A stretch of 64,000 nt of DNA from an uncultured Pseudomonadota bacterium (GTDB lineage Bacteria > Pseudomonadota > Gammaproteobacteria > Steroidobacterales > Steroidobacteraceae): assembly GCA_963726085.1 (NCBI GenBank), contig CAVSAR010000011.1, positions 74,298 through 138,297 of the forward strand, in the 5' to 3' direction. How positions within the stretch are numbered: position 1 is the stretch's first letter; every line of letters begins with the position of its first letter. This document shows, one piece after another, positions 1-64,000 of the stretch. Both the position numbers and the translations under genes were made by a program. The notes under the pieces were generated by a model. That model saw only the letters and a list, made by a program, of their open reading frames with translations. It searched no databases and had not been told where the DNA came from.

Positions 1-289
1 TCGGCCTCTCGCATACCTCGATCATCGCCGGCACTAGTGTGCGATTGCGATCAGCCAATGTGGCTTCGGCGCGTACCCAGCGTGAGACTACCGATTTCTT
101 CGACCACAATACGACCACCGCCTTTGCTTCGCGCAGCGCACCCTCTGTGACTTCATCATAGGCTTCACCCGATCGTAAAGCGGCATCCCACCAGACCGTA
201 AGGCCCTCCCGTTCAAAGGCCTCGGCAAACCGGCGCGCCACAGCTTGGTCTTCCCGGTTATAGGAAAGAAAGATTTCGGGCTGCGTCAT
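1..289 (-). CDS. TIR domain protein. Only the N-terminal ~96 codons are in the window; the gene continues beyond position 1.
   Basis: Reverse translation from the ATG at 289 gives MTQPEIFLSYNREDQAVARRFAEAFEREGLTVWWDAALRSGEAYDEVTEGALREAKAVVVLWSKKSVVSRWVRAEATLADRNRTLVPAMIE, a TIR_2-type domain with the same motifs as the three downstream paralogues. There is an ATGA start/stop overlap with the next gene (stop of 286..2076). Confidence 0.7.
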   Translation of the reverse strand, partial: MTQPEIFLSYNREDQAVARRFAEAFEREGLTVWWDAALRSGEAYDEVTEGALREAKAVVVLWSKKSVVSRWVRAEATLADRNRTLVPAMIEVCERP

Positions 290-2076
290 GTACCGCGACT
301 CTCGGCCGATTCAAGTTGGGTGCGCGCGGTCGTCAGCATGGTCACGAACCGCGGATAACTTCGCATGGAATCAAAGTCGTTGTCCTTGTCGACCCATGCC
401 AACCATCCCGAATTTACCTTGCTGAACACGCCTTCCAGCAGGTCGCAGGCGGCTTCGGCGTCGTTCATACGCGCCATACCACAGGAAAGATTATAGAGAA
501 GGCGAACATTGTCGGGATCAAAGAGTACAGCACGACGCGCCCACTCCCTCGCACGATCCACCTCGCCAAGTTGCGCCAAAGCAGGGACCATGAAGCCCAG
601 GGCTCCCCCGTGATCTGGCTCCACCTCTAGCAATTTCTCACAGTGAGACACAAGTATGCGCGCGGCGGCATCGGCTTTCTGTTTGTCCCCGAGCCCGGCA
701 TAAGCCTGGACAATCATCCCAGCGGGCCGATAGGCAACAGGATCCAGGGTCATTGCGATTTCAAAGTGGCGGATGGCGTCCGGGTATTTTTGTCCGGCGA
801 TATCCAGATATCCCGCACACAACTGCGCCTCAAAGGAATTTGGATTCATTCGCAGTGCCGTCTCTATATACGAATGGCCAGCCACCAGATCCATGCCGGC
901 GCCGCGGCCCCGTGCCTCCGCCAGTGCGGCATATCCCTCAGCCAGGTTGGGGTCGAGCGCAATCGCCTTTTCGGCCGCAAGGACCGCCCGATCCAGCGAG
1001 GAACCGCTCACACCCCGCTGGGCCATTTCGCTCTCCGCGAAAGACAGTTGCGCCCACGCCTGGGCGCAGCTGGCATCCAGCTCCACAATGCGATTGCAGA
1101 TTCTCGCGATCAATGGCTGCATGCGTTCGCTGCCGGTACGACTGAACTGCCGCGCCAGCAGGAACAGCTCGTAGGCCTCGGAACTGTTGGTGGTGCGTTG
1201 GGCGATAGCCTTCCGTTCGGCTGGCGCAAGCTTCACCTTCAGCGCGGCGACGATAGCCTGGGAAATCTCCTCCTGGATGGCAAAGATGTCGTCAAGCGTG
1301 CGATCGAACCGGTCGGCCCAGATCTGCGCGTCGGTGGTGACCTCCACCAGCTGCGCGGTAATGCGAACCCGCGACCCGCTCTTGCGAATGCTGCCTTCCA
1401 GGATGTGCGAGACGTGCTGTTCACGCCCGATCTGTGCCGCCGCGATTGTCCTGCCCTTTAACGAAAATGCTGCGTTTCGCGACACGACCGACAGCGCGGA
1501 CACACGCCCCAGGTCTGTAATGATGTCCTCCGTGACGCCGTCGCTGAAATACTCCTGCTCCGGGTCGCCACTCATGTTTACAAACGGCAACACCAATATC
1601 GCGGGACGCACTGATGCACCCTCGTACGGGGCCCTTGATGCCGGATGCGTAATGGCTGCCAGAGGCGACGGTGTAAGCACGGATCGCGCGGCAATGCGCC
1701 GCTTCACATCGGCAACCAGCCCCATCCAGACCCGGTCCTTAGGTGAACCATCCCAATGCATGAGTTCCGCGGATTGCGTCAGCTCGAACATGATGGGCCG
1801 GTCGCAGGTCTCGATCATCACCGGCACCAGTGTCTTGTTGCGATCCGCCAGCGTGGCTTCGGCCCGCACCCAGCGCGAGGCAACAGAGGTCTTTGACCAC
1901 AGCACCACTACGGCCTTGGCTTCACGCAGCGCCTTCTCGGTTACTTCGTCGTAGGCCTCGCCCGAGCGCAGGGTTTCGTCCCACCACACACCAACACCCT
2001 CGCGCTCGAAACCCTCGGCAAATCGTCGCGCGATGACCTGATCCTCACGGCTATATGAAAGAAAGACGTCCGTCAT
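286..2076 (-). CDS. TIR domain protein with a TolB-N/CadC-like sensor module and TPR-like repeats. No TM helix detected.
   Basis: I take the start as the internal Met of ORF 286..2226 (MTDVFLSYSREDQ..., cat at 2074-2076). TIR motifs are VWWDETL, VVVLWSKTSVASRWVRAEAT. They are followed by ILVLPFVNMSGDPEQEYFSDGVTEDII and a TPR-like Ala/Leu-rich C-terminal region. There is no hydrophobic segment between the TIR and sensor modules. Confidence 0.75.
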   Translation of the reverse strand: MTDVFLSYSREDQVIARRFAEGFEREGVGVWWDETLRSGEAYDEVTEKALREAKAVVVLWSKTSVASRWVRAEATLADRNKTLVPVMIETCDRPIMFELTQSAELMHWDGSPKDRVWMGLVADVKRRIAARSVLTPSPLAAITHPASRAPYEGASVRPAILVLPFVNMSGDPEQEYFSDGVTEDIITDLGRVSALSVVSRNAAFSLKGRTIAAAQIGREQHVSHILEGSIRKSGSRVRITAQLVEVTTDAQIWADRFDRTLDDIFAIQEEISQAIVAALKVKLAPAERKAIAQRTTNSSEAYELFLLARQFSRTGSERMQPLIARICNRIVELDASCAQAWAQLSFAESEMAQRGVSGSSLDRAVLAAEKAIALDPNLAEGYAALAEARGRGAGMDLVAGHSYIETALRMNPNSFEAQLCAGYLDIAGQKYPDAIRHFEIAMTLDPVAYRPAGMIVQAYAGLGDKQKADAAARILVSHCEKLLEVEPDHGGALGFMVPALAQLGEVDRAREWARRAVLFDPDNVRLLYNLSCGMARMNDAEAACDLLEGVFSKVNSGWLAWVDKDNDFDSMRSYPRFVTMLTTARTQLESAESRGT

Positions 2077-2095
2077 GACACTGCGCTTGCCCCGA

Positions 2096-4114
2096 TCATT
2101 TGCATTCGAAATCTTCCTTGCCAACTGGTCTGCAGAAGTCACCCCAGTTGCCGGCGGCGCGCCAGTAGGCGGCGACACCAATGTCTTGCAGTAGTTGCTT
2201 GAATCCAGGTTCACCACGTAAATCACGCATTACTGGCCGCCATAGTATGAAGCCCCAGATTTCGAAGCTGTAACCCTTGTGGCTCATGGCCTCGAACGTC
2301 TGCAAAGCAAGCTTGTGATCCCCAAGGTAGGTCGCCCACTGGGCAATACTGGACATGGTGTAGATATTGGCGGTATCCCGCGACTCATATTGCTGGTGCA
2401 GATTGCGCAGGGCCACAGCAGGCTCGTCCAGCAAGGGCTCGCCGGCGACGCTGGATACATCTGGCCCCGCTTCCCTAACTGCGACGAGCGCAGCCTTAAG
2501 CTTCGCTTCATTGCGGCTTGCCATGGCGCGCGTTACGGCAGTACCCAGCAGTGCGGGGGTGCGTCCACCGGGAAGCTGCAATAATTGGCGCATTTCTGCA
2601 TCGGCGCGCTCCACTTCCCCCGTGAGCTCGTATGCCATCAGCAAGTTGGTGCGCGCAAAGATGTCCAGCGGGTCATCCTTCTTCACTTTCTCAAGCACCG
2701 TGACGGCCTCTTTGGCCCGTCCCACGCCCTCCAGGAACTGGCCGTGGCGAAACCGTGCGCGCACCCCCAGCCCCCCGGTCAGTGCCAGGGCCTCATTCAG
2801 CAGCCGCTCCATGCCGATGAGATCGCCCTCGCGAGCCGCGCGATAGGACAAGGCGAAACTGGCCTCGGGGGATTTCGGCGACAGCGCCACAACCCGGTCG
2901 ATCGCCCCGTTGAGCTGGCGCTCGTATGGCGGGAGGGACTGCGGATCGTTGGGTGTAGCGCGGATGTACGCATCCACCAGCCACAGCCATGCCTGGACAT
3001 AGCCCGGATCGAGCGATACAGCGCGCTCCAGGTGCGGCGCCGCGGCGCGCATAGATGCCGTGTCGTTCGAATTGAGCAGCGCCCTGCCGGCAAGAAATTC
3101 GTCGTATGCCGCCACATTTTTCGTGCCGCCACCCCTGGGCGCGCCCATGCGCACCTGCAGTTCCTGGGCCACGGCTTTGGCGATCTCTTCCTGGATGGCA
3201 AAGATATCGTCAAGCGATCGCTCGTAGGTCTCGGACCAAACATGTGACCCGTCCGCAGTATTGATCAGCTGCGCCGTAATCTTGACCCGCTTGCCGGATT
3301 TGCGGACGCTTCCTTCCAGCAGGTGGTTGACGCCGAGCACTTCGCCGATATGCCGTAGGTCCTCGTTCTTTCCCTTGAACGCGAACGATGAAGTACGGCC
3401 AATCACGCGCAGGTCAGGTACCTGTGCCAGCTGGTTGAGCAGCTCCTCCGACAGGCCATCGGAAAAATACTCTTGTTCCGGGTCGGAGGACATGTTGACA
3501 AAGGGCAGGACGGCGATCGACGCCGGCACCGCGGCGGTCGAACTAGCGGGAGTGGACGACGCGACCAATGTACCTTTGGGCGCCAGATGCTGGCGCAGCA
3601 TCCATAGCCCGGCACCCGCAATCAGCAATACGCCGATGCCAATCGCCATCACCGCGCGATTGATCCGGCGCTTGCGATCCGCGGGGATTGCAGGCTGCGT
3701 CGAACGCCCCATTTCGGGATCGCCCTTTTGCACCAGTCGCCGTACGCTTGCCAGGTACGCCTGCCAGTCCTTGTCATTGGCGTCACCAGACCAGTTCGAA
3801 AGGTCCGCGGTCTGCTTTAGTTCGAACATGATCGGCCGTTTGCACGCCTCGATCATCGCTGGCACCAGCGTGCCGCTGCGATCTGCCTGGGTTGCCTCGG
3901 CCCGCACCCAACGCGACGCCACTGACTTCCTTGACCACAGGACGACCACAGCCCGGGCTTCTTCAAGGGCCTTTTCGGTTACTTCGTCATAGTCTTCGCC
4001 AGCATTGAGCGTCTGATCCCACCAGACCGTGAAACCCGCACGTTCAAAGCCCTCGGCAAAGCGTCGTGCAATCGCCTGATCGTCACGGCTATAGGAGAGA
4101 AAGATATCGGGCAT
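2096..4114 (-). CDS. TIR domain single-pass membrane protein: TIR, one TM helix, TolB-N/CadC-like module, TPR-like repeats.
   Basis: Start MPDIFLSYSRDDQ (cat 4112-4114; the annotated ORF begins 70 codons upstream without support). TIR motifs are present. The TM candidate is AVMAIGIGVLLIAGAGLWML. After it come IAVLPFVNMSSDPEQEYFSDGLSEELLNQL and TPR-like repeats. The C-terminus is NWGDFCRPVGKEDFECK. It lies 19 nt downstream of the stop of the previous paralogue. Confidence 0.75.
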   Translation of the reverse strand: MPDIFLSYSRDDQAIARRFAEGFERAGFTVWWDQTLNAGEDYDEVTEKALEEARAVVVLWSRKSVASRWVRAEATQADRSGTLVPAMIEACKRPIMFELKQTADLSNWSGDANDKDWQAYLASVRRLVQKGDPEMGRSTQPAIPADRKRRINRAVMAIGIGVLLIAGAGLWMLRQHLAPKGTLVASSTPASSTAAVPASIAVLPFVNMSSDPEQEYFSDGLSEELLNQLAQVPDLRVIGRTSSFAFKGKNEDLRHIGEVLGVNHLLEGSVRKSGKRVKITAQLINTADGSHVWSETYERSLDDIFAIQEEIAKAVAQELQVRMGAPRGGGTKNVAAYDEFLAGRALLNSNDTASMRAAAPHLERAVSLDPGYVQAWLWLVDAYIRATPNDPQSLPPYERQLNGAIDRVVALSPKSPEASFALSYRAAREGDLIGMERLLNEALALTGGLGVRARFRHGQFLEGVGRAKEAVTVLEKVKKDDPLDIFARTNLLMAYELTGEVERADAEMRQLLQLPGGRTPALLGTAVTRAMASRNEAKLKAALVAVREAGPDVSSVAGEPLLDEPAVALRNLHQQYESRDTANIYTMSSIAQWATYLGDHKLALQTFEAMSHKGYSFEIWGFILWRPVMRDLRGEPGFKQLLQDIGVAAYWRAAGNWGDFCRPVGKEDFECK

Positions 4115-4148
4115 TCTTGAGTCCCTGTTCGGCGGCCGCGCCGAGTGG

Positions 4149-5576
4149 CTAATCCTCGCCGTTTGCGTAGAGTTTGACCACTTCGTACAGGAACCTGCGA
4201 CCGTCCAGCAGCGATTTGACCCGGATGCGTTCATCCAGGCCATGGGCATGCGAACCTTCGGGGTCTGCAAACATGCCCGACAGTCCATAAGTCGGGATTC
4301 CGCCCGCGTCCAGGTACCTGCCATCGGTGGCGCCCACCGACATCGTGGGTATCAGGGGAACGCCTGGCCAGATCTTGGCAGCCACGGCCTGCGCCGGACC
4401 GAGGATGGCGCTTGTCATGCGGGGCGCCTGAGACTGCATGGCAGGTTCTCCGGTCGCGGCCACAGTAATCTTTTCATCGGCGAGCACGTCGCGGATTTCC
4501 CGCTGCACATCCGCGACCGAAACGCCTGGAAGGATGCGACAGTTGACGATAGCGCGTACATGCTGCGGCAGGGCATTGTCCGCATGGCCGCCTTCAATCT
4601 GGGTCACCACGCAGGTTGTGCGCAAGGCGGCGTTCCAGGCGGGGTTGACGGCCCAAAGCCTTTGCACGGCTGGCTCGTCCCGCGGATTGGCCAGCACGGC
4701 GCGCATGTCCTTGGCGATTTGCGGCGCGACCGACTTGCTCATCGCCTCGAAATAGGCGCGCGTGGTCGGATTGAAGGAGACAGTAAAGTCATGCGCGCCC
4801 ATGCGCACCAGCCCGGCACTGAGGCGCACGATCGGATTACTGTGCGTTGGCCGCGCGCTGTGCCCGCCGCCATCGGTTGCCTCCAATGCGAAATCCTGGA
4901 ATCCCTTCTCACCTGCCTGGATCTGCAAGGTAACTGGCCTCCCGTCCTTGTCGAGCTCGCCACCGGCGCCCTCATTGAGTGCGAAGGAGGCGCTGAGCAC
5001 CTGCGGCTGCGCCGCCACCAGCCATTTGACCGTATTGAAGATATCGGGCGTTTCTTCGCCGCAGGTCAGTGCCAACTTGATATCGCGTCGCGGCCTGAAT
5101 CCCTCCTTGCGATACCGAACCAGGTTATCCGTAAACACCGAGGCCATCGCCTTGTCGTCGGCTGCGCCGCGCGCATAGAAGTATCCGCCCTCCTCGACAA
5201 GCTTGAAGGGATCCCGTTGCCAGTCCTTGCGCTTTGCCTCAACCACATCAATATGCGCCAGCAGCAGGATCGGCTTGGCCTTCGGCTCGCGGCCACGCAG
5301 GACGGCAACCAGCGCGCCATCATTTGGGCGGTCTGGCGGTGCGAGGATCTGCATGTCGCCCGCGGGAATCCCCGCTGCCAGCAGGTGTGTGCGCATGGCT
5401 TCGGCCGCCTTCGTGCAGCTACCCACCGAACGCGTCGTGTTGAGTTCCACCAGCTCCTTGTAAAGCGCGCGAAATTCAACCTCCCCTGGGTCGGCCGCCT
5501 GTGACGTGGATGTGCCAGCCACGCTGGCTATCAGAATAGAGACTGCGCCGCGCGCTAGGGCCTTCTTCAGTGACAC
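4149..5576 (-). CDS. M20 family metallopeptidase (dipeptidase/carboxypeptidase-like), secreted.
   Basis: 475 aa with a signal peptide MSLKKALARGAVSILIASVAGTSTSQA and M20 hallmarks (LLLAHIDVV, GAADDK, CGEE). It is embedded between TIR paralogues. Its start overlaps the stop of 5567..7618 by 10 nt. Confidence 0.8.
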   Translation of the reverse strand: MSLKKALARGAVSILIASVAGTSTSQAADPGEVEFRALYKELVELNTTRSVGSCTKAAEAMRTHLLAAGIPAGDMQILAPPDRPNDGALVAVLRGREPKAKPILLLAHIDVVEAKRKDWQRDPFKLVEEGGYFYARGAADDKAMASVFTDNLVRYRKEGFRPRRDIKLALTCGEETPDIFNTVKWLVAAQPQVLSASFALNEGAGGELDKDGRPVTLQIQAGEKGFQDFALEATDGGGHSARPTHSNPIVRLSAGLVRMGAHDFTVSFNPTTRAYFEAMSKSVAPQIAKDMRAVLANPRDEPAVQRLWAVNPAWNAALRTTCVVTQIEGGHADNALPQHVRAIVNCRILPGVSVADVQREIRDVLADEKITVAATGEPAMQSQAPRMTSAILGPAQAVAAKIWPGVPLIPTMSVGATDGRYLDAGGIPTYGLSGMFADPEGSHAHGLDERIRVKSLLDGRRFLYEVVKLYANGED

Positions 5577-7618
5577 TCAAAGTCCTCCGCCCCAACGGGC
5601 TTGCAGTAGTCGCCCCAGTTCGAGGAAGCACGGAAATAGTCAGCCAGTCCGACATCCCGCACGAGATCCTTGAATCGCGCGTCGGAGCGAAGGTCGGACT
5701 TAAGCGGGAGCCAGAGCGCATTTGGCGAATGGAAATCGACCGACACGCGTCTCATGGCGATCAGTGCAAGGTCCTTGTCGTCGAACCTGTCGGCAAACAT
5801 CACGATGACGGACATGCGAACCCGATCCTGGTTCGCTGGATCATCAATGCCTTGCCTGATTGCAGCGCGGGCCTGCTCCCGATTTTCAAACTTCCCGGCC
5901 AGGTCGTGTGCAACCGGCATCGGTATCACCTCCTCGCTAAGCAATCTGTGGAACTGGGCCCTGATGGCCGCCGGCTCCGCATTCTTGCGCGCCAGGATTC
6001 GCATTAACGCGAAAATATTCGATTGCTGATGACTCCCGAGCAGCGTTTGGCTGCGCTCATACTCGGCTTGCGCCTCGCTGCTCCTGCCGACCATGTCCAG
6101 TTGCGCCTGCAGGGCACCGGATACATAGAGTGAGAGCGGATCCGCATCACGCGCCTGCTCCTCGAAGCGCACCAATTCCCTGTTCCTGCCCAGGGTCCCG
6201 AGAATGATGCCGTAGCTTTCACCCGCTTCGTTGCTACTGGATGGCAATGCACCGGCCTTCAAAGCACCGGCCATAGCCTCTTCGGCCTGCGCCCAGTTAT
6301 GCTGACCTACAAACTGGTTGACCCGCAAAATCTGTGCCCACCAGGCATTCGGAGCCAATGTCAAAACGCGCTCCGTCGCAGCGTTCGCCTCGCCGCGCAA
6401 AGCTGCGGACTCACTCTCCGGGACGCCGATCAGCGACTCGCGCAGTGCATAGCTTAGCAATAACCAGGCGCGCGAGAACTGCGGATCAAGCGCAACGCAT
6501 TCACGCAACTCCCGGACGGCATGCATGCCCGCCACCGGCCCGTTTTGGTGATAGATCTGGCGAGCGTGCAGATACTTATCATAGGCCTCCACATCCGTGG
6601 TTCCTCCCTGGACGCGAGGCAGATCCCCTACATCGAGCGTCACGCTCAATGCACGGGCTACATCCTTTGCGACTTCCTCCTGCACCGCGAAGACGCCGCT
6701 GAGTTCGCGATCGTAGGTTTGCGACCATAGGTGCCTGCCGTCCTTGGTACCGATCAGCTGCGTAGTAATTCGCAGATTCTTGCCGTCTTTGCGAACGCTA
6801 CCCTCGAGAATATTGTCCACATCCAGCGTCTTGCCGATCGCCCGAATGTCCTCGCCCTTTCCCTTGAACAGAAAGCTGGAGGTACGCGCGGTGACGCGTA
6901 GCGCCTTGATGTGCGCCAGCTGATTCAGGAGTTCCTCCGTCATACCATCCGAGAAGTAGTCCTGATCGTGCGCTGGTGACATATCGGCAAACGGGAGCAC
7001 CGCAAGCGTGATGTTGGTTTCCGGTTTTACCGCTGGGCTGCCTGCGAGTGCTTGCGTGGCGCCGGCAGCGGAAAATCCGGCAACCCCCTTGGGGCTGTAG
7101 TGGAACCAGATCAGGGCGGCGCCGGCAAGCACCAGCAGTGCCACGGGAATCGCGATCTTGAGCCCCATGCCCGCCCTAGGTCCCGCCATCGCCGTCCCCT
7201 TCGTCGGCGTGGTGGCAACCGGTTCACCTTTGTTCATGTGCCGGCGCAAATCGCCGACGAACGCGAGCCACGACCTGTCGTCCGGATCTCCTTTCCAGTG
7301 CGTCAGCTCCGCCGTGTGTTTGAGCTCGAACATGATCGGCCGGTCGCAGGATTCGATCATTGCCGGCACCAGCGTGCCGCTGCGATCCGCAGTGGTCGCT
7401 TCCGCCCGCACCCAGCGCGATTCAACGGACTTCTTTGACCAGAGCACGACCACTGCCTTGGCTTCGCGCAGGGCGCGCTCTGTCACCTGGTCGTAGTTCT
7501 CGCCCGAGCGCAGTGTTTGGTCCCACCAGACAGTGAATCCTTCGCGCTCGAATCCCTCGGCGAAGCGGCGCGCGGTCACCTGATCGTCCCGGCTATAAGA
7601 AAGGAAAATGTCGGTCAT
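5567..7618 (-). CDS. TIR domain single-pass membrane protein: TIR, one TM helix, TolB-N/CadC-like module, TPR-like repeats.
   Basis: 683 aa: MTDIFLSYSRDDQVTARRFAEGFEREGFTVWWDQTL...VVVLWSKKSVESRWVRAEAT. TM helix IAIPVALLVLAGAALIWF, then LAVLPFADMSPAHDQDYFSDGMTEELLNQL. The C-terminus NWGDYCKPVGAEDFECH parallels that of 2096..4114. Confidence 0.8.
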   Translation of the reverse strand: MTDIFLSYSRDDQVTARRFAEGFEREGFTVWWDQTLRSGENYDQVTERALREAKAVVVLWSKKSVESRWVRAEATTADRSGTLVPAMIESCDRPIMFELKHTAELTHWKGDPDDRSWLAFVGDLRRHMNKGEPVATTPTKGTAMAGPRAGMGLKIAIPVALLVLAGAALIWFHYSPKGVAGFSAAGATQALAGSPAVKPETNITLAVLPFADMSPAHDQDYFSDGMTEELLNQLAHIKALRVTARTSSFLFKGKGEDIRAIGKTLDVDNILEGSVRKDGKNLRITTQLIGTKDGRHLWSQTYDRELSGVFAVQEEVAKDVARALSVTLDVGDLPRVQGGTTDVEAYDKYLHARQIYHQNGPVAGMHAVRELRECVALDPQFSRAWLLLSYALRESLIGVPESESAALRGEANAATERVLTLAPNAWWAQILRVNQFVGQHNWAQAEEAMAGALKAGALPSSSNEAGESYGIILGTLGRNRELVRFEEQARDADPLSLYVSGALQAQLDMVGRSSEAQAEYERSQTLLGSHQQSNIFALMRILARKNAEPAAIRAQFHRLLSEEVIPMPVAHDLAGKFENREQARAAIRQGIDDPANQDRVRMSVIVMFADRFDDKDLALIAMRRVSVDFHSPNALWLPLKSDLRSDARFKDLVRDVGLADYFRASSNWGDYCKPVGAEDFECH

Positions 7619-7806
7619 TCACGGTTCCTGATGTGCTCGCCGGCAATTGGGTCAGGCCTCGCCAAGTGTAAGCGCTCCGCATCTGCACCGCCCGCCTCAA
7701 CTGGCGTATTGCCAAGAACACACGGGAGTTTGTCGGATCTCACCATGTGGGTGAGAAAACCAGGATGCGGAGCGGGTGGTAGCCGGGCTGACCCGACGCC
7801 CGCGGA

Positions 7807-8829
7807 CTAGGGCTTGCGCGCCATGACTAGCGAGTAATAGCCCCCGCCCGTACGCCAAGCCTCAATGTCGGCAAATCCGGCAGCCTCCAGAAACCCGCGC
7901 AGCTCTGGCAGGGTGTACTGCCTGCCCTTGGTACCCAGCAGCATCATCATCGAGAACGCGGCCGGCGCCAGTGGCCCACAGCCGTCATCGTCAATCAGCA
8001 TTTCGTGCAGCAGGATGCGCCCGCCGGCAGGCAGCGCCTCAAAGGACTTGCGCGCCAAAATGCGGCAGGTGGCGTCCGACCAGTCGTGAAAGATATTTGA
8101 GAAGAAGTGCGCGTCATGTCCGCGCGGCCAGTTCTCGGTGAACATGTTGACCGCTTGCGTTGATACCTGCGCCTGGACGCCAGCCGCCGCAATGTACTGG
8201 TCGGCTTCCACGCAGACCTGCGTGATCTCCATCACCGTGGCCCGCAGCTCGGGCCACGCTTTTGCCAGCCGGATCGGGAATATGCCCGATCCACCGCCCA
8301 CGTCCAGCAGCGACCGCACCTCGGAAAACAGCGGTTGCGCGGCAACACCCCGCGCAGCCGCCTGGCTGTGCGCATTCATGAAGGCCGTGATGAAATTGGC
8401 GAACTCCGGCGTCATCGCGCCACGTTCCCATTCATCCACGGAAGACAGTCCTCCCTGCGGGCGGCTGCCGGTGCGAAGTGTCGCAAGCATCTGCTTGTGC
8501 AGGAGCTCACGCTCGCGAAAGATGCCCAGCATGGGACCGTAATAGCCCTCTGCCTGCGGATGCATCCACATGCGGCTGGCGGCGGTCGCTCGCCAGCGGC
8601 CTTCGCGTCGCTCCACGAAACCCAGTGCCGCCAGAAGCCCCAGGTGAATCAGCAGCGCGCGCGCATCCACCTTGAGTTCGGTGGCCAATTCCGCGGTGGT
8701 CAGGGACCGCGATGAGATCGCCGTAAAAGTACCGACCTCATCAGCCACCGTGAGGACCGGCATCCGGTACTGCGACAGCCAGGTATCCCAGATGATCTTG
8801 TCGTCGCTGGTCGCGGGCAGTGCACTCAC
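7807..8829 (-). CDS. Class I SAM-dependent O-methyltransferase (family 2 OMT-like).
   Basis: 340 aa with an N-terminal dimerisation-like region and the SAM motif LLDVGGGSG. It lies 11 nt downstream of the MFS transporter gene. Confidence 0.75.
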   Translation of the reverse strand: MSALPATSDDKIIWDTWLSQYRMPVLTVADEVGTFTAISSRSLTTAELATELKVDARALLIHLGLLAALGFVERREGRWRATAASRMWMHPQAEGYYGPMLGIFRERELLHKQMLATLRTGSRPQGGLSSVDEWERGAMTPEFANFITAFMNAHSQAAARGVAAQPLFSEVRSLLDVGGGSGIFPIRLAKAWPELRATVMEITQVCVEADQYIAAAGVQAQVSTQAVNMFTENWPRGHDAHFFSNIFHDWSDATCRILARKSFEALPAGGRILLHEMLIDDDGCGPLAPAAFSMMMLLGTKGRQYTLPELRGFLEAAGFADIEAWRTGGGYYSLVMARKP

Positions 8830-8840
8830 TGTGATTTCCG

Positions 8841-10088
8841 TCAGGCCGTGCGCAGCTTGCGCGGTGCGGTTTCCTTGAGGAACAGCGCAACGATGAAGCC
8901 GAGCACCAGGCCACAGGCCGCGAAATACAGCGCGCCTTTCAGTCCATATTCGCCACCCGCGATCCTGCCAGCGATGATCGGGCTGATGCCGCCGCCGACG
9001 AATTCACCGGCGAAGATCACGAAGCCGGCCATGGAGGCCAGCATGCCGGGAGGCGCGGCTTCTGCGGCGACCGGACCTGCCAGGATCGCCAGTGCCGCAA
9101 AATTGAACATCGAGGCAAAGAACAGCAGGATCCACAGGACGGTCGTATCGTGTGGACCAGCCTGCGTAAAGAAGTACAGGAACGCCGCGGCCAGGATGTA
9201 GGAAGCCAGCGTGGACAGCTTGCGGCCGATGATGTCGGACAGCGCGGGCATCGCAAACTGGCCGATGCAGCCGCCAATACCCACCGCCGAGAACACGTTG
9301 CCGGCGGTCACCGGATCGAGCCCCAGGCCTGCACCAACTGGCGCGGTCAGGTAGGCCGTGAGCATCGCGGCGATCACGAAGATGCCACCCATGGCGCAGA
9401 TCAGCGTGAGCGGTGCGACCTTGGCGTTGCGATGCGCGAACATGCTGAGGAATGGCGCACCACCACTGCCGTGCCCCGTATCGGCACGCTTCAGCGGTTC
9501 CCGCACGACGAACCACATGATGATGGCCACGATCACGCCGGGCGCGCCGACGATCATGAACACGGAGTGCCAGCTGTGGCTGTTCAGCAGCCGCGTGGCA
9601 ATCAGTGGCGCCAGCGCCAGGCCGAACAGGGAAATCATGCACTGGAAGATGCCGTTGTTCATGCCGCGACGCGATGGCTTGGAGGCCTCCACCGCAACCG
9701 CGACCCCGGTCGAGGCCACCGGACCTTCGGCGACACCCATGATCACTCGGACCAGGACCAGGGCCGTGACGGAGCCGGCCAGGCCGCTGAATGCCGACAT
9801 CAGGGAGAACACCAGGATGGCAGGCACCAGCACCGCGCGGCGGCCGACTCTGTCCGCCAGATAACCCATTACGAACGCCGAGATTCCCCAGGCCATTCCC
9901 AGGTATCCCGCCAGTGTTCCTCCGTCCTGGGGAGTCAGGCCGAGATCCTTGCCCATCGTGGAGTTGGGCGACTGCAGGATGATCGGAAGCACGAACCTGT
10001 CGAGGCCCACCAGACCGAAGGTGATGCTCAGCAGCAGGATGATTTTCCACTCGTAACTGGTATCCCAGTTCTTTTCTTGTTGTGCCAC
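8841..10088 (-). CDS. MFS transporter.
   Basis: 415 aa, about 12 hydrophobic helices. Motifs GLDRFVLPIIL and ADRVGRRAVL are typical of MFS. Confidence 0.85.
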   Translation of the reverse strand: MAQQEKNWDTSYEWKIILLLSITFGLVGLDRFVLPIILQSPNSTMGKDLGLTPQDGGTLAGYLGMAWGISAFVMGYLADRVGRRAVLVPAILVFSLMSAFSGLAGSVTALVLVRVIMGVAEGPVASTGVAVAVEASKPSRRGMNNGIFQCMISLFGLALAPLIATRLLNSHSWHSVFMIVGAPGVIVAIIMWFVVREPLKRADTGHGSGGAPFLSMFAHRNAKVAPLTLICAMGGIFVIAAMLTAYLTAPVGAGLGLDPVTAGNVFSAVGIGGCIGQFAMPALSDIIGRKLSTLASYILAAAFLYFFTQAGPHDTTVLWILLFFASMFNFAALAILAGPVAAEAAPPGMLASMAGFVIFAGEFVGGGISPIIAGRIAGGEYGLKGALYFAACGLVLGFIVALFLKETAPRKLRTA

Positions 10089-10522
10089 GGCGCTCCCCCT
10101 TGATTGGATTTTATGGTGCGATTCGAGCCGGAACTATATCACTCCATTCAGCGCCAGACTTCGCCGGGGGTGTCTGTCATACCAGCCCGAAGTCTCGCGC
10201 AGCAGGTCCTAGCGCGACGCCCCCAGGTGCCCCGACTCGAAGACCACGTACCGCTAGCTATAGGGCGACCATCCAAGCAGTTCGCACAGGCGTTTGGAAC
10301 CTGAGTAGCGAATCGGCAGGTAAGAGCCGGAGCACGTCCCGCGCGCGCTAGCGCGCCCGGAAGATCGCCGGCATCGACAAGCGCAGCACGCTTCGTAACC
10401 TGCCGACGCGGCCCCTCTGCACATGGCCTGCGAATCCGCCCCGTTAGGCGGCGGTGCTCACTCTTCCCAGCCGGTGGGCGAGTTGTACGGTGTCGTGACG
10501 CCGATGCTTCGATCTCGTGGAT

Positions 10523-10882
10523 CTAGCCGCCCCATACCTTGAAGATGTGCTCTGCCGGCATGTCGAAGGCGCGCTGGTTGGTCATATCGGCCTCCTCGCG
10601 GTCAGGATTGCCAGTGATCTTGAACTTCTTCTGCGTCAGGTGCCGGAAATGCGAGAAGCCGATGGCCAGCCCGGTCACCGTGTCGGCAATCTCCACGCGG
10701 CGATCGTCGATGGTGGTGATGTACTGGAAGGCACCGGAGTCGATCTGCGAAGTGCAATCCTGCAATCCCTCCAGACCAGGCGGGCGCGGCGCGCCCCCCG
10801 GGATAGTGCCGCCCAGTGCGGTGGCGGTGGCCGCGGCCAGCAGGGCCGCGGCCATCCACACGCCTGATCTTCTTATTTTCAT
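10523..10882 (-). CDS. Hypothetical secreted protein.
   Basis: Start at the internal Met MKIRRSGVWMAAALLAAATATALG (cat 10880-10882), which gives a signal peptide. I recognise no family. Confidence 0.4.
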   Translation of the reverse strand: MKIRRSGVWMAAALLAAATATALGGTIPGGAPRPPGLEGLQDCTSQIDSGAFQYITTIDDRRVEIADTVTGLAIGFSHFRHLTQKKFKITGNPDREEADMTNQRAFDMPAEHIFKVWGG

Positions 10883-10904
10883 GCTTCCCCCCAAAAACTG
10901 ACTG

Positions 10905-11961
10905 TCAGAAGATCCCGGTCGGCGCTTCCATGGTGACGTCGCGCGCCTGGTCCGACATGCCCTGCTCCCAGGTGCTCCAGCCGGAGTTCATGCCGTAGGG
11001 GGCGCGCTGCAGGACTGCCTGGATCTTGCGGATCTTGCCCTTCTCGATCTTGAACAGCTCGGCGATCTGCCAGGTCCACGGCTGCACCGGGCCGGCAACG
11101 ACCTCGCGCCCATCGGGTGTCTTGAAGTGGCGGGTGTCGCCGCCGTAGTGATCAAAGAAGCCGAACGCGAACACGATGCCGCGCTCCTGGTCTATGGCCA
11201 CGAAGCGCCGGTCGCGGATGCGATTGACGAAGTGCAGCAGGCCGGACTTGAACTGCTCCATGCAACTCCACTGCGCGGAATAGTCGGTGGAAGTCAGCGG
11301 ATCGGGCTGCGTCTGCCCGGCGGGCGTCGGCACGTTGGTGGTCTGGTTGCCGTTCTCAAGGCGATTGCAGTCATCGCGCGAACGGATAATCGCCCTTGCC
11401 GTCGTTCTTCTGCATGCCGGTGAAATACTTGTTGCGCCGTGGCGATCAGCTCGGCGCGCGACATGCGCTCCGCCGGCGGCACCGCCTGCAGGTAGATCGG
11501 ATCGGTACCCAGTTCTTGGCCGTCCATAGGTCCAGCGCCGGCCGCTCGTCGCGCACCACCAGCTGCTCGATTTCGGTGATCTGGCCGTCCGGCACGCGCA
11601 GCCGCAGCGCGATCAGTGAGCCGTTGCCCTTGGCCGGATCACGGTTGTCCTCCTCGATGGTGCCGAAGAAGGCCACCTGGCCGGCCGGCACGTCAGTGAC
11701 GAACAGGCGGTACTTGCCCTTGCCCTGCATGGTGCTCCACAGGCCATCGCCGATGAGCAGGCGCTGACCGTCTTCGGTGAACCTCACGTTGGGCGACAGC
11801 GGCACCATGGACGGCTGGTTCGCAGCAACGGCGTCCAGGTAACGGTCGACGAAGCCTTCCAGGCACGCGCGGTCGCAGGCCGACTGGGCGGCGTGCACGG
11901 AAGACGTGCCCGCGATAGCAATAATTGCCGCGACAACCAAAGTAGTTGGTGCAAAGCGCAT
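10905..11961 (-). pseudogene. Hypothetical secreted protein interrupted by two frameshifts (possible sequencing errors).
   Basis: Three co-linear minus-strand ORFs in different frames (11446..11961 with signal peptide MRFAPTTLVVAAIIAIAGTSSVHA, 11294..11527, 10905..11333) tile one about 350 aa reading frame. Confidence 0.45.
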
Positions 11962-12021
11962 GAATCCCCCCGCTTGTTATGGTCGGGCATTCTGCACCAT
12001 CCCGGGCGACCTGGTCGACGG

Positions 12022-12996
12022 CTACTGCGGTTCTATGACCTGGTAGCCGCGCTGCCGAAGTTCGTAAAGTATGCCGTCCTTGGCCATCAGCTCGCGGATC
12101 CCCACCACGGCCAGCGTACCGCTGTTGCGCTGTAGTGCGCCCTCCATTGCCAGCAACAGCTCCAGGCGGAACTTGCGTCGTGCCTCTTCATACATCGTCG
12201 CCAGGCGCGGCGTGCCCAGGAGCAATTCCAGGCAGCGTTGCTCGGGAGAGTCCGCCGATATGTTGCGCAACGGCTCGAGGTCGCCAGTCGCCCAGGCATT
12301 GGCCTCGACCTGCAGCTGCGGCATGTCGTGCTCCATGCGTGCGACCAGTCCTTCGAAGCAGCCGATCTCGGCCTTGAAGTCCGACTTGGCATAATCATTG
12401 ATTAGGCCCTTTGGATCCTGCACCTGTAACGGGATCGAGGAGCGCCGGATCTCTACGCCATTGTGCTTGGCGGCCTTCTCCACCACCGGCCAGACCACGT
12501 TCTGCTCGCTGAGCTGCGCCGCATCCAGTGCCTGCGAATAGAGAATGAATGCGGCCAGCGCCGGTCGCCAGTGGTCTATCTTTCCCGGCGGCGAGTAGCG
12601 CGCCTTTAGCACCGACCAGCGCGCATAGAGGTCTTTGGGCAATATGTCCGCCAGGGTCTTGTCACCGGGAATCGAACGGGCCCGCAACATGGCCGGTAGC
12701 AGCCGCAGCCCAGTAAAGAAGCCGATTCCGGCACTGACTTCCGGCGGCGCGATCACGCTCTGCGAGCGTGCAATCACGGACTCGACCTGGCGCGCGCGCC
12801 ACTGCATCTTCTTTGGCAGGGGTGCGTGCGAACCCAATATCCACAACGTGTTGGCGCCGTTCTTGACCTGCCAGAGGCCCGGCCCCGGTTGCTCACCGGT
12901 TACGACGACCTCGTCGAGGACATCCTCGGCGTGCACGCCCTTCACCAGCAGCAGCAAGCCGAGCACGGCGCAGCGCAACGCGCGAGCGCGGGTCAT
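12022..12996 (-). CDS. TraB/GumN family protein.
   Basis: Start MTRARALRCAVLGLLLLVKGVHA (cat 12994-12996) gives a signal peptide. The rest resembles GumN/TraB-type proteins. This is a recognition call and was not computed. Confidence 0.6.
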   Translation of the reverse strand: MTRARALRCAVLGLLLLVKGVHAEDVLDEVVVTGEQPGPGLWQVKNGANTLWILGSHAPLPKKMQWRARQVESVIARSQSVIAPPEVSAGIGFFTGLRLLPAMLRARSIPGDKTLADILPKDLYARWSVLKARYSPPGKIDHWRPALAAFILYSQALDAAQLSEQNVVWPVVEKAAKHNGVEIRRSSIPLQVQDPKGLINDYAKSDFKAEIGCFEGLVARMEHDMPQLQVEANAWATGDLEPLRNISADSPEQRCLELLLGTPRLATMYEEARRKFRLELLLAMEGALQRNSGTLAVVGIRELMAKDGILYELRQRGYQVIEPQ

Positions 12997-13088
12997 GTGC
13001 CGCCGGCCAGGCGACCCTGATGCATGAGCGCGCGCAGCGGAACAAGCGGAGCCATGTGCTGCGCCAGAATGGTCCTGCGGCAAATGTT

Positions 13089-13403
13089 TCAGCTGCGTGT
13101 TGCCCATGCCGCCACGCCGATGCTCGCCAGCGCCATCAGCGCGGTGGCCAGCAACGGAAAATGCGAACTGCGCATTGCCACGCCCTGCAAGGCCGTAAAC
13201 GCCTGTGACATAGACGTAGCCACCAAGGGCGCTAGTGCCGCAGTTGCCAACAACACGCCCACGCCGATGGCGACCGAGGCCATGCGGGCATTTCGTCGCT
13301 GCCGCTCAACCCCCGCAATGACGGCCATGACCAGCGCGGGGTCCGCAGCGGGCGGCGCCTCCTGTGCGAACAATCGCTGCAACAGCTCGTTTGATTCGAT
13401 CAT
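13089..13403 (-). CDS. Anti-sigma factor (small membrane protein) paired with the ECF sigma factor.
   Basis: Start MIESNELLQRLFAQEAPP (cat 13401-13403) forms an ATGA overlap with the stop of the sigma factor gene. It has a C-terminal hydrophobic segment. Confidence 0.5.
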   Translation of the reverse strand: MIESNELLQRLFAQEAPPAADPALVMAVIAGVERQRRNARMASVAIGVGVLLATAALAPLVATSMSQAFTALQGVAMRSSHFPLLATALMALASIGVAAWATRS

Positions 13404-13957
13404 GGTGCCTCCAGCACGCCCGGATCCAGCCAAGCGCGCAGCCTGGCCGACCCCCTTGTCACGTGTGACTTTACAGTGCCCAGTGGCCAACCGGTATGCG
13501 TGGCGATCTCGCCATGACTCATTCCCTCAGCATGACAGAGCACCACGCAGATCCGCTCCTCGGCTCGCAGGCGCGCCAGGGCCCGCTCCAGGTCCAGCAC
13601 CAGGCCGGCATCCGGTGCACTGACAGGAACATCCATTCCCGCGTCCGGATCCAGCCACTCCGAGCGGCGTCGCATCTGCTGCAAGGCGCAGTTCAGGGCC
13701 AGCCGCCTCAACCAGGGCCCGAACGCCGCGAATTCGCGCAAGGTGCCCAACTGCATCCATGCCTGTAAGAAAGCCTGCTGCGACAGGTCATCCGCCAGTG
13801 CCGCATTGGCGCACACGCGGCGCAGAAACTGGCGCAGGCGCGGCTCGCGACGCCGCACCAGTTCCTCGAAGGCTTGCACTTCGCCGCCTGCCGCCAGTGC
13901 CACGAGCGTGGCCTCCGCCACGTTCGCAAGCGCCTTGCGGCGCGCCAGCAGATTCAC
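13400..13957 (-). CDS. RNA polymerase ECF-type sigma-70 family sigma factor.
   Basis: 185 aa with region 2 (DLSQQAFLQAW) and region 4 (MSHGEIATHTGWPLGTVKSHVTRG) motifs. Confidence 0.8.
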   Translation of the reverse strand: MNLLARRKALANVAEATLVALAAGGEVQAFEELVRRREPRLRQFLRRVCANAALADDLSQQAFLQAWMQLGTLREFAAFGPWLRRLALNCALQQMRRRSEWLDPDAGMDVPVSAPDAGLVLDLERALARLRAEERICVVLCHAEGMSHGEIATHTGWPLGTVKSHVTRGSARLRAWLDPGVLEAP

Positions 13958-14358
13958 ACGCCTGAGCCGTAGCTGCTACTGCCCATATGCCGCGGGCGCA
14001 GGTAAGCATTAAAGAACAAACCCAGACCTATGGTGGCCACCAGGCAGGCAGCACCCATGATCGGCCAGAAGGAATCTACCGCGATCTGGCGTATGAACAG
14101 GCTGAATACACCCAGACCGACACCCGTGGAGGTGATGCCAACCGGCCACGTAAAGGGATTGGCGGGGGCCCGGGGGCATGGCGGAGCAAGCAACTTTTCC
14201 ACCAGTGCGGCATCGAGGGTCTGGCCGCGTTCGATTGCCAGGCGAATGGTCTGCTGGCGTTCGCGCTCGACCATCAGGCGTCGCCACATGGTCACGGCGA
14301 CGATGCCAAACACTGCCAGGAAGAAGAACATCGGGCCCAAGACGTCTGCACCCATCAC
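13954..14358 (-). CDS. Small integral membrane protein (DUF), first gene of the ECF sigma operon.
   Basis: 134 aa with several hydrophobic helices. Its stop overlaps the sigma factor start (ATGA). Confidence 0.4.
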   Translation of the reverse strand: MMGADVLGPMFFFLAVFGIVAVTMWRRLMVERERQQTIRLAIERGQTLDAALVEKLLAPPCPRAPANPFTWPVGITSTGVGLGVFSLFIRQIAVDSFWPIMGAACLVATIGLGLFFNAYLRPRHMGSSSYGSGV

Positions 14359-14436
14359 ACACCTCCCGAATATATGTACGTTGCCGCAAGGGATGCGGCT
14401 GGCACGGCCACTGGATGCAGTGCCGACGGAAGAATC

Positions 14437-15945
14437 TCAGAAGGCCGGCAATGTCCGCACGGCCGGCGCCTTGAGTGCCGCCGCATCCTCCTTGACCAGC
14501 CTGCCGTCCGCGACCGCCTGGTCCACCGCGGCGTTGAAGCGCTTGATGTATTCGTTTCGGTCCTTGTAGAGCGCTTTGAGCCTGGGACCCTCGAAGCGCC
14601 GCATGGACCCGGTTATCTCGCACAGAGCACGGGAACCGGCATCGTTCTGCGCCGGCGTACTGCGACCTGAGTAAGTGGCCAGCGGCACGTCTATCTGCGG
14701 CAGCCGCCAGCCGCCCTGGACATTTCCCAGGCGGTCAAGCAATGGCTCGCCGCGCGAATCCGTCTCGATGCGCGGCACAGTGTCCATGGCCGCGCCAGTA
14801 ACCAGCAGGCGGTCGAATTGCTGCCAGATCGCGTTGAACGCCAGGCCGAGCGGAAAGTCGCTGCGCGGCTCCCGACAGGCGTCGTCAGCCGGAACCGCAA
14901 GGCCTGCGATCTGCAGGTCGACCGCGGCAGGTTGTCCGGCCGGATACGGGCCGGAGTACGCGGCGCCAGCGATTTCATACTGGTGGTACACGGCGCCGAG
15001 CTCGTCGCTGTCAGTGCGATGCTGTGCGGACGCACGGCGCAACTCCGTCTGCGTCAGCACCACCACCACCGGCGCGGTGCGTGGTGCCAGCGCACGTGGC
15101 TCCTCGGCTGCTGGCGCCGCAGTACAGGGGTTGAGGGGCATAAGCCCGGTTGCGGCGGCGCTGAGATAGCCGTCATAAATCGGCGCGCCATCGCCTAGCC
15201 GCAGGTTTGCGTGCAGTGCGTTGATGAAGGTGCCGATGTACGCACCGGCCTGGCCATATCCGGCCAGTATCACCCGGCGCGGGTTGTAATTGCGCAGTGG
15301 GTTCTCATGACTGGTACTGCGCAGCAGTGCACCGCTTTGCGCAATCAGGTCCCACACCAGGCCGCCATCACCCACGTCGGGGCCGGCCGCGGCCTTGCAA
15401 TCAGCAGGCGGATTGGCCATGTTCAATGGCTCATAGCGCAGCGAATCGAATTTTTCCAGCGTCGCGGCAGCGCGCGCGGATATCGTAATGCCCACCCAGG
15501 CGTCGCCACTGCGCAGGAACTGTTCGCTGGAAAGCCCCCACAGGGGAGCCGCGTCGTAGTTCTCCGGTGCGTCCAGAAGTTCCACGATCACGCGCCCACT
15601 GAAGCGCTTGGTGTCCAGCGGACGTCGCACCAGAAGGCGCGTGACGTAGGGCACTCGCGCCGCCCCTGCGGACGCTGCGGTGCGCACACCCGCGGGCGAC
15701 CACTCGTAGATACCGGCCAGGCCAGTGACCAGCAGCTCGTCCTCGGCATAGCCCTGGGCAGCCAAATCCACGGGCGCCAGGGCGCTGGCGGCAGCCAGGA
15801 ACGGACGGTTGGTTTCGCTGGCCGGGACCAGGGTGGCGCGCGGCGTCGACACCAGTTGCGCACCCATTACCCGCGCTGCCATTGCGGCCAGCAGCAGGCC
15901 GGTCGCAATCAATGGCAAACTCCGGTAATGCATGTGCGCCGTCAT
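14437..15945 (-). CDS. Hypothetical secreted protein, about 500 aa, possibly alpha/beta-hydrolase-like.
   Basis: Signal-like N-terminus LPLIATGLLLAAMAARVMGA. No catalytic motif is confidently recognised. Confidence 0.5.
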   Translation of the reverse strand: MTAHMHYRSLPLIATGLLLAAMAARVMGAQLVSTPRATLVPASETNRPFLAAASALAPVDLAAQGYAEDELLVTGLAGIYEWSPAGVRTAASAGAARVPYVTRLLVRRPLDTKRFSGRVIVELLDAPENYDAAPLWGLSSEQFLRSGDAWVGITISARAAATLEKFDSLRYEPLNMANPPADCKAAAGPDVGDGGLVWDLIAQSGALLRSTSHENPLRNYNPRRVILAGYGQAGAYIGTFINALHANLRLGDGAPIYDGYLSAAATGLMPLNPCTAAPAAEEPRALAPRTAPVVVVLTQTELRRASAQHRTDSDELGAVYHQYEIAGAAYSGPYPAGQPAAVDLQIAGLAVPADDACREPRSDFPLGLAFNAIWQQFDRLLVTGAAMDTVPRIETDSRGEPLLDRLGNVQGGWRLPQIDVPLATYSGRSTPAQNDAGSRALCEITGSMRRFEGPRLKALYKDRNEYIKRFNAAVDQAVADGRLVKEDAAALKAPAVRTLPAF

Positions 15946-15995
15946 TTAGAAACCACGGCGCCATGGCTGTCAACGAAGGATTGAAAAGAGGCCGC

Positions 15996-16886
15996 ATGTC
16001 GGATCCCTATCTCGAGGCATTTGAGCAGTACCTGGAATGGGCTATTGCCCGTCCTGGACTCTCGCGGCATGCCTCGGTCACCGGTAGCCGACTGCATTAC
16101 CTGGAATGGCCCGGGCCGGTCGGCGCGCCGCCCCTGCTGTTGCTGCACGGCTTTCTTGCCCATGCGCACTGGTGGGACTTTGTGGCGCCGGCGCTGGCAG
16201 AGCGCTATCGCGTCATCGCGCCGGACTTCAGTGGCATGGGTGACAGTGAATACCGCAGGGAATACTCGCATGCGAATTTCGACGCGGAAGTGACTGGCCT
16301 GGTCGATACCCTTGGGCTGGCCGGCTGCGCGGCGGTCGGCCACAGCTTCGGCGGGCGGATCCTGCTCTATGCCTGCCTGAGACAGCCGCAGCTGATTGCT
16401 CGCGCGATCGTGGTGGATTCACGCCTCGGCTCACCGGCGGACCCGATTGGCGGCTTCGACGAGGACTGGCGCCCGAAAAAGCGTTATCCCGATGCGCAGT
16501 CCATCCTGCAACGCTTTCTGTTACGCCCAGTGGAACCCGCGCCCGCGATGGCCCTGAAGCACATGGCGCGCGCCTCCATCCGTGAGGAACAAGGTGAATG
16601 GGTATGGAAGTTCGACGAGAACGTCACGCGGCTTTACCAGGGGCGGCAAGGCCTGCCTGGTATCGATGACACGGTCGAACTGCGCGAACTGACCACGCCC
16701 GTGGACTTCATCTACGGCGAGCAAAGCAAGGTAGTCACTGCGCCGCGTGCCCGGCTGCTCAAGGGCTGCCTGCCCAATGTGCGTACGGTGACCGGCCTGC
16801 CAAGTTGTCATCACCATCTGCCGGTCAGCCAGCCCATAGCACTGCTCGGCGCACTGCGGGTCCTGCTGCAACAACCGGTCAATTGA
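15996..16886 (+). CDS. Alpha/beta hydrolase.
   Basis: Start MSDPYLEAF is preceded by AAAGAGG. Motifs LLLLHGF and the nucleophile elbow GHSFGG are present. Confidence 0.75.
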   Translation: MSDPYLEAFEQYLEWAIARPGLSRHASVTGSRLHYLEWPGPVGAPPLLLLHGFLAHAHWWDFVAPALAERYRVIAPDFSGMGDSEYRREYSHANFDAEVTGLVDTLGLAGCAAVGHSFGGRILLYACLRQPQLIARAIVVDSRLGSPADPIGGFDEDWRPKKRYPDAQSILQRFLLRPVEPAPAMALKHMARASIREEQGEWVWKFDENVTRLYQGRQGLPGIDDTVELRELTTPVDFIYGEQSKVVTAPRARLLKGCLPNVRTVTGLPSCHHHLPVSQPIALLGALRVLLQQPVN

Positions 16887-16939
16887 GCGGGAACGTGACG
16901 CTACCGGAGCGCGGCCCGGTTGGAGTAGGCTTTGCTGCA

Positions 16940-19204
16940 ATGAACCAAACACCCCTGGCCTCCCGGCCCTATATTCCTGCGGTCACGCGCCTTCCGGAAA
17001 TGACGGTGCGTGCTGTCGTGGTCGGCACCATCCTCGGAATCATCTTCGGTGCGTCCTCCCTGTACCTGGTACTGAAGGTCGGGCTGACGGTCAGCGCCTC
17101 GATCCCCGTGGCGGTGATCTCCATCACGTTGTTTCGCATGTTGTCGAAGCTAAGGATCCGCGACGCCAGCATCCTGGAACACAACATCGTGCAGACCGCC
17201 GGCTCCGCCGGCGAGTCCATCGCCTTTGGCGTCGGCGTGACCATGCCGGCGATCCTGATCCTGGGCTTCGACCTGGAACTCACGCGCGTGGTGCTGGTGG
17301 CGGTTCTGGGTGGGCTGCTGGGCATCCTGATGATGATTCCGCTGCGCCGCGCGCTGATCGTCAACCAGCATGGCATCCTCAAATACCCGGAAGGCACGGC
17401 CTGCGCCGAGGTGCTCAAGGCAGGCGCCAATGCGGAATCGCGCGCGGCTGCGGATCCGCTGGCCCTTGATGCCCGGTCCGTCGGCATCAGCGCCCGCACC
17501 ATCTTCACCGGCTTTGGTATTGGCCTGGCCTACAAGGCGCTCAATGTCGCCTTCAAGGGCTGGCGAGACATGGCGGACATGGTGTTCGGGGCGCCTCTCA
17601 AGGGTGGTTCCCTCGCCGCGGAGATCTCGCCGGAACTGCTGGGTGTCGGTTACATCATCGGACCGCGCCTCGGGGGCTTGATGTTCGCGGGTGGCTTCCT
17701 GACCTACCTGGTGCTGATCCCGATGGTCCTGTTCTTTGGGTCCAAGGTTCCAGGCGTGCTCGCCCCGGGCACCATGCCCATCGCGGACATGTCGCCCGGC
17801 GACGTCCGCAATGCCTACATTCTCTATATCGGAGCCGGCGCCGTGGCTGCGGGCGGGATCATCAGCCTGGCACGCTCGCTGCCGCTGATCTTGAGCAGCA
17901 TTCGCCGCGGCATCAGCGATGTCTCCGCCTCGCGCAACGGCACGGCCAGCACCGATCGGCGCGACCAGGACCTGTCACTGAAGTTTGTCGGCATCGGCAC
18001 GCTGGTGCTACTGGCCGCCATCACGCTGTCCCCGTCACTGCACATGAATGTGCTCGGCGCCCTCCTGATCCTGATATTCGGCGCGCTGTTCGTGACTGTC
18101 TCCTCGCGGCTTACTGGCGAGATTGGCTCTACCTCTAACCCGATTTCCGGCATGACCATCGCCACGCTGATGCTCACCTGCCTGGTGTTTCTCATCGTCG
18201 GCTGGACCGGCGGCGCCTGGTATGTAACCGCGTTATCGGTGGGCGGCATCGTTTGCATCGCCTGTTCGAATGGCGGCACCACCTCGCAGGACCTCAAGAC
18301 CGGGTTCCTGATCGGCAACACGCCGCGCCTGCAACAGATATCCATCCTCATCGGCGCACTGGCCTCAGCGCTGCTGCTGGGGCCGATACTGCTGAAGCTC
18401 AACGACACGGCAAGCGTGTACATCCCGGTGGCCCAGGTCGCCCCGCAGGGGCTGAGCACGGACGTGTCGACGCTCGGCACCAAGCAGGAATCCATAAAGG
18501 GCGTGCAGGCCCATGAAGATTCGAAGGTCTACCACGTATGGCACAAGACCGGCATTGAAGGCGGGCCAGCGGGCAAGTACCTGGTGGATGACGCGGGGCA
18601 CGCGGTGTGGCTGGTGGATCCGGGCATCAACGGCGTGCATGACACGCGGCCGGACGGGACCCATGTGCGCAAGTTCGATGCGCCCAAGGCCACCCTGGTG
18701 TCCTACATCATCAAGGGCATTCTCGACCGCAAGCTGCCGTGGGACCTGATCCTGTTCGGCGCGATGATCGCGATTCTGATGGAAATATCCGGCGTGCCCT
18801 CGCTGGCATTCTCGGTGGGCGTGTACTTGCCGATCTCATCCACGACGCCAATCTTCATCGGCGGGCTGATTCGCTACCTCGTCGACCGGCACGCGCGACG
18901 CTCTCCGGAGGCTGCGGCCCTTTCCGAGGCCGAATTCACCGCGCAGTCGGATCGTGGACCGGGTGTGCTGTTCGCATCCGGGTACATCGCCGGCGGGGCG
19001 ATTGCCGGGATTGTGATCGCGTTCCTGGCAGGCGTGCTGGGAAACCAGGATGCAGCGCTGCAGCGCTGGTCCACCGAGCACAACCCCTTCTTCGAAGGAC
19101 CGCACTCGGACCTGCTGGCATCGCTGCCGTTTCTGCTGCTGGTAGTGCTGCTGTGGCTGGTCGCCAGGGGCAAGTGGCTGTCGGGCACCGGCAGTCGCGG
19201 CTAA
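16940..19204 (+). CDS. OPT family oligopeptide transporter.
   Basis: 754 aa from MNQTPLASRPYIP. It is polytopic, with OPT-like segments (GTILGIIFGASSLYLVLKVGL, NIVQTAGSAGE). Confidence 0.8.
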   Translation: MNQTPLASRPYIPAVTRLPEMTVRAVVVGTILGIIFGASSLYLVLKVGLTVSASIPVAVISITLFRMLSKLRIRDASILEHNIVQTAGSAGESIAFGVGVTMPAILILGFDLELTRVVLVAVLGGLLGILMMIPLRRALIVNQHGILKYPEGTACAEVLKAGANAESRAAADPLALDARSVGISARTIFTGFGIGLAYKALNVAFKGWRDMADMVFGAPLKGGSLAAEISPELLGVGYIIGPRLGGLMFAGGFLTYLVLIPMVLFFGSKVPGVLAPGTMPIADMSPGDVRNAYILYIGAGAVAAGGIISLARSLPLILSSIRRGISDVSASRNGTASTDRRDQDLSLKFVGIGTLVLLAAITLSPSLHMNVLGALLILIFGALFVTVSSRLTGEIGSTSNPISGMTIATLMLTCLVFLIVGWTGGAWYVTALSVGGIVCIACSNGGTTSQDLKTGFLIGNTPRLQQISILIGALASALLLGPILLKLNDTASVYIPVAQVAPQGLSTDVSTLGTKQESIKGVQAHEDSKVYHVWHKTGIEGGPAGKYLVDDAGHAVWLVDPGINGVHDTRPDGTHVRKFDAPKATLVSYIIKGILDRKLPWDLILFGAMIAILMEISGVPSLAFSVGVYLPISSTTPIFIGGLIRYLVDRHARRSPEAAALSEAEFTAQSDRGPGVLFASGYIAGGAIAGIVIAFLAGVLGNQDAALQRWSTEHNPFFEGPHSDLLASLPFLLLVVLLWLVARGKWLSGTGSRG

Positions 19205-19229
19205 AACCGGCCTGGTCGATCGCCGACGA

Positions 19230-19751
19230 TCAGTGGCTGCCGCCAGGCTTGGGGCGGTGGACCGTTGCAGTAATCCGGTCCAGCACGCCCATGAACACTG
19301 CTGATACGACGAACGTGAGATGGATGATCACGTACCACAGCAGCTTGTCGTTAGCGATCTTGTCCGCGTCCATGAATGCGCGCAGCAGGTGGATCGCCGA
19401 AATCGCGACGATGGAAGTGGCGACCTTGAGCTTCAGTGAGCCGGCGTCGAGCTTGCCCAGCCACTCAAGCTTGTCCTCCTTGCCTTCCATGTCCATCTTT
19501 GACACGAAGTTCTCATAACCCGAAAGCATCACCATCAGGACCAGGCTGGCCACCAGCGCCAGGTCGACCAGCGACAGCACCGACAACACCACGTCCGCTT
19601 CCGACAGCTCCATGATGTGCTGCAACGAGTGCAGCAGTTCGAGGAAGAACTTGATGCCCAGCATCAACAGGGCCAACGAGAGGCCCAGGCAGATGGGAGC
19701 CAGCAACCAGCGGCTGGCGAACAAGGTCCGTTCGATCTGCCTTTCGACCAT
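19230..19751 (-). CDS. YqhA family (UPF0114) membrane protein.
   Basis: 173 aa. [36 protein letters not shown] resembles YqhA. Confidence 0.65.
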
Positions 19752-19755
19752 GTGG

Positions 19756-20565
19756 CTATTCTAGGGACACGGGCTGTCCGCGCGACAGGTTTGTGCCCTC
19801 GCCCTGCAGCGCGTAGGCATTGCGCCCAAACACCACCCCGCGCAGCGCCGCGTCGAATCGATAGCGCTTGAGCGTGGCAATGGGCTCCAGGTCCTGGCTC
19901 GTGCCCACAGCCTGGTCGATCGTTGTGATCACGCAACGGGTGCAGGCCTTGGTCAGGGCCAGCATTACGGTGCCAGCCTTAAGCCGGGTGGCATGGTCTT
20001 CCGCGTACGCAGCGACCCCTTCGAGCAGCACGTTGGGGCGAAAGCGGTTGACCGGCAGATCGCGACCAACGCGCGCGGCAAGGTCATTGATCGACGCCCG
20101 CGACAGCACCAGCAGCGGATAACCGTCGGAGAAGAAATTTGGCACGTCGCGGCCCGCGGTCCAGTCGTTGTTGCTCAGGCGGCGCGTGACCGGATCGAAG
20201 CGCACCAGGCGCAGCGGGCGACCCAGCCAGTCGGACAGGAATGCGGCTACTTCGGCGCCTGCGTCGAAGGCGGCGCAGATCGATTCCCACACCCGCACCG
20301 ACACGCGCTGGCCTTGGTGGCCCAGCGCAATTACCGGTCCTGCTCCGTGTGGATTGCTCAAGCGCAGCGATTGCGCGTCAAGCGCGGTGTGCAGCAAAGC
20401 CAGGCGACTCTCGTCACGCTGGGTGAGGAAGCGGCCGGCCGGGTCGACGATCATCCACTCGCGATCATGCTGCAGGCCACAGGCATCAAGCCGCACGTGG
20501 TCGCAGGCGATTCCGGCCGCGGACTTTACCGGGTAGACAAACAGGCCACCGATCACGGCGCTCAT
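19756..20565 (-). CDS. MOSC domain-containing protein.
   Basis: 269 aa. It has an N-terminal beta-barrel ([10 protein letters not shown]) and a MOSC region with a conserved Cys (ALTKACTRC). Confidence 0.75.
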
Positions 20566-21050
20566 GCGCCGTGCTTGCCTCCTGCATCGCGACGGCCTTC
20601 CCGTTCGAGCCCTTCGACACAGCGCTCGAGGTAGTTGCGCAGTTCCGCCACTTCCTTGACCGACAGCAGCGACAGCATCTGCGTCATGACCGGCGAACCG
20701 GAAGAGCGTGCGGCATTGAGTCGTTCCTGTCCGGCAGGCATCAGGTACCAGCGATCCGCACGGCGGTTTTGTGGATCGGGTCGACGCTCGACGCAGCCTT
20801 CCTTCTCCAGGCGACGCAATAGCCCGGTCATCGTCTGCGCAGTCACCAGTAGGCGCCGCGCCAATTGGGCGCCCGCGATACCGGGCTCCTGCTGCAACTG
20901 GTCCAGGGTGACGAGGTGGGCGAAAGACACGTCCGAACTGCGGCGCAGCCGCTCGTCCACCAGGTGACGAAACTGGTGCATGAGCCGCTTGAGCAGATAC
21001 CCTATCTGCTCCTCGGGAGTTCGTTGGCCGGTCTTTTGTGAGGTCGCCAT
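20562..21050 (-). CDS. MarR family transcriptional regulator.
   Basis: 162 aa with a winged-helix core (DVSFAHLVTLDQL...LARRLLVTAQTMTGLLRRLEKEG). There is an ATGA overlap with the MOSC gene. It is divergent from the RND adaptor gene. Confidence 0.8.
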   Translation of the reverse strand: MATSQKTGQRTPEEQIGYLLKRLMHQFRHLVDERLRRSSDVSFAHLVTLDQLQQEPGIAGAQLARRLLVTAQTMTGLLRRLEKEGCVERRPDPQNRRADRWYLMPAGQERLNAARSSGSPVMTQMLSLLSVKEVAELRNYLERCVEGLEREGRRDAGGKHGA

Positions 21051-21086
21051 CAGCCGAAATTTTCAGACTTGCTTAATGTAAGGTCA

Positions 21087-21115
21087 CTGATAATATATCA
21101 GGGACCTGATATCAG
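21087..21115. promoter_or_regulatory. Candidate MarR operator: two adjacent palindromes in the AT-rich divergent promoter region.
   Basis: CTGATAataTATCAG (21087-21101) and CTGATATCAG (21106-21115) share CTGATA/TATCAG half-sites. They sit in a locally AT-rich island between the marR-like gene and the efflux adaptor gene. Confidence 0.35.
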
Positions 21116-21167
21116 ACAAGCCGAGTATTTCATGCGGACGGGAAGCGCTCCATCTTTGCGACAGCGG

Positions 21168-22271
21168 ATGTCGGTTAAAGTTCTTTTAATGTGCGCCGGC
21201 GTGGCCGTCGTGCTCGCCAGTGGCTGCAGCCGCGGGTCCCAGGGCGGCGGCAACAAGGACGGCGCCAAGCCGGCCGCCGCGCCCGTCGCGGCAATGACCA
21301 TCACCACAACCAAGGTGCGCAGCGAGGTCGTGGTGCGCACCGTGCCGGCCACCGGCACCATCTACCCGTGGCAGGAAGTGATCGTGGGCGCCGAGGTCGG
21401 CGGCTATCGCGTGTCCGAGGTCCTCGTGGATGTCGGGACCAAGGTCAAGCAGGGCCAGGTGCTGGTGCGCCTGTCGGGCGACATGTTGCAGGCGGACCTG
21501 GATTCCAAGCGCGCCGCCATGCGCAGTGCTGAGGCTGCCGAGGCGAATTCCTCCGCCGCCCTGCGCCGCGGCGCATCGGTGTCCAGCTCCGGCGCGCTGT
21601 CTGCGGCGGATCTTGATAAATTGAAGGCCGACGAGATTGCCGCACAGGCGCGAGTCGATACCTCCAGCGCCGACCTGCGCACCGCCGAACTTCGCGCGCG
21701 GTACGCGGCGGTGACTGCGCCGGACAGCGGCACCATCACCTCGCGCACCGTCAGCGTTGGCCAGATCGCCCAGGCCGGCGCCGAGATGCTGCGCATGCTG
21801 CGGCAGAACCGGGTCGAGTGGCGCGCGGAGATTCCCGAGTCGCTGTTGTCGCGCATTCAGATTGGTCAGCTCGCCACTGTGACCGCGGTGGATGGCACCA
21901 CGGTGAACGGCAAGGTGCGCGCCGTCGCGCCGACCGTGCAGGCATCCAACCGCACCGGCCTGGTCTACGTCGATATCGTTGGTGGCGACGCGCGGCCCGG
22001 AATGTTCGCGCGCGGCGAGATTGCCGCGGGCAAGGGCCCGGCGCTGCTGGTTCCCGTGACCAGCGTGGTGATGCAGGACGGATACAGCTACGTGTTTGTG
22101 CTCAAGGACAGGAACGTCGTCGAACGCCGCCGCGTGCAGCAGGTCGGCGTGCGCGGCGACAACATGGAGGTCGCCGAAGGCGTTGCCGCCGGTGATGTCG
22201 TCGCCGTGAAGGGCGCCGGCTTCCTCAAGGACGGCGATACAGTGCGCCTGGGCGACGCGGCGGCGCCATGA
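21168..22271 (+). CDS. Efflux RND transporter periplasmic adaptor subunit (lipoprotein).
   Basis: Start MSVKVLLMCAGVAVVLASGCS includes a lipobox. The coiled-coil and barrel regions are typical of HlyD/AcrA-like adaptors. The stop overlaps the RND permease start. Confidence 0.8.
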   Translation: MSVKVLLMCAGVAVVLASGCSRGSQGGGNKDGAKPAAAPVAAMTITTTKVRSEVVVRTVPATGTIYPWQEVIVGAEVGGYRVSEVLVDVGTKVKQGQVLVRLSGDMLQADLDSKRAAMRSAEAAEANSSAALRRGASVSSSGALSAADLDKLKADEIAAQARVDTSSADLRTAELRARYAAVTAPDSGTITSRTVSVGQIAQAGAEMLRMLRQNRVEWRAEIPESLLSRIQIGQLATVTAVDGTTVNGKVRAVAPTVQASNRTGLVYVDIVGGDARPGMFARGEIAAGKGPALLVPVTSVVMQDGYSYVFVLKDRNVVERRRVQQVGVRGDNMEVAEGVAAGDVVAVKGAGFLKDGDTVRLGDAAAP

Positions 22272-25200
22272 ATTTCGTCACATGGTCAATCCGGAACCCG
22301 GTCCCGGTGATCATGATGTTCGTTGCGCTGATCGTCGGCGGCATCTGGGGCTTCAAGAAGCTCCCAGTGCAGGACCTGCCGGACATCAGCGCCCCGTTTG
22401 TCTCCGTCAGCATCAGCTACGCGGGTACGCCACCGACGCAGATGGAGACCGAAGTAACGCGCAAGGTCGAGGATGCGATCTCCACTCTGATCGGCATCAA
22501 GCGCATCACCTCCAACATCAGCACCGGCAACTCGCAGACCTTCATCGAGTTCGATTTCAAGACCGACATGTCGCAGGCCATGGACGATGTGCGTGACGCG
22601 GTCACGCGCATCCGCCCGGACCTGCCGCTGGACGCCACCGAGCCGTACATCTCGCGGGTCACGATCGCCGGGGATCCGGTGCTGTCCTTTGCCGTCAGTT
22701 CTGACCGCTTCACGGACACGGAGCTGTCCTGGTTCGTCGACCTCAACGTGATGCGCTTCATCAGCGGCGTCAACGGTGTTGGCCAGGTAAACCGCATCGG
22801 CGGCGTGACGCGCGAGGTTCGCGTCGACCTGGACCCGGATCGGATGGCCGCGCTGGGCGTAACCGCGGGGGAAGTCTCCTCGCAGCTGGTGCGCACGCAG
22901 GTGGAGCTGCCAGGCGGGGAAATGCGCATTGGCTCGCAGGAACAAAGCGTGCGCACGCTGGGCACCATTGGCTCCATCCAGGAACTGGCTGCATTGCCCA
23001 TCCCGCTGGTTGATGGACGCACCACGCGACTGGATGCCATAGCCGACGTTAAGGACCAGGCGGCCGAAGTCCGCCAGGTGGCCATGCTCGATGGCAAGCC
23101 GGTAATCGGCTTTCGCGTGATGCGCGCGTGGGGCGAAGGCGCGGTCGAGGTGGCCGACGGCACGCGCAAGGCCATCGAGCAACTGCGCCTGCGCTATCCG
23201 CAGATCAAGATCACCGAGATCAACAATATCCAGGACAAGGAGGTGCGCCAGAGCTTCCGCAACTCCATGACCATGCTGCTGGAAGGCGCCATTCTCGCGA
23301 TCATCGTGGTGTGGTTCTTCCTGCGTGACATCCGCGCCACGCTGATTTCCGCAGCGGCGCTGCCGCTGGCCGTGCTGCCGACATTCTGGGCGCTGCACAC
23401 CTTCGGCTTCACCATGAACACGCTGACAATGCTCGCACTGACGCTGGTGGTGGGCATGCTGGTCGACGATGCCATCGTCGAGGTCGAGAACATCGTGCGC
23501 CACCTGCGCATGGGCAAGCCGCCGCTGCAGGCCGCCACCGACGCGGCCATCGAGATCGGCCTGGCCGTCGTGGCGACGTCGCTGACGTTGTGCGCCGTGT
23601 TCGTCCCCGTGTCCTTCATGAGTGGCATACCCGGTGAATTGTTCAAGCCCTTTGGCTTTACCGCCGCCATTGCCGTGCTGTTCTCGCTGCTGGTGGCGCG
23701 CACGCTGACGCCGATGATGGCCTCGAAGTTCATGCGGGCCGCCGAGCACGGTGACGAGGCGGGCCGCTTCAAGCTCTGGTACCTAGATAAGGTCCGTTGG
23801 GTGTTGCAGCACCGCTGGAAGACACTGGCGGTGTCCACCGCAGTGATGCTCGCGACCTTTTGGCTGGCCACCACCCTGCCGACCGGCTTCTCGCCGAGCC
23901 AGGATTTCGGGTTCGTGAACCTCAACGTCGACCTGCCGCCCGGCTCCAGGATGCAGGACACGCAGGACACCGCCGAGGCGGTCCGGCAGCGACTGGGCAA
24001 GTACAGTGAAGTCGTACACGTGTTCGCGTTGATCAACCCGCAGAGCGCCAGCATGTTCATCACGCTGCGCGATCGCAAGGAGCGCCATCGCACGCAGCAA
24101 CAGCTGCAGAATCTCATCGTGAAGGACATGAGCGGGATTCCCGGAGCGCGCATCCGCAGCGGCCAGGGCGGCAGCCCCGGCAGCGGTCCGGTACAGATCG
24201 AGCTGACCGGCGACGACTCCGCGGTCGTGGCCACGACGGCCGCTCAGGTGGAGCGCGAGATCCGCGCCCTTCCCGGCTTCTCCAACGTCTCCACCAGCGC
24301 CAGCCTGTTGCAGCCGGAACTGGTCATCCGGCCGCGTCCCGACCGGGCTGCCGAGCTGGGCGTGACCACCGCGGCCATAAGCCTGGCCACGCGCATTGCC
24401 ACCAGTGGCGACATCACCAACAACCTGGCCAAGCTGAACCTGCCGGACCGCCAGATCCCGATACGCGTGCGGCTCAACGACTCGGCGCGCTCGAACATCG
24501 ACCAGATCAAGCTGCTAAACGTGCCATCGCGCTTCGGCCCGGTGCCGCTGATGAACGTGGCGGACGTCTCGTTTGGCGCAGGACCCTCGCAGATCACCCG
24601 TTACAACCGCAGCCGCAACATCACCGTCACTGCTGACCGCGGCACCCAGGCACTGGGTGATGCCAATGCCGCGATCAGCAACCTGCCCACGATGAAAAAC
24701 CTGCCGCCTGGCATTCGTACCGTGGACACCGGCGATTCGGAAATCATGCGCGACATCTTTACCGGCTTTGGCGTGGCAATGGTAATCGGCATCTTCTGTA
24801 TCTACGCACTGCTGGTGCTGCTGTTCCATGACGTGCTGCAACCCATCACCATCCTGTCGGCACTGCCGCCGTCGGTGGGTGGCGCGATCGTGGCGCTGTT
24901 CGTCTTTCGGATGGAGCTGTCGCTGCCGGCGCTGCTGGGCGTGCTGACCCTGATGGGCATAGTGACCAAGAATTCCATCCTGCTGGTGGAGTACGCCGTC
25001 ATGGCGCGCCGCGAACATGGCCTGAATCGCTTCGACGCGTTGCTGGATGCCTGCTCCAAGCGCGCCCGCCCCATCGTGATGACCACCATCGCAATGGCGG
25101 CCGGCATGATGCCCATGACCCTGGGCCTGTCGGGCGACTCGGCGTTCAGTGGGCCCATGGGTGCCTCGGTGATCGGCGGGCTCATAGCCTCGACAGCGCT

Positions 25201-25312
25201 TTCGCTGTTCGTCGTGCCCGTGATCTACACGATGTTTGATGACCTTGAACACTGGTTCAAGAAGAAGTTCTCGCGCTCACCACGGCTAGCAGCAGCCGTG
25301 GATGCTTCGTAA
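22268..25312 (+). CDS. Efflux RND transporter permease subunit (AcrB/HAE-like).
   Basis: 1014 aa. MNFVTWSIRNPVPVIMMF with 12 TM helices and two large periplasmic loops. No outer-membrane factor gene is adjacent. Confidence 0.9.
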   Translation: MNFVTWSIRNPVPVIMMFVALIVGGIWGFKKLPVQDLPDISAPFVSVSISYAGTPPTQMETEVTRKVEDAISTLIGIKRITSNISTGNSQTFIEFDFKTDMSQAMDDVRDAVTRIRPDLPLDATEPYISRVTIAGDPVLSFAVSSDRFTDTELSWFVDLNVMRFISGVNGVGQVNRIGGVTREVRVDLDPDRMAALGVTAGEVSSQLVRTQVELPGGEMRIGSQEQSVRTLGTIGSIQELAALPIPLVDGRTTRLDAIADVKDQAAEVRQVAMLDGKPVIGFRVMRAWGEGAVEVADGTRKAIEQLRLRYPQIKITEINNIQDKEVRQSFRNSMTMLLEGAILAIIVVWFFLRDIRATLISAAALPLAVLPTFWALHTFGFTMNTLTMLALTLVVGMLVDDAIVEVENIVRHLRMGKPPLQAATDAAIEIGLAVVATSLTLCAVFVPVSFMSGIPGELFKPFGFTAAIAVLFSLLVARTLTPMMASKFMRAAEHGDEAGRFKLWYLDKVRWVLQHRWKTLAVSTAVMLATFWLATTLPTGFSPSQDFGFVNLNVDLPPGSRMQDTQDTAEAVRQRLGKYSEVVHVFALINPQSASMFITLRDRKERHRTQQQLQNLIVKDMSGIPGARIRSGQGGSPGSGPVQIELTGDDSAVVATTAAQVEREIRALPGFSNVSTSASLLQPELVIRPRPDRAAELGVTTAAISLATRIATSGDITNNLAKLNLPDRQIPIRVRLNDSARSNIDQIKLLNVPSRFGPVPLMNVADVSFGAGPSQITRYNRSRNITVTADRGTQALGDANAAISNLPTMKNLPPGIRTVDTGDSEIMRDIFTGFGVAMVIGIFCIYALLVLLFHDVLQPITILSALPPSVGGAIVALFVFRMELSLPALLGVLTLMGIVTKNSILLVEYAVMARREHGLNRFDALLDACSKRARPIVMTTIAMAAGMMPMTLGLSGDSAFSGPMGASVIGGLIASTALSLFVVPVIYTMFDDLEHWFKKKFSRSPRLAAAVDAS

Positions 25313-25400
25313 TTCCGGCGCCGGCGCCGCGCCTCGGGCCCGGGACTGCGCACCCCGACCGGCCTCGTCCAATGTCCGCCACGATGAATGAAGCGACCAG

Positions 25401-27398
25401 CTACTTGGTACTGCCGGCAGACAGGCGCACCCCGATGTAGGCCGTCGTGCCGGGGGTCTGGTTGCCAAGAACTTCCTGGTAGTTGGCGTCGAACAGGTTT
25501 TCCACCCGCCCCAGCACTTCAAACCGGGGCGTGACTTTGTAGCTGGCAACCAGACGAACCAGGGTGTAAGCCGGCATATTGGTCTTCAACACCACGTAGT
25601 TGGGCAGGCCATACTGTCGGTAGTCGTTGTCGTAGTGTTCACCGTTGTACGTTACCCCCATGGTCAGTCGCACCTTCGCCCCCGGGTGCCAGGTGCCATC
25701 AAGGGCCGCCTGATTCTTGGGGCGACTGACTTCCACAGTCGGGGGGTTGCCTTCCATGGCGCGCAGGTAAGTGTACGAACCCACGACGTCGAAGTCGGCT
25801 GTCGGGGATAGGCGCGCGTACAACTCCATCCCTTCACGCGCGCTCTCGCCGGTGTCGTTGCAGCTCGACGGGTAGCAGGAAACTATCTCATCGTGCAGCG
25901 CCGAATTGAAGTACGTGAGATCAACCAGCGCACGACCATCGGCAAACTTCTGCTCGACACCCAGATCCCATCCCTTGGCGCTTTCGGGCTTGAGGTCCGG
26001 ATTGCCGACGAAGGTTCCAGGGTCGAATCCGAACTGTTCATAGAAGCTTGGGTTGGTCACGCCTTTGCCATAGCTGGCGTGCAGCCGGGTACCGGTGGCC
26101 TTGACTACCCAGGACGCTGCCAGCGAATACGTATCGGCATTGTCGAATTTGTCATTGTCATCGTAGCGATAGGACCCGGAGAGATACAGCTGCCCGGCAA
26201 TCTGCAGCTGGTCCTCCACGCCCACACCGACCAGCTCCCTGGTCTGGGCCTCCCGCTGCGTTGGCGAGAACGGATGCGTGTTCTGGAACGACTCCTTCTT
26301 GCTTTCGGCAAACCCGGTCAATGTGTTGCCGAGGCTCGCGGAGCCGGATTTAACCGACGACTGCAGCCCGTATTTCACGCGATAGGCCTGGTCGCCGAAC
26401 TCGTCCCCGGGAATGCCGTCCCTGCCTTCAGCGTGATTGTGGGTGTAATTCGCGTATGCCGTGGTCAACCACTTGTCATCCAGAAGGGACAAGGTGCCCG
26501 ATCCGGCCAGGTTGTATGATTGTGTCGAGGTCTGGCTGGCATCGTCGTAGGTCTCGCCCTGTCGCCCCGCAATGAATGAGAAGTCGAAGCCATCGGTCTG
26601 TGCCCTGGAATCCACGTAACGCGCAAAGCCATCGAATCTCAGATTGGGCGTGACCTTCACCCCTGAACTCACATAGCCGGTGACGTTCCTGTACCCCTCT
26701 TTGTCGCCGGTGACGCCGGGCGGGCCGTTGATGGCACCCAATGCGGAAATGTCAAAGCCATCGGTGTCGATAAACCCAGCCCCGCCGCCGAAGTAGTAGT
26801 CCCCATTGCCGAACCCGCCGCCGCCCAGCAGCGTGGTCGTGTTGAACGAACCGTATTCACCCGAGGCGTCGTAATACCCGCCGTTGGTGTCCTTCGGCGT
26901 CAGGATATTGATGACTCCCGCCAGTGCATTGGAGCCGTAGAGACCACTTTGCGGACCGCGCAGCACCTCGATGCGATCTATGTTCACCGCCAGCAGTGTT
27001 GAAAGATCTGTCTCGCCCTGACCAGCGTCCGACACATCCACACCATTGAACAGCACCAGCGTGTGATTGCCCTCGGCGCCACGCGTGCGGACCTGTGTCA
27101 GGCCGCCGTAGGAGCCGGTGCGGGTGACGGCCAGTCCCGGCACCTGCCGCAGTACATCAGATACGTAGTTATAGCCGCCGTCGTCGATCTGCTGGCCTGG
27201 CACCACCGTCAGGGAATTGCCAATCTTCTCGTACTCCGTGGGAATCGTCGTCGCCGTGACCACTATCTGGCCCAATGCGGATTGCGCTTCGACGATTGGC
27301 GCCTGCGCGAAGGCGGCACCTGCACAGCCCAGGATCAGGCACCCCAGGACCAGCCGGAATGCCGACAAAGCACCGGCGCTTGAACGGCGGACGGACAT
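25401..27398 (-). CDS. btuB: TonB-dependent receptor, probably the cobalamin receptor BtuB.
   Basis: Start MSVRRSSAGALSAFRLVLGCLILGCAGAAFAQA (cat 27396-27398) gives a signal peptide. A TonB box-like QIVVTATT is present, and the protein ends in a C-terminal Phe-containing barrel. It lies directly downstream of a cobalamin riboswitch. Confidence 0.8.
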   Translation of the reverse strand: MSVRRSSAGALSAFRLVLGCLILGCAGAAFAQAPIVEAQSALGQIVVTATTIPTEYEKIGNSLTVVPGQQIDDGGYNYVSDVLRQVPGLAVTRTGSYGGLTQVRTRGAEGNHTLVLFNGVDVSDAGQGETDLSTLLAVNIDRIEVLRGPQSGLYGSNALAGVINILTPKDTNGGYYDASGEYGSFNTTTLLGGGGFGNGDYYFGGGAGFIDTDGFDISALGAINGPPGVTGDKEGYRNVTGYVSSGVKVTPNLRFDGFARYVDSRAQTDGFDFSFIAGRQGETYDDASQTSTQSYNLAGSGTLSLLDDKWLTTAYANYTHNHAEGRDGIPGDEFGDQAYRVKYGLQSSVKSGSASLGNTLTGFAESKKESFQNTHPFSPTQREAQTRELVGVGVEDQLQIAGQLYLSGSYRYDDNDKFDNADTYSLAASWVVKATGTRLHASYGKGVTNPSFYEQFGFDPGTFVGNPDLKPESAKGWDLGVEQKFADGRALVDLTYFNSALHDEIVSCYPSSCNDTGESAREGMELYARLSPTADFDVVGSYTYLRAMEGNPPTVEVSRPKNQAALDGTWHPGAKVRLTMGVTYNGEHYDNDYRQYGLPNYVVLKTNMPAYTLVRLVASYKVTPRFEVLGRVENLFDANYQEVLGNQTPGTTAYIGVRLSAGSTK

Positions 27399-27727
27399 GG
27401 CATCGGACTTGACTATTTTGTTGCGCTCGACAGGTCCAGCTTCGCCATCGCGCCTTGTCATGGCCACCGCGCCCTGCTCGGCCGGTGACTTGAGCCGAAA
27501 TTCTGATGTCCTGTGACCACCCTGATTTGGCGCGGCGGCGCTCTCGATTTGCATTTTTTTTACTACCAGCTCCGAACAGGGGCTGACGTAGGCTGGATGC
27601 AAGGACAGCAGACGCGGAGGGCAAGCCCACCACGTGCCGGCCGCTCCTCCCACGAGAGCCCGACAAACTTCTCGCCCCAGGGACAGGAGCCCCTGAAGTG
27701 GCCGCGGCAGGTCTTCGGACTCTCGGG

Positions 27728-27910
27728 TGGGCCGGCTGACGCCGGTTTGCCTACTGGGCGCACTTCCCAGGAGCTTCACTAGCTCCCAGTGTTTTCTCGC
27801 TGTTCGTTCCCGATTACCGCTGCGGGACAGTTCCGGATTACTTCGCAAGAAGTCACCGGATTCCCTATTAAGCTGGCCATGCACGTTCTGCATGGCCCGG
27901 CACCGCTAAC
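27728..27910 (-). ncRNA. Cobalamin (AdoCbl) riboswitch.
   Basis: The minus-strand sequence GGTGCCGGGCCATGCAGAACGTGCATGGCCAGCTTAATAGGGAATCCGGTGA...AATCCGGAACTGTCCCGCAGCGGTAATCGGGAAC...CACTGGGAGC...CTCCTGGGAAGTG...AAACCGGCGTCAGCCGGCC matches the conserved core of the E. coli btuB leader (AAUAGGGAAUCCAGUG...GCGCAGCGGUAAGG...GAAGACCUGCCGGCC) and the B12 box. It is 5' of the TonB-dependent receptor gene. Confidence 0.8.
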
Positions 27911-28001
27911 GCCCTCAAGATATTGTGGTCGTTCGTTCGAGTCAACGGGAATCTGGCGACCAGCTTGGCGCGCGCCCGCGAGTAACCGTTCAGCGGTCCG
28001 G

Positions 28002-29213
28002 TCAGCTCCAGATGCGGACAAACAAAAAGAATGCGCCCACGCCTGCAAGACCGGCAGCTGCCACATCAGCCGCAAGCGTACGCAACGCTGCCAATTTTCT
28101 TCGCTGCAGCAGCGCTATCGCGACAAGGGCTGCGCCGAAAATCAGTGCCTGGGCCAACACAGCGCCGATGTCGAATCCAGCCTGCATTCGCACGGCCGCG
28201 GGAAGCGAGAAGTGCGCTCCCGGCAGCATTGAAGAGAGCAGGAAGCCGTCGAGGAACCCGAACGCGACTGCGAGCGCCACCCAGACGACATCCCGACGAT
28301 CGTACCAGTGCGATAGCACCAGGAAGCCGCCCGAGAATGCCGCCGCTCCCATCAGGAACAGCGCCGTCAGCACGGCTCCCTGTAACGTCGCTCCCAGCGC
28401 AACCAGCAGTAAAAGGCCGCTCCAAGACATTACCAGGGCCCTGTTGTGCTGGAGCGCCTGACGCCGTGCCATCGTCAGGCCGAGAATCGCCACCAGCAGG
28501 CCCAGGAACGCCTCGACGAAGTTGATGCGTGGCAGCACCAATCCACCGGAGGACAGGGCCAATGACGACAGGTAGCCCAATAGCAGCGCCGCGATCACTA
28601 TGCCGGCATCGCGCCTCCGGCGAACGAGCATTGCCGCACCCACGAGGAAGCCAATTTGCACCGCACTGCGCAGCACATGCATGCCGCCGAGACCTACATA
28701 TTTCGACAACCGGGCCGGCGGTGGCAGTCCAAGTGCTGCTACCGGGATTTGCCGGTCCGAGGAGGTAAATATCTGGTCGACCGTTTGCCCCTGCCGCTGG
28801 ATGTGCGCGAAATTGACATGGCCGGGAACGCGATCGAACAACACCTCATCGCGCAATACCATGGCGCCGGCTACCGGGCACTGAAAAAAGATCTCGAATC
28901 CGTATTGGTCCGATCCCACTTCCAGCGGATCAACCTTGCCCAGATCGTATCCCTGATCAATGGCGGGGCAATCCATGGCACCAGAATTCACCGCCGCGTG
29001 CTGAAGCACATAGTCGCCCAGTTCTCGTACGGACAAGGTCGGCAGGTCGGTGCCGACCAGGCGTTCGGCCTCGCTGGCTGGAAGCAGGAACTGCAAGGTC
29101 ACCAGGCGCCCGGACAGCGTCCAGGTCGAATAGCTGGTGCTAGTGCCGGTGGCGTGGACACTGGGCGACAGCAACATGAACAGGCACAGTCCTGGCAACG
29201 CCAGCGGTTTCAT
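28002..29213 (-). CDS. HupE/UreJ family protein (putative Ni/Co transporter with an N-terminal periplasmic domain).
   Basis: 403 aa. Signal peptide MKPLALPGLCLFMLLSPSVHA, then an ~170 aa soluble domain, then about 6 TM helices rich in Gly/Ala/Leu. This resembles the HupE_UreJ_2 architecture. It is a recognition call. Confidence 0.45.
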   Translation of the reverse strand: MKPLALPGLCLFMLLSPSVHATGTSTSYSTWTLSGRLVTLQFLLPASEAERLVGTDLPTLSVRELGDYVLQHAAVNSGAMDCPAIDQGYDLGKVDPLEVGSDQYGFEIFFQCPVAGAMVLRDEVLFDRVPGHVNFAHIQRQGQTVDQIFTSSDRQIPVAALGLPPPARLSKYVGLGGMHVLRSAVQIGFLVGAAMLVRRRRDAGIVIAALLLGYLSSLALSSGGLVLPRINFVEAFLGLLVAILGLTMARRQALQHNRALVMSWSGLLLLVALGATLQGAVLTALFLMGAAAFSGGFLVLSHWYDRRDVVWVALAVAFGFLDGFLLSSMLPGAHFSLPAAVRMQAGFDIGAVLAQALIFGAALVAIALLQRRKLAALRTLAADVAAAGLAGVGAFFLFVRIWS

Positions 29214-30130
29214 TTGAGAAATCCTGGGGCAATCAGGATCCGCGCCTGACTGCGCAATTGAGCCAAATTCTCCTTCTTGGCCCGCTCGGACTGCTGCGCG
29301 CGATAGGATTCGAATACCTGGTTGCGCACGGCCGTAAAGTCTGCAACCACAGCCACGTTGTGCCGCTCCACGACGATGATGTGCACGCCATCGCTGTCGG
29401 ACACCGGGTCCGAAACGTCGCCGTCGCCGAGCGCCGCGGCGACTGCGTAGAGTTTTTCACCAAGCTGCCGTTTCGCTTCGGCGCTCGACTGCTCACCGAC
29501 GCCCACTCGCCCGGAATCCACCAGCCCGAAATGCTGCATGACGTGATCAAGCGAGGCCCCGGCGCGCAACTGATACACCGCTTCCGCGGCATCGGCCTGC
29601 GCCTGTGCATTGCTCTGATCGGCGTTCTCGTAGCCCCCGACGTGAAGCACCAAATCATGCAGCGTGATGGGGCCGCTCACCGTGTAGTTGGCACGGTTGG
29701 CCTCATAGAAGGCGCGCAATTCGTCCTCCGTAGGAGGCTGCGCCGCCAGTGCGGCATCGGTCTGCGCCGAGACGCCCATGGCCATCGCATCTCGAACCTC
29801 AGTGGTGGTCTCTGGAAGGTCGAGCACCAGCGCGCGCTGCACCAGCACCTCTTCATCGATCATCTGATACAGCACCTGGGTGCGCTCTTCCGGGGTGGCC
29901 TCCTCGAACGGCTTGTCCACTACCGTCTTCACCTCGGAGATGAAATCGCTCAACAGAATGCCTTTCTGGTTAACCATGGCGATGTATCCCGGGGGCACGC
30001 CGGTTAGCACGCGCGGGGTCTGACGAAACATGCCAAATCCGGCCGCACCCACGCCCAGGGCGATCGCCAGCAGCGGCAGCACCAGGCTGCGGCGCGGGCG
30101 ATACAGCAGGTCGGCCAGGAATCGGGCCAT
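29210..30130 (-). CDS. SurA N-terminal domain-like periplasmic chaperone/peptidylprolyl isomerase-family protein.
   Basis: Start MARFLADLLYRPRRSLVLPLLAIALGVGAAGFG (cat 30128-30130) is membrane-anchored. The MVNQKGILLSDFISEV segment resembles the PpiD/SurA N-domain. No clear parvulin motif is seen. Confidence 0.45.
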   Translation of the reverse strand: MARFLADLLYRPRRSLVLPLLAIALGVGAAGFGMFRQTPRVLTGVPPGYIAMVNQKGILLSDFISEVKTVVDKPFEEATPEERTQVLYQMIDEEVLVQRALVLDLPETTTEVRDAMAMGVSAQTDAALAAQPPTEDELRAFYEANRANYTVSGPITLHDLVLHVGGYENADQSNAQAQADAAEAVYQLRAGASLDHVMQHFGLVDSGRVGVGEQSSAEAKRQLGEKLYAVAAALGDGDVSDPVSDSDGVHIIVVERHNVAVVADFTAVRNQVFESYRAQQSERAKKENLAQLRSQARILIAPGFLK

Positions 30131-30162
30131 GGCGGCGCGCAAGCGCGAGGCATTCAATTGAG

Positions 30163-30987
30163 TCACTGGAGTGTTCCGGCGGGCAAATCGGTTCCTGGCC
30201 CCGGGCGCGAGTGCGGTGGGTGCGAGGCCGCGTACACATACACTGCCAACGCGCGTATCTGCCCCAGACTCAGCGTCCGGCGCCATCCGGGCATGATGTG
30301 CCGCTGCCCGAAATAAATGGTGTTGTACAACGACTGCGATTCATCGGCGGACTTCCAGATCAAGCGGGTCAAGTCCGGCACGCCGTAAGCCGCGTTGCCA
30401 CGGGCATCAGGTCCGTGGCAGTCGCCACAATTCGCGGCTCCTTCAAACAGAACACGGCCATCATTGGCTGCCTCCGGCCGGTAATGCCAGTCATTTAATT
30501 TCAGGAGATATTGCACCACGTCCCGGACCTGGGCGTCATTGAGCATGCCCCGCAGGCCATATGCCGGCATTTCGTCCAGACCCCGTGACTTGCCAGCGCC
30601 GTTGCGGATTCCATAGAGCAGCGTGCGCTCGATCTCATACACACTGCCATCCCCGAACAGCCAACGGTCGTCGGTAAGATCCGGCGTGCCAATCCTGGGG
30701 TCGCCATGCAGATCCGACGCATGGCATTGAACACAATGCTTCAAGTACAGCGGCCGCGCCCATTGGTTGGCAAAGCGCACCAACTGGGGATCAGCCAACA
30801 TCGCATCGGGAAGGGCAGTCAGCAGCCGGCGCTCCATCCGTTCGCGCCGCATATGGAGCAACTGCGCAGCGGCGCCGACCAGAACCAGCACGGCCAGCAA
30901 CAGCATCCAGCGCCAATTGCGTGTGGCGACCGATCCGGCGCTGCGCAGCGGCTTCCTGATCTTATTTGCGTTGCTCGAGAGGCTCAT
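30163..30987 (-). CDS. Dihaem c-type cytochrome, membrane-anchored.
   Basis: 274 aa with an N-terminal TM helix and two CXXCH motifs (CVQCH, CGDCH). Confidence 0.75.
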   Translation of the reverse strand: MSLSSNANKIRKPLRSAGSVATRNWRWMLLLAVLVLVGAAAQLLHMRRERMERRLLTALPDAMLADPQLVRFANQWARPLYLKHCVQCHASDLHGDPRIGTPDLTDDRWLFGDGSVYEIERTLLYGIRNGAGKSRGLDEMPAYGLRGMLNDAQVRDVVQYLLKLNDWHYRPEAANDGRVLFEGAANCGDCHGPDARGNAAYGVPDLTRLIWKSADESQSLYNTIYFGQRHIMPGWRRTLSLGQIRALAVYVYAASHPPHSRPGPGTDLPAGTLQ

Positions 30988-30998
30988 TGCGCTAGTAT

Positions 30999-32969
30999 TT
31001 GCAGCCTACTACGGTTGGGTCACGGGTATTCATGATCGGCACTGGGACAGTAGCGAAGCCTGGAGAAGCGGTCTACCCGCGCTCCCATCGCCTTGTCCGG
31101 CGACTGGCGCTGTTTTACGCGATAGCCGCGATTGCCACTGGCACCCTGCTGCTGGCCGGGCTGTTGCCCGATGGCACCGCGACGCAGCTTCGATCACTGG
31201 CCGGTGAGGCCATCGCGGGTGGACTTGCCGGCCTTGTTCTTTCGGCACTCCTGCTGTCCCTTACTGGCCTGCTGGCCACGCTCGCGCTGACCACCGCCCG
31301 CTTTCGACACGCCACTGCGGACCAAGCCGCAGCTGCAGCCCGATGGCGCGATGCGTTGCGGCACCCAGGAGTGGCCGCACGCGTTGGGCAAGCCGTCATT
31401 GTCACGGCTGGCGCCCTGCTGGTCTTTCTGGTCACGCGCCTGTTCTGGCCCACTGCCGTTAATCCCGCCAATGCCACTATTGCCAACATTGCCGGCGCGT
31501 TCGTGCTGGCGCTGGCATTTGCATCCCTCGTGTCCGAGCGCGTGCTCAACTCTTTCCCCGCCCCGCAGCTGCCGGAAGCCCCAAGCTTGCGGCGCCTGCT
31601 GTTGCTGACCACTGTACTGCTGGCGGCCGCTGCCGCGATCGAATTCGCGCGGGGCGCCATGGTCGCCTGGTTGCACTGGCCGCAAATGGTGATTGCCTGC
31701 GTGCCGGGGCTTATCGCGCTGGAGCTGGCGTTGCGCGCATTGGCTCGGCTGTTCCTGCCTGCGCCGCCAGCCGCCACCGCCACTGCGGTCACCGACAGCC
31801 TGCTCGCGGGCCTGCTTACCGGTGGGCCGCGCTCGCCTGGCACGCTGTTGCGCACCCATCTGGGACTGGATTTCGCGCGCAGCTGGGCGTTGTCGTTCCT
31901 GAGCGCCGCCATCTTGCCCGCGCTGTTCGGCACGGCGCTGCTGTGCTGGGCATTGACCGGGCTGAAGCTCATCGATCTGGGGCAGCGCGGCATCTACGAG
32001 CGCTTCGGCGCTCCGGTTGCCGTGCTGGGTCCGGGACTGCATTTGCTGATGCCCTGGCCACTGGGCCGATTGCGCCCGGTGGAGTTCGGGACCATCCACT
32101 CGGTGGCCATTGGCGTCGACGACGCAACGCCCCAGTCCGAAGAGCACATAGCCGCCGAGGCCACGCCGCCCGTCAGTCTGAACCGGCTCTGGGAAAGCGC
32201 ACATCCCGGGCAGGCCGAATATCTGGTTCCCAGCCCGGGCACCGGGCAGCAGGGCTTTCAGAGCGTGAGCACCGAGATCAGGGTCCTGTACCGCGTCGGG
32301 CTGACTGATGCAGCGGCCCTGCAGTCGGTGTACACGGTTGCGGATCCACAGGCCCTGATCCGGTATGCGGGAAGCCGCCTGGTGCTGCGCTACTTCAACT
32401 CGCGCACGCTGGATGCCGTGCTTGGTGCGCAGCGCGATAACGTTGCAACAGCCCTGCAGGAGGCACTGACTGCCGACCTCAACTCGCACCATGCCGGGAT
32501 CGAGATCGTTTCGGTGCTGATAGAGGAGATCCATCCTCCCGCGGGGGCTGCTGCCGCCTACCACGCGGTCCAGGCCGCTGAGATCAATGCCAGCGCCAGT
32601 ATTTCCGATGAGCGCGGACGCGCCACGCGCGTTGCTGGCGTCGCGCAGCAGGAAGCACATCAGCTGCTGGTCGGGGCGACCGCGCGTGCCGCCGAGGACA
32701 TCGACGCCGCCAATGCCGAGGCCTATCGATTCAACGCGGAACGTCGTGCCTATGCCGACGGCGGCCAGGCATTTCTGCTCGAACGCTCCTTTTCGAGACT
32801 GCAGGCTGCCCTTGCCGACAGGTCCCTATTGCTCATCGATCATCGCCTGAGTTCCGCCGAGGTTCCGGTTCTCGACCTGCGCCAGCGCGAGAAGGCGGCC
32901 GCAGGGGCCAGGATCGATGGTACCGATGCCGTCCTGGAGCTGGGTAGCCCGCCTAACAGCACCCGCTGA
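30999..32969 (+). CDS. SPFH/band-7 domain protein with a large N-terminal polytopic membrane domain.
   Basis: 656 aa from a TTG start (alternative ATG at 31032). The first ~300 aa hold several TM helices. The SPFH core follows (GIYERFGAPVAVLGPGLHLLMPWPLGRLRPVEF) with an Ala/Glu-rich coiled coil. Confidence 0.65.
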   Translation: MQPTTVGSRVFMIGTGTVAKPGEAVYPRSHRLVRRLALFYAIAAIATGTLLLAGLLPDGTATQLRSLAGEAIAGGLAGLVLSALLLSLTGLLATLALTTARFRHATADQAAAAARWRDALRHPGVAARVGQAVIVTAGALLVFLVTRLFWPTAVNPANATIANIAGAFVLALAFASLVSERVLNSFPAPQLPEAPSLRRLLLLTTVLLAAAAAIEFARGAMVAWLHWPQMVIACVPGLIALELALRALARLFLPAPPAATATAVTDSLLAGLLTGGPRSPGTLLRTHLGLDFARSWALSFLSAAILPALFGTALLCWALTGLKLIDLGQRGIYERFGAPVAVLGPGLHLLMPWPLGRLRPVEFGTIHSVAIGVDDATPQSEEHIAAEATPPVSLNRLWESAHPGQAEYLVPSPGTGQQGFQSVSTEIRVLYRVGLTDAAALQSVYTVADPQALIRYAGSRLVLRYFNSRTLDAVLGAQRDNVATALQEALTADLNSHHAGIEIVSVLIEEIHPPAGAAAAYHAVQAAEINASASISDERGRATRVAGVAQQEAHQLLVGATARAAEDIDAANAEAYRFNAERRAYADGGQAFLLERSFSRLQAALADRSLLLIDHRLSSAEVPVLDLRQREKAAAGARIDGTDAVLELGSPPNSTR

Positions 32970-32996
32970 TCACCATAGTCAGGTAAAAGAAAATGT

Positions 32997-33984
32997 TTGC
33001 CACATCACGACAACCCCGATCACGACCATGATCATGACCATGACCACGACTTCAGGTTCGGTCTGCGCATCGGGGTTGCCGCACTGATCCTGCTGGCCGC
33101 GATTGCGGCGGCCTGCATCGTCATGGTCCCCGCCGGCGAAGCCGGTGTGATCACCCGCTTCGGCAACCCGGTGCGCGTGGTGACCGAGCCGGGACTGGCG
33201 TGGAAGCTGCCCGCGCCGTTCGAGAGCACGATTCCGTCGATCTGCGCCTGCGCACGACCTCCACTGGACTGCAGGACGTCGGCACGCGCGATGGGCTGCG
33301 CGTCCTGGTGCAGGCCTACGTTGCCTGGCAGGTGCCGGACGATCCGCAACGGGTGCGCCAGTTCCTGCGCTCGGTGCGCAATCAACCCGATGAGGCGGCC
33401 GTGCAGCTGCGCAGCTTCGTGAGCGCTGCGCTGCACATCATCTCGAGCAATTTCGATCTCACGGATCTCGTAAATATCGACTCGAACAAGGTGCGGCTCG
33501 ACGCCTTTGAGCAGGCTCTCAGCGAGCAGGTCGCCCCGCGCATGCTGCAGATCTATGGCATCGATATCCGCCAGGTCGGCGTCGAGCGCATGACGCTGCC
33601 GGATGAAACGCTGGCGGCGACGGTTGCCAGAATGCGCGCGGAGCGCGAGACCGTGGCGGCGGAACGCACCGCGGAGGGCCTGCGGCAGGCAGCGGCGATC
33701 CGCGCCGATGCCGATCGTGATGCGCGCGAAGTCGTCGCGCAGGCGCGCGAACAGGCCGCGCATACGGAAGCCGATGCGCAGCAGGCGGCGGCCCGCATCT
33801 ATGCCAAGGCCTACCAGGGCGATCCAGGCCTCTACAGCACCCTGCGCTCGCTGGATGCGATCAGCCAGATCATCGGGCGCAACACGAGCCTCGTGCTGCG
33901 CACGGATGCGGCACCGTTTCGGGTACTGGTAGACGGACCCTCCGGCGCCGCACCGCCCCCGGCAAGGCTGGCACGCAGAAGTGA
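32997..33984 (+). pseudogene. SPFH/band-7 (HflC-like) protein. The reading frame is broken by 1-2 single-base indels (probable sequencing errors).
   Basis: N-terminus MPHHDNPDHDHDHDHDHDFRFGLRIGVAALILLAAIAAA...GEAGVITRFGNPVRVVTEPGLAWKLPAPFESTIP continues in another frame as VDLRLRTTSTGLQDVG... (frame switch near 33235). A one-base change in the C5 run near 33955 would give ...PPPGKAGTQK-stop, forming a GTGA overlap with the next gene's GTG start. Confidence 0.6.
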
Positions 33985-35071
33985 CCAACGAGCTCGACAT
34001 CGCCGGCGAGCACGCGCACCCGCATCCGGAGGGACCGCCGCCGCCGCCGCCGCCAGGACCGATCGCCCAGTCGGTGGCGATCGGATTCCACGTCGTGTAC
34101 ATCGTCGGCCTGCTGTTGCTGTTCTTCTGGCTGACCAGCAATGTGCGGGAGATTGCCTCCGACAGCCAGGCCGTGGTGCTGCGCTTCGGCCGCATCGTCC
34201 GGTCGCAGGAAGCCGGGCTGCTGCTGGCCTGGCCGCGCCCGATCGAGCAGGTGCAACTGCTGCCCGGCCCAGAGCGACAATTGAGCCAACCCGTCGCACC
34301 GCTGCCGCCAGCAAGCGAGGCGTCACAGCAGCTGGTCGGGCCGTTCAAGGGCAATCAGGCCATACCGCAGAACGTCTCGTCCTATCTGACCGGTGACGGC
34401 AACGTCGTGCTCCTTGATGCCACGCTGATCTATCGCATCAGCGATCCCGTCGGCTATGCCCTGGCCCAGAGCCACGTTGCCGCGGCGCTTGACCGGCTGT
34501 TCCGCGCCACGACAGTACGGGTCGTGGCCGGCCGCACTCTGAATGACTTCCTCGTCGTCCCCAGCAATGCAGAGGCTGGTGCAGAGGGCCAGGCGCAACT
34601 GGCGCTGCGCGGCGAAGTACGCAGCTCCCTGCTGCAGTCCATGAACGAGCGCCTGCGCGCGCTGGCCGCGCGCGGCGCTTCGCGGGCGTCGAGATCGAGC
34701 GCATCGACATGACCGCATGGCTGCCGCCGCAGGCGAAATCGGCCTTCGACGCGGTGCTGATTGCCAGCCAGGCCGCGGATCGCGGCGTGGCGGTGGCGCG
34801 AACCGATGCCGAGCGGCGGCGCCAGGAATCGGCCCGCCAGCGCGATCAACTGCTCAGCGCGGCCCAGGCCACGGCGCAGGAACTGGTAAGTGGCGCCAAC
34901 GTCAATACCGCGGGGATACTCGCGCTGGAGCACGAGGAGACGCCGCAGACCCGCAGCAGCCTGCTGCTGCGCGAATATCGTGCGCGCACGGCCGACATCA
35001 TGAACCGCGTCGGCTCTGCGACCCTGGTCGACTCGCACGGCGCAACGCGCCTGTTGCTCCCGGGGAAATGA
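33981..35071 (+). pseudogene. SPFH/band-7 (HflK-like) protein with one frameshift (probable sequencing error).
   Basis: GTG start MTNELDIAGEHAHPHPEGPPPPPPPGP, then a TM helix and SPFH core (AVVLRFGRIVRSQEAGLLLAWPRPIEQV). The frame switches near 34690 within gcgcgcgcggcgc and continues FAGVEIERIDMTAWLPPQAKSAFD... to the stop at 35071. Confidence 0.6.
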
Positions 35072-35085
35072 AACTATGAACACGA

Positions 35086-37028
35086 TGTCAGGCTCGGTAC
35101 ATGAGAATTCCCTGCGGATTCCGGCGGCCGCCCCCTGGCCCTGCTGGATCGCGCCGAGCGCATGGTGCTGGGCCTGCGCCTGACGCTGGCGCTGGCGGCG
35201 CTGTGCCTGCTGCTGGTCGCGGGCGCAATGCGGCTGTTCCTGCCTGCGCAGCAGGGCATCGCCGAACTGGTGGCCGGTGTCGCCGCAGCACTGGTGGCCG
35301 TACCGGTGTTTGTGGAAGCCTGGGCCAGCCTCGGCATCCGAGCCTGCACGGCATCACCGACCGCCTGGTGGCGCTGGCACTGATCGCCGCCTGGGCGACC
35401 GGGGATCTGATGACCGCGGCGTTCCTGCCCATCATCATGACCATCGGGCACGTGCTGGAAGAGCGCAGCATGCTGGGCTCGCACGAGGCCGTGCGCGCAC
35501 TGACCAGACTGACCGAGGTTGATTGCAATCGCCTGCTGCCGGATGGCAGCTGGGAACTGGTGCCCAGCGCGCAGCTGCGCGTGGGCGACGTGATCGAGCT
35601 GCGCGCAGGTGATCGGGTGCCGGCCGACGGGATCGTCCGCCGCGGGCGCTCCAGTCTCGACATGGCTTCGCTGACGGGGGAGTCGGTGCCCGTGGAGGTT
35701 CACGAGGGCGACCAGGCACTGGCCGGCGCGATGAATGTCGACGGCCTGCTGCAAGTCGAGCTGACGCGCGTGGGCGAGGAAAGCACGGTCGGCCGAATCA
35801 TCACCCTGATGCGCGAGGCCGAGAACGCCAAGCCGCCGGTCACGCGGCTGCTGGATCGCTACGCCGGCCAGTACATGGCGCTGGTGCTGCTGGTCGCGGC
35901 TGGCACCTGGCTGATCACCGGCAATGTGCCGGCGATGCTGGCGGTGCTGGTGGCTTCCTGTCCCTGCGCGCTGGTGCTGGCCGCGCCTGCCACCGCCGTG
36001 GCGGCCATCGCCGTGGCCGCGCGCCACGGCATCCTGATCAAGGGCTCGGCATTCCTCGAGCATCTGGCCGATGTTTCCTCGGTGATTTTCGACAAGACCG
36101 GCACGATGACGACCGGTGATCTGCATCTGGCGCAGACCCAGCCGGTGGCCGGCGTCGATGCCGAGGAACTGCGGCAACTGGCCGCCAGCCTGGGCGCCGC
36201 CAGCAACCATCCGCTGAGTCGGGCAGCCGCCGCCGCGGTGCCCCAGGACAGGCGCGTGCCGCTGGAGGATACCCGCGAGCTGGGCGGATTCGGCGTCACG
36301 GGCAACTACCGGGGCGAGCGGTTGCACTGGGGCGCGCGGATCTGTTCGAGCGCCTTGGGATTGCAGCGCCGCTGCCACCGGCGCACAACGGCCCGATTGC
36401 AGGCGTCAGCCGCGGCGACACGTTCCTGGGCTGGTTGCTGTTCCTCGATCAGCTGCGCAGCAGCGCCACCCCTGCGGTACAGGACCTGAGGGGACTGGGC
36501 ATCGAGCATATGGTGCTGCTGACCGGCGATCGCACTGCCGTCGCGCGCCAGGTCGCCGGCGAAGTGGGCATCGACGACGTCTTCGCCGAGATGCTTCCCG
36601 AGCAGAAGATGGACCAGGTGATGCAGGAGATCAAGCGCGGCCATCGCCCCATGGTGGTCGGCGACGGCATCAACGATTCACTGGCCCTGCGCGCCGGCGC
36701 GGTCGGCGTCGCCATGGGCAGCCAGGGCGCGGACGTCGCGTTCGCCTCTGCCGATCTGGCGCTGATGACCAACGACCTGCGTCGCCTGGGCACCTGCATT
36801 CGCCTCAGCCGGCGTTGCCGCCGAACGATTTATGTCAACGTGGCGATCGGGCTGGGATTCACCTTTGGACTGACCGTGCTGGCGGGTGCGGGTGTGCTGG
36901 GAATCGAGGCGCCCATCATCGCGGCGCTGCTGCACAACGTCAGCACCTTCCTCGGCATCGGCAATGCCGGACGGCTGCTGCTGTTCGACGAGACACAGGC
37001 CAGCGCCGTGTCGGCCGCCACCGCCTGA
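35086..37028 (+). pseudogene. Heavy-metal translocating P1B-type ATPase, reading frame broken by at least two single-base indels.
   Basis: Pieces in three frames: N-terminal TM region (LVAGVAAALVAVPVFVEAWASL... / HPSLHGITDRLVALALIAAW), a core with CPC (VASCPCALVLAAP), DKTGT and HP, and a C-terminal piece (36435..37028) with GDGINDSLAL. The frame switches near 35335 and near 36340, the latter a single G in cggatc. The exact start is uncertain. Confidence 0.6.
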
Positions 37029-37043
37029 TCTCGTCCGGGAAGG

Positions 37044-37811
37044 CTAGCGAGCCTGCATGGCCTGGCGCGCGGGCGTAGCTCGATGCTGCGTCCACTCCCC
37101 CAGGCAACCAAACAGCACGCCGATTGATCCCCACAGGACTGTCTGGATGCCCAGCGATGCCATCCGGAAATCCCAAAGCGTGACCGCCGGAAAGTTCTTC
37201 GGCACCTCGTTGATCGCCGGCAGCAACAGGAAAGCCGCGCCAATCACGACGAGGTACAGCACCATCGCCGCCAGGGTCGAATTCCAGGGACCTTTCCTGC
37301 CGATCAGGCGGCGCTGCATCATTGCCGCGCCCACGGTCGCCGCAACCGAGATCGCCACCATGAGGAAATACATCGCGGTGCGGTACTTGATGGTATCGGG
37401 TTCACCCACCGAGGGCGGATTGGCCGGGTACTTGAGGGCCGGAACCACATAGACAGACATCAGTCCCAGCAACGCCAGCAATGCCGACGTGGGGCCAGGT
37501 CCCAGCAGACCCAGGCGTCCATTGGCTATGGCGAACAGCACGGCGAACAAGCATCCCAGGCCAGCGCCCACCACCACCAGGCCCGTCAGCAATCCGATGC
37601 CACTTTGCACCGTGCGGCTGAAGATTTCCGGTTCCTCTTCTTCGGCCTTTTGGCCAGCTGCGACTGCCGCAGCCGCCTTGGCTTCGTTTTGCGCAGATTC
37701 GAAGCCGATGGCACTCTCGACCGGGGCTTCACCGAATGCCCTTGCCCAGCCAAATGCCAGCAAGCCGGCCGCTATGCCGATGATCAGCCCGTAAAGTATG
37801 AGTCGTCCCAC
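37044..37811 (-). CDS. cbtA: CbtA family cobalt transporter subunit.
   Basis: 255 aa. The multi-helix membrane protein MGRLILYGLIIGIAAGLLAFGWARAFGEAP resembles CbtA. It lies immediately downstream of a CbtB-like small ORF. Confidence 0.7.
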   Translation of the reverse strand: MGRLILYGLIIGIAAGLLAFGWARAFGEAPVESAIGFESAQNEAKAAAAVAAGQKAEEEEPEIFSRTVQSGIGLLTGLVVVGAGLGCLFAVLFAIANGRLGLLGPGPTSALLALLGLMSVYVVPALKYPANPPSVGEPDTIKYRTAMYFLMVAISVAATVGAAMMQRRLIGRKGPWNSTLAAMVLYLVVIGAAFLLLPAINEVPKNFPAVTLWDFRMASLGIQTVLWGSIGVLFGCLGEWTQHRATPARQAMQAR

Positions 37812-37851
37812 GGGACCCCCCTCAACATCGCATTGTCTGGATGAGACTTAA

Positions 37852-38073
37852 TCAGTGGCAAGGAAACCCGAGCAGGTGCCGTGCATCGTGGACGAACTCG
37901 TGTATGCCCATGCCGCTGACCATCGAAGTGGCACCCTGCTCCGCGCCCACGAAGTAATACGCCATTACCATGACCAAGCCACCCAGGACGGCCCAAGGCA
38001 CGATCTTCCTGAGCGGAATGGCGGGTGTAGCGCTAGCGGATACACCCACTTGTTGATCGGCAGCAGCGGCCAT
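37852..38073 (-). CDS. cbtB: CbtB cobalt transporter subunit.
   Basis: 73 aa from MAAADQQVGVSA (cat 38071-38073, RBS GGAGA). It has a single TM helix and the C-terminal His-rich tail HEFVHDARHLLGFPCH that is characteristic of CbtB. Confidence 0.7.
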   Translation of the reverse strand: MAAAADQQVGVSASATPAIPLRKIVPWAVLGGLVMVMAYYFVGAEQGATSMVSGMGIHEFVHDARHLLGFPCH

Positions 38074-38190
38074 CGTTCGTCTCCAGGGACCCCTATGTTC
38101 CCAGTCTATCCAACAGCAGGGAAAAATCCCAACTCCGGGAGATAATGGGGGTTTCTTGCGACCTGAAGCTGCCAAGTCCTACAGACGCAT

Positions 38191-38778
38191 ATGGCCACTC
38201 GAATCACCCTGATCTGCCAGGCGACGACCAAAGCGCTGCGTTCGGCCACCTTCGGTGGCGACGATTCGCTGGACGACATAGGCAGGGTGCAGGCCCAGCG
38301 CCTTGCCGGCAGCATCGGCCAGGTCAATCACTGCTGGACCAGTCCGGCGCTGAGCGCCCGCGAAACCGCCACGGCACTGGGCCTGGTCGCAACACCCGAC
38401 GCGCGGTTGCGTGACTGCGACTTCGGCAGATGGACCGGCCTGCGGTTCCAGCAGCTGCTGTTGCGAGAGCCCAGGAAACTCGTGCGCTGGATGAAGGATC
38501 CAGGCTCCGCGCCCCATGGCGGGGAATCGATCCCGCAGGTCATTGATCGGGTGGCAGGCTGGATTGACGAGCGCGGCCGCGATCCCGGGCACACCGTGGC
38601 CATTACCCATGCGTCGGTGATCCGCGCGGCGATCGTCCACGTGATCCTGGCGCAGACCCCGACGTTCTGGCGGATCGACGTGCTACCGTTGTCGCGGACG
38701 CAGCTGCGCACCAATGGCCGGCGTTGGGTATTGCGCTCGCTGGACACCGGCTGGGGCACCGAGGCAGAAAGAGAATAA
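38191..38778 (+). CDS. Histidine phosphatase superfamily (CobC/phosphoglycerate mutase-like) homologue with a degenerate catalytic motif.
   Basis: 195 aa. The N-terminus [10 protein letters not shown] aligns to the canonical RxxLxRHGET motif, but the Arg, His and Gly are replaced by Cys, Gln and Ala. The C-terminal [10 protein letters not shown] matches the conserved (S/T)HGGxIRA region. Confidence 0.5.
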
Positions 38779-38782
38779 TCCG

Positions 38783-40624
<1,842 letters not shown>

Positions 40625-40714
40625 GAGTGCACACGGCCGCAGCTGCGGCCGATTGGCCGGTCCACGCGCGTGGATCTGGCTTGCCAAGTTGCCCGGCCGT
40701 GCCATGCTGCAGAC

Positions 40715-41621
40715 ATGGTGCGCCACGGGCTCGTCCTTGCTCATCGAATGCTTGGCGTCGCACTGGCGATCTTGCTGGTACCCGCGGCCCTTACCGGGAG
40801 CGTGCTGGTCTGGAAGGACTCGCTCGATGCGCGACTGAACCCCCAGCTGTACTTCGCCGGCGACCACCGCGCAACCCTGAGTGAACGCCAGTTAGGTACC
40901 CTGCTGCGGGACCGGTTTCCCGCGGTGCGGATCGGCTGGATCGAAATGCCCGCCGCGCCTGGACGCAGCGCAAGGATCAGCGTGGGCAATTGGCCACGCA
41001 CCGACATGCAGCGGCAAATCAACGAGGTGTTTGTCGACCCGGCCACCGCGGATATCCTGGGGGTCAGCAGCACGGTCGCACCGGGGCTCAACCGCCAGGA
41101 GATCATTCCGTGGCTGTACCGTTTCCACTACACCCTGATGCTGCGTCGCACCGGCATGCTGATCATGGGTGCGGTAGCGATGGCCTGGTTGCTGGACTGC
41201 GTTGGGCATGTTGCTGACGTTTCCCAGGTCCCTGTTTCGCTGGAACAAGTGGCAGCTGGCCTGGCGCGTCCGAACCTCGCGCCTGGATTTTGACTTGCAC
41301 CGCGCATCCGGGCTCTGGTTCTGGCCGGTCCTGGTGATCCTGGCTGCATCGAGCGTTTACCTGAACCTTACCCACGAGGTGTTCGTTCCGGTCACGCAAT
41401 GGCTGGCGCGGGCACTGTTGCCCGAGCACCTGAGATTGCCGGTGACAGACGCGGTGCTGGACTGGCAATTCCCGCTGCACAACGGCGAGGCCTTCGGCCT
41501 CTCAGGACGAATCATCGTCTGTACCTGCGGTCTGGTCATTACCGTCCTCGCGGTCAGCGGGATCGTGACCACGATGCGCAAGTTATCAACCGGTCGCCGC
41601 CATCCGCACATCCCTGGCTAA
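40715..41621 (+). pseudogene. PepSY-associated TM helix domain protein, interrupted by one frameshift (probable sequencing error).
   Basis: Start MVRHGLVLAHRMLGVALAILLVPAALTGSVLVW. The frame switches near 41205 (LLDCVG / MLLTFPRSLFRWNKWQLAWRV) and continues with DLHRASGLWFWPVLVILAAS. Confidence 0.55.
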
Positions 41622-41687
41622 GTGAGGGTTTTGCGATCACTCGCCCTCACCATGGATAGCGGCTCACGGTGACACGCGGCATCTGCC

Positions 41688-42365
41688 TTACGCTGCGCCC
41701 CGGACGATAAGCCGTTCGTCATTGCTGCGCGGCGAGTTCACGCGCTTGGACACCGGCCACGCTGAACGCAAGTCATCCGGATACGGCACCAGGCAGGCAA
41801 AGGCCTCCTCTGGCGATGCGGACAGCCACGCCTGCTGGTCCTTGCGCTGCAGGATGGCGGGCTCGCGCAGCTTCGTGTTGTGGATCTGCGCCATGAACGG
41901 CGAGGCCGGCAACGTGATGATGGTGCACGAGAGGATGGGCTCGCCGCCCTCCGGGGTCGACTGGTCCCAGAGGCCCGCGAAGCCGAACACGGGCTGGTCG
42001 GCGCAGCTCACATACCAGGGCTGCTTGCCGTCGGCGATCACCTGCCACTCGTAGAAGCCGCTGGCGATGACCAGGCAGCGCTGGCCGCGCTTCCAGGCCG
42101 TGCGATAGGCCGGCGAGGTGCGCACGGTTTCGACCCGTGCATTGATGGTGGAATATTGGCCGGGCTCACCCTTGGCAAAGAACGGGATCAGCCCGAAGCG
42201 CATGCGCACCAGTTGACGCTGCCCGTCCTGCATGCGGATGACTGGCACCTGCTGAGTGGGCGCGACATTGAAGCTGGCCGCGAACAGCGGCATCGGGTGC
42301 GGGCCAGTGAGCGTGAACTCACGCTCAATGGCCGACTCGTCGGGACTCACATAGCGGCCGCACAT
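41688..42365 (-). CDS. SOS response-associated peptidase (SRAP/YedK family).
   Basis: 225 aa starting MCGRY with the catalytic Cys2. Confidence 0.85.
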   Translation of the reverse strand: MCGRYVSPDESAIEREFTLTGPHPMPLFAASFNVAPTQQVPVIRMQDGQRQLVRMRFGLIPFFAKGEPGQYSTINARVETVRTSPAYRTAWKRGQRCLVIASGFYEWQVIADGKQPWYVSCADQPVFGFAGLWDQSTPEGGEPILSCTIITLPASPFMAQIHNTKLREPAILQRKDQQAWLSASPEEAFACLVPYPDDLRSAWPVSKRVNSPRSNDERLIVRGAA

Positions 42366-42388
42366 CGCCGCGACTCAATGGGCCCGGG

Positions 42389-43267
42389 CTAGAACGACCC
42401 GGTCACGAATACCTGTGCACCGGAATAATGCCATCGCAAATCACCATTGAACGCCGGCTTGGTCACGCCAACGGTAGTGATGAACTGGTTGTATCCCGCG
42501 CCCAGCCCCCAGTGCTTGGCAAACATCCAGGTCAGGCCACCGCGCACATCAGTGACCCGGCCGTCGATATTGTCGATCTTGAGGGCGAAGTATTGGGCCT
42601 GGGCATCTATGTACCAGTTGGGGGAAAGCGCCCACAGCCCACGCAGCCCGAACACCGGCAAAGGCGCGGTAACGCTGGCCGTTTCGGTATGCACCTGGCC
42701 CCCTACGCCGTTGATGGTGCCGACACCAGTGAGCGAAAATCCGAAATCGATGGCATGCAGGCCAGCCGAACCGGTGATTTCGTAGTTGTCGCGGCGCAGG
42801 AATGCATACTCGTACGCCAGCTCGTACACCTTCGTCGAGTTACTTGCTGTAACGTCCGCGTTGGCGTGATAGACCACGCCATCCACCGTAATGTCGCGAG
42901 TCAGGGTCTTGGTGTTGGATTGACTGACACTGAAATACATGACCCTGAGTTTGTGCTTGGGGGCCATCCGCCACGTGGCGTCCAGGCGGAACCGGTCAGC
43001 ATCCCTGAATCCCAGGTCCTTCTTGGTGTCGATTTCAGTGCCGCTTTGTCCACCCGTACCATTCAAAGTAACATTGGTTTTCGTGGTGAGCAGGAAGGTG
43101 CCCGCCGACACCATGAACCGGTCATCGAGCAGCCCATACTCGCGCGACCCCACCACCGTGGTGTCCGCAGCAGGTGTCACCGCTGCCAGTGCCAGACCCG
43201 GCGCAGCCAGCACCAGGATCACCACGGCCATGGACAGCGGGCTGAAATTATTGATCGGCTTTTTCAT
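42389..43267 (-). CDS. Outer-membrane beta-barrel protein.
   Basis: Start MKKPINNFSPLSMAVVILVLAAPGLALA (cat 43265-43267) gives a signal peptide. The body has alternating beta-strand patterning and a C-terminal Phe. Confidence 0.5.
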   Translation of the reverse strand: MKKPINNFSPLSMAVVILVLAAPGLALAAVTPAADTTVVGSREYGLLDDRFMVSAGTFLLTTKTNVTLNGTGGQSGTEIDTKKDLGFRDADRFRLDATWRMAPKHKLRVMYFSVSQSNTKTLTRDITVDGVVYHANADVTASNSTKVYELAYEYAFLRRDNYEITGSAGLHAIDFGFSLTGVGTINGVGGQVHTETASVTAPLPVFGLRGLWALSPNWYIDAQAQYFALKIDNIDGRVTDVRGGLTWMFAKHWGLGAGYNQFITTVGVTKPAFNGDLRWHYSGAQVFVTGSF

Positions 43268-43381
43268 GTATTCCCTATGTTTTTGCCAATGTCGTGGATT
43301 CCGGTCCCATCGGGTCGAAGTCTGCGCCAACTTCGGGCATGCGCACAACTGCCGGGTGCGCCCTGTAATGATGCGCAGTAC

Positions 43382-44347
43382 CTAGCCCCTGGTGCGTGGA
43401 CGGATCTGCATTTCCCGGCGGTGATAGTCGATTATTACGGTGTCCATGAGCCCGATAAGATCCATTCCGATCAGCAGTGCCGGCTGCTGGCCCATGTCCC
43501 AATATTCGAAAATGTGGATGTCCCCGAAGGTCAGGTGTGCGTCCCGGATCGTCAGGTTGCCAATCGAAATCGGCGAAACGGTCACCCCGACTCCAGTCTG
43601 CATGTCCCCGGTCGCGCCGGTGATCTCGTCTACCGAATGCGGTCTGCGTGTGTACCGGCTGGCCAGGGCCTCGCGCAGGGCCGAATTGCCAACGCTGGCC
43701 TGGGCCCCGGTATCGATAATCGCGCGCACCGGAATGCTGCCGACTTGCGCATCCACCATGAGCAGCTTGAGGTTGGTCTTCAGGAACGGCACCGCCTCGA
43801 ATCCATAGGCCGCGCGCAGGTTCTTGGAATAGGAAACATTGATGAAATCATTGCGGAAGTCGATGTAGATGCGCTTGTCGTGCATGCCATCCATGCCCAG
43901 CAGGCCCTGGGCGCCGCCGAAGGCGTCGTTGACGATGGGCAGTGTCGAGGGTGCGATCAGCAGGTCACCCACGCTGAGACTGTCGACCTTGATGGTTTGC
44001 ACCACTGCCGAGCCGGTGACCCCGCGCAGCAGCACCTTGGGCGAGCGGTCCAGCGATATACCCAGCTCCTGGGCAACGGCGGGAATCACTGCGGACCGGG
44101 TGGCGCCGGAATCCAGTACCAGCCGGAAGGGCCCCTGCTGGTTGATGTAAACCGGTACCCACACGCGGCCTATCTTGTCGCGCTGGGTCGGTGCCACATA
44201 ACGCGGCTCCCGCGCCTGTACCACGACCTCCTCAAGCTGGTCGTCATCGACCACCGGGGCCGGGGCCGGGGCTGGCGGTTCCGCCATTGCGGCAGGCCAC
44301 TGGGTGACGACCAGCAGCACTGCGAGCAGGCGGATCCGAATGGTCAC
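43382..44347 (-). CDS. Secreted retropepsin-like (clan AA) aspartic protease with two catalytic half-domains.
   Basis: Signal peptide MTIRIRLLAVLLVVTQWPAAMA. There are two D(S/T)GA motifs (LVLDSGATRS and IIDTGAQAS). Confidence 0.7.
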   Translation of the reverse strand: MTIRIRLLAVLLVVTQWPAAMAEPPAPAPAPVVDDDQLEEVVVQAREPRYVAPTQRDKIGRVWVPVYINQQGPFRLVLDSGATRSAVIPAVAQELGISLDRSPKVLLRGVTGSAVVQTIKVDSLSVGDLLIAPSTLPIVNDAFGGAQGLLGMDGMHDKRIYIDFRNDFINVSYSKNLRAAYGFEAVPFLKTNLKLLMVDAQVGSIPVRAIIDTGAQASVGNSALREALASRYTRRPHSVDEITGATGDMQTGVGVTVSPISIGNLTIRDAHLTFGDIHIFEYWDMGQQPALLIGMDLIGLMDTVIIDYHRREMQIRPRTRG

Positions 44348-44889
44348 CAGATCAGGTCATCCGGGATGACGTGATGCTGGTATGGGTCATCGGGGTCCGG
44401 GGCTGCGCCGGGCCGGTTGAGGTGAATCAGCGCGCGCTCCACCCGCGCCTTGATCTGCTCGCCAACGGCAGCAGGCACAAATGCGTAGCGACCGTCATTG
44501 CGGACAATGGCCAGATCGCCGCGAATCAGCCGCTCGCGCAGGGGCGGGGTGACCGCGACGCGCCGGATCCTGGTGCCGTCCTGGAAATTGTAGTGGTCAT
44601 CGGTTTCGACCCGCGGCACCTGGTGCTGCTCGACCAGTTGCCGGATTTCGGCGAACTTGGCCCGGCGCTCGATCTTTTCCTGCTTGCGGCGGTTGAGCTC
44701 GGCGTCGCGCGCCGCCTTCTCGGCCGCTGCCTTGCGGGCGGCCAGCTCTTGCGGCGAGGGGGTGGCCTGGGCCTTGCGGCCACGCGGCGCAACATATTTC
44801 TCGCGCTTCTGATCCCGCTCGACGCGCTGCGCCTGCTGTTCCGTGACCAGCCCCGCCTTCAGCAGTTGTTCGCGCAGTGACAGACTCAT
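44344..44889 (-). CDS. DUF2058 family protein.
   Basis: MSLSLREQLLKAGLV then a Lys/Arg/Glu-rich coiled-coil region. There is an ATGA overlap with the protease gene. Confidence 0.65.
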   Translation of the reverse strand: MSLSLREQLLKAGLVTEQQAQRVERDQKREKYVAPRGRKAQATPSPQELAARKAAAEKAARDAELNRRKQEKIERRAKFAEIRQLVEQHQVPRVETDDHYNFQDGTRIRRVAVTPPLRERLIRGDLAIVRNDGRYAFVPAAVGEQIKARVERALIHLNRPGAAPDPDDPYQHHVIPDDLIW

Positions 44890-45177
44890 GGGCAGATTGT
44901 ACGCGGATCCATTGACCCAGACTTTGGTGGCGCCTGCACCCGGACATGAGCAATCGCACGGCGACGCGCTGGCTCATTGTCGTAATCTGACCCGGCCGCG
45001 GCCGGCCGGACGATGGCTGTCACGCCAGTATTTTCCGCCCGCGCGCCGGCAGATCGGAACTGTCGCGCAGGGGTGCGGTCTGGGTCGGTACCGGCACCTC
45101 ACACTACCGCCATTGAGGCCGGGTTGCAGATTTCTCAACGATAGTGCAGGCCGTGCCCACCGCAATCCTTTGATAGA

Positions 45178-45843
45178 GTGCCAACCGTGAACACCAGAAT
45201 TTCGCTCTCCGTACTGCTGCTGGCCGCGGCTACGCCGGTTTTCGCAGTGCCCGACGCCAGTGGGCAGCTGACCACCACCCCTGCGCCGGATCTGTCCGCA
45301 GATTCCGCCATGACGGCGCGGCTCAACTACAATATTGGCTTCGAACGCTTCGAGAAGGCGCAGGCCGCTGACAAGCTGGCGCCAGGCTCAAAGGGCGCGC
45401 TGGACGGTTTCCGCGAGGCACGCGACCTGTTCGAGAAGGCAGCCAAGGCTGATCCCAAGGCGCGCGAGGCATGGAACCTGATCGGCTACACCAGCCGCCG
45501 CCTCGGCGAATACGATCGCTCGCTTGCGGCCTATGAGAAAGCGCTGGCCATCGAGCCCAATTATCCGGAAGCCATCGAGTACCGCGCTGAAGCCTACCTT
45601 GCGCTGCGGCGTCTGGAAGACGTGAAAAAGTCCTATACGGAGCTCGACGTGATGTCGCCGCCCCATGCCGATATCTTGATGGAGTCGATGCGCAGCTGGG
45701 TTGCCGCGCATCGCAATAAACCCGACGGCGTCAGCGCTGCCGACCTGGATAGCTTTGCATCCTGGGTCAACGAGCGGGCCTCGGTCCCGCGCAAGACCGC
45801 AGCGTTGCGGCAGGATGCGGCTGCCGCACGCTACTGGAACTGA
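45178..45843 (+). CDS. Secreted tetratricopeptide-repeat protein.
   Basis: GTG start with a signal peptide. TPR-like AWNLIGYTSRRLGEYDRSLAAYEKALAIEPNYPEA. Confidence 0.55.
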   Translation: MPTVNTRISLSVLLLAAATPVFAVPDASGQLTTTPAPDLSADSAMTARLNYNIGFERFEKAQAADKLAPGSKGALDGFREARDLFEKAAKADPKAREAWNLIGYTSRRLGEYDRSLAAYEKALAIEPNYPEAIEYRAEAYLALRRLEDVKKSYTELDVMSPPHADILMESMRSWVAAHRNKPDGVSAADLDSFASWVNERASVPRKTAALRQDAAAARYWN

Positions 45844-45852
45844 CCTCCCGGG

Positions 45853-46431
45853 TCAGTCGGCCTTGATCGCTTCAATGGTGATCAGCAGCTTGACGTCCAT
45901 CTTGAAGCCGAACGAATCGCCATAGGACACGCCGTAGTCTTTGCGATTGATCATCGCCGAGGCGTCCGCACCGCAGGTTTCCTTCTTCGACATCGGGTTG
46001 GGCTTGCACATGAAGCTGTTGATCTTCAGTGTCACCGGCTTGGTCACGCCGTGCATGGTCAGGTTGCCCTGTACCTCAGTGGGATTCTCGCCATTGAATC
46101 CCGCCAGCTTGCCGCTGAACGTAGCGGTCGGAAACTTCGCCACGTCGAACATGTCCGGCGACCGGGCATGCTCGTCCATCTTGTCCATGCCGAAGTTGAT
46201 AGTCTTCATGTCCATGGTGACGTCAACAGTGCCGGTCTTGGCGGCGCGATCGAGCACCACCTTGCCGCTGGTCGAGTTGATCTTGCCACGCCACACCGAC
46301 AGCCCACCCATGTGGTCGGCCTCGAAAGCCGGGTAGGTGTGCTGCGGATCAACGTTGTAGGTAACCGGAGCGGCCTGGGCGGCCACGGCCAGGAGCATGG
46401 AACTGGCAGCGCCAGCAAGTACGCGTTTCAT
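45853..46431 (-). CDS. YceI family protein.
   Basis: 192 aa, signal peptide. Resembles the polyisoprenoid-binding YceI family. Confidence 0.75.
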
Positions 46432-47711
46432 GAAGTTGTCCTTTGTCGTGCGGAGCGCGAAACATACCCCAGTTTCCCGAAGTGGGCCAACAGTCGCGAA
46501 GCAGCCTCGCGTCCCGAACGCCAGGCTCCATGCAGGGTGCCGTAGTATTCCCGGGAACAGGCCTCGCCGGCGAATATAAGGTTGGGCGCCACCGGTTGCG
46601 CCAGCACCTCACGTTGATCGGCCATTCCAGGGCGGGCTGCGGAATAGGAACCCCGCGCCCAGGGGTCGCTTCCCCAGCCGGTCGCCAGCGACGCGGTGAT
46701 GGCACGCACCAGGTCAGCCCCAAAGACGCTCTTGAGTTCCTCGCAGGCGAAGGCCACTAGTTCGCCGCGCTGTTCCAGCTCCCACGACAGGTCCCCACCA
46801 AAGAATCCCGCAATCACCGGCTGCCCGGCAGGGCGAACGGTGTAGCTGCCCGTGCGGCGCGTGGTATCCGAACCGATCAGTTGCGTGGTGTCCGCGAACG
46901 GCAGCAGTGCCTCGTCCACCCGCAGGAATACCTTGTTGACGACCCCCAGTGGCAGCGCACCGCAGGCTGCAAGCGTGTGCGCAGGCAATGGCGGATCAAA
47001 GGCTATGCTGCCGGCGGCCAGCACGCTGGCAGGCACCGTGACCACCACGGCGCGCGCCCTGACCGATCCCTGAGTGCTGACAATGCGCACCGACTCGTCA
47101 TTCCAGCCGATGGCCGTGACCGGCGCGCCCAGCGCGATCGGCAGGCCGGCAGCCGCCCGGGCCACGACGCTGCCCAACCCCTCGGCCACTGCCCAGTTGT
47201 GCGTCGAGTCGGCGTAGCGCGCCAGGTCCATCGTCGACACGCACGTGGTTTCCACCCCTACCGCCCAGGTCATGACCGCGTCGAACCGGCAGCGGAACTC
47301 ATCCTGCGGCACCACTTCACTGACCGCGACGTCACGGCCAGCGGCCACGGCGGCATCGATCAGCCCCTGGTAGCGAATCCATCCCTGCGCCACAAGTTCG
47401 CGCTCCGGGGGCGTGGGCAAGCGGTTGCCAATGAGGGCGGCGGCACCCCAATTGGGTTCACGCGTTATCACGCGGAAGCCGGACTCCTGCGCGATGCCGG
47501 TCAACGCGTTGTCCGGCGCGAAATGCAGCCACGCGGCACCCAGGTCGGCGGCAATCCCCAGGGAGTGATCGGTATGCGCGCGCCCACCGGTACGGCTGCG
47601 CGCCTCCAGCACCTGCACGCTCAGGTCCGCTTCCTGCAATGCCCGGCACGCGGCAATCCCGGCGGCCCCTGCTCCGATGATCGCGACGTCCACAAATCCG
47701 GTCTTGGTCAT
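46428..47711 (-). CDS. FAD-dependent amine oxidase family oxidoreductase.
   Basis: [14 protein letters not shown] dinucleotide-binding motif at the N-terminus. 427 aa. Confidence 0.75.
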
Positions 47712-47755
47712 GGTTGAACGCGATTCTACTCGTGCCTGCTGCTAGGATTGAGCGC

Positions 47756-48412
47756 ATGAAGCGACTGGATCATCTGCTGCAGAAGAATCAGGACTGGGCC
47801 GACGCGGTGACACGCCGCGACCCGCAATTCTTTTCGCGGCTGACTTCCCAGCAGTCGCCGCGCTATCTGTGGATTGGCTGTGCCGACAGTCGTGTGCCGG
47901 CAAACGAGATCGTCGACCTGGCCCCTGGCGAGCTGTTCGTGCATCGCAATGTCGCCAACCTGGTGGTCCACACCGACCTCAATTGCCTGTCAGTGATCCA
48001 GTACGCCGTGGACGTGCTCAAGGTGCAGGACATCATCGTCACCGGGCATTACGGCTGTGGCGGCATCGCCGCAGCCATGGGTTCCGCATCGCTGGGCCTG
48101 ATCGACAACTGGCTGCGTCATGTGCAGGACATCCGCGAACGCCACCCCGCCTTGCTGGCTGCCGGTGGCCCAAATGCACTTGATCGACTGTGCGAACTGA
48201 ACGTGCTGGAGCAGGCGCTCAACGTCTGCCGGACCACGGTGGTCAAGGATGCCTGGAACCGTGGCCAGCCACTGGCCGTGCACGGCTGGATCTATGCAGT
48301 GAAGGACGGCCTGATCAGGGACCTCGAGTTCTGCGCCACCGCCGACTCGGACAGCACCAAGGTGTTCGAAAAGGCCGTCGCCAGGCTACCCGGGGCCGGG
48401 GGTGGACGCTGA
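47756..48412 (+). CDS. can: Beta-class carbonic anhydrase.
   Basis: Motifs CADSRV and HYGCGG. Start MKRLDHLLQKNQDWA. Confidence 0.85.
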   Translation: MKRLDHLLQKNQDWADAVTRRDPQFFSRLTSQQSPRYLWIGCADSRVPANEIVDLAPGELFVHRNVANLVVHTDLNCLSVIQYAVDVLKVQDIIVTGHYGCGGIAAAMGSASLGLIDNWLRHVQDIRERHPALLAAGGPNALDRLCELNVLEQALNVCRTTVVKDAWNRGQPLAVHGWIYAVKDGLIRDLEFCATADSDSTKVFEKAVARLPGAGGGR

Positions 48413-51400
48413 CGGGGCCTTCACGGCGGTGATCGGCGCCTCTTCGGGCTTGCGGCCCCGAAGCCGGCCATACAGGCGCTTGATCTTGTGTTCCAGGTCG
48501 TCGGCCAGCGTGTAGATCACGGGCACGACAAACAACGACAGCGCCGTCGAGGCAAACAGTCCGCCGATTACCGCCGCGCCCATGGGCGCGCGAAAACTCG
48601 AGTCCCCCGACAATCCCAGCGTGATCGGCGTCATGCCTGCCGCCATGGCGATCGTGGTCATGATGATGGGCCTGGCGCGCTTGGAACAGGCATCCATCAG
48701 CGCGTCATAGCGGTTCAGGCCGTGTTCGCGCCGCGCCATCACCGCGTACTCGACCAGCAGGATGGAGTTCTTGGTCACGATGCCCATCAACATCAGCAGG
48801 CCGATCAGTGAGGGTATCGACAGGTCCATCTTCAGCAACCACAGCATTATGAACGCGCCGCCGGCGGAAGGCGGCAAGGCCGACAGGATGGTGATCGGCT
48901 GCAGCACGTCGTGGAACAGCAGCACCAGCAACGCGTAGATGCAGAAGATGCCGGTAACCATTGCCAGGATAAAGCCGCCGAAGATGCGGCCTTGCAGCTC
49001 CGCTTCACCGGCATCGATCGGGCGCACGCCGGAGGGCAGGTTGCGCATTGATGGCAGGTCACGCGCCAGCGCGGAAGCCTCGCCCAACGGAATCAAGCCG
49101 CGATCGGCCGTAATGGTGATGTTGCGGTTGCGATCGTAGCGCGTGATCTGCGATGGCCCGGCGCCCAGGGTGACGTCGGCGACATTCATCAGCGGCACCG
49201 GCCCGAAGCGCGAAGGCACGTTGAGCAGCCTGATCTGGTCGATGTCCCTGCGCGCCGCGTCGTTAAGGCGCACAAGTATCGGAATCTGCCGGTCCGGCAA
49301 GTTCATCTTGGCCAGGTTGTTGTTGACATCACCGCTGGTGGCGATGCGCGTGGCCTGGCTGATGGCCGCAGTGGTGACGCCGAGTTCCGCCGCGCGGTCG
49401 GGCCGCGGGCGGATGACCAGCTCCGGTTGCAGCAGGCTGGCACTGGTGCTGACGTTCGAGAATCCAGGCACGGCGCGCATCTCGCGCTCGATCTGCGCGG
49501 CCGCGACGGTCAACAGGTTCGAATCATCTCCGGTAAGCTCGATCTGCAGGCCGCCATTGCCAAAATTGCCACCGCCTGCCGATATGCGTGCGCCGGGAAT
49601 GGTGCGCGTCTCGGCCAGGAACTGGCGCTGCAGCACCTGCTCGGATGCCTTGCGCTCCTTGCGGTCCACCAGTACCAGGCCAATATTGGCGCTGGCGACA
49701 TTCACCACTGCCCAGACCCGTGCGACCTCCTTGTGGCGGGACATCCGCTGGCGAATGGCTTCCACGACCTGGCGCGTATCTTCCAGGCGCGAGCCCGGTG
49801 GCAAGCTGACGCTCAGGTTGACGAAGCCATTGTCCCCCGCAGGGCGCAGGCCCGTGGGCAACAAATGGGCAAGGTAGAAAGTAGCCGCCATCACCAGCGT
49901 CACCGCCAAAAGGGTCTGCCAGCGATGTCCCAGTGCCCAGGTCACCCTGCCCAGATACCAGGTCTTGAAGCGCCCCTGCTCTTCGGGCTCGTGATAGGGC
50001 CGCATGTACTTCGACGCCATCATGGGCGTCAGCATTCGCGCCACCAGTAGCGAGAACAGCACGGCGATGGTCGCCGTGAAGGCAAAGGGCTTGAAGAATT
50101 GACCGGGCACGCCGTCCATGAACGCCACCGGGACGAATACGGCGCACAGCGTGAACGTGGTGGCGACCACCGCCAGACCGATCTCGATGGCGGCGTCGGT
50201 GGCCGCCTGCAAGGGCGGCTTGCCCATGCGCAAGTGGCGCACGATGTTCTCGACCTCGACGATGGCGTCGTCCACCAGCATGCCGACCACCAGCGACAGG
50301 GCCAGCATGGTCAGCGTGTTCATGGAGAACCCAAAGATATGCAGTGCCCAGAAGGTCGGGATGATGGCCAGTGGCAGGGCCGCGGCGGAGATCAACGTCG
50401 CGCGCACGTCGCGCAGGAACAGCCACACCACGATGATGGCCAGAATGGCGCCCTCGACCAGCATCAGCATCGAGCTCTTGTAGCTGGCGCGGATCGACTC
50501 CACTTCCGAGTAGATCTCGGTGATCTTGATTTGCGGGTACTTGACCTGCAGCGCCTTGACTGCGTCGCGCGTGCGATCGGCGACCTGCAATGCACCCTCG
50601 CCCCAGGCACGCATCACCTGGAACCCGATCACCGGCTTGCCGTCGAGCAGCGCCAGCTGGCGCACTTCGGCGGCCTGGTCGCGCACCTCGGCTATCGAAT
50701 CCAGGCGCACGCTGCGCCCGTCGCTCAGCGAGATGGGCAGTGCCCCGAGCTGCTGCACCGAACTGATCGTGCCCAGCGTGCGCACGCTTTGCTCCTGTGA
50801 GCCGATGCGCGTCTCCCCGCCGGGCAGCTCAACCTGGGTACGTACCAGCTGGCTCGAGACATCCCCGGCGGTGACCCCCAGCGCTCCCATGCGATCCGGA
50901 TCCAGGTCCACGCGCACTTCACGCGATACACCGCCGATGCGGTTGACCTGTCCGACGCCGGGGACCGCGCTGATATCGCGCATCACGTTGAGGTCGACGA
51001 ACCAAGACAGCTCGGTGTCGCTGAGGTTGTCGGAGCTGACGCCGAACGCAATGATGGCGTTGCCGGCCGTGGTGGCGCGCCCGATGTACGGCTCGGTGGC
51101 GTCGATGGGTAAATCGGGCCGGATGCGCGACACGGCGTCACGCACATCGTCCATGGCCTGCTGCAGGTCGGTCCCGAACTGGAACTGGATCACCGTCTGC
51201 GACGATCCGGTGCTGATGTTGGAGTTGATGTGCTCGATGCCGACGATGGTCGACACGGCGTCCTCGACCTTGCGCGTGATCTCCGTTTCCATCTGCGAGG
51301 GCGGCACGCCGGCATAGCCCACCTGCACAAACACATTCGGGAAGCTGATGTCCGGCTGGTCCTGGATCTGCAGCTTGGGGAATGCCCAGACCCCGCCGAT

Positions 51401-51466
51401 CACCAGCGCGATGAACATCATGATGACGGGGACGGGGTTGCGGATGGACCAGGTGACGAAATTCAT
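48386..51466 (-). CDS. Efflux RND transporter permease subunit (orphan paralogue of 22268..25312).
   Basis: Start MNFVTWSIRNPVPVIMMF (cat 51464-51466), identical in its first 18 residues to the other permease. About 1026 aa with a Lys/Arg/Pro-rich C-terminal tail. No adaptor or outer-membrane gene is adjacent. Confidence 0.85.
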   Translation of the reverse strand: MNFVTWSIRNPVPVIMMFIALVIGGVWAFPKLQIQDQPDISFPNVFVQVGYAGVPPSQMETEITRKVEDAVSTIVGIEHINSNISTGSSQTVIQFQFGTDLQQAMDDVRDAVSRIRPDLPIDATEPYIGRATTAGNAIIAFGVSSDNLSDTELSWFVDLNVMRDISAVPGVGQVNRIGGVSREVRVDLDPDRMGALGVTAGDVSSQLVRTQVELPGGETRIGSQEQSVRTLGTISSVQQLGALPISLSDGRSVRLDSIAEVRDQAAEVRQLALLDGKPVIGFQVMRAWGEGALQVADRTRDAVKALQVKYPQIKITEIYSEVESIRASYKSSMLMLVEGAILAIIVVWLFLRDVRATLISAAALPLAIIPTFWALHIFGFSMNTLTMLALSLVVGMLVDDAIVEVENIVRHLRMGKPPLQAATDAAIEIGLAVVATTFTLCAVFVPVAFMDGVPGQFFKPFAFTATIAVLFSLLVARMLTPMMASKYMRPYHEPEEQGRFKTWYLGRVTWALGHRWQTLLAVTLVMAATFYLAHLLPTGLRPAGDNGFVNLSVSLPPGSRLEDTRQVVEAIRQRMSRHKEVARVWAVVNVASANIGLVLVDRKERKASEQVLQRQFLAETRTIPGARISAGGGNFGNGGLQIELTGDDSNLLTVAAAQIEREMRAVPGFSNVSTSASLLQPELVIRPRPDRAAELGVTTAAISQATRIATSGDVNNNLAKMNLPDRQIPILVRLNDAARRDIDQIRLLNVPSRFGPVPLMNVADVTLGAGPSQITRYDRNRNITITADRGLIPLGEASALARDLPSMRNLPSGVRPIDAGEAELQGRIFGGFILAMVTGIFCIYALLVLLFHDVLQPITILSALPPSAGGAFIMLWLLKMDLSIPSLIGLLMLMGIVTKNSILLVEYAVMARREHGLNRYDALMDACSKRARPIIMTTIAMAAGMTPITLGLSGDSSFRAPMGAAVIGGLFASTALSLFVVPVIYTLADDLEHKIKRLYGRLRGRKPEEAPITAVKAPSASTPGPG

Positions 51467-51646
51467 GGGTGAACTATAGGGAAAAACCAGCGCAAATCCA
51501 GCCGGGATGGTGTACCGTGGTCGGCCTCGCGACCCTTCTTGCTTGCCTCCCGTGGCTCCAGCGCGTTCCGCGCCCCTTCCCAGGGCCACCTGCCGGTCAC
51601 TCTCTGAAGCGCCAGCGATTCGCCCTTAACTTCATGTGAGTATTAA

Positions 51647-51928
51647 ATGACCAAGTTGTTTGTCGGAAACCTGCCCTTCTCGGCCACCGAAGACGCCGTG
51701 CGCCAACTGTTCACCCAGCACGGCACCGTCGAAAAGATCGCCCTGATCATGGATCGCGAGACAGGTCGCCCGCGCGGCTTTGGCTTTGTGGAAATGTCGC
51801 AGGCCGATGCCTCGCGCGCCATCCAGAGTCTCAACGGCACCAACATGGACGGCCGCTCGATCAAGGTCAGCGAAGCCCAGGAACGCGCAGCCGGTGCTGG
51901 CGGCGGCGGCGGATCGCGCCGTTATTAA
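51647..51928 (+). CDS. RRM-type RNA-binding protein.
   Basis: MTKLFVGNLPFSATED (RNP-2), RGFGFVEM (RNP-1), and a Gly-rich tail. Confidence 0.85.
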   Translation: MTKLFVGNLPFSATEDAVRQLFTQHGTVEKIALIMDRETGRPRGFGFVEMSQADASRAIQSLNGTNMDGRSIKVSEAQERAAGAGGGGGSRRY

Positions 51929-52339
51929 ATGGAAAACCTGAGTCTCGAAGTCGCTTACGGGCGCTACGGGGCGCAGATCTCCAACAAGCAGCGCAGCCTG
52001 TCGGCCATGGCTGCCGACGGCAGCTTGGTCCTGACCTGCCTCTCCGAGCGATTCAGTCGCCCGGGTGCAGGCATCCTGCGCTACAGCGGACAGCTTTCGC
52101 AGGAAGGCACCTCCACGCGGGTAGCGGAACTGGGTGCCCACGTATTGTCCGCCCGCGATTCCGGGGCCAGTGTTCGCGCGGTGGTCATCACGCCTCCTCG
52201 CGGCATCGTCCGGCGCGTCATCCATGTGCGCACGGACCTGGTCGGCAAGGTCATCGACTTCGACGGTGACTCTTTCGTTGTCGACTTCACCCGGCCCGCG
52301 CCACCACTGGTCGAACCCAGAGCGCGACGCAAGCGCTGA
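51929..52339 (+). CDS. Hypothetical protein.
   Basis: 136 aa ORF. Its ATG starts directly after the TAA of the RRM gene. GC3-rich codon usage is consistent with coding. No family recognised. Confidence 0.4.
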   Translation: MENLSLEVAYGRYGAQISNKQRSLSAMAADGSLVLTCLSERFSRPGAGILRYSGQLSQEGTSTRVAELGAHVLSARDSGASVRAVVITPPRGIVRRVIHVRTDLVGKVIDFDGDSFVVDFTRPAPPLVEPRARRKR

Positions 52340-52669
52340 GCCGGGCGTTGGCTGCCCGCAGTGCAGCACGCAACCTTTACCGCAGCGTGAACTGCCCGAT
52401 TGCCTGGCGTTTGGCGCGCTGCGCCTTGGCCTGTCACTCAGCCCCCCGCCGCCACGCCGGCCGGCAACCTGAGCTTTTCGAGTGACCAGATCGGCGCTCC
52501 TGTCCGACGCCTGATTTGGGTGTCCGAATTGAATTGAAATTCCTGGCATTTTCCGGCGCACCGACGCGACGTCCATGCGCACTGCCCAGCACGTCCTTTG
52601 AATCTTTTTGCCCCCGTCAGCGCCGGTTCAGGTTGTGGGGTGATAATTACGCTGGCAGTGGAGGGTGTT

Positions 52670-53059
52670 ATGAATGCGCGTTGCATGACGCTGGTGGTCG
52701 CGCTTGCGGCAGGGCTGGCAGGGGCCGCGTTGGCAAAGGAAGTAGAGCCGCTTCCCTCCCCGCAGGCAGCCATCCCGTTTGTGGACCACGGATCAATCAA
52801 CGACTGGCAGGCGGATGCGAAACAGGGCCTGTGGATACAGGACGGTCACTACCGCTGGTATTACGCCAAGCTCATCGAGCCGTGCTGGGGGCTCGACTAT
52901 GCCGTGACCATTGCGTTCGACACTCGCCCGGGCGGCCAGTTTGACCGATTCAGTTCGATCATCGTGCCGCATGAGTATCGCTGCCACCTGATGAGCCTCG
53001 TGCGCAGCGACCCGCCCCCAAAGAAAGTGAAGCACGCGCCAGCCAAGGCCAAGTCCTAG
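52670..53059 (+). CDS. Hypothetical secreted protein.
   Basis: Start MNARCMTLVVALAAGLAGAALA is preceded by GGAGGG. Confidence 0.5.
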   Translation: MNARCMTLVVALAAGLAGAALAKEVEPLPSPQAAIPFVDHGSINDWQADAKQGLWIQDGHYRWYYAKLIEPCWGLDYAVTIAFDTRPGGQFDRFSSIIVPHEYRCHLMSLVRSDPPPKKVKHAPAKAKS

Positions 53060-56000
53060 ATCGGCATCCGTTCCGCAGGCAGGCGCAAGCAGAACGCAAA
53101 TCTGGATGTGGCAATCCAGTGCACCATCGCCGGCAATACGACCAGGCATAGCACGGTGGAACTGGCCAGTCCCCCGAGGACGGCGATGGCCAACGGCGCC
53201 TCGATCTCGTTGCCAGCCCTGCCAACACCCAGCGCCAGCGGCACCAGGCCCAGGGCGGTTACCAGCGCCGTCATCAGTACCGGCAGCAGGCGCTCCGCGG
53301 CGCCGCGGCTTATCAGCTCGAGGCTCCAGGCCGAACCCTCCTCTTGATCCAGCAGATGCTCATAGTGGGCCAACAGCAAGATTGCATTGCGGGCGCTGAT
53401 GCCAAACACGGTCACCAGCCCGACCAGTGCACCCAGGGAGAGGGTTTGCCCGGTAATCGCCAGCGCCACGATGCCGCCAATCAGGCTGAACGGCAGATTG
53501 AGCATAACCAGTGCCGCCAGGCCACGGCGTGCAAATGCCGCCGCCAGCAACATGAGGATCAGCGCCAAAGCCAGCAACGAATACAACATCAGGTCGCGCT
53601 GCGCGGCCTTTTGCGCCTGCGCCTCCCCGGCCATTTCCAGCCACACGGCCGGATAGCGCTTGCCCACATCGTCGACGATCGAATGCACGTCCGCCGCGAC
53701 GGGCTGGATGTCGCGCGTTCCGGCATTGAATGTCACGACACCGATGCGCTGCCCCGCCTCGTGGCGGATGGCGGCGCGACCGGATGCAAGGTAGATCTGT
53801 GCGACGTCCCCCAACCTGATGTACTGCCCGTTGGCCGTGCGCAGCGGCAGCTCGCGCACCGAGGCCATGTCGGCCAGTGCGGTATCGGGCAGGCGCGCCA
53901 CCACGTCGATCGAACGGTCGCCCTTGTAAACCTGGTTGACCACGGTACCGGCAAAGGCGGTCTGCAAGACGTCCAGTACATCCCCCGCCCGCAGTCCGTA
54001 CTGTTCCAGGCGCACCGGCAGCAGGTTTACCGACAGCTGTGAGGCCACGCCGGTGTGCCCTCTTTGCACGTCCGCAATGCCCGGGACCGTGCCGATGCGG
54101 CTCGTCAATTCGGAAACCACGCGGTCGATGACATCGAGGTCGGCCCCGCGCACCTGCACGACACCCTGTGCGGTTTCGCCGGACAAAGACTCGCTGATCC
54201 GGTCGCCGAGGAATGTCAAAACGTCTGATTGCACCGCCGGATAGCGCTTGAACACCGCACGCACGGCCTCCTGGGCCATATCCTGGTCCAGGCGCTTGTC
54301 CGGCTTGAGCTCGATATGAAACTCGCTGCGCTCGGAACCCCAGGTGTCCTCGCCTTGCTCCGCGCGACCAATCTGCTGCTCCACGGTGGCAACGAATGGC
54401 AACGCTAGCAAGTCGGCGCTGATGCGTTCGCCAAGCAATGCCATCTCCCGCAGCGACGTGCCCGGAATGCGCGAGCTGATCTGCCCCACGAAGTGTCCCT
54501 CGCGAAAGCTCGGCATGAACTGCCCGGCCAGGAAAGGCAACAGCGCAAGCACCGCGACGATGGCCGCCGCCAGCAGTCCCATGGTCAGTCGCGGCCAGGC
54601 CATGCACTTTGCCAGCGCCCGCTGGTGCACCAGGCGCAGGCGCACGAGCCATTTGGGTTCCTGGCGCGCGCCCTCAGGATGCAGCAATAGCGCCGCCAGT
54701 GCCGGCGTCACGGTCAGAGCGACTACCAGTGACGCCACCACTGACAGGGAAAACGCCAGCGCCAATGGCATCATGAATCGGCCCTGCACCCCGGCCAGCA
54801 GGAATACGGGCAGGAACACCAGCAGGATCACACCGGTGGCAAAGACCACCGCACTGGAGATTTCCGACGAGGCATCGCAGATGACCACCAGGCGCGGCAC
54901 TGGGGCCGGTGACCGTGCATTTTCGCGCAGCCGCCGCATGATGTTCTCCAGATAGATGATTGCATCATCCACCAGCACGCCAAGCGCCACTGCGAAGCCT
55001 CCCAGCGTGAGGGTGTTGAGGGCCAGTCCAAAGCGCTCCAGCACTACCACCGCCGCCAGCAGGGACAGCGGAATCGCCAGAAACGAGATCAGTGCTGAGC
55101 GCCAGTCGCGCAGGAAGGCCAGCAACACGAACACGATGAGTACCGCCCCGATGGCCAGCGCATTGCGCAGGTTGCCAAGGGCGGTCTCGATAAAGGACGC
55201 TGGCCGATGCAGTGCGGGGAACACTTCAATGCCGCGCGCGCGCAGGCGCGGCACCGCCTCGCTCAATACCGCCTCCACGGCTCGGGTGGCCTCCAGCGTA
55301 TTGGCCCCGTATTGCCCGGAAAGCGACAGCAAGACGCCGCGCTGGCCCTGGATCACGGCCTCGCCAAAGGGAGTGGCCGGACCTTCCTGCACGCGCGCAA
55401 CATCGCGGATGCGCAGGATGGACTCGCCGCGGGTGGTGATGACCGTGCTCTCAAGGGCCTGGATGGTCTCGCCGGCCACGGAAGTCGTGATCGCGATGCG
55501 CTGGGCGGGAAAATCGATCTGCCCGGCGCCACGCACGCCCACGGCGCCACGAGCCGCCGCCAGCACGTCGAACACCGACAGGTCGGCAGCTGCCATGCGG
55601 GCGGTGTCCAGCAAGATCTGCAGCTGGCGTTGCTGGCCGCCGTAGACAGTGATGCGTGCAACGCCCGGAACGGCCAGCAGTCGCGGACGCAACTCCCAAT
55701 CGGCGACGTCACGCAACTGCATCGGGGACAGGGTGGTGGAGCGCAAACCGATCTTGAGCAGGTCCATGGTCGAAGATGTCAGGGGTGACATGCGCGGCGC
55801 GGCGACCCCGACTGGCAAATGGCCCGAGAGCTCGGCCAGCCGCTCGGCTACCCCCTGGCGGGTCAGGTAGATGTCCGCCGAATCCTCAAACACGATGTTC
55901 ACCACCGACAGCCCGGAGATAGATTCGGAGCTGATGCGCTGGGTCGCGGGAATGCCGCTGAGCGCGTTCTCCAGCGGCCGAGTGACCAGTGCCTCGATCT

Positions 56001-56181
56001 GCTCTGGCGCCAGTCCCGGAGCTTCGGTCTGCACCGTCACCTGAGGTGGTACGAATTCCGGCAGCACGTCAAGGCGGCCATGCAGGGCAAGGTAGCCCCC
56101 ATACAGCATCAGCACCACTGACAGCGCAGCAACAATGCCGCGGTGCTGAACTGCCAGCGCGATCAGTGAGCGCAGCTTCAT
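53056..56181 (-). CDS. CusA/CzcA family heavy-metal efflux RND transporter.
   Basis: 1041 aa. HME-RND-like N-terminus MKLRSLIALAVQHRGIVAALSVVLMLYGG...VLPEFVPPQVTVQTEAPGLAPEQIEALVTRPLE. Confidence 0.85.
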   Translation of the reverse strand: MKLRSLIALAVQHRGIVAALSVVLMLYGGYLALHGRLDVLPEFVPPQVTVQTEAPGLAPEQIEALVTRPLENALSGIPATQRISSESISGLSVVNIVFEDSADIYLTRQGVAERLAELSGHLPVGVAAPRMSPLTSSTMDLLKIGLRSTTLSPMQLRDVADWELRPRLLAVPGVARITVYGGQQRQLQILLDTARMAAADLSVFDVLAAARGAVGVRGAGQIDFPAQRIAITTSVAGETIQALESTVITTRGESILRIRDVARVQEGPATPFGEAVIQGQRGVLLSLSGQYGANTLEATRAVEAVLSEAVPRLRARGIEVFPALHRPASFIETALGNLRNALAIGAVLIVFVLLAFLRDWRSALISFLAIPLSLLAAVVVLERFGLALNTLTLGGFAVALGVLVDDAIIYLENIMRRLRENARSPAPVPRLVVICDASSEISSAVVFATGVILLVFLPVFLLAGVQGRFMMPLALAFSLSVVASLVVALTVTPALAALLLHPEGARQEPKWLVRLRLVHQRALAKCMAWPRLTMGLLAAAIVAVLALLPFLAGQFMPSFREGHFVGQISSRIPGTSLREMALLGERISADLLALPFVATVEQQIGRAEQGEDTWGSERSEFHIELKPDKRLDQDMAQEAVRAVFKRYPAVQSDVLTFLGDRISESLSGETAQGVVQVRGADLDVIDRVVSELTSRIGTVPGIADVQRGHTGVASQLSVNLLPVRLEQYGLRAGDVLDVLQTAFAGTVVNQVYKGDRSIDVVARLPDTALADMASVRELPLRTANGQYIRLGDVAQIYLASGRAAIRHEAGQRIGVVTFNAGTRDIQPVAADVHSIVDDVGKRYPAVWLEMAGEAQAQKAAQRDLMLYSLLALALILMLLAAAFARRGLAALVMLNLPFSLIGGIVALAITGQTLSLGALVGLVTVFGISARNAILLLAHYEHLLDQEEGSAWSLELISRGAAERLLPVLMTALVTALGLVPLALGVGRAGNEIEAPLAIAVLGGLASSTVLCLVVLPAMVHWIATSRFAFCLRLPAERMPI

Positions 56182-57188
56182 TCCGCGTCCGCGACTGACC
56201 CGGCTCCGCGCTCCAGCGACAGCAGCAGGGGCGCGCCGCGCACGACGACCTGATCACCCTCCTTCACCCCGCTCGCAACCGGATAGCCGCCAGCCACACG
56301 CTCGGTGGAGTCCAGCGGCACACGCTCGTATCGACCGCCGGCGCGCGCCACGTAGCACCAGAACTGTCCGCCGTCGGCAAACGCTGCGGCCGCCGGCACC
56401 AGCGGCCGGGTCGGTCCCGTGGATCGCGTCGCAATGACGGGCAACCTCGAACCCGGTCGCAACCCCAGGTTCTCGTCAGCACTGTCCTTGACGCGAAGCA
56501 GTACGCTGGCGCCGCCCGCGGCAACGGCCGGCGCATGTGAACGCGCAAGATAGACCAGCGGATGCGCCATCGATTCGCCGGCATTGGATCCCAGCAGCGC
56601 GTATTCCAGCTGCTCTGCGGCCGCGGGCAAGGTGTCGGCGAATTCGGCGCGCAACATGGTCACGCGGCCGGATTCAAGGTCACGACGCAGCGCCGAATGC
56701 CCGTTATCTGGATCAATCAACTGTGAACCCCAATCGCTGCGTGCCCGGGCCTCGGCCGTGGCCACGCGCGCGCGCGCCGTGGACCACTGCGCGCTGGCCG
56801 CCTCCACTGCCTGGCGCGAGGCATTGCCGTCATCCGCATACAGCTGCTGCAGGCGGTTGTAGTTATCATGCGCGGAGGCAGCGTCCGCGCGCGCCGCCTC
56901 AATTTCGGCCAAAACAGCCGTGAAGGCCGCGCTGTCGAGGACAGTCGCCGTGCCCTGCGTCGCCGCAGCACTGCGGGAACTGGCAACCGTTGCCAGCTCC
57001 AGGCCCAGTCGCCGCGCCATCTGCGCATCTGCCGTGACCGCCGCAAACTCACTGCCTGCGGCATCCCCCGGCGCTTGTTGCTTGGGCGTCGCTGGCACCT
57101 CTGCTGGCTGCGGCCCTCGATGGCATCCGCTGATTGCGGCGAGCACGCTTGCGACAACGGCCGGGCGCAGCCCGCTGAATTTGTTCAT
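56178..57188 (-). CDS. Efflux RND transporter periplasmic adaptor subunit (CusB/CzcB-like).
   Basis: Lipobox AISGC. There is a start/stop overlap with the permease gene. Confidence 0.7.
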   Translation of the reverse strand: MNKFSGLRPAVVASVLAAISGCHRGPQPAEVPATPKQQAPGDAAGSEFAAVTADAQMARRLGLELATVASSRSAAATQGTATVLDSAAFTAVLAEIEAARADAASAHDNYNRLQQLYADDGNASRQAVEAASAQWSTARARVATAEARARSDWGSQLIDPDNGHSALRRDLESGRVTMLRAEFADTLPAAAEQLEYALLGSNAGESMAHPLVYLARSHAPAVAAGGASVLLRVKDSADENLGLRPGSRLPVIATRSTGPTRPLVPAAAAFADGGQFWCYVARAGGRYERVPLDSTERVAGGYPVASGVKEGDQVVVRGAPLLLSLERGAGSVADAE

Positions 57189-58621
57189 TTTCCGCTTTCC
57201 CCGTTTTCGGCGCCTTGGCCCGTCAGCAGTGATTGGGCCGCATTGCCATCGAACAGTGGCGCCACCAGCGGCACCTGTGTGGCCGCCTCAAAGGCAGCTA
57301 CCGCGTCGCTCTGCACCCGTTGCGCGGCCACGATGTCCGAGCGTGCCACGACCAATGCCAGCCGGCTCAGCACCACTGCAGACTTGTCCAGTTCGCCAGC
57401 TGTCTGTCTGGCGGCATCGCGGTCCAGCAATTCCTGTGTCCGTGACACCGCCTCATTCGCCTGCGCAACCTGTGCCTCGGCGGCGACTAGTTGATCCCGG
57501 GAACGGGCCACCCCTTCGAGCACCGCTAGCTGGAGAATCTCGACTTCTGCCAACGCCCGATTGCGATCGGCGGCTGCATGGGCAATGGCGGCATCGTTCT
57601 GCGAATAGATCGGCAATTCCCCGGCAATGGTAAACGTGATCTTGCGCAGGCCCTGGTCATAGGTATACCCAGGCCCGAGGTTCAAGTCCGGTGTGCGCTT
57701 GGCGATTTCCTTGCGCCACGCGGCATCGGCAACCCGGAACTCCGCCAGTTTTGCGCGCAGGTCCAGGCGTGAGACTACCGCCACGTTGGCGGCATCCGCC
57801 GCGCGCGCGCTGGCCTCCGCGGGCAACGCACTCAGGCACGAATCGCCCAACTTGCGGCGCTCGATCTCCGCCAGCGGCAATCCGGTAATGGCTGCAAGGT
57901 CGTGACGCGACGCCATGGCATCGGCTTCACTCTGGCGCAGCAACTGCGCAGCGTGATCGCTATCCAGCCTGGCACGCGTCGCCTCGTAATTGGACACCAC
58001 ACCTGCGGCCGCCTGCTTGGCCAGTCGTCCCGCCAGATCCTCGCGCAGTGACAACTCGTCCTGTGCCAGCTGGCGCCTTGCAGTCGCCAGTTCGACGTTG
58101 CACAACGCACCACGGACCGAAGCACGCAGTGTCCAGACTGCGTTGGCGGCGTTCAGGAGGCTTGCGTCACTGGATGCAAGCGCCTGTTCAATTGCCAGTG
58201 AACGCTTGCCGGCGGTCTGCACCGGCCAGACCAGCGAGATGGCGGCAACCCAGGGAGAGGCTCCCAGCAGCGTGTTGATTACACGCTCCGGAGACAGGGT
58301 CAGCACGGGATTGGCTCGCTGGCGCGCGACCAGCACTCCGGCGCGCCCCATCTCGATCTGGGCTCGTGCCAGTGCCAGTTGCGGATTGAATGCAAGGGCC
58401 GCCGCGAATGCTTCGGTGATCGACAACGCTGCGGGGGGTTGCTCGCCCAGGCCGCCCAACGACTGCCAGTTGGCCAGCACCAGCGGATCGCCCCAGGTGT
58501 GGTCGGTTTGCACCGCGACCGGCAATTGCAGGTTCGCCGGCGTCGGTACGGCAGTGCAGGCGAACAGCGCTGCCGAGATAGCCGCGCCCACCACCAGGCG
58601 CACCGTTGCGAGGGTCTTCAA
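57185..58621 (-). CDS. TolC/NodT family outer-membrane efflux lipoprotein.
   Basis: The TolC-like repeat body ends at 57185. The annotated ORF extends to 58966, but its first ~115 codons are Arg-rich with no signal peptide. A TTG at 58619-58621 would give MKTLATVRLVVGAAISAALFACT (a lipoprotein-like signal). The start is uncertain. Confidence 0.65.
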   Translation of the reverse strand: MKTLATVRLVVGAAISAALFACTAVPTPANLQLPVAVQTDHTWGDPLVLANWQSLGGLGEQPPAALSITEAFAAALAFNPQLALARAQIEMGRAGVLVARQRANPVLTLSPERVINTLLGASPWVAAISLVWPVQTAGKRSLAIEQALASSDASLLNAANAVWTLRASVRGALCNVELATARRQLAQDELSLREDLAGRLAKQAAAGVVSNYEATRARLDSDHAAQLLRQSEADAMASRHDLAAITGLPLAEIERRKLGDSCLSALPAEASARAADAANVAVVSRLDLRAKLAEFRVADAAWRKEIAKRTPDLNLGPGYTYDQGLRKITFTIAGELPIYSQNDAAIAHAAADRNRALAEVEILQLAVLEGVARSRDQLVAAEAQVAQANEAVSRTQELLDRDAARQTAGELDKSAVVLSRLALVVARSDIVAAQRVQSDAVAAFEAATQVPLVAPLFDGNAAQSLLTGQGAENGESGK

Positions 58622-59056
58622 TGTCGCACCACAGATAAGCCCACACCCCGCAGCAATGGCCGAAACGCGGATCAGTCCCCGACTCCGATATTGAACCGGG
58701 CTCGATACACGTTGCCATGTTCCTCGTTGAGCGTCCCAACTGCAAAGGCGTTGATACCGTCTGGTGAACGGGTATTGGGTCGCGACGGAAACGGTCGGCA
58801 CGCCAGGCTCTGCCCTGAATACTTCAAAGAACATGGTCAACTTTGGCATGACTTGGCTGCCTCCAGGTCCCATACGACGTTCTTGCAATAGCTGTCGCCG
58901 TCGTCGGGTCTGACGAAATTTACACCAAGGTTGCCGTTGAATATCCAGTTTCCGCAGTGCCGGCACACTGATCCGTGGCCGGCCATGGCGGCCGCCTACT
59001 GGGTTCCGATGCGCGGCCTCTTGAGCATCAGGGTAGTGATTTCTTCCTCATTCAGA

Positions 59057-59695
59057 TCAATCCTCCAGCACCGAATCGAACAGCGACTCGGACCACCTGA
59101 GCCACGAGACACGGCAGCGGACCCAGTTGGACGTCTGTTGCACATTGCGCCCGCAAAGGGCGTATCCCAGCATCGATTGGTCCGTGAGTCGGCGCAGGTG
59201 CACCGGCACGCATGCCCGGGTCCACAACTCATCAGTCGCATCGTCGGCGTGCTTGACGATCAGGATGTCGCAATGTTGCTGCCGAGAGTAGGCATCGGCG
59301 CAGCGGACCAGCGCGTTGAGCAAGTCGCGCTGCTGCGCGGCACTTGTACCCACGGCGAGGCCCAGCGGGCAGGCCTCAGCAAGCGGCGATCCCAGCACCA
59401 GCATCCGTGGCTGATAAAGGCGCCTGAGCCATTGCCACGAGTCCTGCTGGCAGTCCTTTTCCAGGACAAACGCCGGCGCCAGCGCGCGCAGCTCCCCTCC
59501 CGCGCGAACCGTGAAACACAGGGATTTGCACGCTCCAACCGGCGTCGCGTGGGTTTGCTGGAACTGCGCCCAATCCTGGCGGGGACCCCAACGCAGCCGG
59601 CTCCACTCGTGCTTGGGCACGTCCGGCGGGGATGTGGCCCTTGCAATCAACGGTAGTACAGCCAGGCCTGGCGGCTGCTGCAGCGGTGAATTCAC
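59057..59695 (-). CDS. Hypothetical protein (possibly acyltransferase-like) at the 3' end of the arn operon.
   Basis: 212 aa. No confident family. It occupies the position where arnT normally follows arnD. Confidence 0.35.
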   Translation of the reverse strand: MNSPLQQPPGLAVLPLIARATSPPDVPKHEWSRLRWGPRQDWAQFQQTHATPVGACKSLCFTVRAGGELRALAPAFVLEKDCQQDSWQWLRRLYQPRMLVLGSPLAEACPLGLAVGTSAAQQRDLLNALVRCADAYSRQQHCDILIVKHADDATDELWTRACVPVHLRRLTDQSMLGYALCGRNVQQTSNWVRCRVSWLRWSESLFDSVLED

Positions 59696-59765
59696 AGGTC
59701 CTCTCTATCGACGACGGGACTTTGCGTTAGACGATGGCGGGGCGGAAACTGGTCGCGACCAGGAC

Positions 59766-60668
59766 TCAAGCAGTCCCAGTATCCTGGTCACCGATGCACG
59801 CCAGCGTTCCCGATCGCCCCGCGACCGTCCCGTCGACAATGTGGCGCCGTGGCAGCTTGCCGACTTCCAGTCCGGCAAACATTTCGCCCATGGTCGCCAG
59901 CGCGTACCCCTGCTCGCGCCAGCCGCGCAGCAGTCGCTTGAATTCCTCCAGCCAGGCGCCTCCCTCCATCTCCGCGTGCAGCGTATACACGTGGCCATGC
60001 ACGGGATCAGCCCGGGTCATCTCCAGCAGCGCGTCCACTGGGGTGGCCTGCAGGTCATCGCGCCCTATCAGCTCATCCAGGGTTGGCAGTGTGGTCGGCA
60101 GCTGCGGCACGCCCCCGTCGGCGGGCAGGAAGGGCCGGTCACCACGCGTGTCAGAAGCGAACTGGAATCCAAGTGCCTGCTCAAGCAAGGGCACGTGCGC
60201 GTTGACCTGCCACCCGGCCGAGCCGTGGATAACCGGCGCCCGCTCAAACACCTGGGTGAAAACTTCGCAGGCCTTGCCCATCTGTTGCTGGGTCCACGCC
60301 TGGCCGGCCTTGGCCACGCGATCCTGCCATTCCACGTGGTCATAGCAATGCACGCCGACCTCGAATCCCCCGCGTTGCACATCCCGCATCTGCTCGCGGG
60401 CGCGCACGCCAATCTGTGGACCTGGCAAAAGCGTGCCGTATAGCAATGTGCGCAATCCGTAGTTGGAAACCACGGACGTCCGGCCGACCTTGCCCAGAAA
60501 ACCCGGCCGGAAAACGCGCCTGATGGCGCGCCCAGTGTGATCCGGACCGAGGCTGAACAGGAATGTTGCCGGGCATCCAAGGCTGGTGAACAGCTGCGCC
60601 AGCCGCGGCACACCATCACGGGTTCCCATCCAGGTGTCCACATCGACCTTCAGCGCCAGCACCCGCAC
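59766..60668 (-). CDS. arnD: 4-deoxy-4-formamido-L-arabinose-phosphoundecaprenol deformylase ArnD.
   Basis: MRVLALKVDVDTWMGTRDGVPRL...FLFSLGPD...HCYDH...HAEMEGG is co-linear with E. coli ArnD. Confidence 0.85.
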   Translation of the reverse strand: MRVLALKVDVDTWMGTRDGVPRLAQLFTSLGCPATFLFSLGPDHTGRAIRRVFRPGFLGKVGRTSVVSNYGLRTLLYGTLLPGPQIGVRAREQMRDVQRGGFEVGVHCYDHVEWQDRVAKAGQAWTQQQMGKACEVFTQVFERAPVIHGSAGWQVNAHVPLLEQALGFQFASDTRGDRPFLPADGGVPQLPTTLPTLDELIGRDDLQATPVDALLEMTRADPVHGHVYTLHAEMEGGAWLEEFKRLLRGWREQGYALATMGEMFAGLEVGKLPRRHIVDGTVAGRSGTLACIGDQDTGTA

Positions 60669-60670
60669 GA

Positions 60671-61606
60671 TTACGACCCAACCGGCAGCGGCTCGGGCTG
60701 CAGCGCCAGTCGACGCGCCACCACAACGAGGTCGATGTTTCCTGATTCATTGCGGGCCTCGAGAATTCGCAGGCGCTGGCCGTCGGTGCAGGTTGCCACT
60801 ACCGAATCGCCTTCCGCGCCCAGCTGCGCGCGCAGCGGCGGGTCCCCTGCCGCGGCCCGGTCCAGGAGCCTGGTGGCGACAATGACCCAGCGCTCACCGA
60901 ACAGTGAAGTGAACGCACCGGGAAATGGCGGCGCCACGGCCCGCACCAGGTTGTGGATTTCACGCCCCGGCCTGGTCCAGTCGATGCGCCCATCTTCCGG
61001 GCGACGGCGGCCACAGTATTCGCCGTCTGCAAGCCGCTGTGGCTTGCGCGGCGCCGTGCCATCGATCAAGCCAGGCAGGGACCTGGCCAACACGATTTCC
61101 GCAGCCACCAGTACCTTGCGAAACACGTCCAGCGCATTGTCTTCCTGCAGGACCGGCACCGCGCACTGGTCCACGATGTCGCCCGCGTCGGCGACTGCGG
61201 TCATGTAGTGCAGGGTGGCACCGGTCTGGGTTGCCCCGCGCAATACCGCCCAATTGACTGGTGCGCGGCCACGAAATCTTGGCAACAACGACCCGTGCAT
61301 GTTCAAGGCACCGCGGCGGGCAAGCCCCAGCAAGGCGGAACCGAGCATGCGGCGGTAGTAGAACGAGAAGATGAAATCCGGCGCCAGGCCCGCGACCCGG
61401 CCGATCAGCGCGTCCGTGGCAGCTTCAGGCGCAACGCAGGGCAATCCATGGTTGCGTGCCGTCGCCGCGACGCTGCCGTACCACAGCTGCTCCGCCGGGT
61501 CATCCTCGTGCGTGACGACCAGGACTACTTCGACTTTCGCGGACAGCAGCACCTTGAGGCACCGGACTCCCACGTCGCCGTACGCGAACACCACCGCAGT
61601 GGTCAT
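60671..61606 (-). CDS. arnA: UDP-4-amino-4-deoxy-L-arabinose formyltransferase (ArnA formyltransferase domain only).
   Basis: Start MTTAVVFAYGDVGVRCL (cat 61604-61606). Formyltransferase motif NMHGSLLPRFRGRAPVNWAV. There is no C-terminal decarboxylase domain. It is ATGA-coupled to arnC. Confidence 0.8.
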   Translation of the reverse strand: MTTAVVFAYGDVGVRCLKVLLSAKVEVVLVVTHEDDPAEQLWYGSVAATARNHGLPCVAPEAATDALIGRVAGLAPDFIFSFYYRRMLGSALLGLARRGALNMHGSLLPRFRGRAPVNWAVLRGATQTGATLHYMTAVADAGDIVDQCAVPVLQEDNALDVFRKVLVAAEIVLARSLPGLIDGTAPRKPQRLADGEYCGRRRPEDGRIDWTRPGREIHNLVRAVAPPFPGAFTSLFGERWVIVATRLLDRAAAGDPPLRAQLGAEGDSVVATCTDGQRLRILEARNESGNIDLVVVARRLALQPEPLPVGS

Positions 61607-62595
61607 CAGGCACTTGCCCGGCGCACCGTGGCCGATTCCATTGCCTGCTTGTCCTGGGTGGGCGGTGCGCCCTCGACGACCTCGGCAACCATGTAGCGTG
61701 GCCGACTGCGCACCTGGTCGAATATCCGGCCGACGTATTCGCCGACAATCCCGAGCCCGAACAGTACGCACCCCAACAGGAAGAACGCGATGCCAAACAG
61801 CGTGAACACGCCATCCACTTCCGGTCCCACGACGATGCGGCGCACGGCAAGGAACGCCACGAATGCCAGGGACAGCAAGGCGATCGTGATGCCGCTGAGC
61901 GAGAAAATCTGCAGCGGCAGCAGCGAGTATCCGGTCATGAGGTCGAAATTCAGGCGAATCAGGCTCAGCAGGGAATACTTGGATTCACCCGCGACGCGTT
62001 CCTCATGGTCGACATCAATCTCGACCGGGTGCCGTGACAGCACGAATGCCAGGGCCGGCACGTAGGGCGTAACTTCATGGCACTGCGCGATGGCATCGAC
62101 CACCCGTCGATCATAGCCACGCAGCATGCACCCCTGATCCGTAATGTGGATGCGCGTCGTGCGCTCGCGAATCCGGTTGAGCCAGCTTGAGGCCCGTTTG
62201 CGCCACCATGAATCGATCCGGTTGCGGCGAATCGTTCCGACATAGTCGGCGCCCTTGTCCAGCGCCTCGAGCACTCGACGAATTTCTTCCGGCGGATTCT
62301 GCAGATCCGCGTCGAGGGTGATGATGGACTTGCCACGGCAATACTCGAAACCGGCCAGTATCGCCAGATGCTGCCCGGCGTTGATTGCCAGCAGCAATGC
62401 ACGCACGGTGTCCGGGTGCTCCCGCGCGGTCGCGCGCAGCAGCTCGGCGGTGCGATCCTTGCTGCCGTCGTCGACGAAGACGACCTCGTACGGCCGGCCA
62501 AGGGCATCCAGCGCCGGATACAGGCGCGCAAACAGCTGCGGCAGGCCATCGGCCTCGTTGTACACGGGAATGACAATGGAGACTTCTGGCGTCAT
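61606..62595 (-). CDS. arnC: Undecaprenyl-phosphate 4-deoxy-4-formamido-L-arabinose transferase ArnC.
   Basis: GT2 motif MTPEVSIVIPVYNEADGL...VFVDDGSKD...LDADLQNPPEE, plus C-terminal TM helices. Confidence 0.85.
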   Translation of the reverse strand: MTPEVSIVIPVYNEADGLPQLFARLYPALDALGRPYEVVFVDDGSKDRTAELLRATAREHPDTVRALLLAINAGQHLAILAGFEYCRGKSIITLDADLQNPPEEIRRVLEALDKGADYVGTIRRNRIDSWWRKRASSWLNRIRERTTRIHITDQGCMLRGYDRRVVDAIAQCHEVTPYVPALAFVLSRHPVEIDVDHEERVAGESKYSLLSLIRLNFDLMTGYSLLPLQIFSLSGITIALLSLAFVAFLAVRRIVVGPEVDGVFTLFGIAFFLLGCVLFGLGIVGEYVGRIFDQVRSRPRYMVAEVVEGAPPTQDKQAMESATVRRASA

Positions 62596-63722
62596 CGGTA
62601 GGCATCCCCCAGGATCTCATTCACTGCGTCGACCACCCGGTCGACGTCTTCCATGCGCATGGCAGGAAACAGGGGCAAGGTGATCGTCTCGCGACCCACA
62701 CGCTCGGCATTGGGGAACTGCCCCTCACGCCAGCCCAGGTCGCGGTAGGCACTCAGCAGGTGGATTGCCGGGTAGTGAATGCCCACGGCAATGCCCTTCG
62801 CGTCCATGCGCTTGATGAATTCGGCACGCGAGATCGTCAGCTGGTCCAGCGGCAGCAGCGGCGCAAACATGTGCCAGCTATGGCCGGAGTCGCCGCGCGC
62901 CGGCAGCTGCAGCGGGCAGCGGTCGCGCCACAGCTGGAAGTAGCGCGCCACCAGCGCATGGCGGCGCTCGTTGAACGCTTCAAGATGCGGCAATTGCCCC
63001 AGCCCGATCTGGGCGGCGATATCCGAGAGGTTGGCCTTCATGCCGGGGAATAAAACATCGACTTCCCCGGAAGCCGTTTTCTGCACACCACAGAACCGGT
63101 ACTGCTCCGTAAATCGAACCTCGTCCTCACGGTCGAGAACCAGCGCACCACCCTCACCGGTAGTGATGTTCTTGTTGGGATGGAAACTGAAGCACACGAG
63201 GTCCCCGAAGCTGCCGATACGCCGGCCCTGCCACGAGGTGCCGATGGCATGTGCCGCATCTTCTATGACCCGCAGTTTGCGGTCCCGCGCCAGCGCGTAC
63301 AGCGCATCCATGTCCACCGGGTGCCCAGCGAAATGCACCGGCAGCAGCGCTCGTGTGGCCGGGCCGACCCGGTCGCCGGCCTGATCCAATGCCATGTTGC
63401 GCGTATTAATGTCGATATCCACGAATACCGGCTTGCCACCTAGGCGCAGGACAACATTGGAAGTCGCGCACCAGCTCATCGGCGTGGTAATTACCTCGTC
63501 CCCTGGACCCACGCGAGCAATGGCCAGTGCTATTTCCAATGCCGCGGTGGCGGAGGTCATGCTCCGGACCGTGCGTCCGCCCAAATACGCGGACAGCGCC
63601 GCCTCGAATTGCGCCACTTTCGGCCCGCTGGCCAGCCAACCCGATTTCAATACCTCGACAACCCCGTCGATGGTTGCCTGGTCGATAGTTGGCCGCGTGA
63701 ATGGCAGTCGCTCCAGGCTCAT
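62592..63722 (-). CDS. arnB: UDP-4-amino-4-deoxy-L-arabinose--oxoglutarate aminotransferase ArnB.
   Basis: DegT/DnrJ/EryC1 fold. The PLP Lys is in SFHPNKNITTGEGG. Confidence 0.85.
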   Translation of the reverse strand: MSLERLPFTRPTIDQATIDGVVEVLKSGWLASGPKVAQFEAALSAYLGGRTVRSMTSATAALEIALAIARVGPGDEVITTPMSWCATSNVVLRLGGKPVFVDIDINTRNMALDQAGDRVGPATRALLPVHFAGHPVDMDALYALARDRKLRVIEDAAHAIGTSWQGRRIGSFGDLVCFSFHPNKNITTGEGGALVLDREDEVRFTEQYRFCGVQKTASGEVDVLFPGMKANLSDIAAQIGLGQLPHLEAFNERRHALVARYFQLWRDRCPLQLPARGDSGHSWHMFAPLLPLDQLTISRAEFIKRMDAKGIAVGIHYPAIHLLSAYRDLGWREGQFPNAERVGRETITLPLFPAMRMEDVDRVVDAVNEILGDAYR

Positions 63723-63732
63723 CCAGCAGTCC

Positions 63733-64000
63733 TCATGACCTTACCACCAGCCAAACACCAACCATGATCACTCCGATTCCCACCCATCGCGTCGGGGAAA
63801 TTATCTCACCAAGCATGATCCAAGCAGCCAGCGCCGTGACGATGTATCCCAGGGAAAGCACGGGGTAGGCCTGGCTGACCGGCACGCGGCTCAAGCCGAT
63901 TGTCCATACCAGCACTGAAACTCCGTAGGCACACAGCGCCAGCCAGAATGGCGTATTGGCGGCCAGTTCCATGCCCGATCGCCACAGCCCGGCGCCGTCA
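63733..64000 (-). CDS. ArnE/ArnF-like 4-amino-4-deoxy-L-arabinose-phosphoundecaprenol flippase subunit (SMR/EamA-like), 5' partial at window edge.
   Basis: ...LSRVPVSQAYPVLSLGYIVTALAAWIMLGEIISPTRWVGIGVIMVGVWLV aligns to the C-terminal half of E. coli ArnE. There is no in-frame stop between 63973 and 64000, so the gene continues past the window. Confidence 0.5.
   Translation of the reverse strand, partial: DGAGLWRSGMELAANTPFWLALCAYGVSVLVWTIGLSRVPVSQAYPVLSLGYIVTALAAWIMLGEIISPTRWVGIGVIMVGVWLVVRS

Follow-up and report, generated by a model that had tools for sequence, protein, structure and literature searches.

The locus described here raises two questions, namely why the leader between a cobalamin riboswitch and a TonB-dependent receptor gene is so long, and at which of its three in-frame ATG codons (27554, 27461 and 27398) the receptor begins. 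Positions are those of the window, that is, the whole stretch of 64,000 nucleotides that was analysed, and the features of the riboswitch, leader and receptor all lie on its minus strand. An earlier reading made from the letters of the window (the sequence-only reading) had flagged the leader and the start, pointing to additional in-frame Met codons at 27554 and 27461; both codons are present and the flag was justified. Our analyses indicate that the whole leader, comprising the aptamer, the platform, ATG 27554 and about 50 nrdA codons, was probably taken from the gene of a B12-independent class I ribonucleotide reductase (RNR) and fused in frame to the receptor gene, whose expression it would control.

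Analysis of the whole window with cmscan yielded a single Rfam match above the gathering threshold, RF00174 (Cobalamin) at 27922..27689 on the minus strand, with a score of 85.6 bits against a gathering threshold of 31.5 and an E-value of 1.1e-19; repeated on an 801-nt local region, the match had an E-value of 1.4e-21. The alignment spans model positions 1-189 of 189 and is untruncated, so that the match represents a full-length aptamer of 234 nt (27689..27922). The cmscan alignment and the sequence contain the B12 box, AGUCCGAAGACCUGCC (27706..27721), and the core motifs GGGAA..CCGGUG, GCCACUG and AGACCUGCC, and the aptamer is on the sense strand in the 5' leader of the BtuB-like receptor gene. 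The sequence-only reading had proposed a cobalamin riboswitch on the minus strand and a search with RF00174 as the way to verify it; the significant minus-strand match bears the proposal out, and the motifs it had quoted are inside the match. The span that it had given, 27728-27910, covers the inner aptamer and misses the B12 box and the 3' strand of P1, which reaches about 27696. An almost position-for-position agreement with the E. coli btuB leader was not recovered, as the aptamer had no match in 5,426 E. coli genomes (blastn, word 11, E up to 10); what the aptamer resembles is the consensus of the RF00174 family and not the E. coli btuB sequence. Several P1 pairs of the window aptamer are non-canonical in the cmscan alignment.

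RNA folds showed a hairpin, CUUCAGGGGC-UCCU-GUCCCUGGGG (27675..27698), immediately after the 3' strand of P1; the relatives' leaders have a hairpin of different sequence at the equivalent position, and it is possibly a P13-like element. Immediately 5' of the aptamer a consensus scan identified a sigma-70-like promoter candidate, TTGACT-17 nt-TATCTT (27917..27945), which is a pattern match only, one site being seen against 0.1 expected in shuffles. No intrinsic terminator was found on the minus strand between 27000 and 28400, and a search of the leader for any further RNA family gave only Rfam noise (MIR1514, 17 bits; Six3os1, 14 bits). The upstream gene on the same strand (28002-29213) codes for a membrane protein of 403 aa in which a HupE/UreJ_2 domain (29.4 bits) was recognised; this family includes Ni/Co transporters. 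This gene ends 80 nt before the aptamer and is thus outside the control of this riboswitch, while its position next to a B12-regulated receptor gene is maybe no coincidence.

The receptor gene (25401..27398) codes for 665 aa from ATG 27398, or 717 aa from ATG 27554, and the product carries Plug (PF07715, 84.8 bits) and barrel (PF00593, 130.6 bits) domains. Among NCBIfam models, the product scored best against those for BtuB, TIGR01779 (TonB-B12, 236.3 bits) and NF007926 (220.3 bits). Since both scores are below the equivalog cutoffs (599.7 and 836, respectively), the receptor is named BtuB-like, as in the sequence-only reading, and not BtuB. The BtuB architecture is present, with the Plug and 22-strand barrel accompanied by a signal peptide and a TonB box that were identified by inspection of the translation and alignment. 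The signal peptide, MSVRRSSAGALSAFRLVLGCLILGCAGAAFA (27306..27398), is expected to be cleaved before QAP, and the N-termini of 11 homologues align at a signal peptide starting at Met 27398 (MSVRRSS...AAFA, followed by QAP after the cleavage site). A TonB-box-like sequence, IVVTAT, occurs at the mature N-terminus (27249..27266) and corresponds to a conserved column block in the homologue alignment. A total of 1154 receptor homologues were found, the best having identities of 79, 72 and 67% and lengths of 640-680 aa, in line with the earlier placement of the signal peptide at ATG 27398. Exact receptor peptides had no match in a scan of genomes, the protein of the window itself is absent from the records, and its relatives are Hyphomonadaceae-like. 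An open frame of 830 aa in the receptor frame extends from 27893 to 25401, running through the aptamer and leader into the receptor; its 5' part is a GC-rich artefact, because the frame crosses the aptamer. A gene caller could nevertheless readily choose 27893 or 27554 and annotate an over-long receptor.

Of 40 genomic homologues, which are mostly from Hyphomonadaceae, 27 have an RF00174 element of their own, which supports a putative B12-related role of the receptor family. Cobalamin transport by the receptor would find indirect support in these riboswitches and in the ExbB-DUF2149-CobN-like neighbours of the closer homologues. Downstream of these closer homologues (54-68% identity) lies a conserved cluster of a small ORF, ExbB/MotA, DUF2149 and a very large CobN/Mg-chelatase-like protein (L002:3177-6177, L004:4983-7983, L005:4971-7971), and their receptor genes have no riboswitch in front. 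The receptor gene of the window is without such a cluster and stands alone, convergent with an RND pump. At L002:534-745 (minus strand) a cobalamin riboswitch of 90.8 bits occupies the interval between the receptor gene and its divergent neighbour; as it is directed away from the receptor, it would control the divergent, truncated ORF of 135 aa.

Measured from the true end of the aptamer, ATG 27398 is 290 nt away, less than the roughly 330 nt estimated before, and ATG 27554 is 134 nt away. Elsewhere the distance from aptamer to start is 65 nt (L003), 122 nt (L001) or about 105-125 nt (Hyphomonadaceae-type leaders). Alignment of the leaders revealed a conserved platform block, GGGCUCUCGUGGGAGGAGC (27643..27661), common to the window, L087, L001 and metagenomic leaders; in the first three it has the form GGGCUCUCGUGG(G/A)AGGAGC and occurs about 50 nt after P1. 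ATG 27554 is 88 nt after the block, while the corresponding distance in related leaders is 79-120 nt in 21 of 24 and 144-201 nt in the other 3; its 134 nt from the aptamer compare with 120-150 nt in the leaders of RNR genes. It aligns with the ATGs of L087 (MQLE), of L152, L131 and L097 (MQVE) and of L141 (MQIE). Spacing and alignment thus mark ATG 27554 (27552..27554, MQIE...) as the platform ATG and the ancestral nrdA start. The leader accordingly consists of a normal nrdA-type riboswitch and platform up to ATG 27554, followed by a 156-nt in-frame relic and then by the signal peptide, and it looks 150-200 nt too long because the relic is included. The unusual length noted from the sequence therefore holds for the 290 nt to ATG 27398; the platform itself, at 134 nt, is normal for its type and the rest is coding relic.

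ATG 27554 has no Shine-Dalgarno sequence with proper spacing, being preceded by an A7 tract and by a GGAG about 18 nt upstream, and ATG 27398 is likewise without one. A repeat or mobile element as the source of the additional leader was ruled out, as no second copy occurs in the window or in 86 loci. An element of about 200 nt was observed at another locus (L044:1200-1420, JANOKS010000100.1), inside the signal-peptide coding region of a homologous, riboswitch-controlled receptor gene. It has long terminal inverted repeats, ccccgctcgtcccgacgaacgtcgggac ... gccccgacgttcgtcgggacgagcgggg, and widens the distance from aptamer to TonB box to 425 nt; it resembles a MITE insertion, by which the gene may have been inactivated or remodelled.

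An exact-match scan of metagenome contigs with the block returned 65 loci, about 38 of which have a B12 box, with the same GAAGACCUGCC, 40-60 nt upstream of the block. All tested leaders with B12 box and block belong to RF00174, with scores of 84.7-101 bits and aptamers of 229-246 nt, and the window aptamer (234 nt, 85.6 bits) is within the length and score range of the RNR-associated aptamers. The genes behind the block leaders mostly code for proteins of 770-840 aa with the N-terminus M..FRLT.P.AAR..M.VTKR.G..EPVDVNKIVRAV. These proteins are class I RNR alpha subunits, with Ribonuc_red_lgC matches of 626-646 bits, an ATP-cone, and a TIGR02506 (NrdE_NrdA) score of 718 bits against a cutoff of 341. 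Nucleotide comparisons showed that the leader nearest to that of the window belongs to the receptor locus L087 (83% over 252 nt) and that the next nearest are six RNR leaders (L149, L094, L097, L131, L100 and L141; 74-81% over 186-309 nt), while the comparison with 27 Hyphomonadaceae-type receptor riboswitches gave zero matches at E<1e-3. The 19-nt block was also observed in front of metE, a 376-aa MetE-like gene, other TonB-dependent receptor genes and a gene for a PepSY-like membrane protein (L092:1270-1450, L136, L105/L145, L111/L139/L146, L115/L140 and L109). Since it precedes these other gene types too, the block is regarded as a general module of this riboswitch subtype and not as specific to nrdA.

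The relic, MQIESAAAPNQGGHRTSEFRLKSPAEQGAVAMTRRDGEAGPVERNKIVKSDA (27399..27554), corresponds to the first approximately 50 codons of a class I RNR alpha-subunit gene and is 156 nt or 52 codons long, in frame with the receptor. In blastp it matched about a dozen proteins, with 35-49% identity to the RNR N-termini of L152, L096, L118, L129, L127, L094 and L141, and the multiple alignment gave 38-49% identity. A profile constructed from 21 RNR N-termini matched the relic only, out of 1110 six-frame ORFs of the window, with an E-value of 2.9e-5, the next-best ORF having an E-value of 0.72. The likeness is colinear, from MQ[IV]E[ST] at the homologous ATG through FRL..P to the ATP-cone motif (T/K)R.G...PV..NKIV; the start of the ATP-cone, MTRRDGEAGPVERNKIV, is at 27461-27411. 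Met 27461 belongs to the interior of the relic and lines up with the Met that is conserved in the RNR motif AM(A)VTKR. The additional in-frame Mets would thereby be explained, Met 27554 as the start of the donor gene and Met 27461 as a Met of the relic. Neither Pfam ATP-cone (PF03477), nor the RNR catalytic domains, nor NCBIfam matches the 52-residue relic. The body of the RNR is absent after it, which makes it a fragment and not an RNR.

The junction between relic and receptor would lie between about 27405 and 27385; its exact position is uncertain because a weak DAMSV/DAMRV match follows an 11-codon gap. By itself, the lack of stops in the relic is not significant, as 45% of 52-codon windows in this GC-rich DNA are without stops, and the open frame was rejected as evidence of translation; an in-frame junction has a prior of one in three. 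The relic was searched for a Rho loading site and carries no C-rich, G-poor rut-like stretch. The long relic was found in the window only, a second genome with the same long relic not being found.

Two receptor loci from independent assemblies, L087 (a Logan run) and L001 (an NCBI MAG), provide the closest comparison. L087 is a syntenic orthologue, with a receptor 79% identical and the same RND pump convergent downstream (92.7% identity). Its annotated start, ATG CAA CTT GAG (MQLE), aligns with ATG CAA ATC GAG (MQIE) of the window and is directly followed by the signal peptide. The receptor of L001 is 72% identical, the locus is non-syntenic, and it too starts at the platform ATG. Since the relic is contiguous with the leader in the RNR genes, the long form of the window is considered the older state, and L087 would have lost codons 5 to about 50 through deletion. 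The L001 leader shares 84.8% identity with the RNR leader of L129 (over 336 nt) but only 70% with the window leader; being nearer to an RNR leader than to that of the window, it indicates that the receptor leaders do not form one clade. This distribution would reflect either repeated capture of an nrdA leader or homogenisation by gene conversion with a resident nrdA leader. Among the receptor relatives, the next closest (L004-L010) are without a riboswitch and more distant ones carry the Hyphomonadaceae-type element, so the clade of the window appears to have re-acquired B12 control from nrdA.

Because no terminator was found, the riboswitch would be expected to act on translation initiation. 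In E. coli, the btuB riboswitch governs the initiation of translation and sets off Rho-dependent termination (PMC11162775), and translational repression by the thiM riboswitch likewise leads to Rho-dependent termination (PMC5499598). In the minimum free energy fold of the full leader, 27661-27649 is paired with 27731-27717, while RNAalifold on 11 leaders paired the block with CCUGCCGCRGCC, which comprises the 3' half of the B12 box and the 3' strand of P1. Either pairing of block and aptamer would exclude the folded aptamer, and the block is consequently a candidate switching strand. When the aptamer was excluded from the fold, the block paired with GAGAGCGCC at 27545-27537 (+9 to +17 of ATG 27554) and UUGCAU (27603-27598) paired with AUGCAA; at L094, L100, L141 and L149 the GGGCUCUC of the block faces a Shine-Dalgarno sequence of the form GGGAGCCC. 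These predicted pairings fit, if weakly, a classic OFF switch in which initiation would be open in the free state and closed by the block in the bound state. The block-aptamer pairs are invariant and thus give no covariation support, the 3-bp Shine-Dalgarno sequestor being the only one to show any (RNAalifold, 11 leaders), and a crude accessibility test on 25 leaders with the block blocked gave no consistent change of the initiation region (8 up, 9 down).

The most likely mode of action that we infer is B12-dependent translational repression at ATG 27554, with readthrough into the receptor precursor. Without B12, the block would pair with the 3' part of the aptamer (the B12-box region and the 3' strand of P1) and leave the initiation region of ATG 27554 open, so that ribosomes would translate the relic and continue into the signal peptide and receptor. 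In the presence of adenosylcobalamin, the aptamer would close and release the block, and the released block together with the local helix UUGCAU/AUGCAA would shut the initiation region and stop translation; Rho or decay would then probably silence the message that is no longer translated, as in E. coli btuB and thiM. Through signal peptidase the mature receptor would be identical whichever start is used, and ATG 27398 may also serve as an independent internal start. ATG 27554 would then be the start for which the platform was built, its homologue being used in L087.

ATG 27554 is favoured by the geometry of the platform, by the fact that L087 and L001 start at the homologous ATG and by the junction being in frame, while the absence of a well-spaced Shine-Dalgarno sequence, the hydrophilic pre-sequence and the non-significant open frame count against it. 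These last points bear on an alternative in which 27398 is the sole start of the receptor and the 290 nt form one long untranslated platform, where the nrdA-derived stretch may be a spacer RNA and regulation would act via long-range RNA structure, Rho or decay. Such an arrangement agrees with the signal peptide, which begins at 27398, and with homologues of 640-680 aa. Moreover, long N-terminal extensions ahead of signal peptides are rare, and it is unusual for a Sec signal peptide to be preceded by a hydrophilic extension of 52 residues, which could impair export. However, ATG 27398 has no Shine-Dalgarno sequence either, the conserved platform geometry stops at 27554, L087 and L001 start at the platform ATG and the relic is in frame with the receptor. 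Furthermore, no conserved structure extends from the aptamer to 27398, the stretch between being unique to the window. An exclusive start at 27398 is thus possible, though we consider it doubtful.

The remaining explanations dispense with regulation, with the relic or with the locus itself. A riboswitch that is a decaying, non-regulating leftover, with the receptor expressed constitutively from 27398, is improbable: the window aptamer scores 85.6 bits against 102-128 bits in riboswitches of the receptor family and has several non-canonical P1 pairs, but its score and length are inside the RNR-type range (84.7-101 bits, 229-246 nt), and both the window and L087 preserve the block and the geometry of the platform. 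It is still less probable that the likeness of 27554-27399 to RNR arose by chance in GC-rich sequence and that the leader subtype is merely shared by many genes. The RNR profile matches this segment alone in the window (E 2.9e-5 against 0.72 for the next), the match is colinear from the homologous ATG, MQ[IV]E[ST], through the ATP-cone motif, and the nearest relatives of the leader are specifically RNR leaders; these results outweigh the facts that block-type platforms also precede metE, metE-like and other TonB-receptor genes, that Pfam ATP-cone does not match the relic and that its identity to RNR N-termini is just 38-49%. An assembly chimera, in which a riboswitch-nrdA 5' fragment was misjoined to the receptor gene, deserves hardly any credence, since the same kind of leader and the same receptor clade are joined in the two independent assemblies L087 and L001 and L087 is syntenic downstream. 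Acquisition of the leader from an nrdA gene is accordingly retained as the preferred reading.

Comparison with known systems indicated that the riboswitch family and the kind of target are known, while the capture of a leader with a coding relic is unusual. Like the E. coli and Salmonella btuB leader, that of the window gives a full-length RF00174 match with a B12 box and precedes a gene for a TonB-dependent, B12-type receptor, and neither has an intrinsic terminator, so that control of translation initiation with secondary effects of Rho or decay is expected (PMC11162775). On the other hand, the window leader has no primary-sequence similarity to any E. coli genome, its aptamer has extra insertions (234 nt), its platform carries the alphaproteobacterial-type block, and 52 foreign codons part the controlled ATG from the signal peptide. 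The nrdAB(S) operons are given as known B12 riboswitch targets in PMC12528414, citing its references 22 and 23, and regulation of Streptomyces nrdABS by a cobalamin riboswitch is described there as established (its reference 22). The window shares with these riboswitches the aptamer and platform (74-81% identity), the block, the distance from block to ATG and the first codons (MQIE), whereas it keeps only about 50 RNR codons, the catalytic body being gone and the receptor following in frame. The two targets obey the same regulatory logic, as B12 is expected to repress a B12-independent RNR just as it would a B12 importer.

The arrangement offers a snapshot of riboswitch recruitment in which aptamer, platform, start and about 50 donor codons moved together, L087 being a trimmed later state. 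A search of the literature on leader capture or on gene remnants behind riboswitches returned nothing specific. More speculatively, and with little confidence, leaders may repeatedly move within the regulon together with a piece of donor coding sequence as a 'riboswitch cassette'; the nrdA leader would here have been captured or converted at least twice, and the relic of the window would be translated, so that B12 would control a precursor with a 52-residue RNR pre-sequence. If so, the cassette would include the first codons needed by the platform. The locus is also a natural test of whether platforms that act on translation depend on the early codons of their original gene, a dependence suggested by the modular Rho elements of thiM (PMC5499598). 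For annotation it carries a warning: the platform start (27554) is not the signal-peptide Met (27398), and gene callers and signal-peptide tools will disagree.

The Hyphomonadaceae-type leaders (L011-L045) belong to the same Rfam family and precede homologous receptor genes (41-49% identity). They differ from the window in their aptamers (193-213 nt, 102-128 bits) and platforms (about 105-125 nt), and have no detectable DNA similarity to the window leader. They possess a Shine-Dalgarno-sequestering hairpin of their own, GGUCUCC...GGAGACGUC (GGUCUCCAAC..GGAGACGUC), just before the ATG, with translational control. Their platform (e.g. L029:1283-1400) was observed to be near-invariant, with the form GACGGUCCGGGGAUGGGCCG...GGCGACGUC...GACGGUCUCCAACAUUGUGGAGACGUC..AUG and repeated GACGUC/GACGG boxes, and these platforms are a good set for a covariation model of the cobalamin expression platform.

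Follow-up and report, generated by a model that had tools for sequence, protein, structure and literature searches.

A role of CbtA and CbtB in cobalt transport was predicted from B12-riboswitch regulons. CbtAB is among the most widespread predicted cobalt importers and supplies B12 synthesis as well as cobalt enzymes such as nitrile hydratase. To our knowledge, its mechanism and regulation are essentially unstudied. In Methylococcus, knock-down of cbtB/cbtA by CRISPRi eases cobalt toxicity (PMC13108547). The published descriptions that we found present CbtAB as two membrane components and mention a soluble partner only in passing, namely in Leptospira, where cbtBA was acquired along with an additional gene for a branch-1 histidine phosphatase (PMC4758666). 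A literature search for phosphatase-like proteins linked to CbtAB and for pseudoenzymes among the histidine phosphatases likewise yielded passing mentions only.

In contrast to the two-component description, a gene for a histidine-phosphatase-fold (HP) protein is a near-constant third gene at the loci analysed here. The starting point was one such gene within a window of 64,000 nucleotides (the whole stretch of DNA that was analysed) from an uncultured member of the Steroidobacteraceae. Judged from its sequence, it belongs to a clade that is defined here and carries no name: it shares the identity to the other members, lies adjacent to cbtB-cbtA and has a residue other than Arg at the position of the Arg of the RHG motif.

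Identity and fold of the gene product

The ORF at 38191-38778 on the plus strand encodes a product of 195 aa with a match to the Pfam family His_Phos_1 (PF00300; E=1.7e-26, 93.6 bits against a cut-off of 21.7). The AF2 model of the product has a mean pLDDT of 95.5 and a pTM of 0.91 and places strand beta-1 at residues 3-9. Histidine phosphatases are the best Foldseek matches of this model, with ~194 columns aligned at a probability of 1.00 and a TM of 0.86 to PspA (4ij5/4ij6). Based on the Pfam match, the model and the Foldseek matches, the product can be assigned with confidence to the branch-1 histidine-phosphatase fold. The nearest solved members of branch 1 (PF00300) are PspA (4ij5), GpgP (4pz9) and the riboflavin-pathway HFP (9mmh), with TM values of 0.82-0.87. 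The identity of the window protein to them is 18-28%, and it differs from them by Cys in place of Arg, Gln in place of His (His in the orthologues), Ser in place of the second Arg and Asp in place of Glu. An alternative upstream start with an RHG motif, which the preliminary description had considered, was ruled out: the reading frame opens (stop to stop) at 38167, 8 codons 5' of the ATG, so that no such start is available, and beta-1 already lies at residues 3-9.

A total of 572 homologues were found, and the best 120 of these 572 share 70-83% identity with the window protein. Identity to 150 representatives of the wider clade is 36-59%. Ten longer family members contain only His_Phos_1 and revealed no domain fusion pointing to a partner. 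At positions conserved in at least 95% of the family the window protein departs twice (family median, one departure) and is thus no outlier; H140, the G-x-W-x-G segment and the P-H-G-G-E segment are kept.

The resemblance to CobC that had been proposed for this protein holds at the level of the superfamily. Nevertheless, the protein fails the curated CobC models (TIGR03162, 77.7 bits vs a cut-off of 162.9; PRK15004, 21.7 vs 250), and the family travels with cbtB-cbtA. Membership in the PspA, dPGM, MSMEG_4193 and RNase H/acid phosphatase equivalogs was rejected as well, with scores far under the cut-offs. Annotations of such genes as 'PhoE / CobC / phosphoglycerate mutase family' are automatic labels and should be distrusted.

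Linkage to cbtB and cbtA

Cobalt transporter genes on one side and an FtsH paralogue on the other had been named as the neighbours of the HP gene, and both were recovered. cbtB (37852-38073, minus strand, 73 aa) is divergent from the HP gene and separated from it by 117 nt. It was identified by Pfam CbtB and by tblastn against the CbtB of locus L001, and its product is also present in locus L087 and on a Logan contig. cbtA (37044-37811, minus strand, 255 aa) encodes the membrane subunit of the putative importer CbtAB, as supported by Pfam CbtA (E=4.9e-73) and by alignment.

Of 80 genome loci, 77 have cbtB-cbtA next to the HP gene, and the remaining three lie at contig ends; the 80 loci came from the closer alignment and are skewed to members matching R[DE]CD[FY]GRW and [LF]RTNGRRWV. 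The same adjacency is seen in Paracoccus, Bradyrhizobium, Klebsiella, Granulicella, Cupriavidus and Streptomyces plasmids, as well as at the loci of P0280, P0272 and P0160. Within the module the HP gene is either divergent from cbtB or located downstream of cbtA. Starting from the CbtA side, an HP partner was present at 18 of 27 evaluable metagenome loci. Since about one third of the CbtA loci lack the partner, HP is no obligate CbtAB subunit. One family member, from Shinella, sits apart from cbtAB.

Several of these loci have a recognizable link to cobalt. In two Paracoccus loci cbtB-cbtA-HP is preceded by a B12 riboswitch, as is cbtB in Inquilinus and Methylocapsa, and genes for CobN and a CobST-like chelatase lie near some family loci. 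In Klebsiella the order amidase-nthA-nthB-accessory-cbtB-cbtA-HP represents a cobalt nitrile-hydratase operon with no link to B12. For the window itself, a B12 riboswitch driving cbtB was considered and rejected, as the only riboswitch of the window (27689-27922, minus strand) lies ahead of a gene for a TonB-dependent receptor. No association with the nucleotide-loop genes (cobU/cobS/cobT) was seen in the partly annotated window, where the neighbours are cbtBA and the FtsH-like, SPFH and P-type ATPase genes.

Residues at the catalytic positions

Residue correspondence was fixed by aligning the family profile to the solved phosphatase 9mmh_A, which pairs 'sritlichatt' of the profile with 'kkIyLIRHAqs'. 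In this alignment C9 takes the position of the Arg of RHG, residue 10 that of the nucleophile His and A11 that of Gly/Ala, while position 55 corresponds to the second Arg, D75 to the Glu and H140 to the second His. At the R-H-G site the window copy thus reads C-Q-A (codons 9-11, TGC CAG GCG, 38215-38223, plus strand), an assignment also backed by the motifs of the orthologues and by a sibling sequence. The ORF, its C-Q-A and the retained ITHASVIRA segment had been described in the same way before, and Pfam, the AF2 model and the profile alignment agree with that description.

Cys9 (TGC, 38215-38217) is a family trait, whereas Gln10 (CAG, 38218-38220) is strain-specific and removes the phospho-acceptor His from the N-terminal motif. 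The changes go beyond the RHG triad, to which the preliminary description was confined. The canonical second Arg is replaced by Ser55 (AGC, 38353-38355), at a position that is R in 104 of 120 orthologues and S also in the sibling P0271. Asp75 (GAC, 38413-38415) stands at the site of the canonical general-acid Glu, where 70% of the 135 clade representatives surveyed below have D and 21% have E. His140 (CAT, 38608-38610), the second His of the superfamily, is kept within ITHASVIRA. Four of the five pocket residues are therefore non-canonical, and H140 alone remains of the canonical set.

His10 is kept in all 119 other top homologues, which read C/A/S-H-A/G/S. Of the 120 top homologues, 117 have C at position 9 and 110 have A at position 11. 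C-H-[AG] is read by 65 of the 80 species-level genome loci, and in about ten of the 80 the His is changed to N, Q, V, S, A or D. Gln10 is found in the window alone among ~143 close orthologues. It results from CAC->CAG, a single-nucleotide change at nt 38220, and the sibling P0271/L087, which is 96% identical and stems from another metagenome, has CAC (His) at this codon. The orthologues are thus neither canonical nor identical to the window copy: they show that the Arg and Gly changes are real and that the His is normally present. Judging from these comparisons, Arg->Cys and Gly->Ala are family-wide and ancestral to a large family, C-Q-A is thus not the product of one event, and Gln10 is a strain-specific single-nucleotide substitution on an already non-canonical background. 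The earlier statement that Arg, His and Gly are all substituted is correct for the residues, but only His->Gln is peculiar to this strain. As the orthologues keep His at codon 10, a local error or a strain-specific loss stays live. Between window and sibling the HP gene differs in 17 codons (9 synonymous, 8 non-synonymous), giving a dN/dS of 0.31 from only 17 substitutions, and the divergence over 8.6 kb is 6.2%.

C9, H10, T12, T13, R17, C48, C76, H109 and H140 are nearly invariant among the close FtsH-linked orthologues. Conservation in the close orthologues amounts to 96-100% for H10, H140, R17, R57 and T12-T13 and to 87% for R55. Because these pocket residues are nearly invariant there, the pocket presumably does something in the close FtsH-linked clade, and residual or altered catalysis is possible in these orthologues.

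For the wider clade 135 full-length representatives at 50% identity were surveyed. The position of the first Arg (RHG) is C in 46%, A in 19%, S in 16% and R in 12%. The nucleophile His is present in 64% and replaced by Gln in 10%, the second Arg is present in 47% and the second His in 80%, and the full canonical pentad is found in 9 of 135 (7%). Joint loss of the two histidines is favoured (odds ratio 4.2), and both are gone in many members. Among CbtAB-linked members this applies to Klebsiella, where C-Q-G goes along with loss of the second His (C-Q-G/P), to Streptomyces (C-A-A/E) and to Acidimicrobiia (C-Q-A/S). His->Gln at the nucleophile position recurs in independent lineages. No pocket residue invariant across the wider clade was found that could serve as a catalytic alternative. 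The clade extends over Gammaproteobacteria, Alphaproteobacteria, Betaproteobacteria, Acidobacteriota and Actinomycetota, and Leptospira is also reported to have such a protein (PMC4758666). Relatives with a canonical pentad include P0164, which adjoins a BtuF-type binding protein, and P0204, which lies on a contig of 1.8 kb.

The FtsH paralogue and the upstream genes

The gene for the FtsH paralogue (38783-40624, plus strand, 613 aa; Pfam FtsH_ext, AAA and Peptidase_M41) starts 4 nt past the stop of the HP gene. Its AAA+ motifs are present and its HEXXH zinc motif reads R-E-G-G-R; REGGR or REAGR is found in 25 of 25 orthologous FtsH-like loci. FtsH was rejected as the defining partner of HP, since its adjacency is confined to the close clade (at least ~59-64% identity), whereas cbtBA adjoin the HP gene throughout.

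An upstream block (31056-37028, plus strand) is conserved in orthologous loci, as seen by tblastn with the L001 proteins and from the gene order in L001, L005, L021, L026 and L028; indels were called against L087. It comprises an SPFH/Band_7 gene (31056-32954), a gene for a 370-aa protein with a His/Asp-rich N-terminus (33036-33949) with a frame change near 33230, a second SPFH gene (34050-35068) with a frame change near 34670 (34665-34685), and a gene for a P-type ATPase of ~650 aa (35332-36998) with a 1-nt deletion at 36322. On the other side of the HP gene, a PepSY_TM gene is frameshifted at 41203. Hence four genes within 8.6 kb, those for the 370-aa protein, the second SPFH protein, the ATPase and PepSY_TM, are frameshifted by 1- or 2-nt deletions. 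On the sibling contig the ATPase and PepSY genes are intact. The lesions appear to be clustered, because in the rest of the window seven ORFs (684-1080 aa, ~19 kb) are unbroken and an AcrB-type gene spans its Pfam model end to end. Of the genes compared with the sibling, the HP gene has the highest dN/dS, the others ranging from 0.05 to 0.25.

Discussion

We consider it rather likely that the HP family assists cobalt uptake by CbtAB from the cytoplasm, in a non-catalytic role. HP is predicted to be a soluble, well-folded protein of the histidine-phosphatase fold, and CbtB-CbtA is the defining genomic partner of its clade. Cys, Ala or Ser nearly always stands in for the phosphate-clamping Arg of RHG, replacement is also frequent at the second Arg and the Glu, and the nucleophile His is dispensable; for these reasons the HP family is most likely no phospho-histidine phosphatase. 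Without catalysis of its own, HP would regulate or gate the acquisition of cobalt through CbtAB or serve in its hand-over, and would be coupled to CbtAB physically or functionally. In the sublineage of the window HP would be co-transcribed, and is probably translationally coupled, with the FtsH paralogue that lacks HEXXH. Because genes for SPFH proteins and a P-type ATPase adjoin, a larger membrane metal-homeostasis module is suggested. That such a soluble, phosphatase-shaped but catalytically degenerate companion is present in at least four phyla suggests that the CbtAB system has a component which has been missed so far. Among the readings first offered for this histidine-phosphatase-fold homologue with C-Q-A, that of a pseudo-enzyme or regulator fits the evidence best. 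A new catalytic variant, offered as the other reading, is not supported, given the lack of an invariant alternative pocket residue across the clade and the many members without both histidines.

A family that is still enzymatic would need a re-wired active site, for instance with R17 or R57 substituting for the lost Arg or with Cys9 taking part; HP could then be a divergent phosphatase of the B12 pathway, and H10Q would be a null mutant. The strong conservation of H10, H140, R17, R57, T12-T13 and, to a lesser degree, R55 in the close clade agrees with this, and the nearest canonical relatives (PspA, GpgP, CobC and the riboflavin HFP, which reads R-H-A) are active small-molecule phosphatases. 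Furthermore, several loci are B12-regulated or near cob genes, and the canonical-pentad relative P0164 lies beside a BtuF-type binding protein. We nevertheless regard such an enzyme as unlikely in view of the rarity of the first Arg and of the full pentad among the clade representatives. The nucleophile His is missing from many CbtAB-linked members, and both histidines are missing from some, including those of Klebsiella, Streptomyces and Acidimicrobiia; the Klebsiella copy belongs to a nitrile-hydratase operon without a B12 link, and the scores are far under every curated enzyme-family cut-off.

Two further explanations concern the window copy rather than the family. Gln10 could be a base-call or consensus error (C->G, nt 38220) in a gene that truly reads C-H-A, as its singleton status, the CAC of the sibling and the 1- and 2-nt deletions in conserved frames of four nearby genes would allow; of the four amino-acid changes relative to the sibling that are clearly derived, three also fall at conserved positions on the window side. 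This is quite improbable, since a Logan contig that was assembled independently (run ERR12037367) codes for the identical 195-aa protein, Q10 included. The natural divergence from the sibling easily covers one more substitution, the defects of the neighbours are all deletions and not substitutions, and His-to-Gln changes recur at this position in independent lineages. Alternatively, the whole module of SPFH, P-type ATPase, CbtAB, HP, FtsH-like and PepSY genes could be decaying in this strain, H10Q being one lesion, R55S an earlier one and the copy a relic. The frameshifts clustered in the window, the intact ATPase and PepSY genes of the sibling and the high dN/dS of the HP gene are in line with decay. 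On the other hand, the HP, cbtA, cbtB, first SPFH and FtsH-like genes are unbroken. Both before and after the ATPase frameshift dN/dS stays under 1, which would make any inactivation very recent, and the HP copy is no outlier at conserved positions. The dN/dS of HP rests on small counts, and the cluster of lesions could equally be a local assembly stretch of low coverage. Decay of the module is doubtful. With four frameshifted neighbours, the Gln10 copy itself may still be an allele in decay or a product of mis-assembly, and not a functional variant.

The role of HP as a CbtAB accessory can be taken further in a speculation that we hold to be distinctly unlikely. With both arginines gone and a pocket that would be lined by Cys/His/Asp/His, the former anion pocket could have turned into a metal- or ligand-sensing site. 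HP would then be a third cytoplasmic CbtAB component, 'CbtC', that senses or receives Co2+ and gates its uptake. In the Steroidobacteraceae-like and acidobacterial lineages it would in addition be coupled to a protease-dead FtsH unfoldase, SPFH scaffolds and the P-type ATPase in a membrane machine for cobalt homeostasis.

Among the known systems, CobC (TIGR03162, PRK15004) resembles HP in that it provides the best-scoring NCBIfam model, in its size and in that some HP members lie near B12-regulated or cob genes. Unlike CobC, HP lacks RHG, is tied to a cobalt importer instead of nucleotide-loop genes and also occurs in a nitrile-hydratase operon. Pseudo-phosphatases such as STYX and MK-STYX offer an analogy, as they, like HP, keep an enzyme fold from which key catalytic residues are gone; HP is retained in a fixed genomic partnership and possibly under purifying selection. 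In the literature found here, such proteins are described for Cys-based phosphatase families, whereas HP has the histidine-phosphatase fold, is bacterial, is tied to a metal transporter instead of phospho-signalling and is only presumed to be inactive. The HP clade would thus be a bacterial example of a pseudoenzyme with the histidine-phosphatase fold. The FtsH paralogue recalls the FtsHi proteins of plant chloroplasts, which are defined by the loss of HEXXH with AAA+ kept (PMC8197885, PMC6460958). It differs from them in being bacterial and in its conserved R-E-G-G-R motif, for which the literature search found no described counterpart. With REGGR in place of HEXXH, the FtsH paralogue is a candidate bacterial equivalent of these plant pseudo-proteases.

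The phosphatase-fold protein retains one canonical pocket residue

The open reading frame at 38191-38778 (+) encodes a protein of 195 amino acids (HP) and includes the ITHASVIRA segment, as given in the preliminary description. HP belongs to branch 1 of the histidine phosphatase superfamily (Pfam PF00300, E=1.7e-26). An AF2 model, for which a 60-sequence family alignment was used as input, reached a mean pLDDT of 95.5 and a pTM of 0.91 and places strand beta-1 at residues 3-9. Foldseek aligned about 194 columns with solved phosphatases, among them PspA (4ij5/4ij6, TM 0.86), GpgP, a riboflavin-pathway HFP and CobC. The HP family profile aligns end to end with 9mmh_A, and this alignment sets the residue correspondence: C9 matches the Arg of the RHG motif, position 10 the phospho-acceptor His, A11 the Gly (Ala in 9mmh itself), R55 of the family the second Arg, D75 the Glu and H140 the second His. 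Since the window copy carries C, Q, A, S, D and H at positions 9, 10, 11, 55, 75 and 140, of the five canonical pocket residues (first Arg, nucleophile His, second Arg, Glu, second His) a single one is left. The reported replacement of R-H-G by C-Q-A is therefore correct by profile alignment, but it understated the degeneracy of the site. An RHG motif contributed by an alternative upstream start is impossible, because the frame is open for only 8 codons before the ATG.

The three motif substitutions have separate histories

A homologue search over 5.8 billion proteins yielded 572 matches. Among the best 120 of these (70-83% identity), all 119 non-window sequences show L[IV]-C-H-A-T-T or a motif close to it, with C at position 9 in 117/120, H at position 10 in 119/120 and A at position 11 in 110/120. 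According to this, Arg→Cys and Gly→Ala are ancestral family traits, while His→Gln is a singleton: close orthologues share the first two substitutions but read C-H-A and thus not the loss of the histidine. Clustering at 90% identity groups the window protein with a single further sequence, P0271, which comes from an unrelated JGI metagenome, differs at 8 of 195 residues, has the motif LICHATT and shares S55. The contig that encodes P0271, L087, matches the window at 93.8% identity across 8.6 kb; its codon 10 is CAC, that of the window CAG. The exact window protein, including Q10, was also present on an independently assembled Logan contig (run ERR12037367). The exchange of His for Gln is a strain-level event upon an already non-canonical motif.

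Catalytic residues are degenerate across the clade

HMMER was run exhaustively against 1.84 billion cluster representatives, of which 127 matched at E<=1e-30, and pocket statistics were taken from 135 full-length clade representatives. The first Arg is kept in 12% of these (C 46%, A 19%, S 16%), the nucleophile His in 64% (Gln 10%), the second Arg in 47%, the Glu in 21% (Asp 70%) and the second His in 80%; all five residues occur together in 9/135. Joint loss of both histidines is favoured, with an odds ratio of 4.2 when phylogeny is ignored. CbtAB-linked members from cultured hosts read C-Q-G in Klebsiella (Pro in place of the second His), C-A-A in Streptomyces (Glu in place of the second His), C-S-L in Paracoccus aminovorans, C-S-A in Bradyrhizobium and C-V-P in Cupriavidus. 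The scaffold is conserved (including G79/W81/G83, P108-H109-G-G-E112, R120, R145, D163, P166, W179). Of the two readings proposed earlier, a pseudo-enzyme and a new catalytic variant, this pattern supports the former at family level: a degenerate pocket in a retained scaffold is, as judged from the sequences, that of a pseudoenzyme family and reveals no new catalytic solution.

Among members of the close FtsH-linked clade, C9, H10, T12, T13, R17, C48, C76, H109 and H140 are 96-100% conserved. Such a near-invariant pocket argues for some role there, and Q10 of the window copy is probably consequential for this sub-function.

State of the window copy

The window protein departs from the family at two positions conserved to at least 95% (H10Q, S158T; family median 1, maximum 5). 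The gene shows 9 synonymous and 8 non-synonymous differences from its sibling, giving a dN/dS of 0.31 versus 0.05-0.25 for neighbouring genes. Compared to intact orthologues, four genes nearby are broken: the gene for a 370-aa His/Asp-rich protein (near 33230), the second SPFH gene (near 34670; 34665-34685), the P-type ATPase gene (1-nt deletion at 36322) and the PepSY_TM gene (2-nt deletion at 41203); the latter two are unbroken in L087. Each of the lesions is a short deletion, in most cases away from long homopolymers, and as conservation is high on either flank of each break they are either very recent or artefactual. Elsewhere in the window seven ORFs of 684-1080 aa (about 19 kb) are unbroken, and an AcrB-type gene aligns with the full length of its Pfam model. 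If lesions fell evenly along the DNA at 4 per 8.6 kb, we estimate the chance of about 19 lesion-free kb at about 1e-4, so the lesions are clustered, which points to module-specific local decay or to a locally poor assembly.

The family is linked to cbtB-cbtA

A CobC identity was rejected, as HP scores 77.7 bits against a TIGR03162 cut-off of 162.9; it also lies far under the cut-off of every curated NCBIfam enzyme model. The suggested CobC-like identity thus does not hold, and the family neighbour is cbtB-cbtA, which rather than CobC chemistry defines the family. In the window cbtB (37852-38073, -) and cbtA (37044-37811, -), encoding a putative cobalt importer, diverge from HP, and the FtsH paralogue (38783-40624, +) follows it. 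These neighbours had been noted before, and the gene order is the same in orthologous locus L001. In three orthologue loci the paralogue lies directly 3′ of HP, with cbtB-cbtA, two or three SPFH genes and a P-type ATPase of about 650 aa close by.

With each species represented by one genome, a scan revealed 80 HP loci in Steroidobacteraceae, other Gammaproteobacteria, Acidobacteriota and many Alphaproteobacteria, with cultured hosts including Rhizobium, Paracoccus, Labrys, Inquilinus and Methylosinus. cbtB-cbtA directly adjoins HP in 77/80 loci, the remaining three being truncated at contig ends; HP is either divergent from cbtB or part of a cbtB-cbtA-HP operon, and FtsH adjoins it in the close clade only. 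Starting from CbtA, HP was the partner in 18/27 metagenome loci with sufficient flanking sequence. Thus HP depends on cbtBA, while cbtBA is independent of HP. One member, from Shinella, lies away from cbtBA.

The partnership is fixed and occurs in cobalt-consumer contexts. Annotated plasmids of Paracoccus, Bradyrhizobium, Cupriavidus and Streptomyces carry the trio; on a Granulicella plasmid it adjoins cobN, and on a Klebsiella michiganensis plasmid it forms the final three genes of a nitrile hydratase cluster (amidase-nthA-nthB-accessory-cbtB-cbtA-HP). An Acidimicrobiia member, also C-Q-A, adjoins cbtBA plus cobN/chelatase/cobB genes. In several loci a B12 riboswitch lies ahead of cbtB, and in two Paracoccus species ahead of the entire cbtB-cbtA-HP operon; a scan of the window found none ahead of its cbtB.

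The homologue P0164 (L095 845-2734) has a full canonical R-H-A/R/E/H pocket and adjoins the gene of a Peripla_BP_2 (BtuF/siderophore-type) binding protein, plus another gene, and not cbtBA. This single case hints at an origin of the CbtAB-linked clade from an active phosphatase associated with B12 or iron transport.

In the divergent cbtB/HP intergenic region (window 38074-38190; L012, L013, L016, L018, L019, L024-L026, L028) common AT-rich elements were seen by eye: AAAA(A/C)(A/T)CCTTTAT(A/G)T and, close to cbtB, a partly palindromic CCTATGATGCCATAGG-like element, present in the window as GGAAAAATCCCAAC. They may represent a common promoter or operator. Two Labrys loci (L042 8524-8597, -; L055 8523-8596, -) encode an mmgR/suhB-family sRNA (RF00519, about 60 bits) approximately 1.4 kb upstream of HP, past cbtBA.

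Flanking genes

A block at 31056-37028 (+) (L001 552-6731; L005 10448-16417), encoding two or three SPFH/Band_7 proteins and the P-type ATPase, is found alongside cbtBA-HP-FtsH in many orthologous loci. Transmembrane motifs of the ATPase are S-C-P-C and H-N-V-S-T; Pfam detected no N-terminal metal-binding domain. In L001 the N-terminus of the 370-aa protein bears an extended (DH)n repeat, and the window copy has a brief DHDHD there, a composition that suggests metal binding.

A cobalamin riboswitch (RF00174, 85.6 bits; 27689-27922, -) precedes the gene of a TonB-dependent receptor (25401-27893, -) that has both Plug and barrel domains and is presumably a BtuB-type corrinoid receptor. Because the longest ORF of the receptor has a start that overlaps this riboswitch, translation probably begins at a site farther downstream. 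Between this receptor and the SPFH cluster lie three genes (28002-29213, 29210-30286 and 30163-30987, all -), which encode a membrane protein with a HupE/UreJ_2 domain, a family that includes Ni/Co transporters, a PPIase/SurA-like protein and a di-haem cytochrome c. In L001 and L005, too, a cytochrome c lies at the flank of the cluster.

The FtsH paralogue, co-transcribed with HP, reads R-E-G-G-R at the zinc-binding H-E-x-x-H position of FtsH (REAGR in a few loci), while Walker A (GSPGTGKT) and Walker B (IIFMDEID) are intact. The paralogue loci comprise the window, L001, L003-L007, L009-L026, L028, L029 and L087; REGGR/REAGR is kept in 25/25 orthologous loci examined.

Proposed role and relation to known systems

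CbtAB behaves as a cobalt importer, as CRISPRi knock-down of cbtB/cbtA improved growth at toxic cobalt (PMC13108547). In Leptospira, a comparative study found cbtBA and an extra branch-1 histidine-phosphatase gene gained together (PMC4758666). We infer that HP would be a cytoplasmic, non-catalytic CbtAB accessory, which may act as regulator, gate or hand-over factor. Loss of both arginines, leaving Cys/His/Asp/His, may have changed the pocket from one for anions to one for a cation or ligand. The 4-nt gap between HP and the FtsH paralogue in the window and the 8-nt overlap in locus L098 indicate translational proximity in the lineage.

Databases name these proteins 'histidine phosphatase family protein' or 'broad specificity phosphatase PhoE'. 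Full-text literature searches brought up no account of a phosphatase-fold partner linked to CbtAB, aside from the Leptospira co-acquisition (PMC4758666), or of a bacterial histidine-phosphatase pseudoenzyme, and a literature search found no case of a bacterial FtsHi-like pseudo-protease. The actual discovery is a CbtAB-coupled, catalytically degenerate clade together with its protease-dead FtsH neighbour, the loss of protease function being read from the motif. HP belongs to the histidine phosphatase superfamily by fold and profile but lacks its catalytic motif, and would work like a pseudo-phosphatase; by analogy, the FtsH paralogue would be a bacterial counterpart of the plant FtsHi pseudo-proteases.
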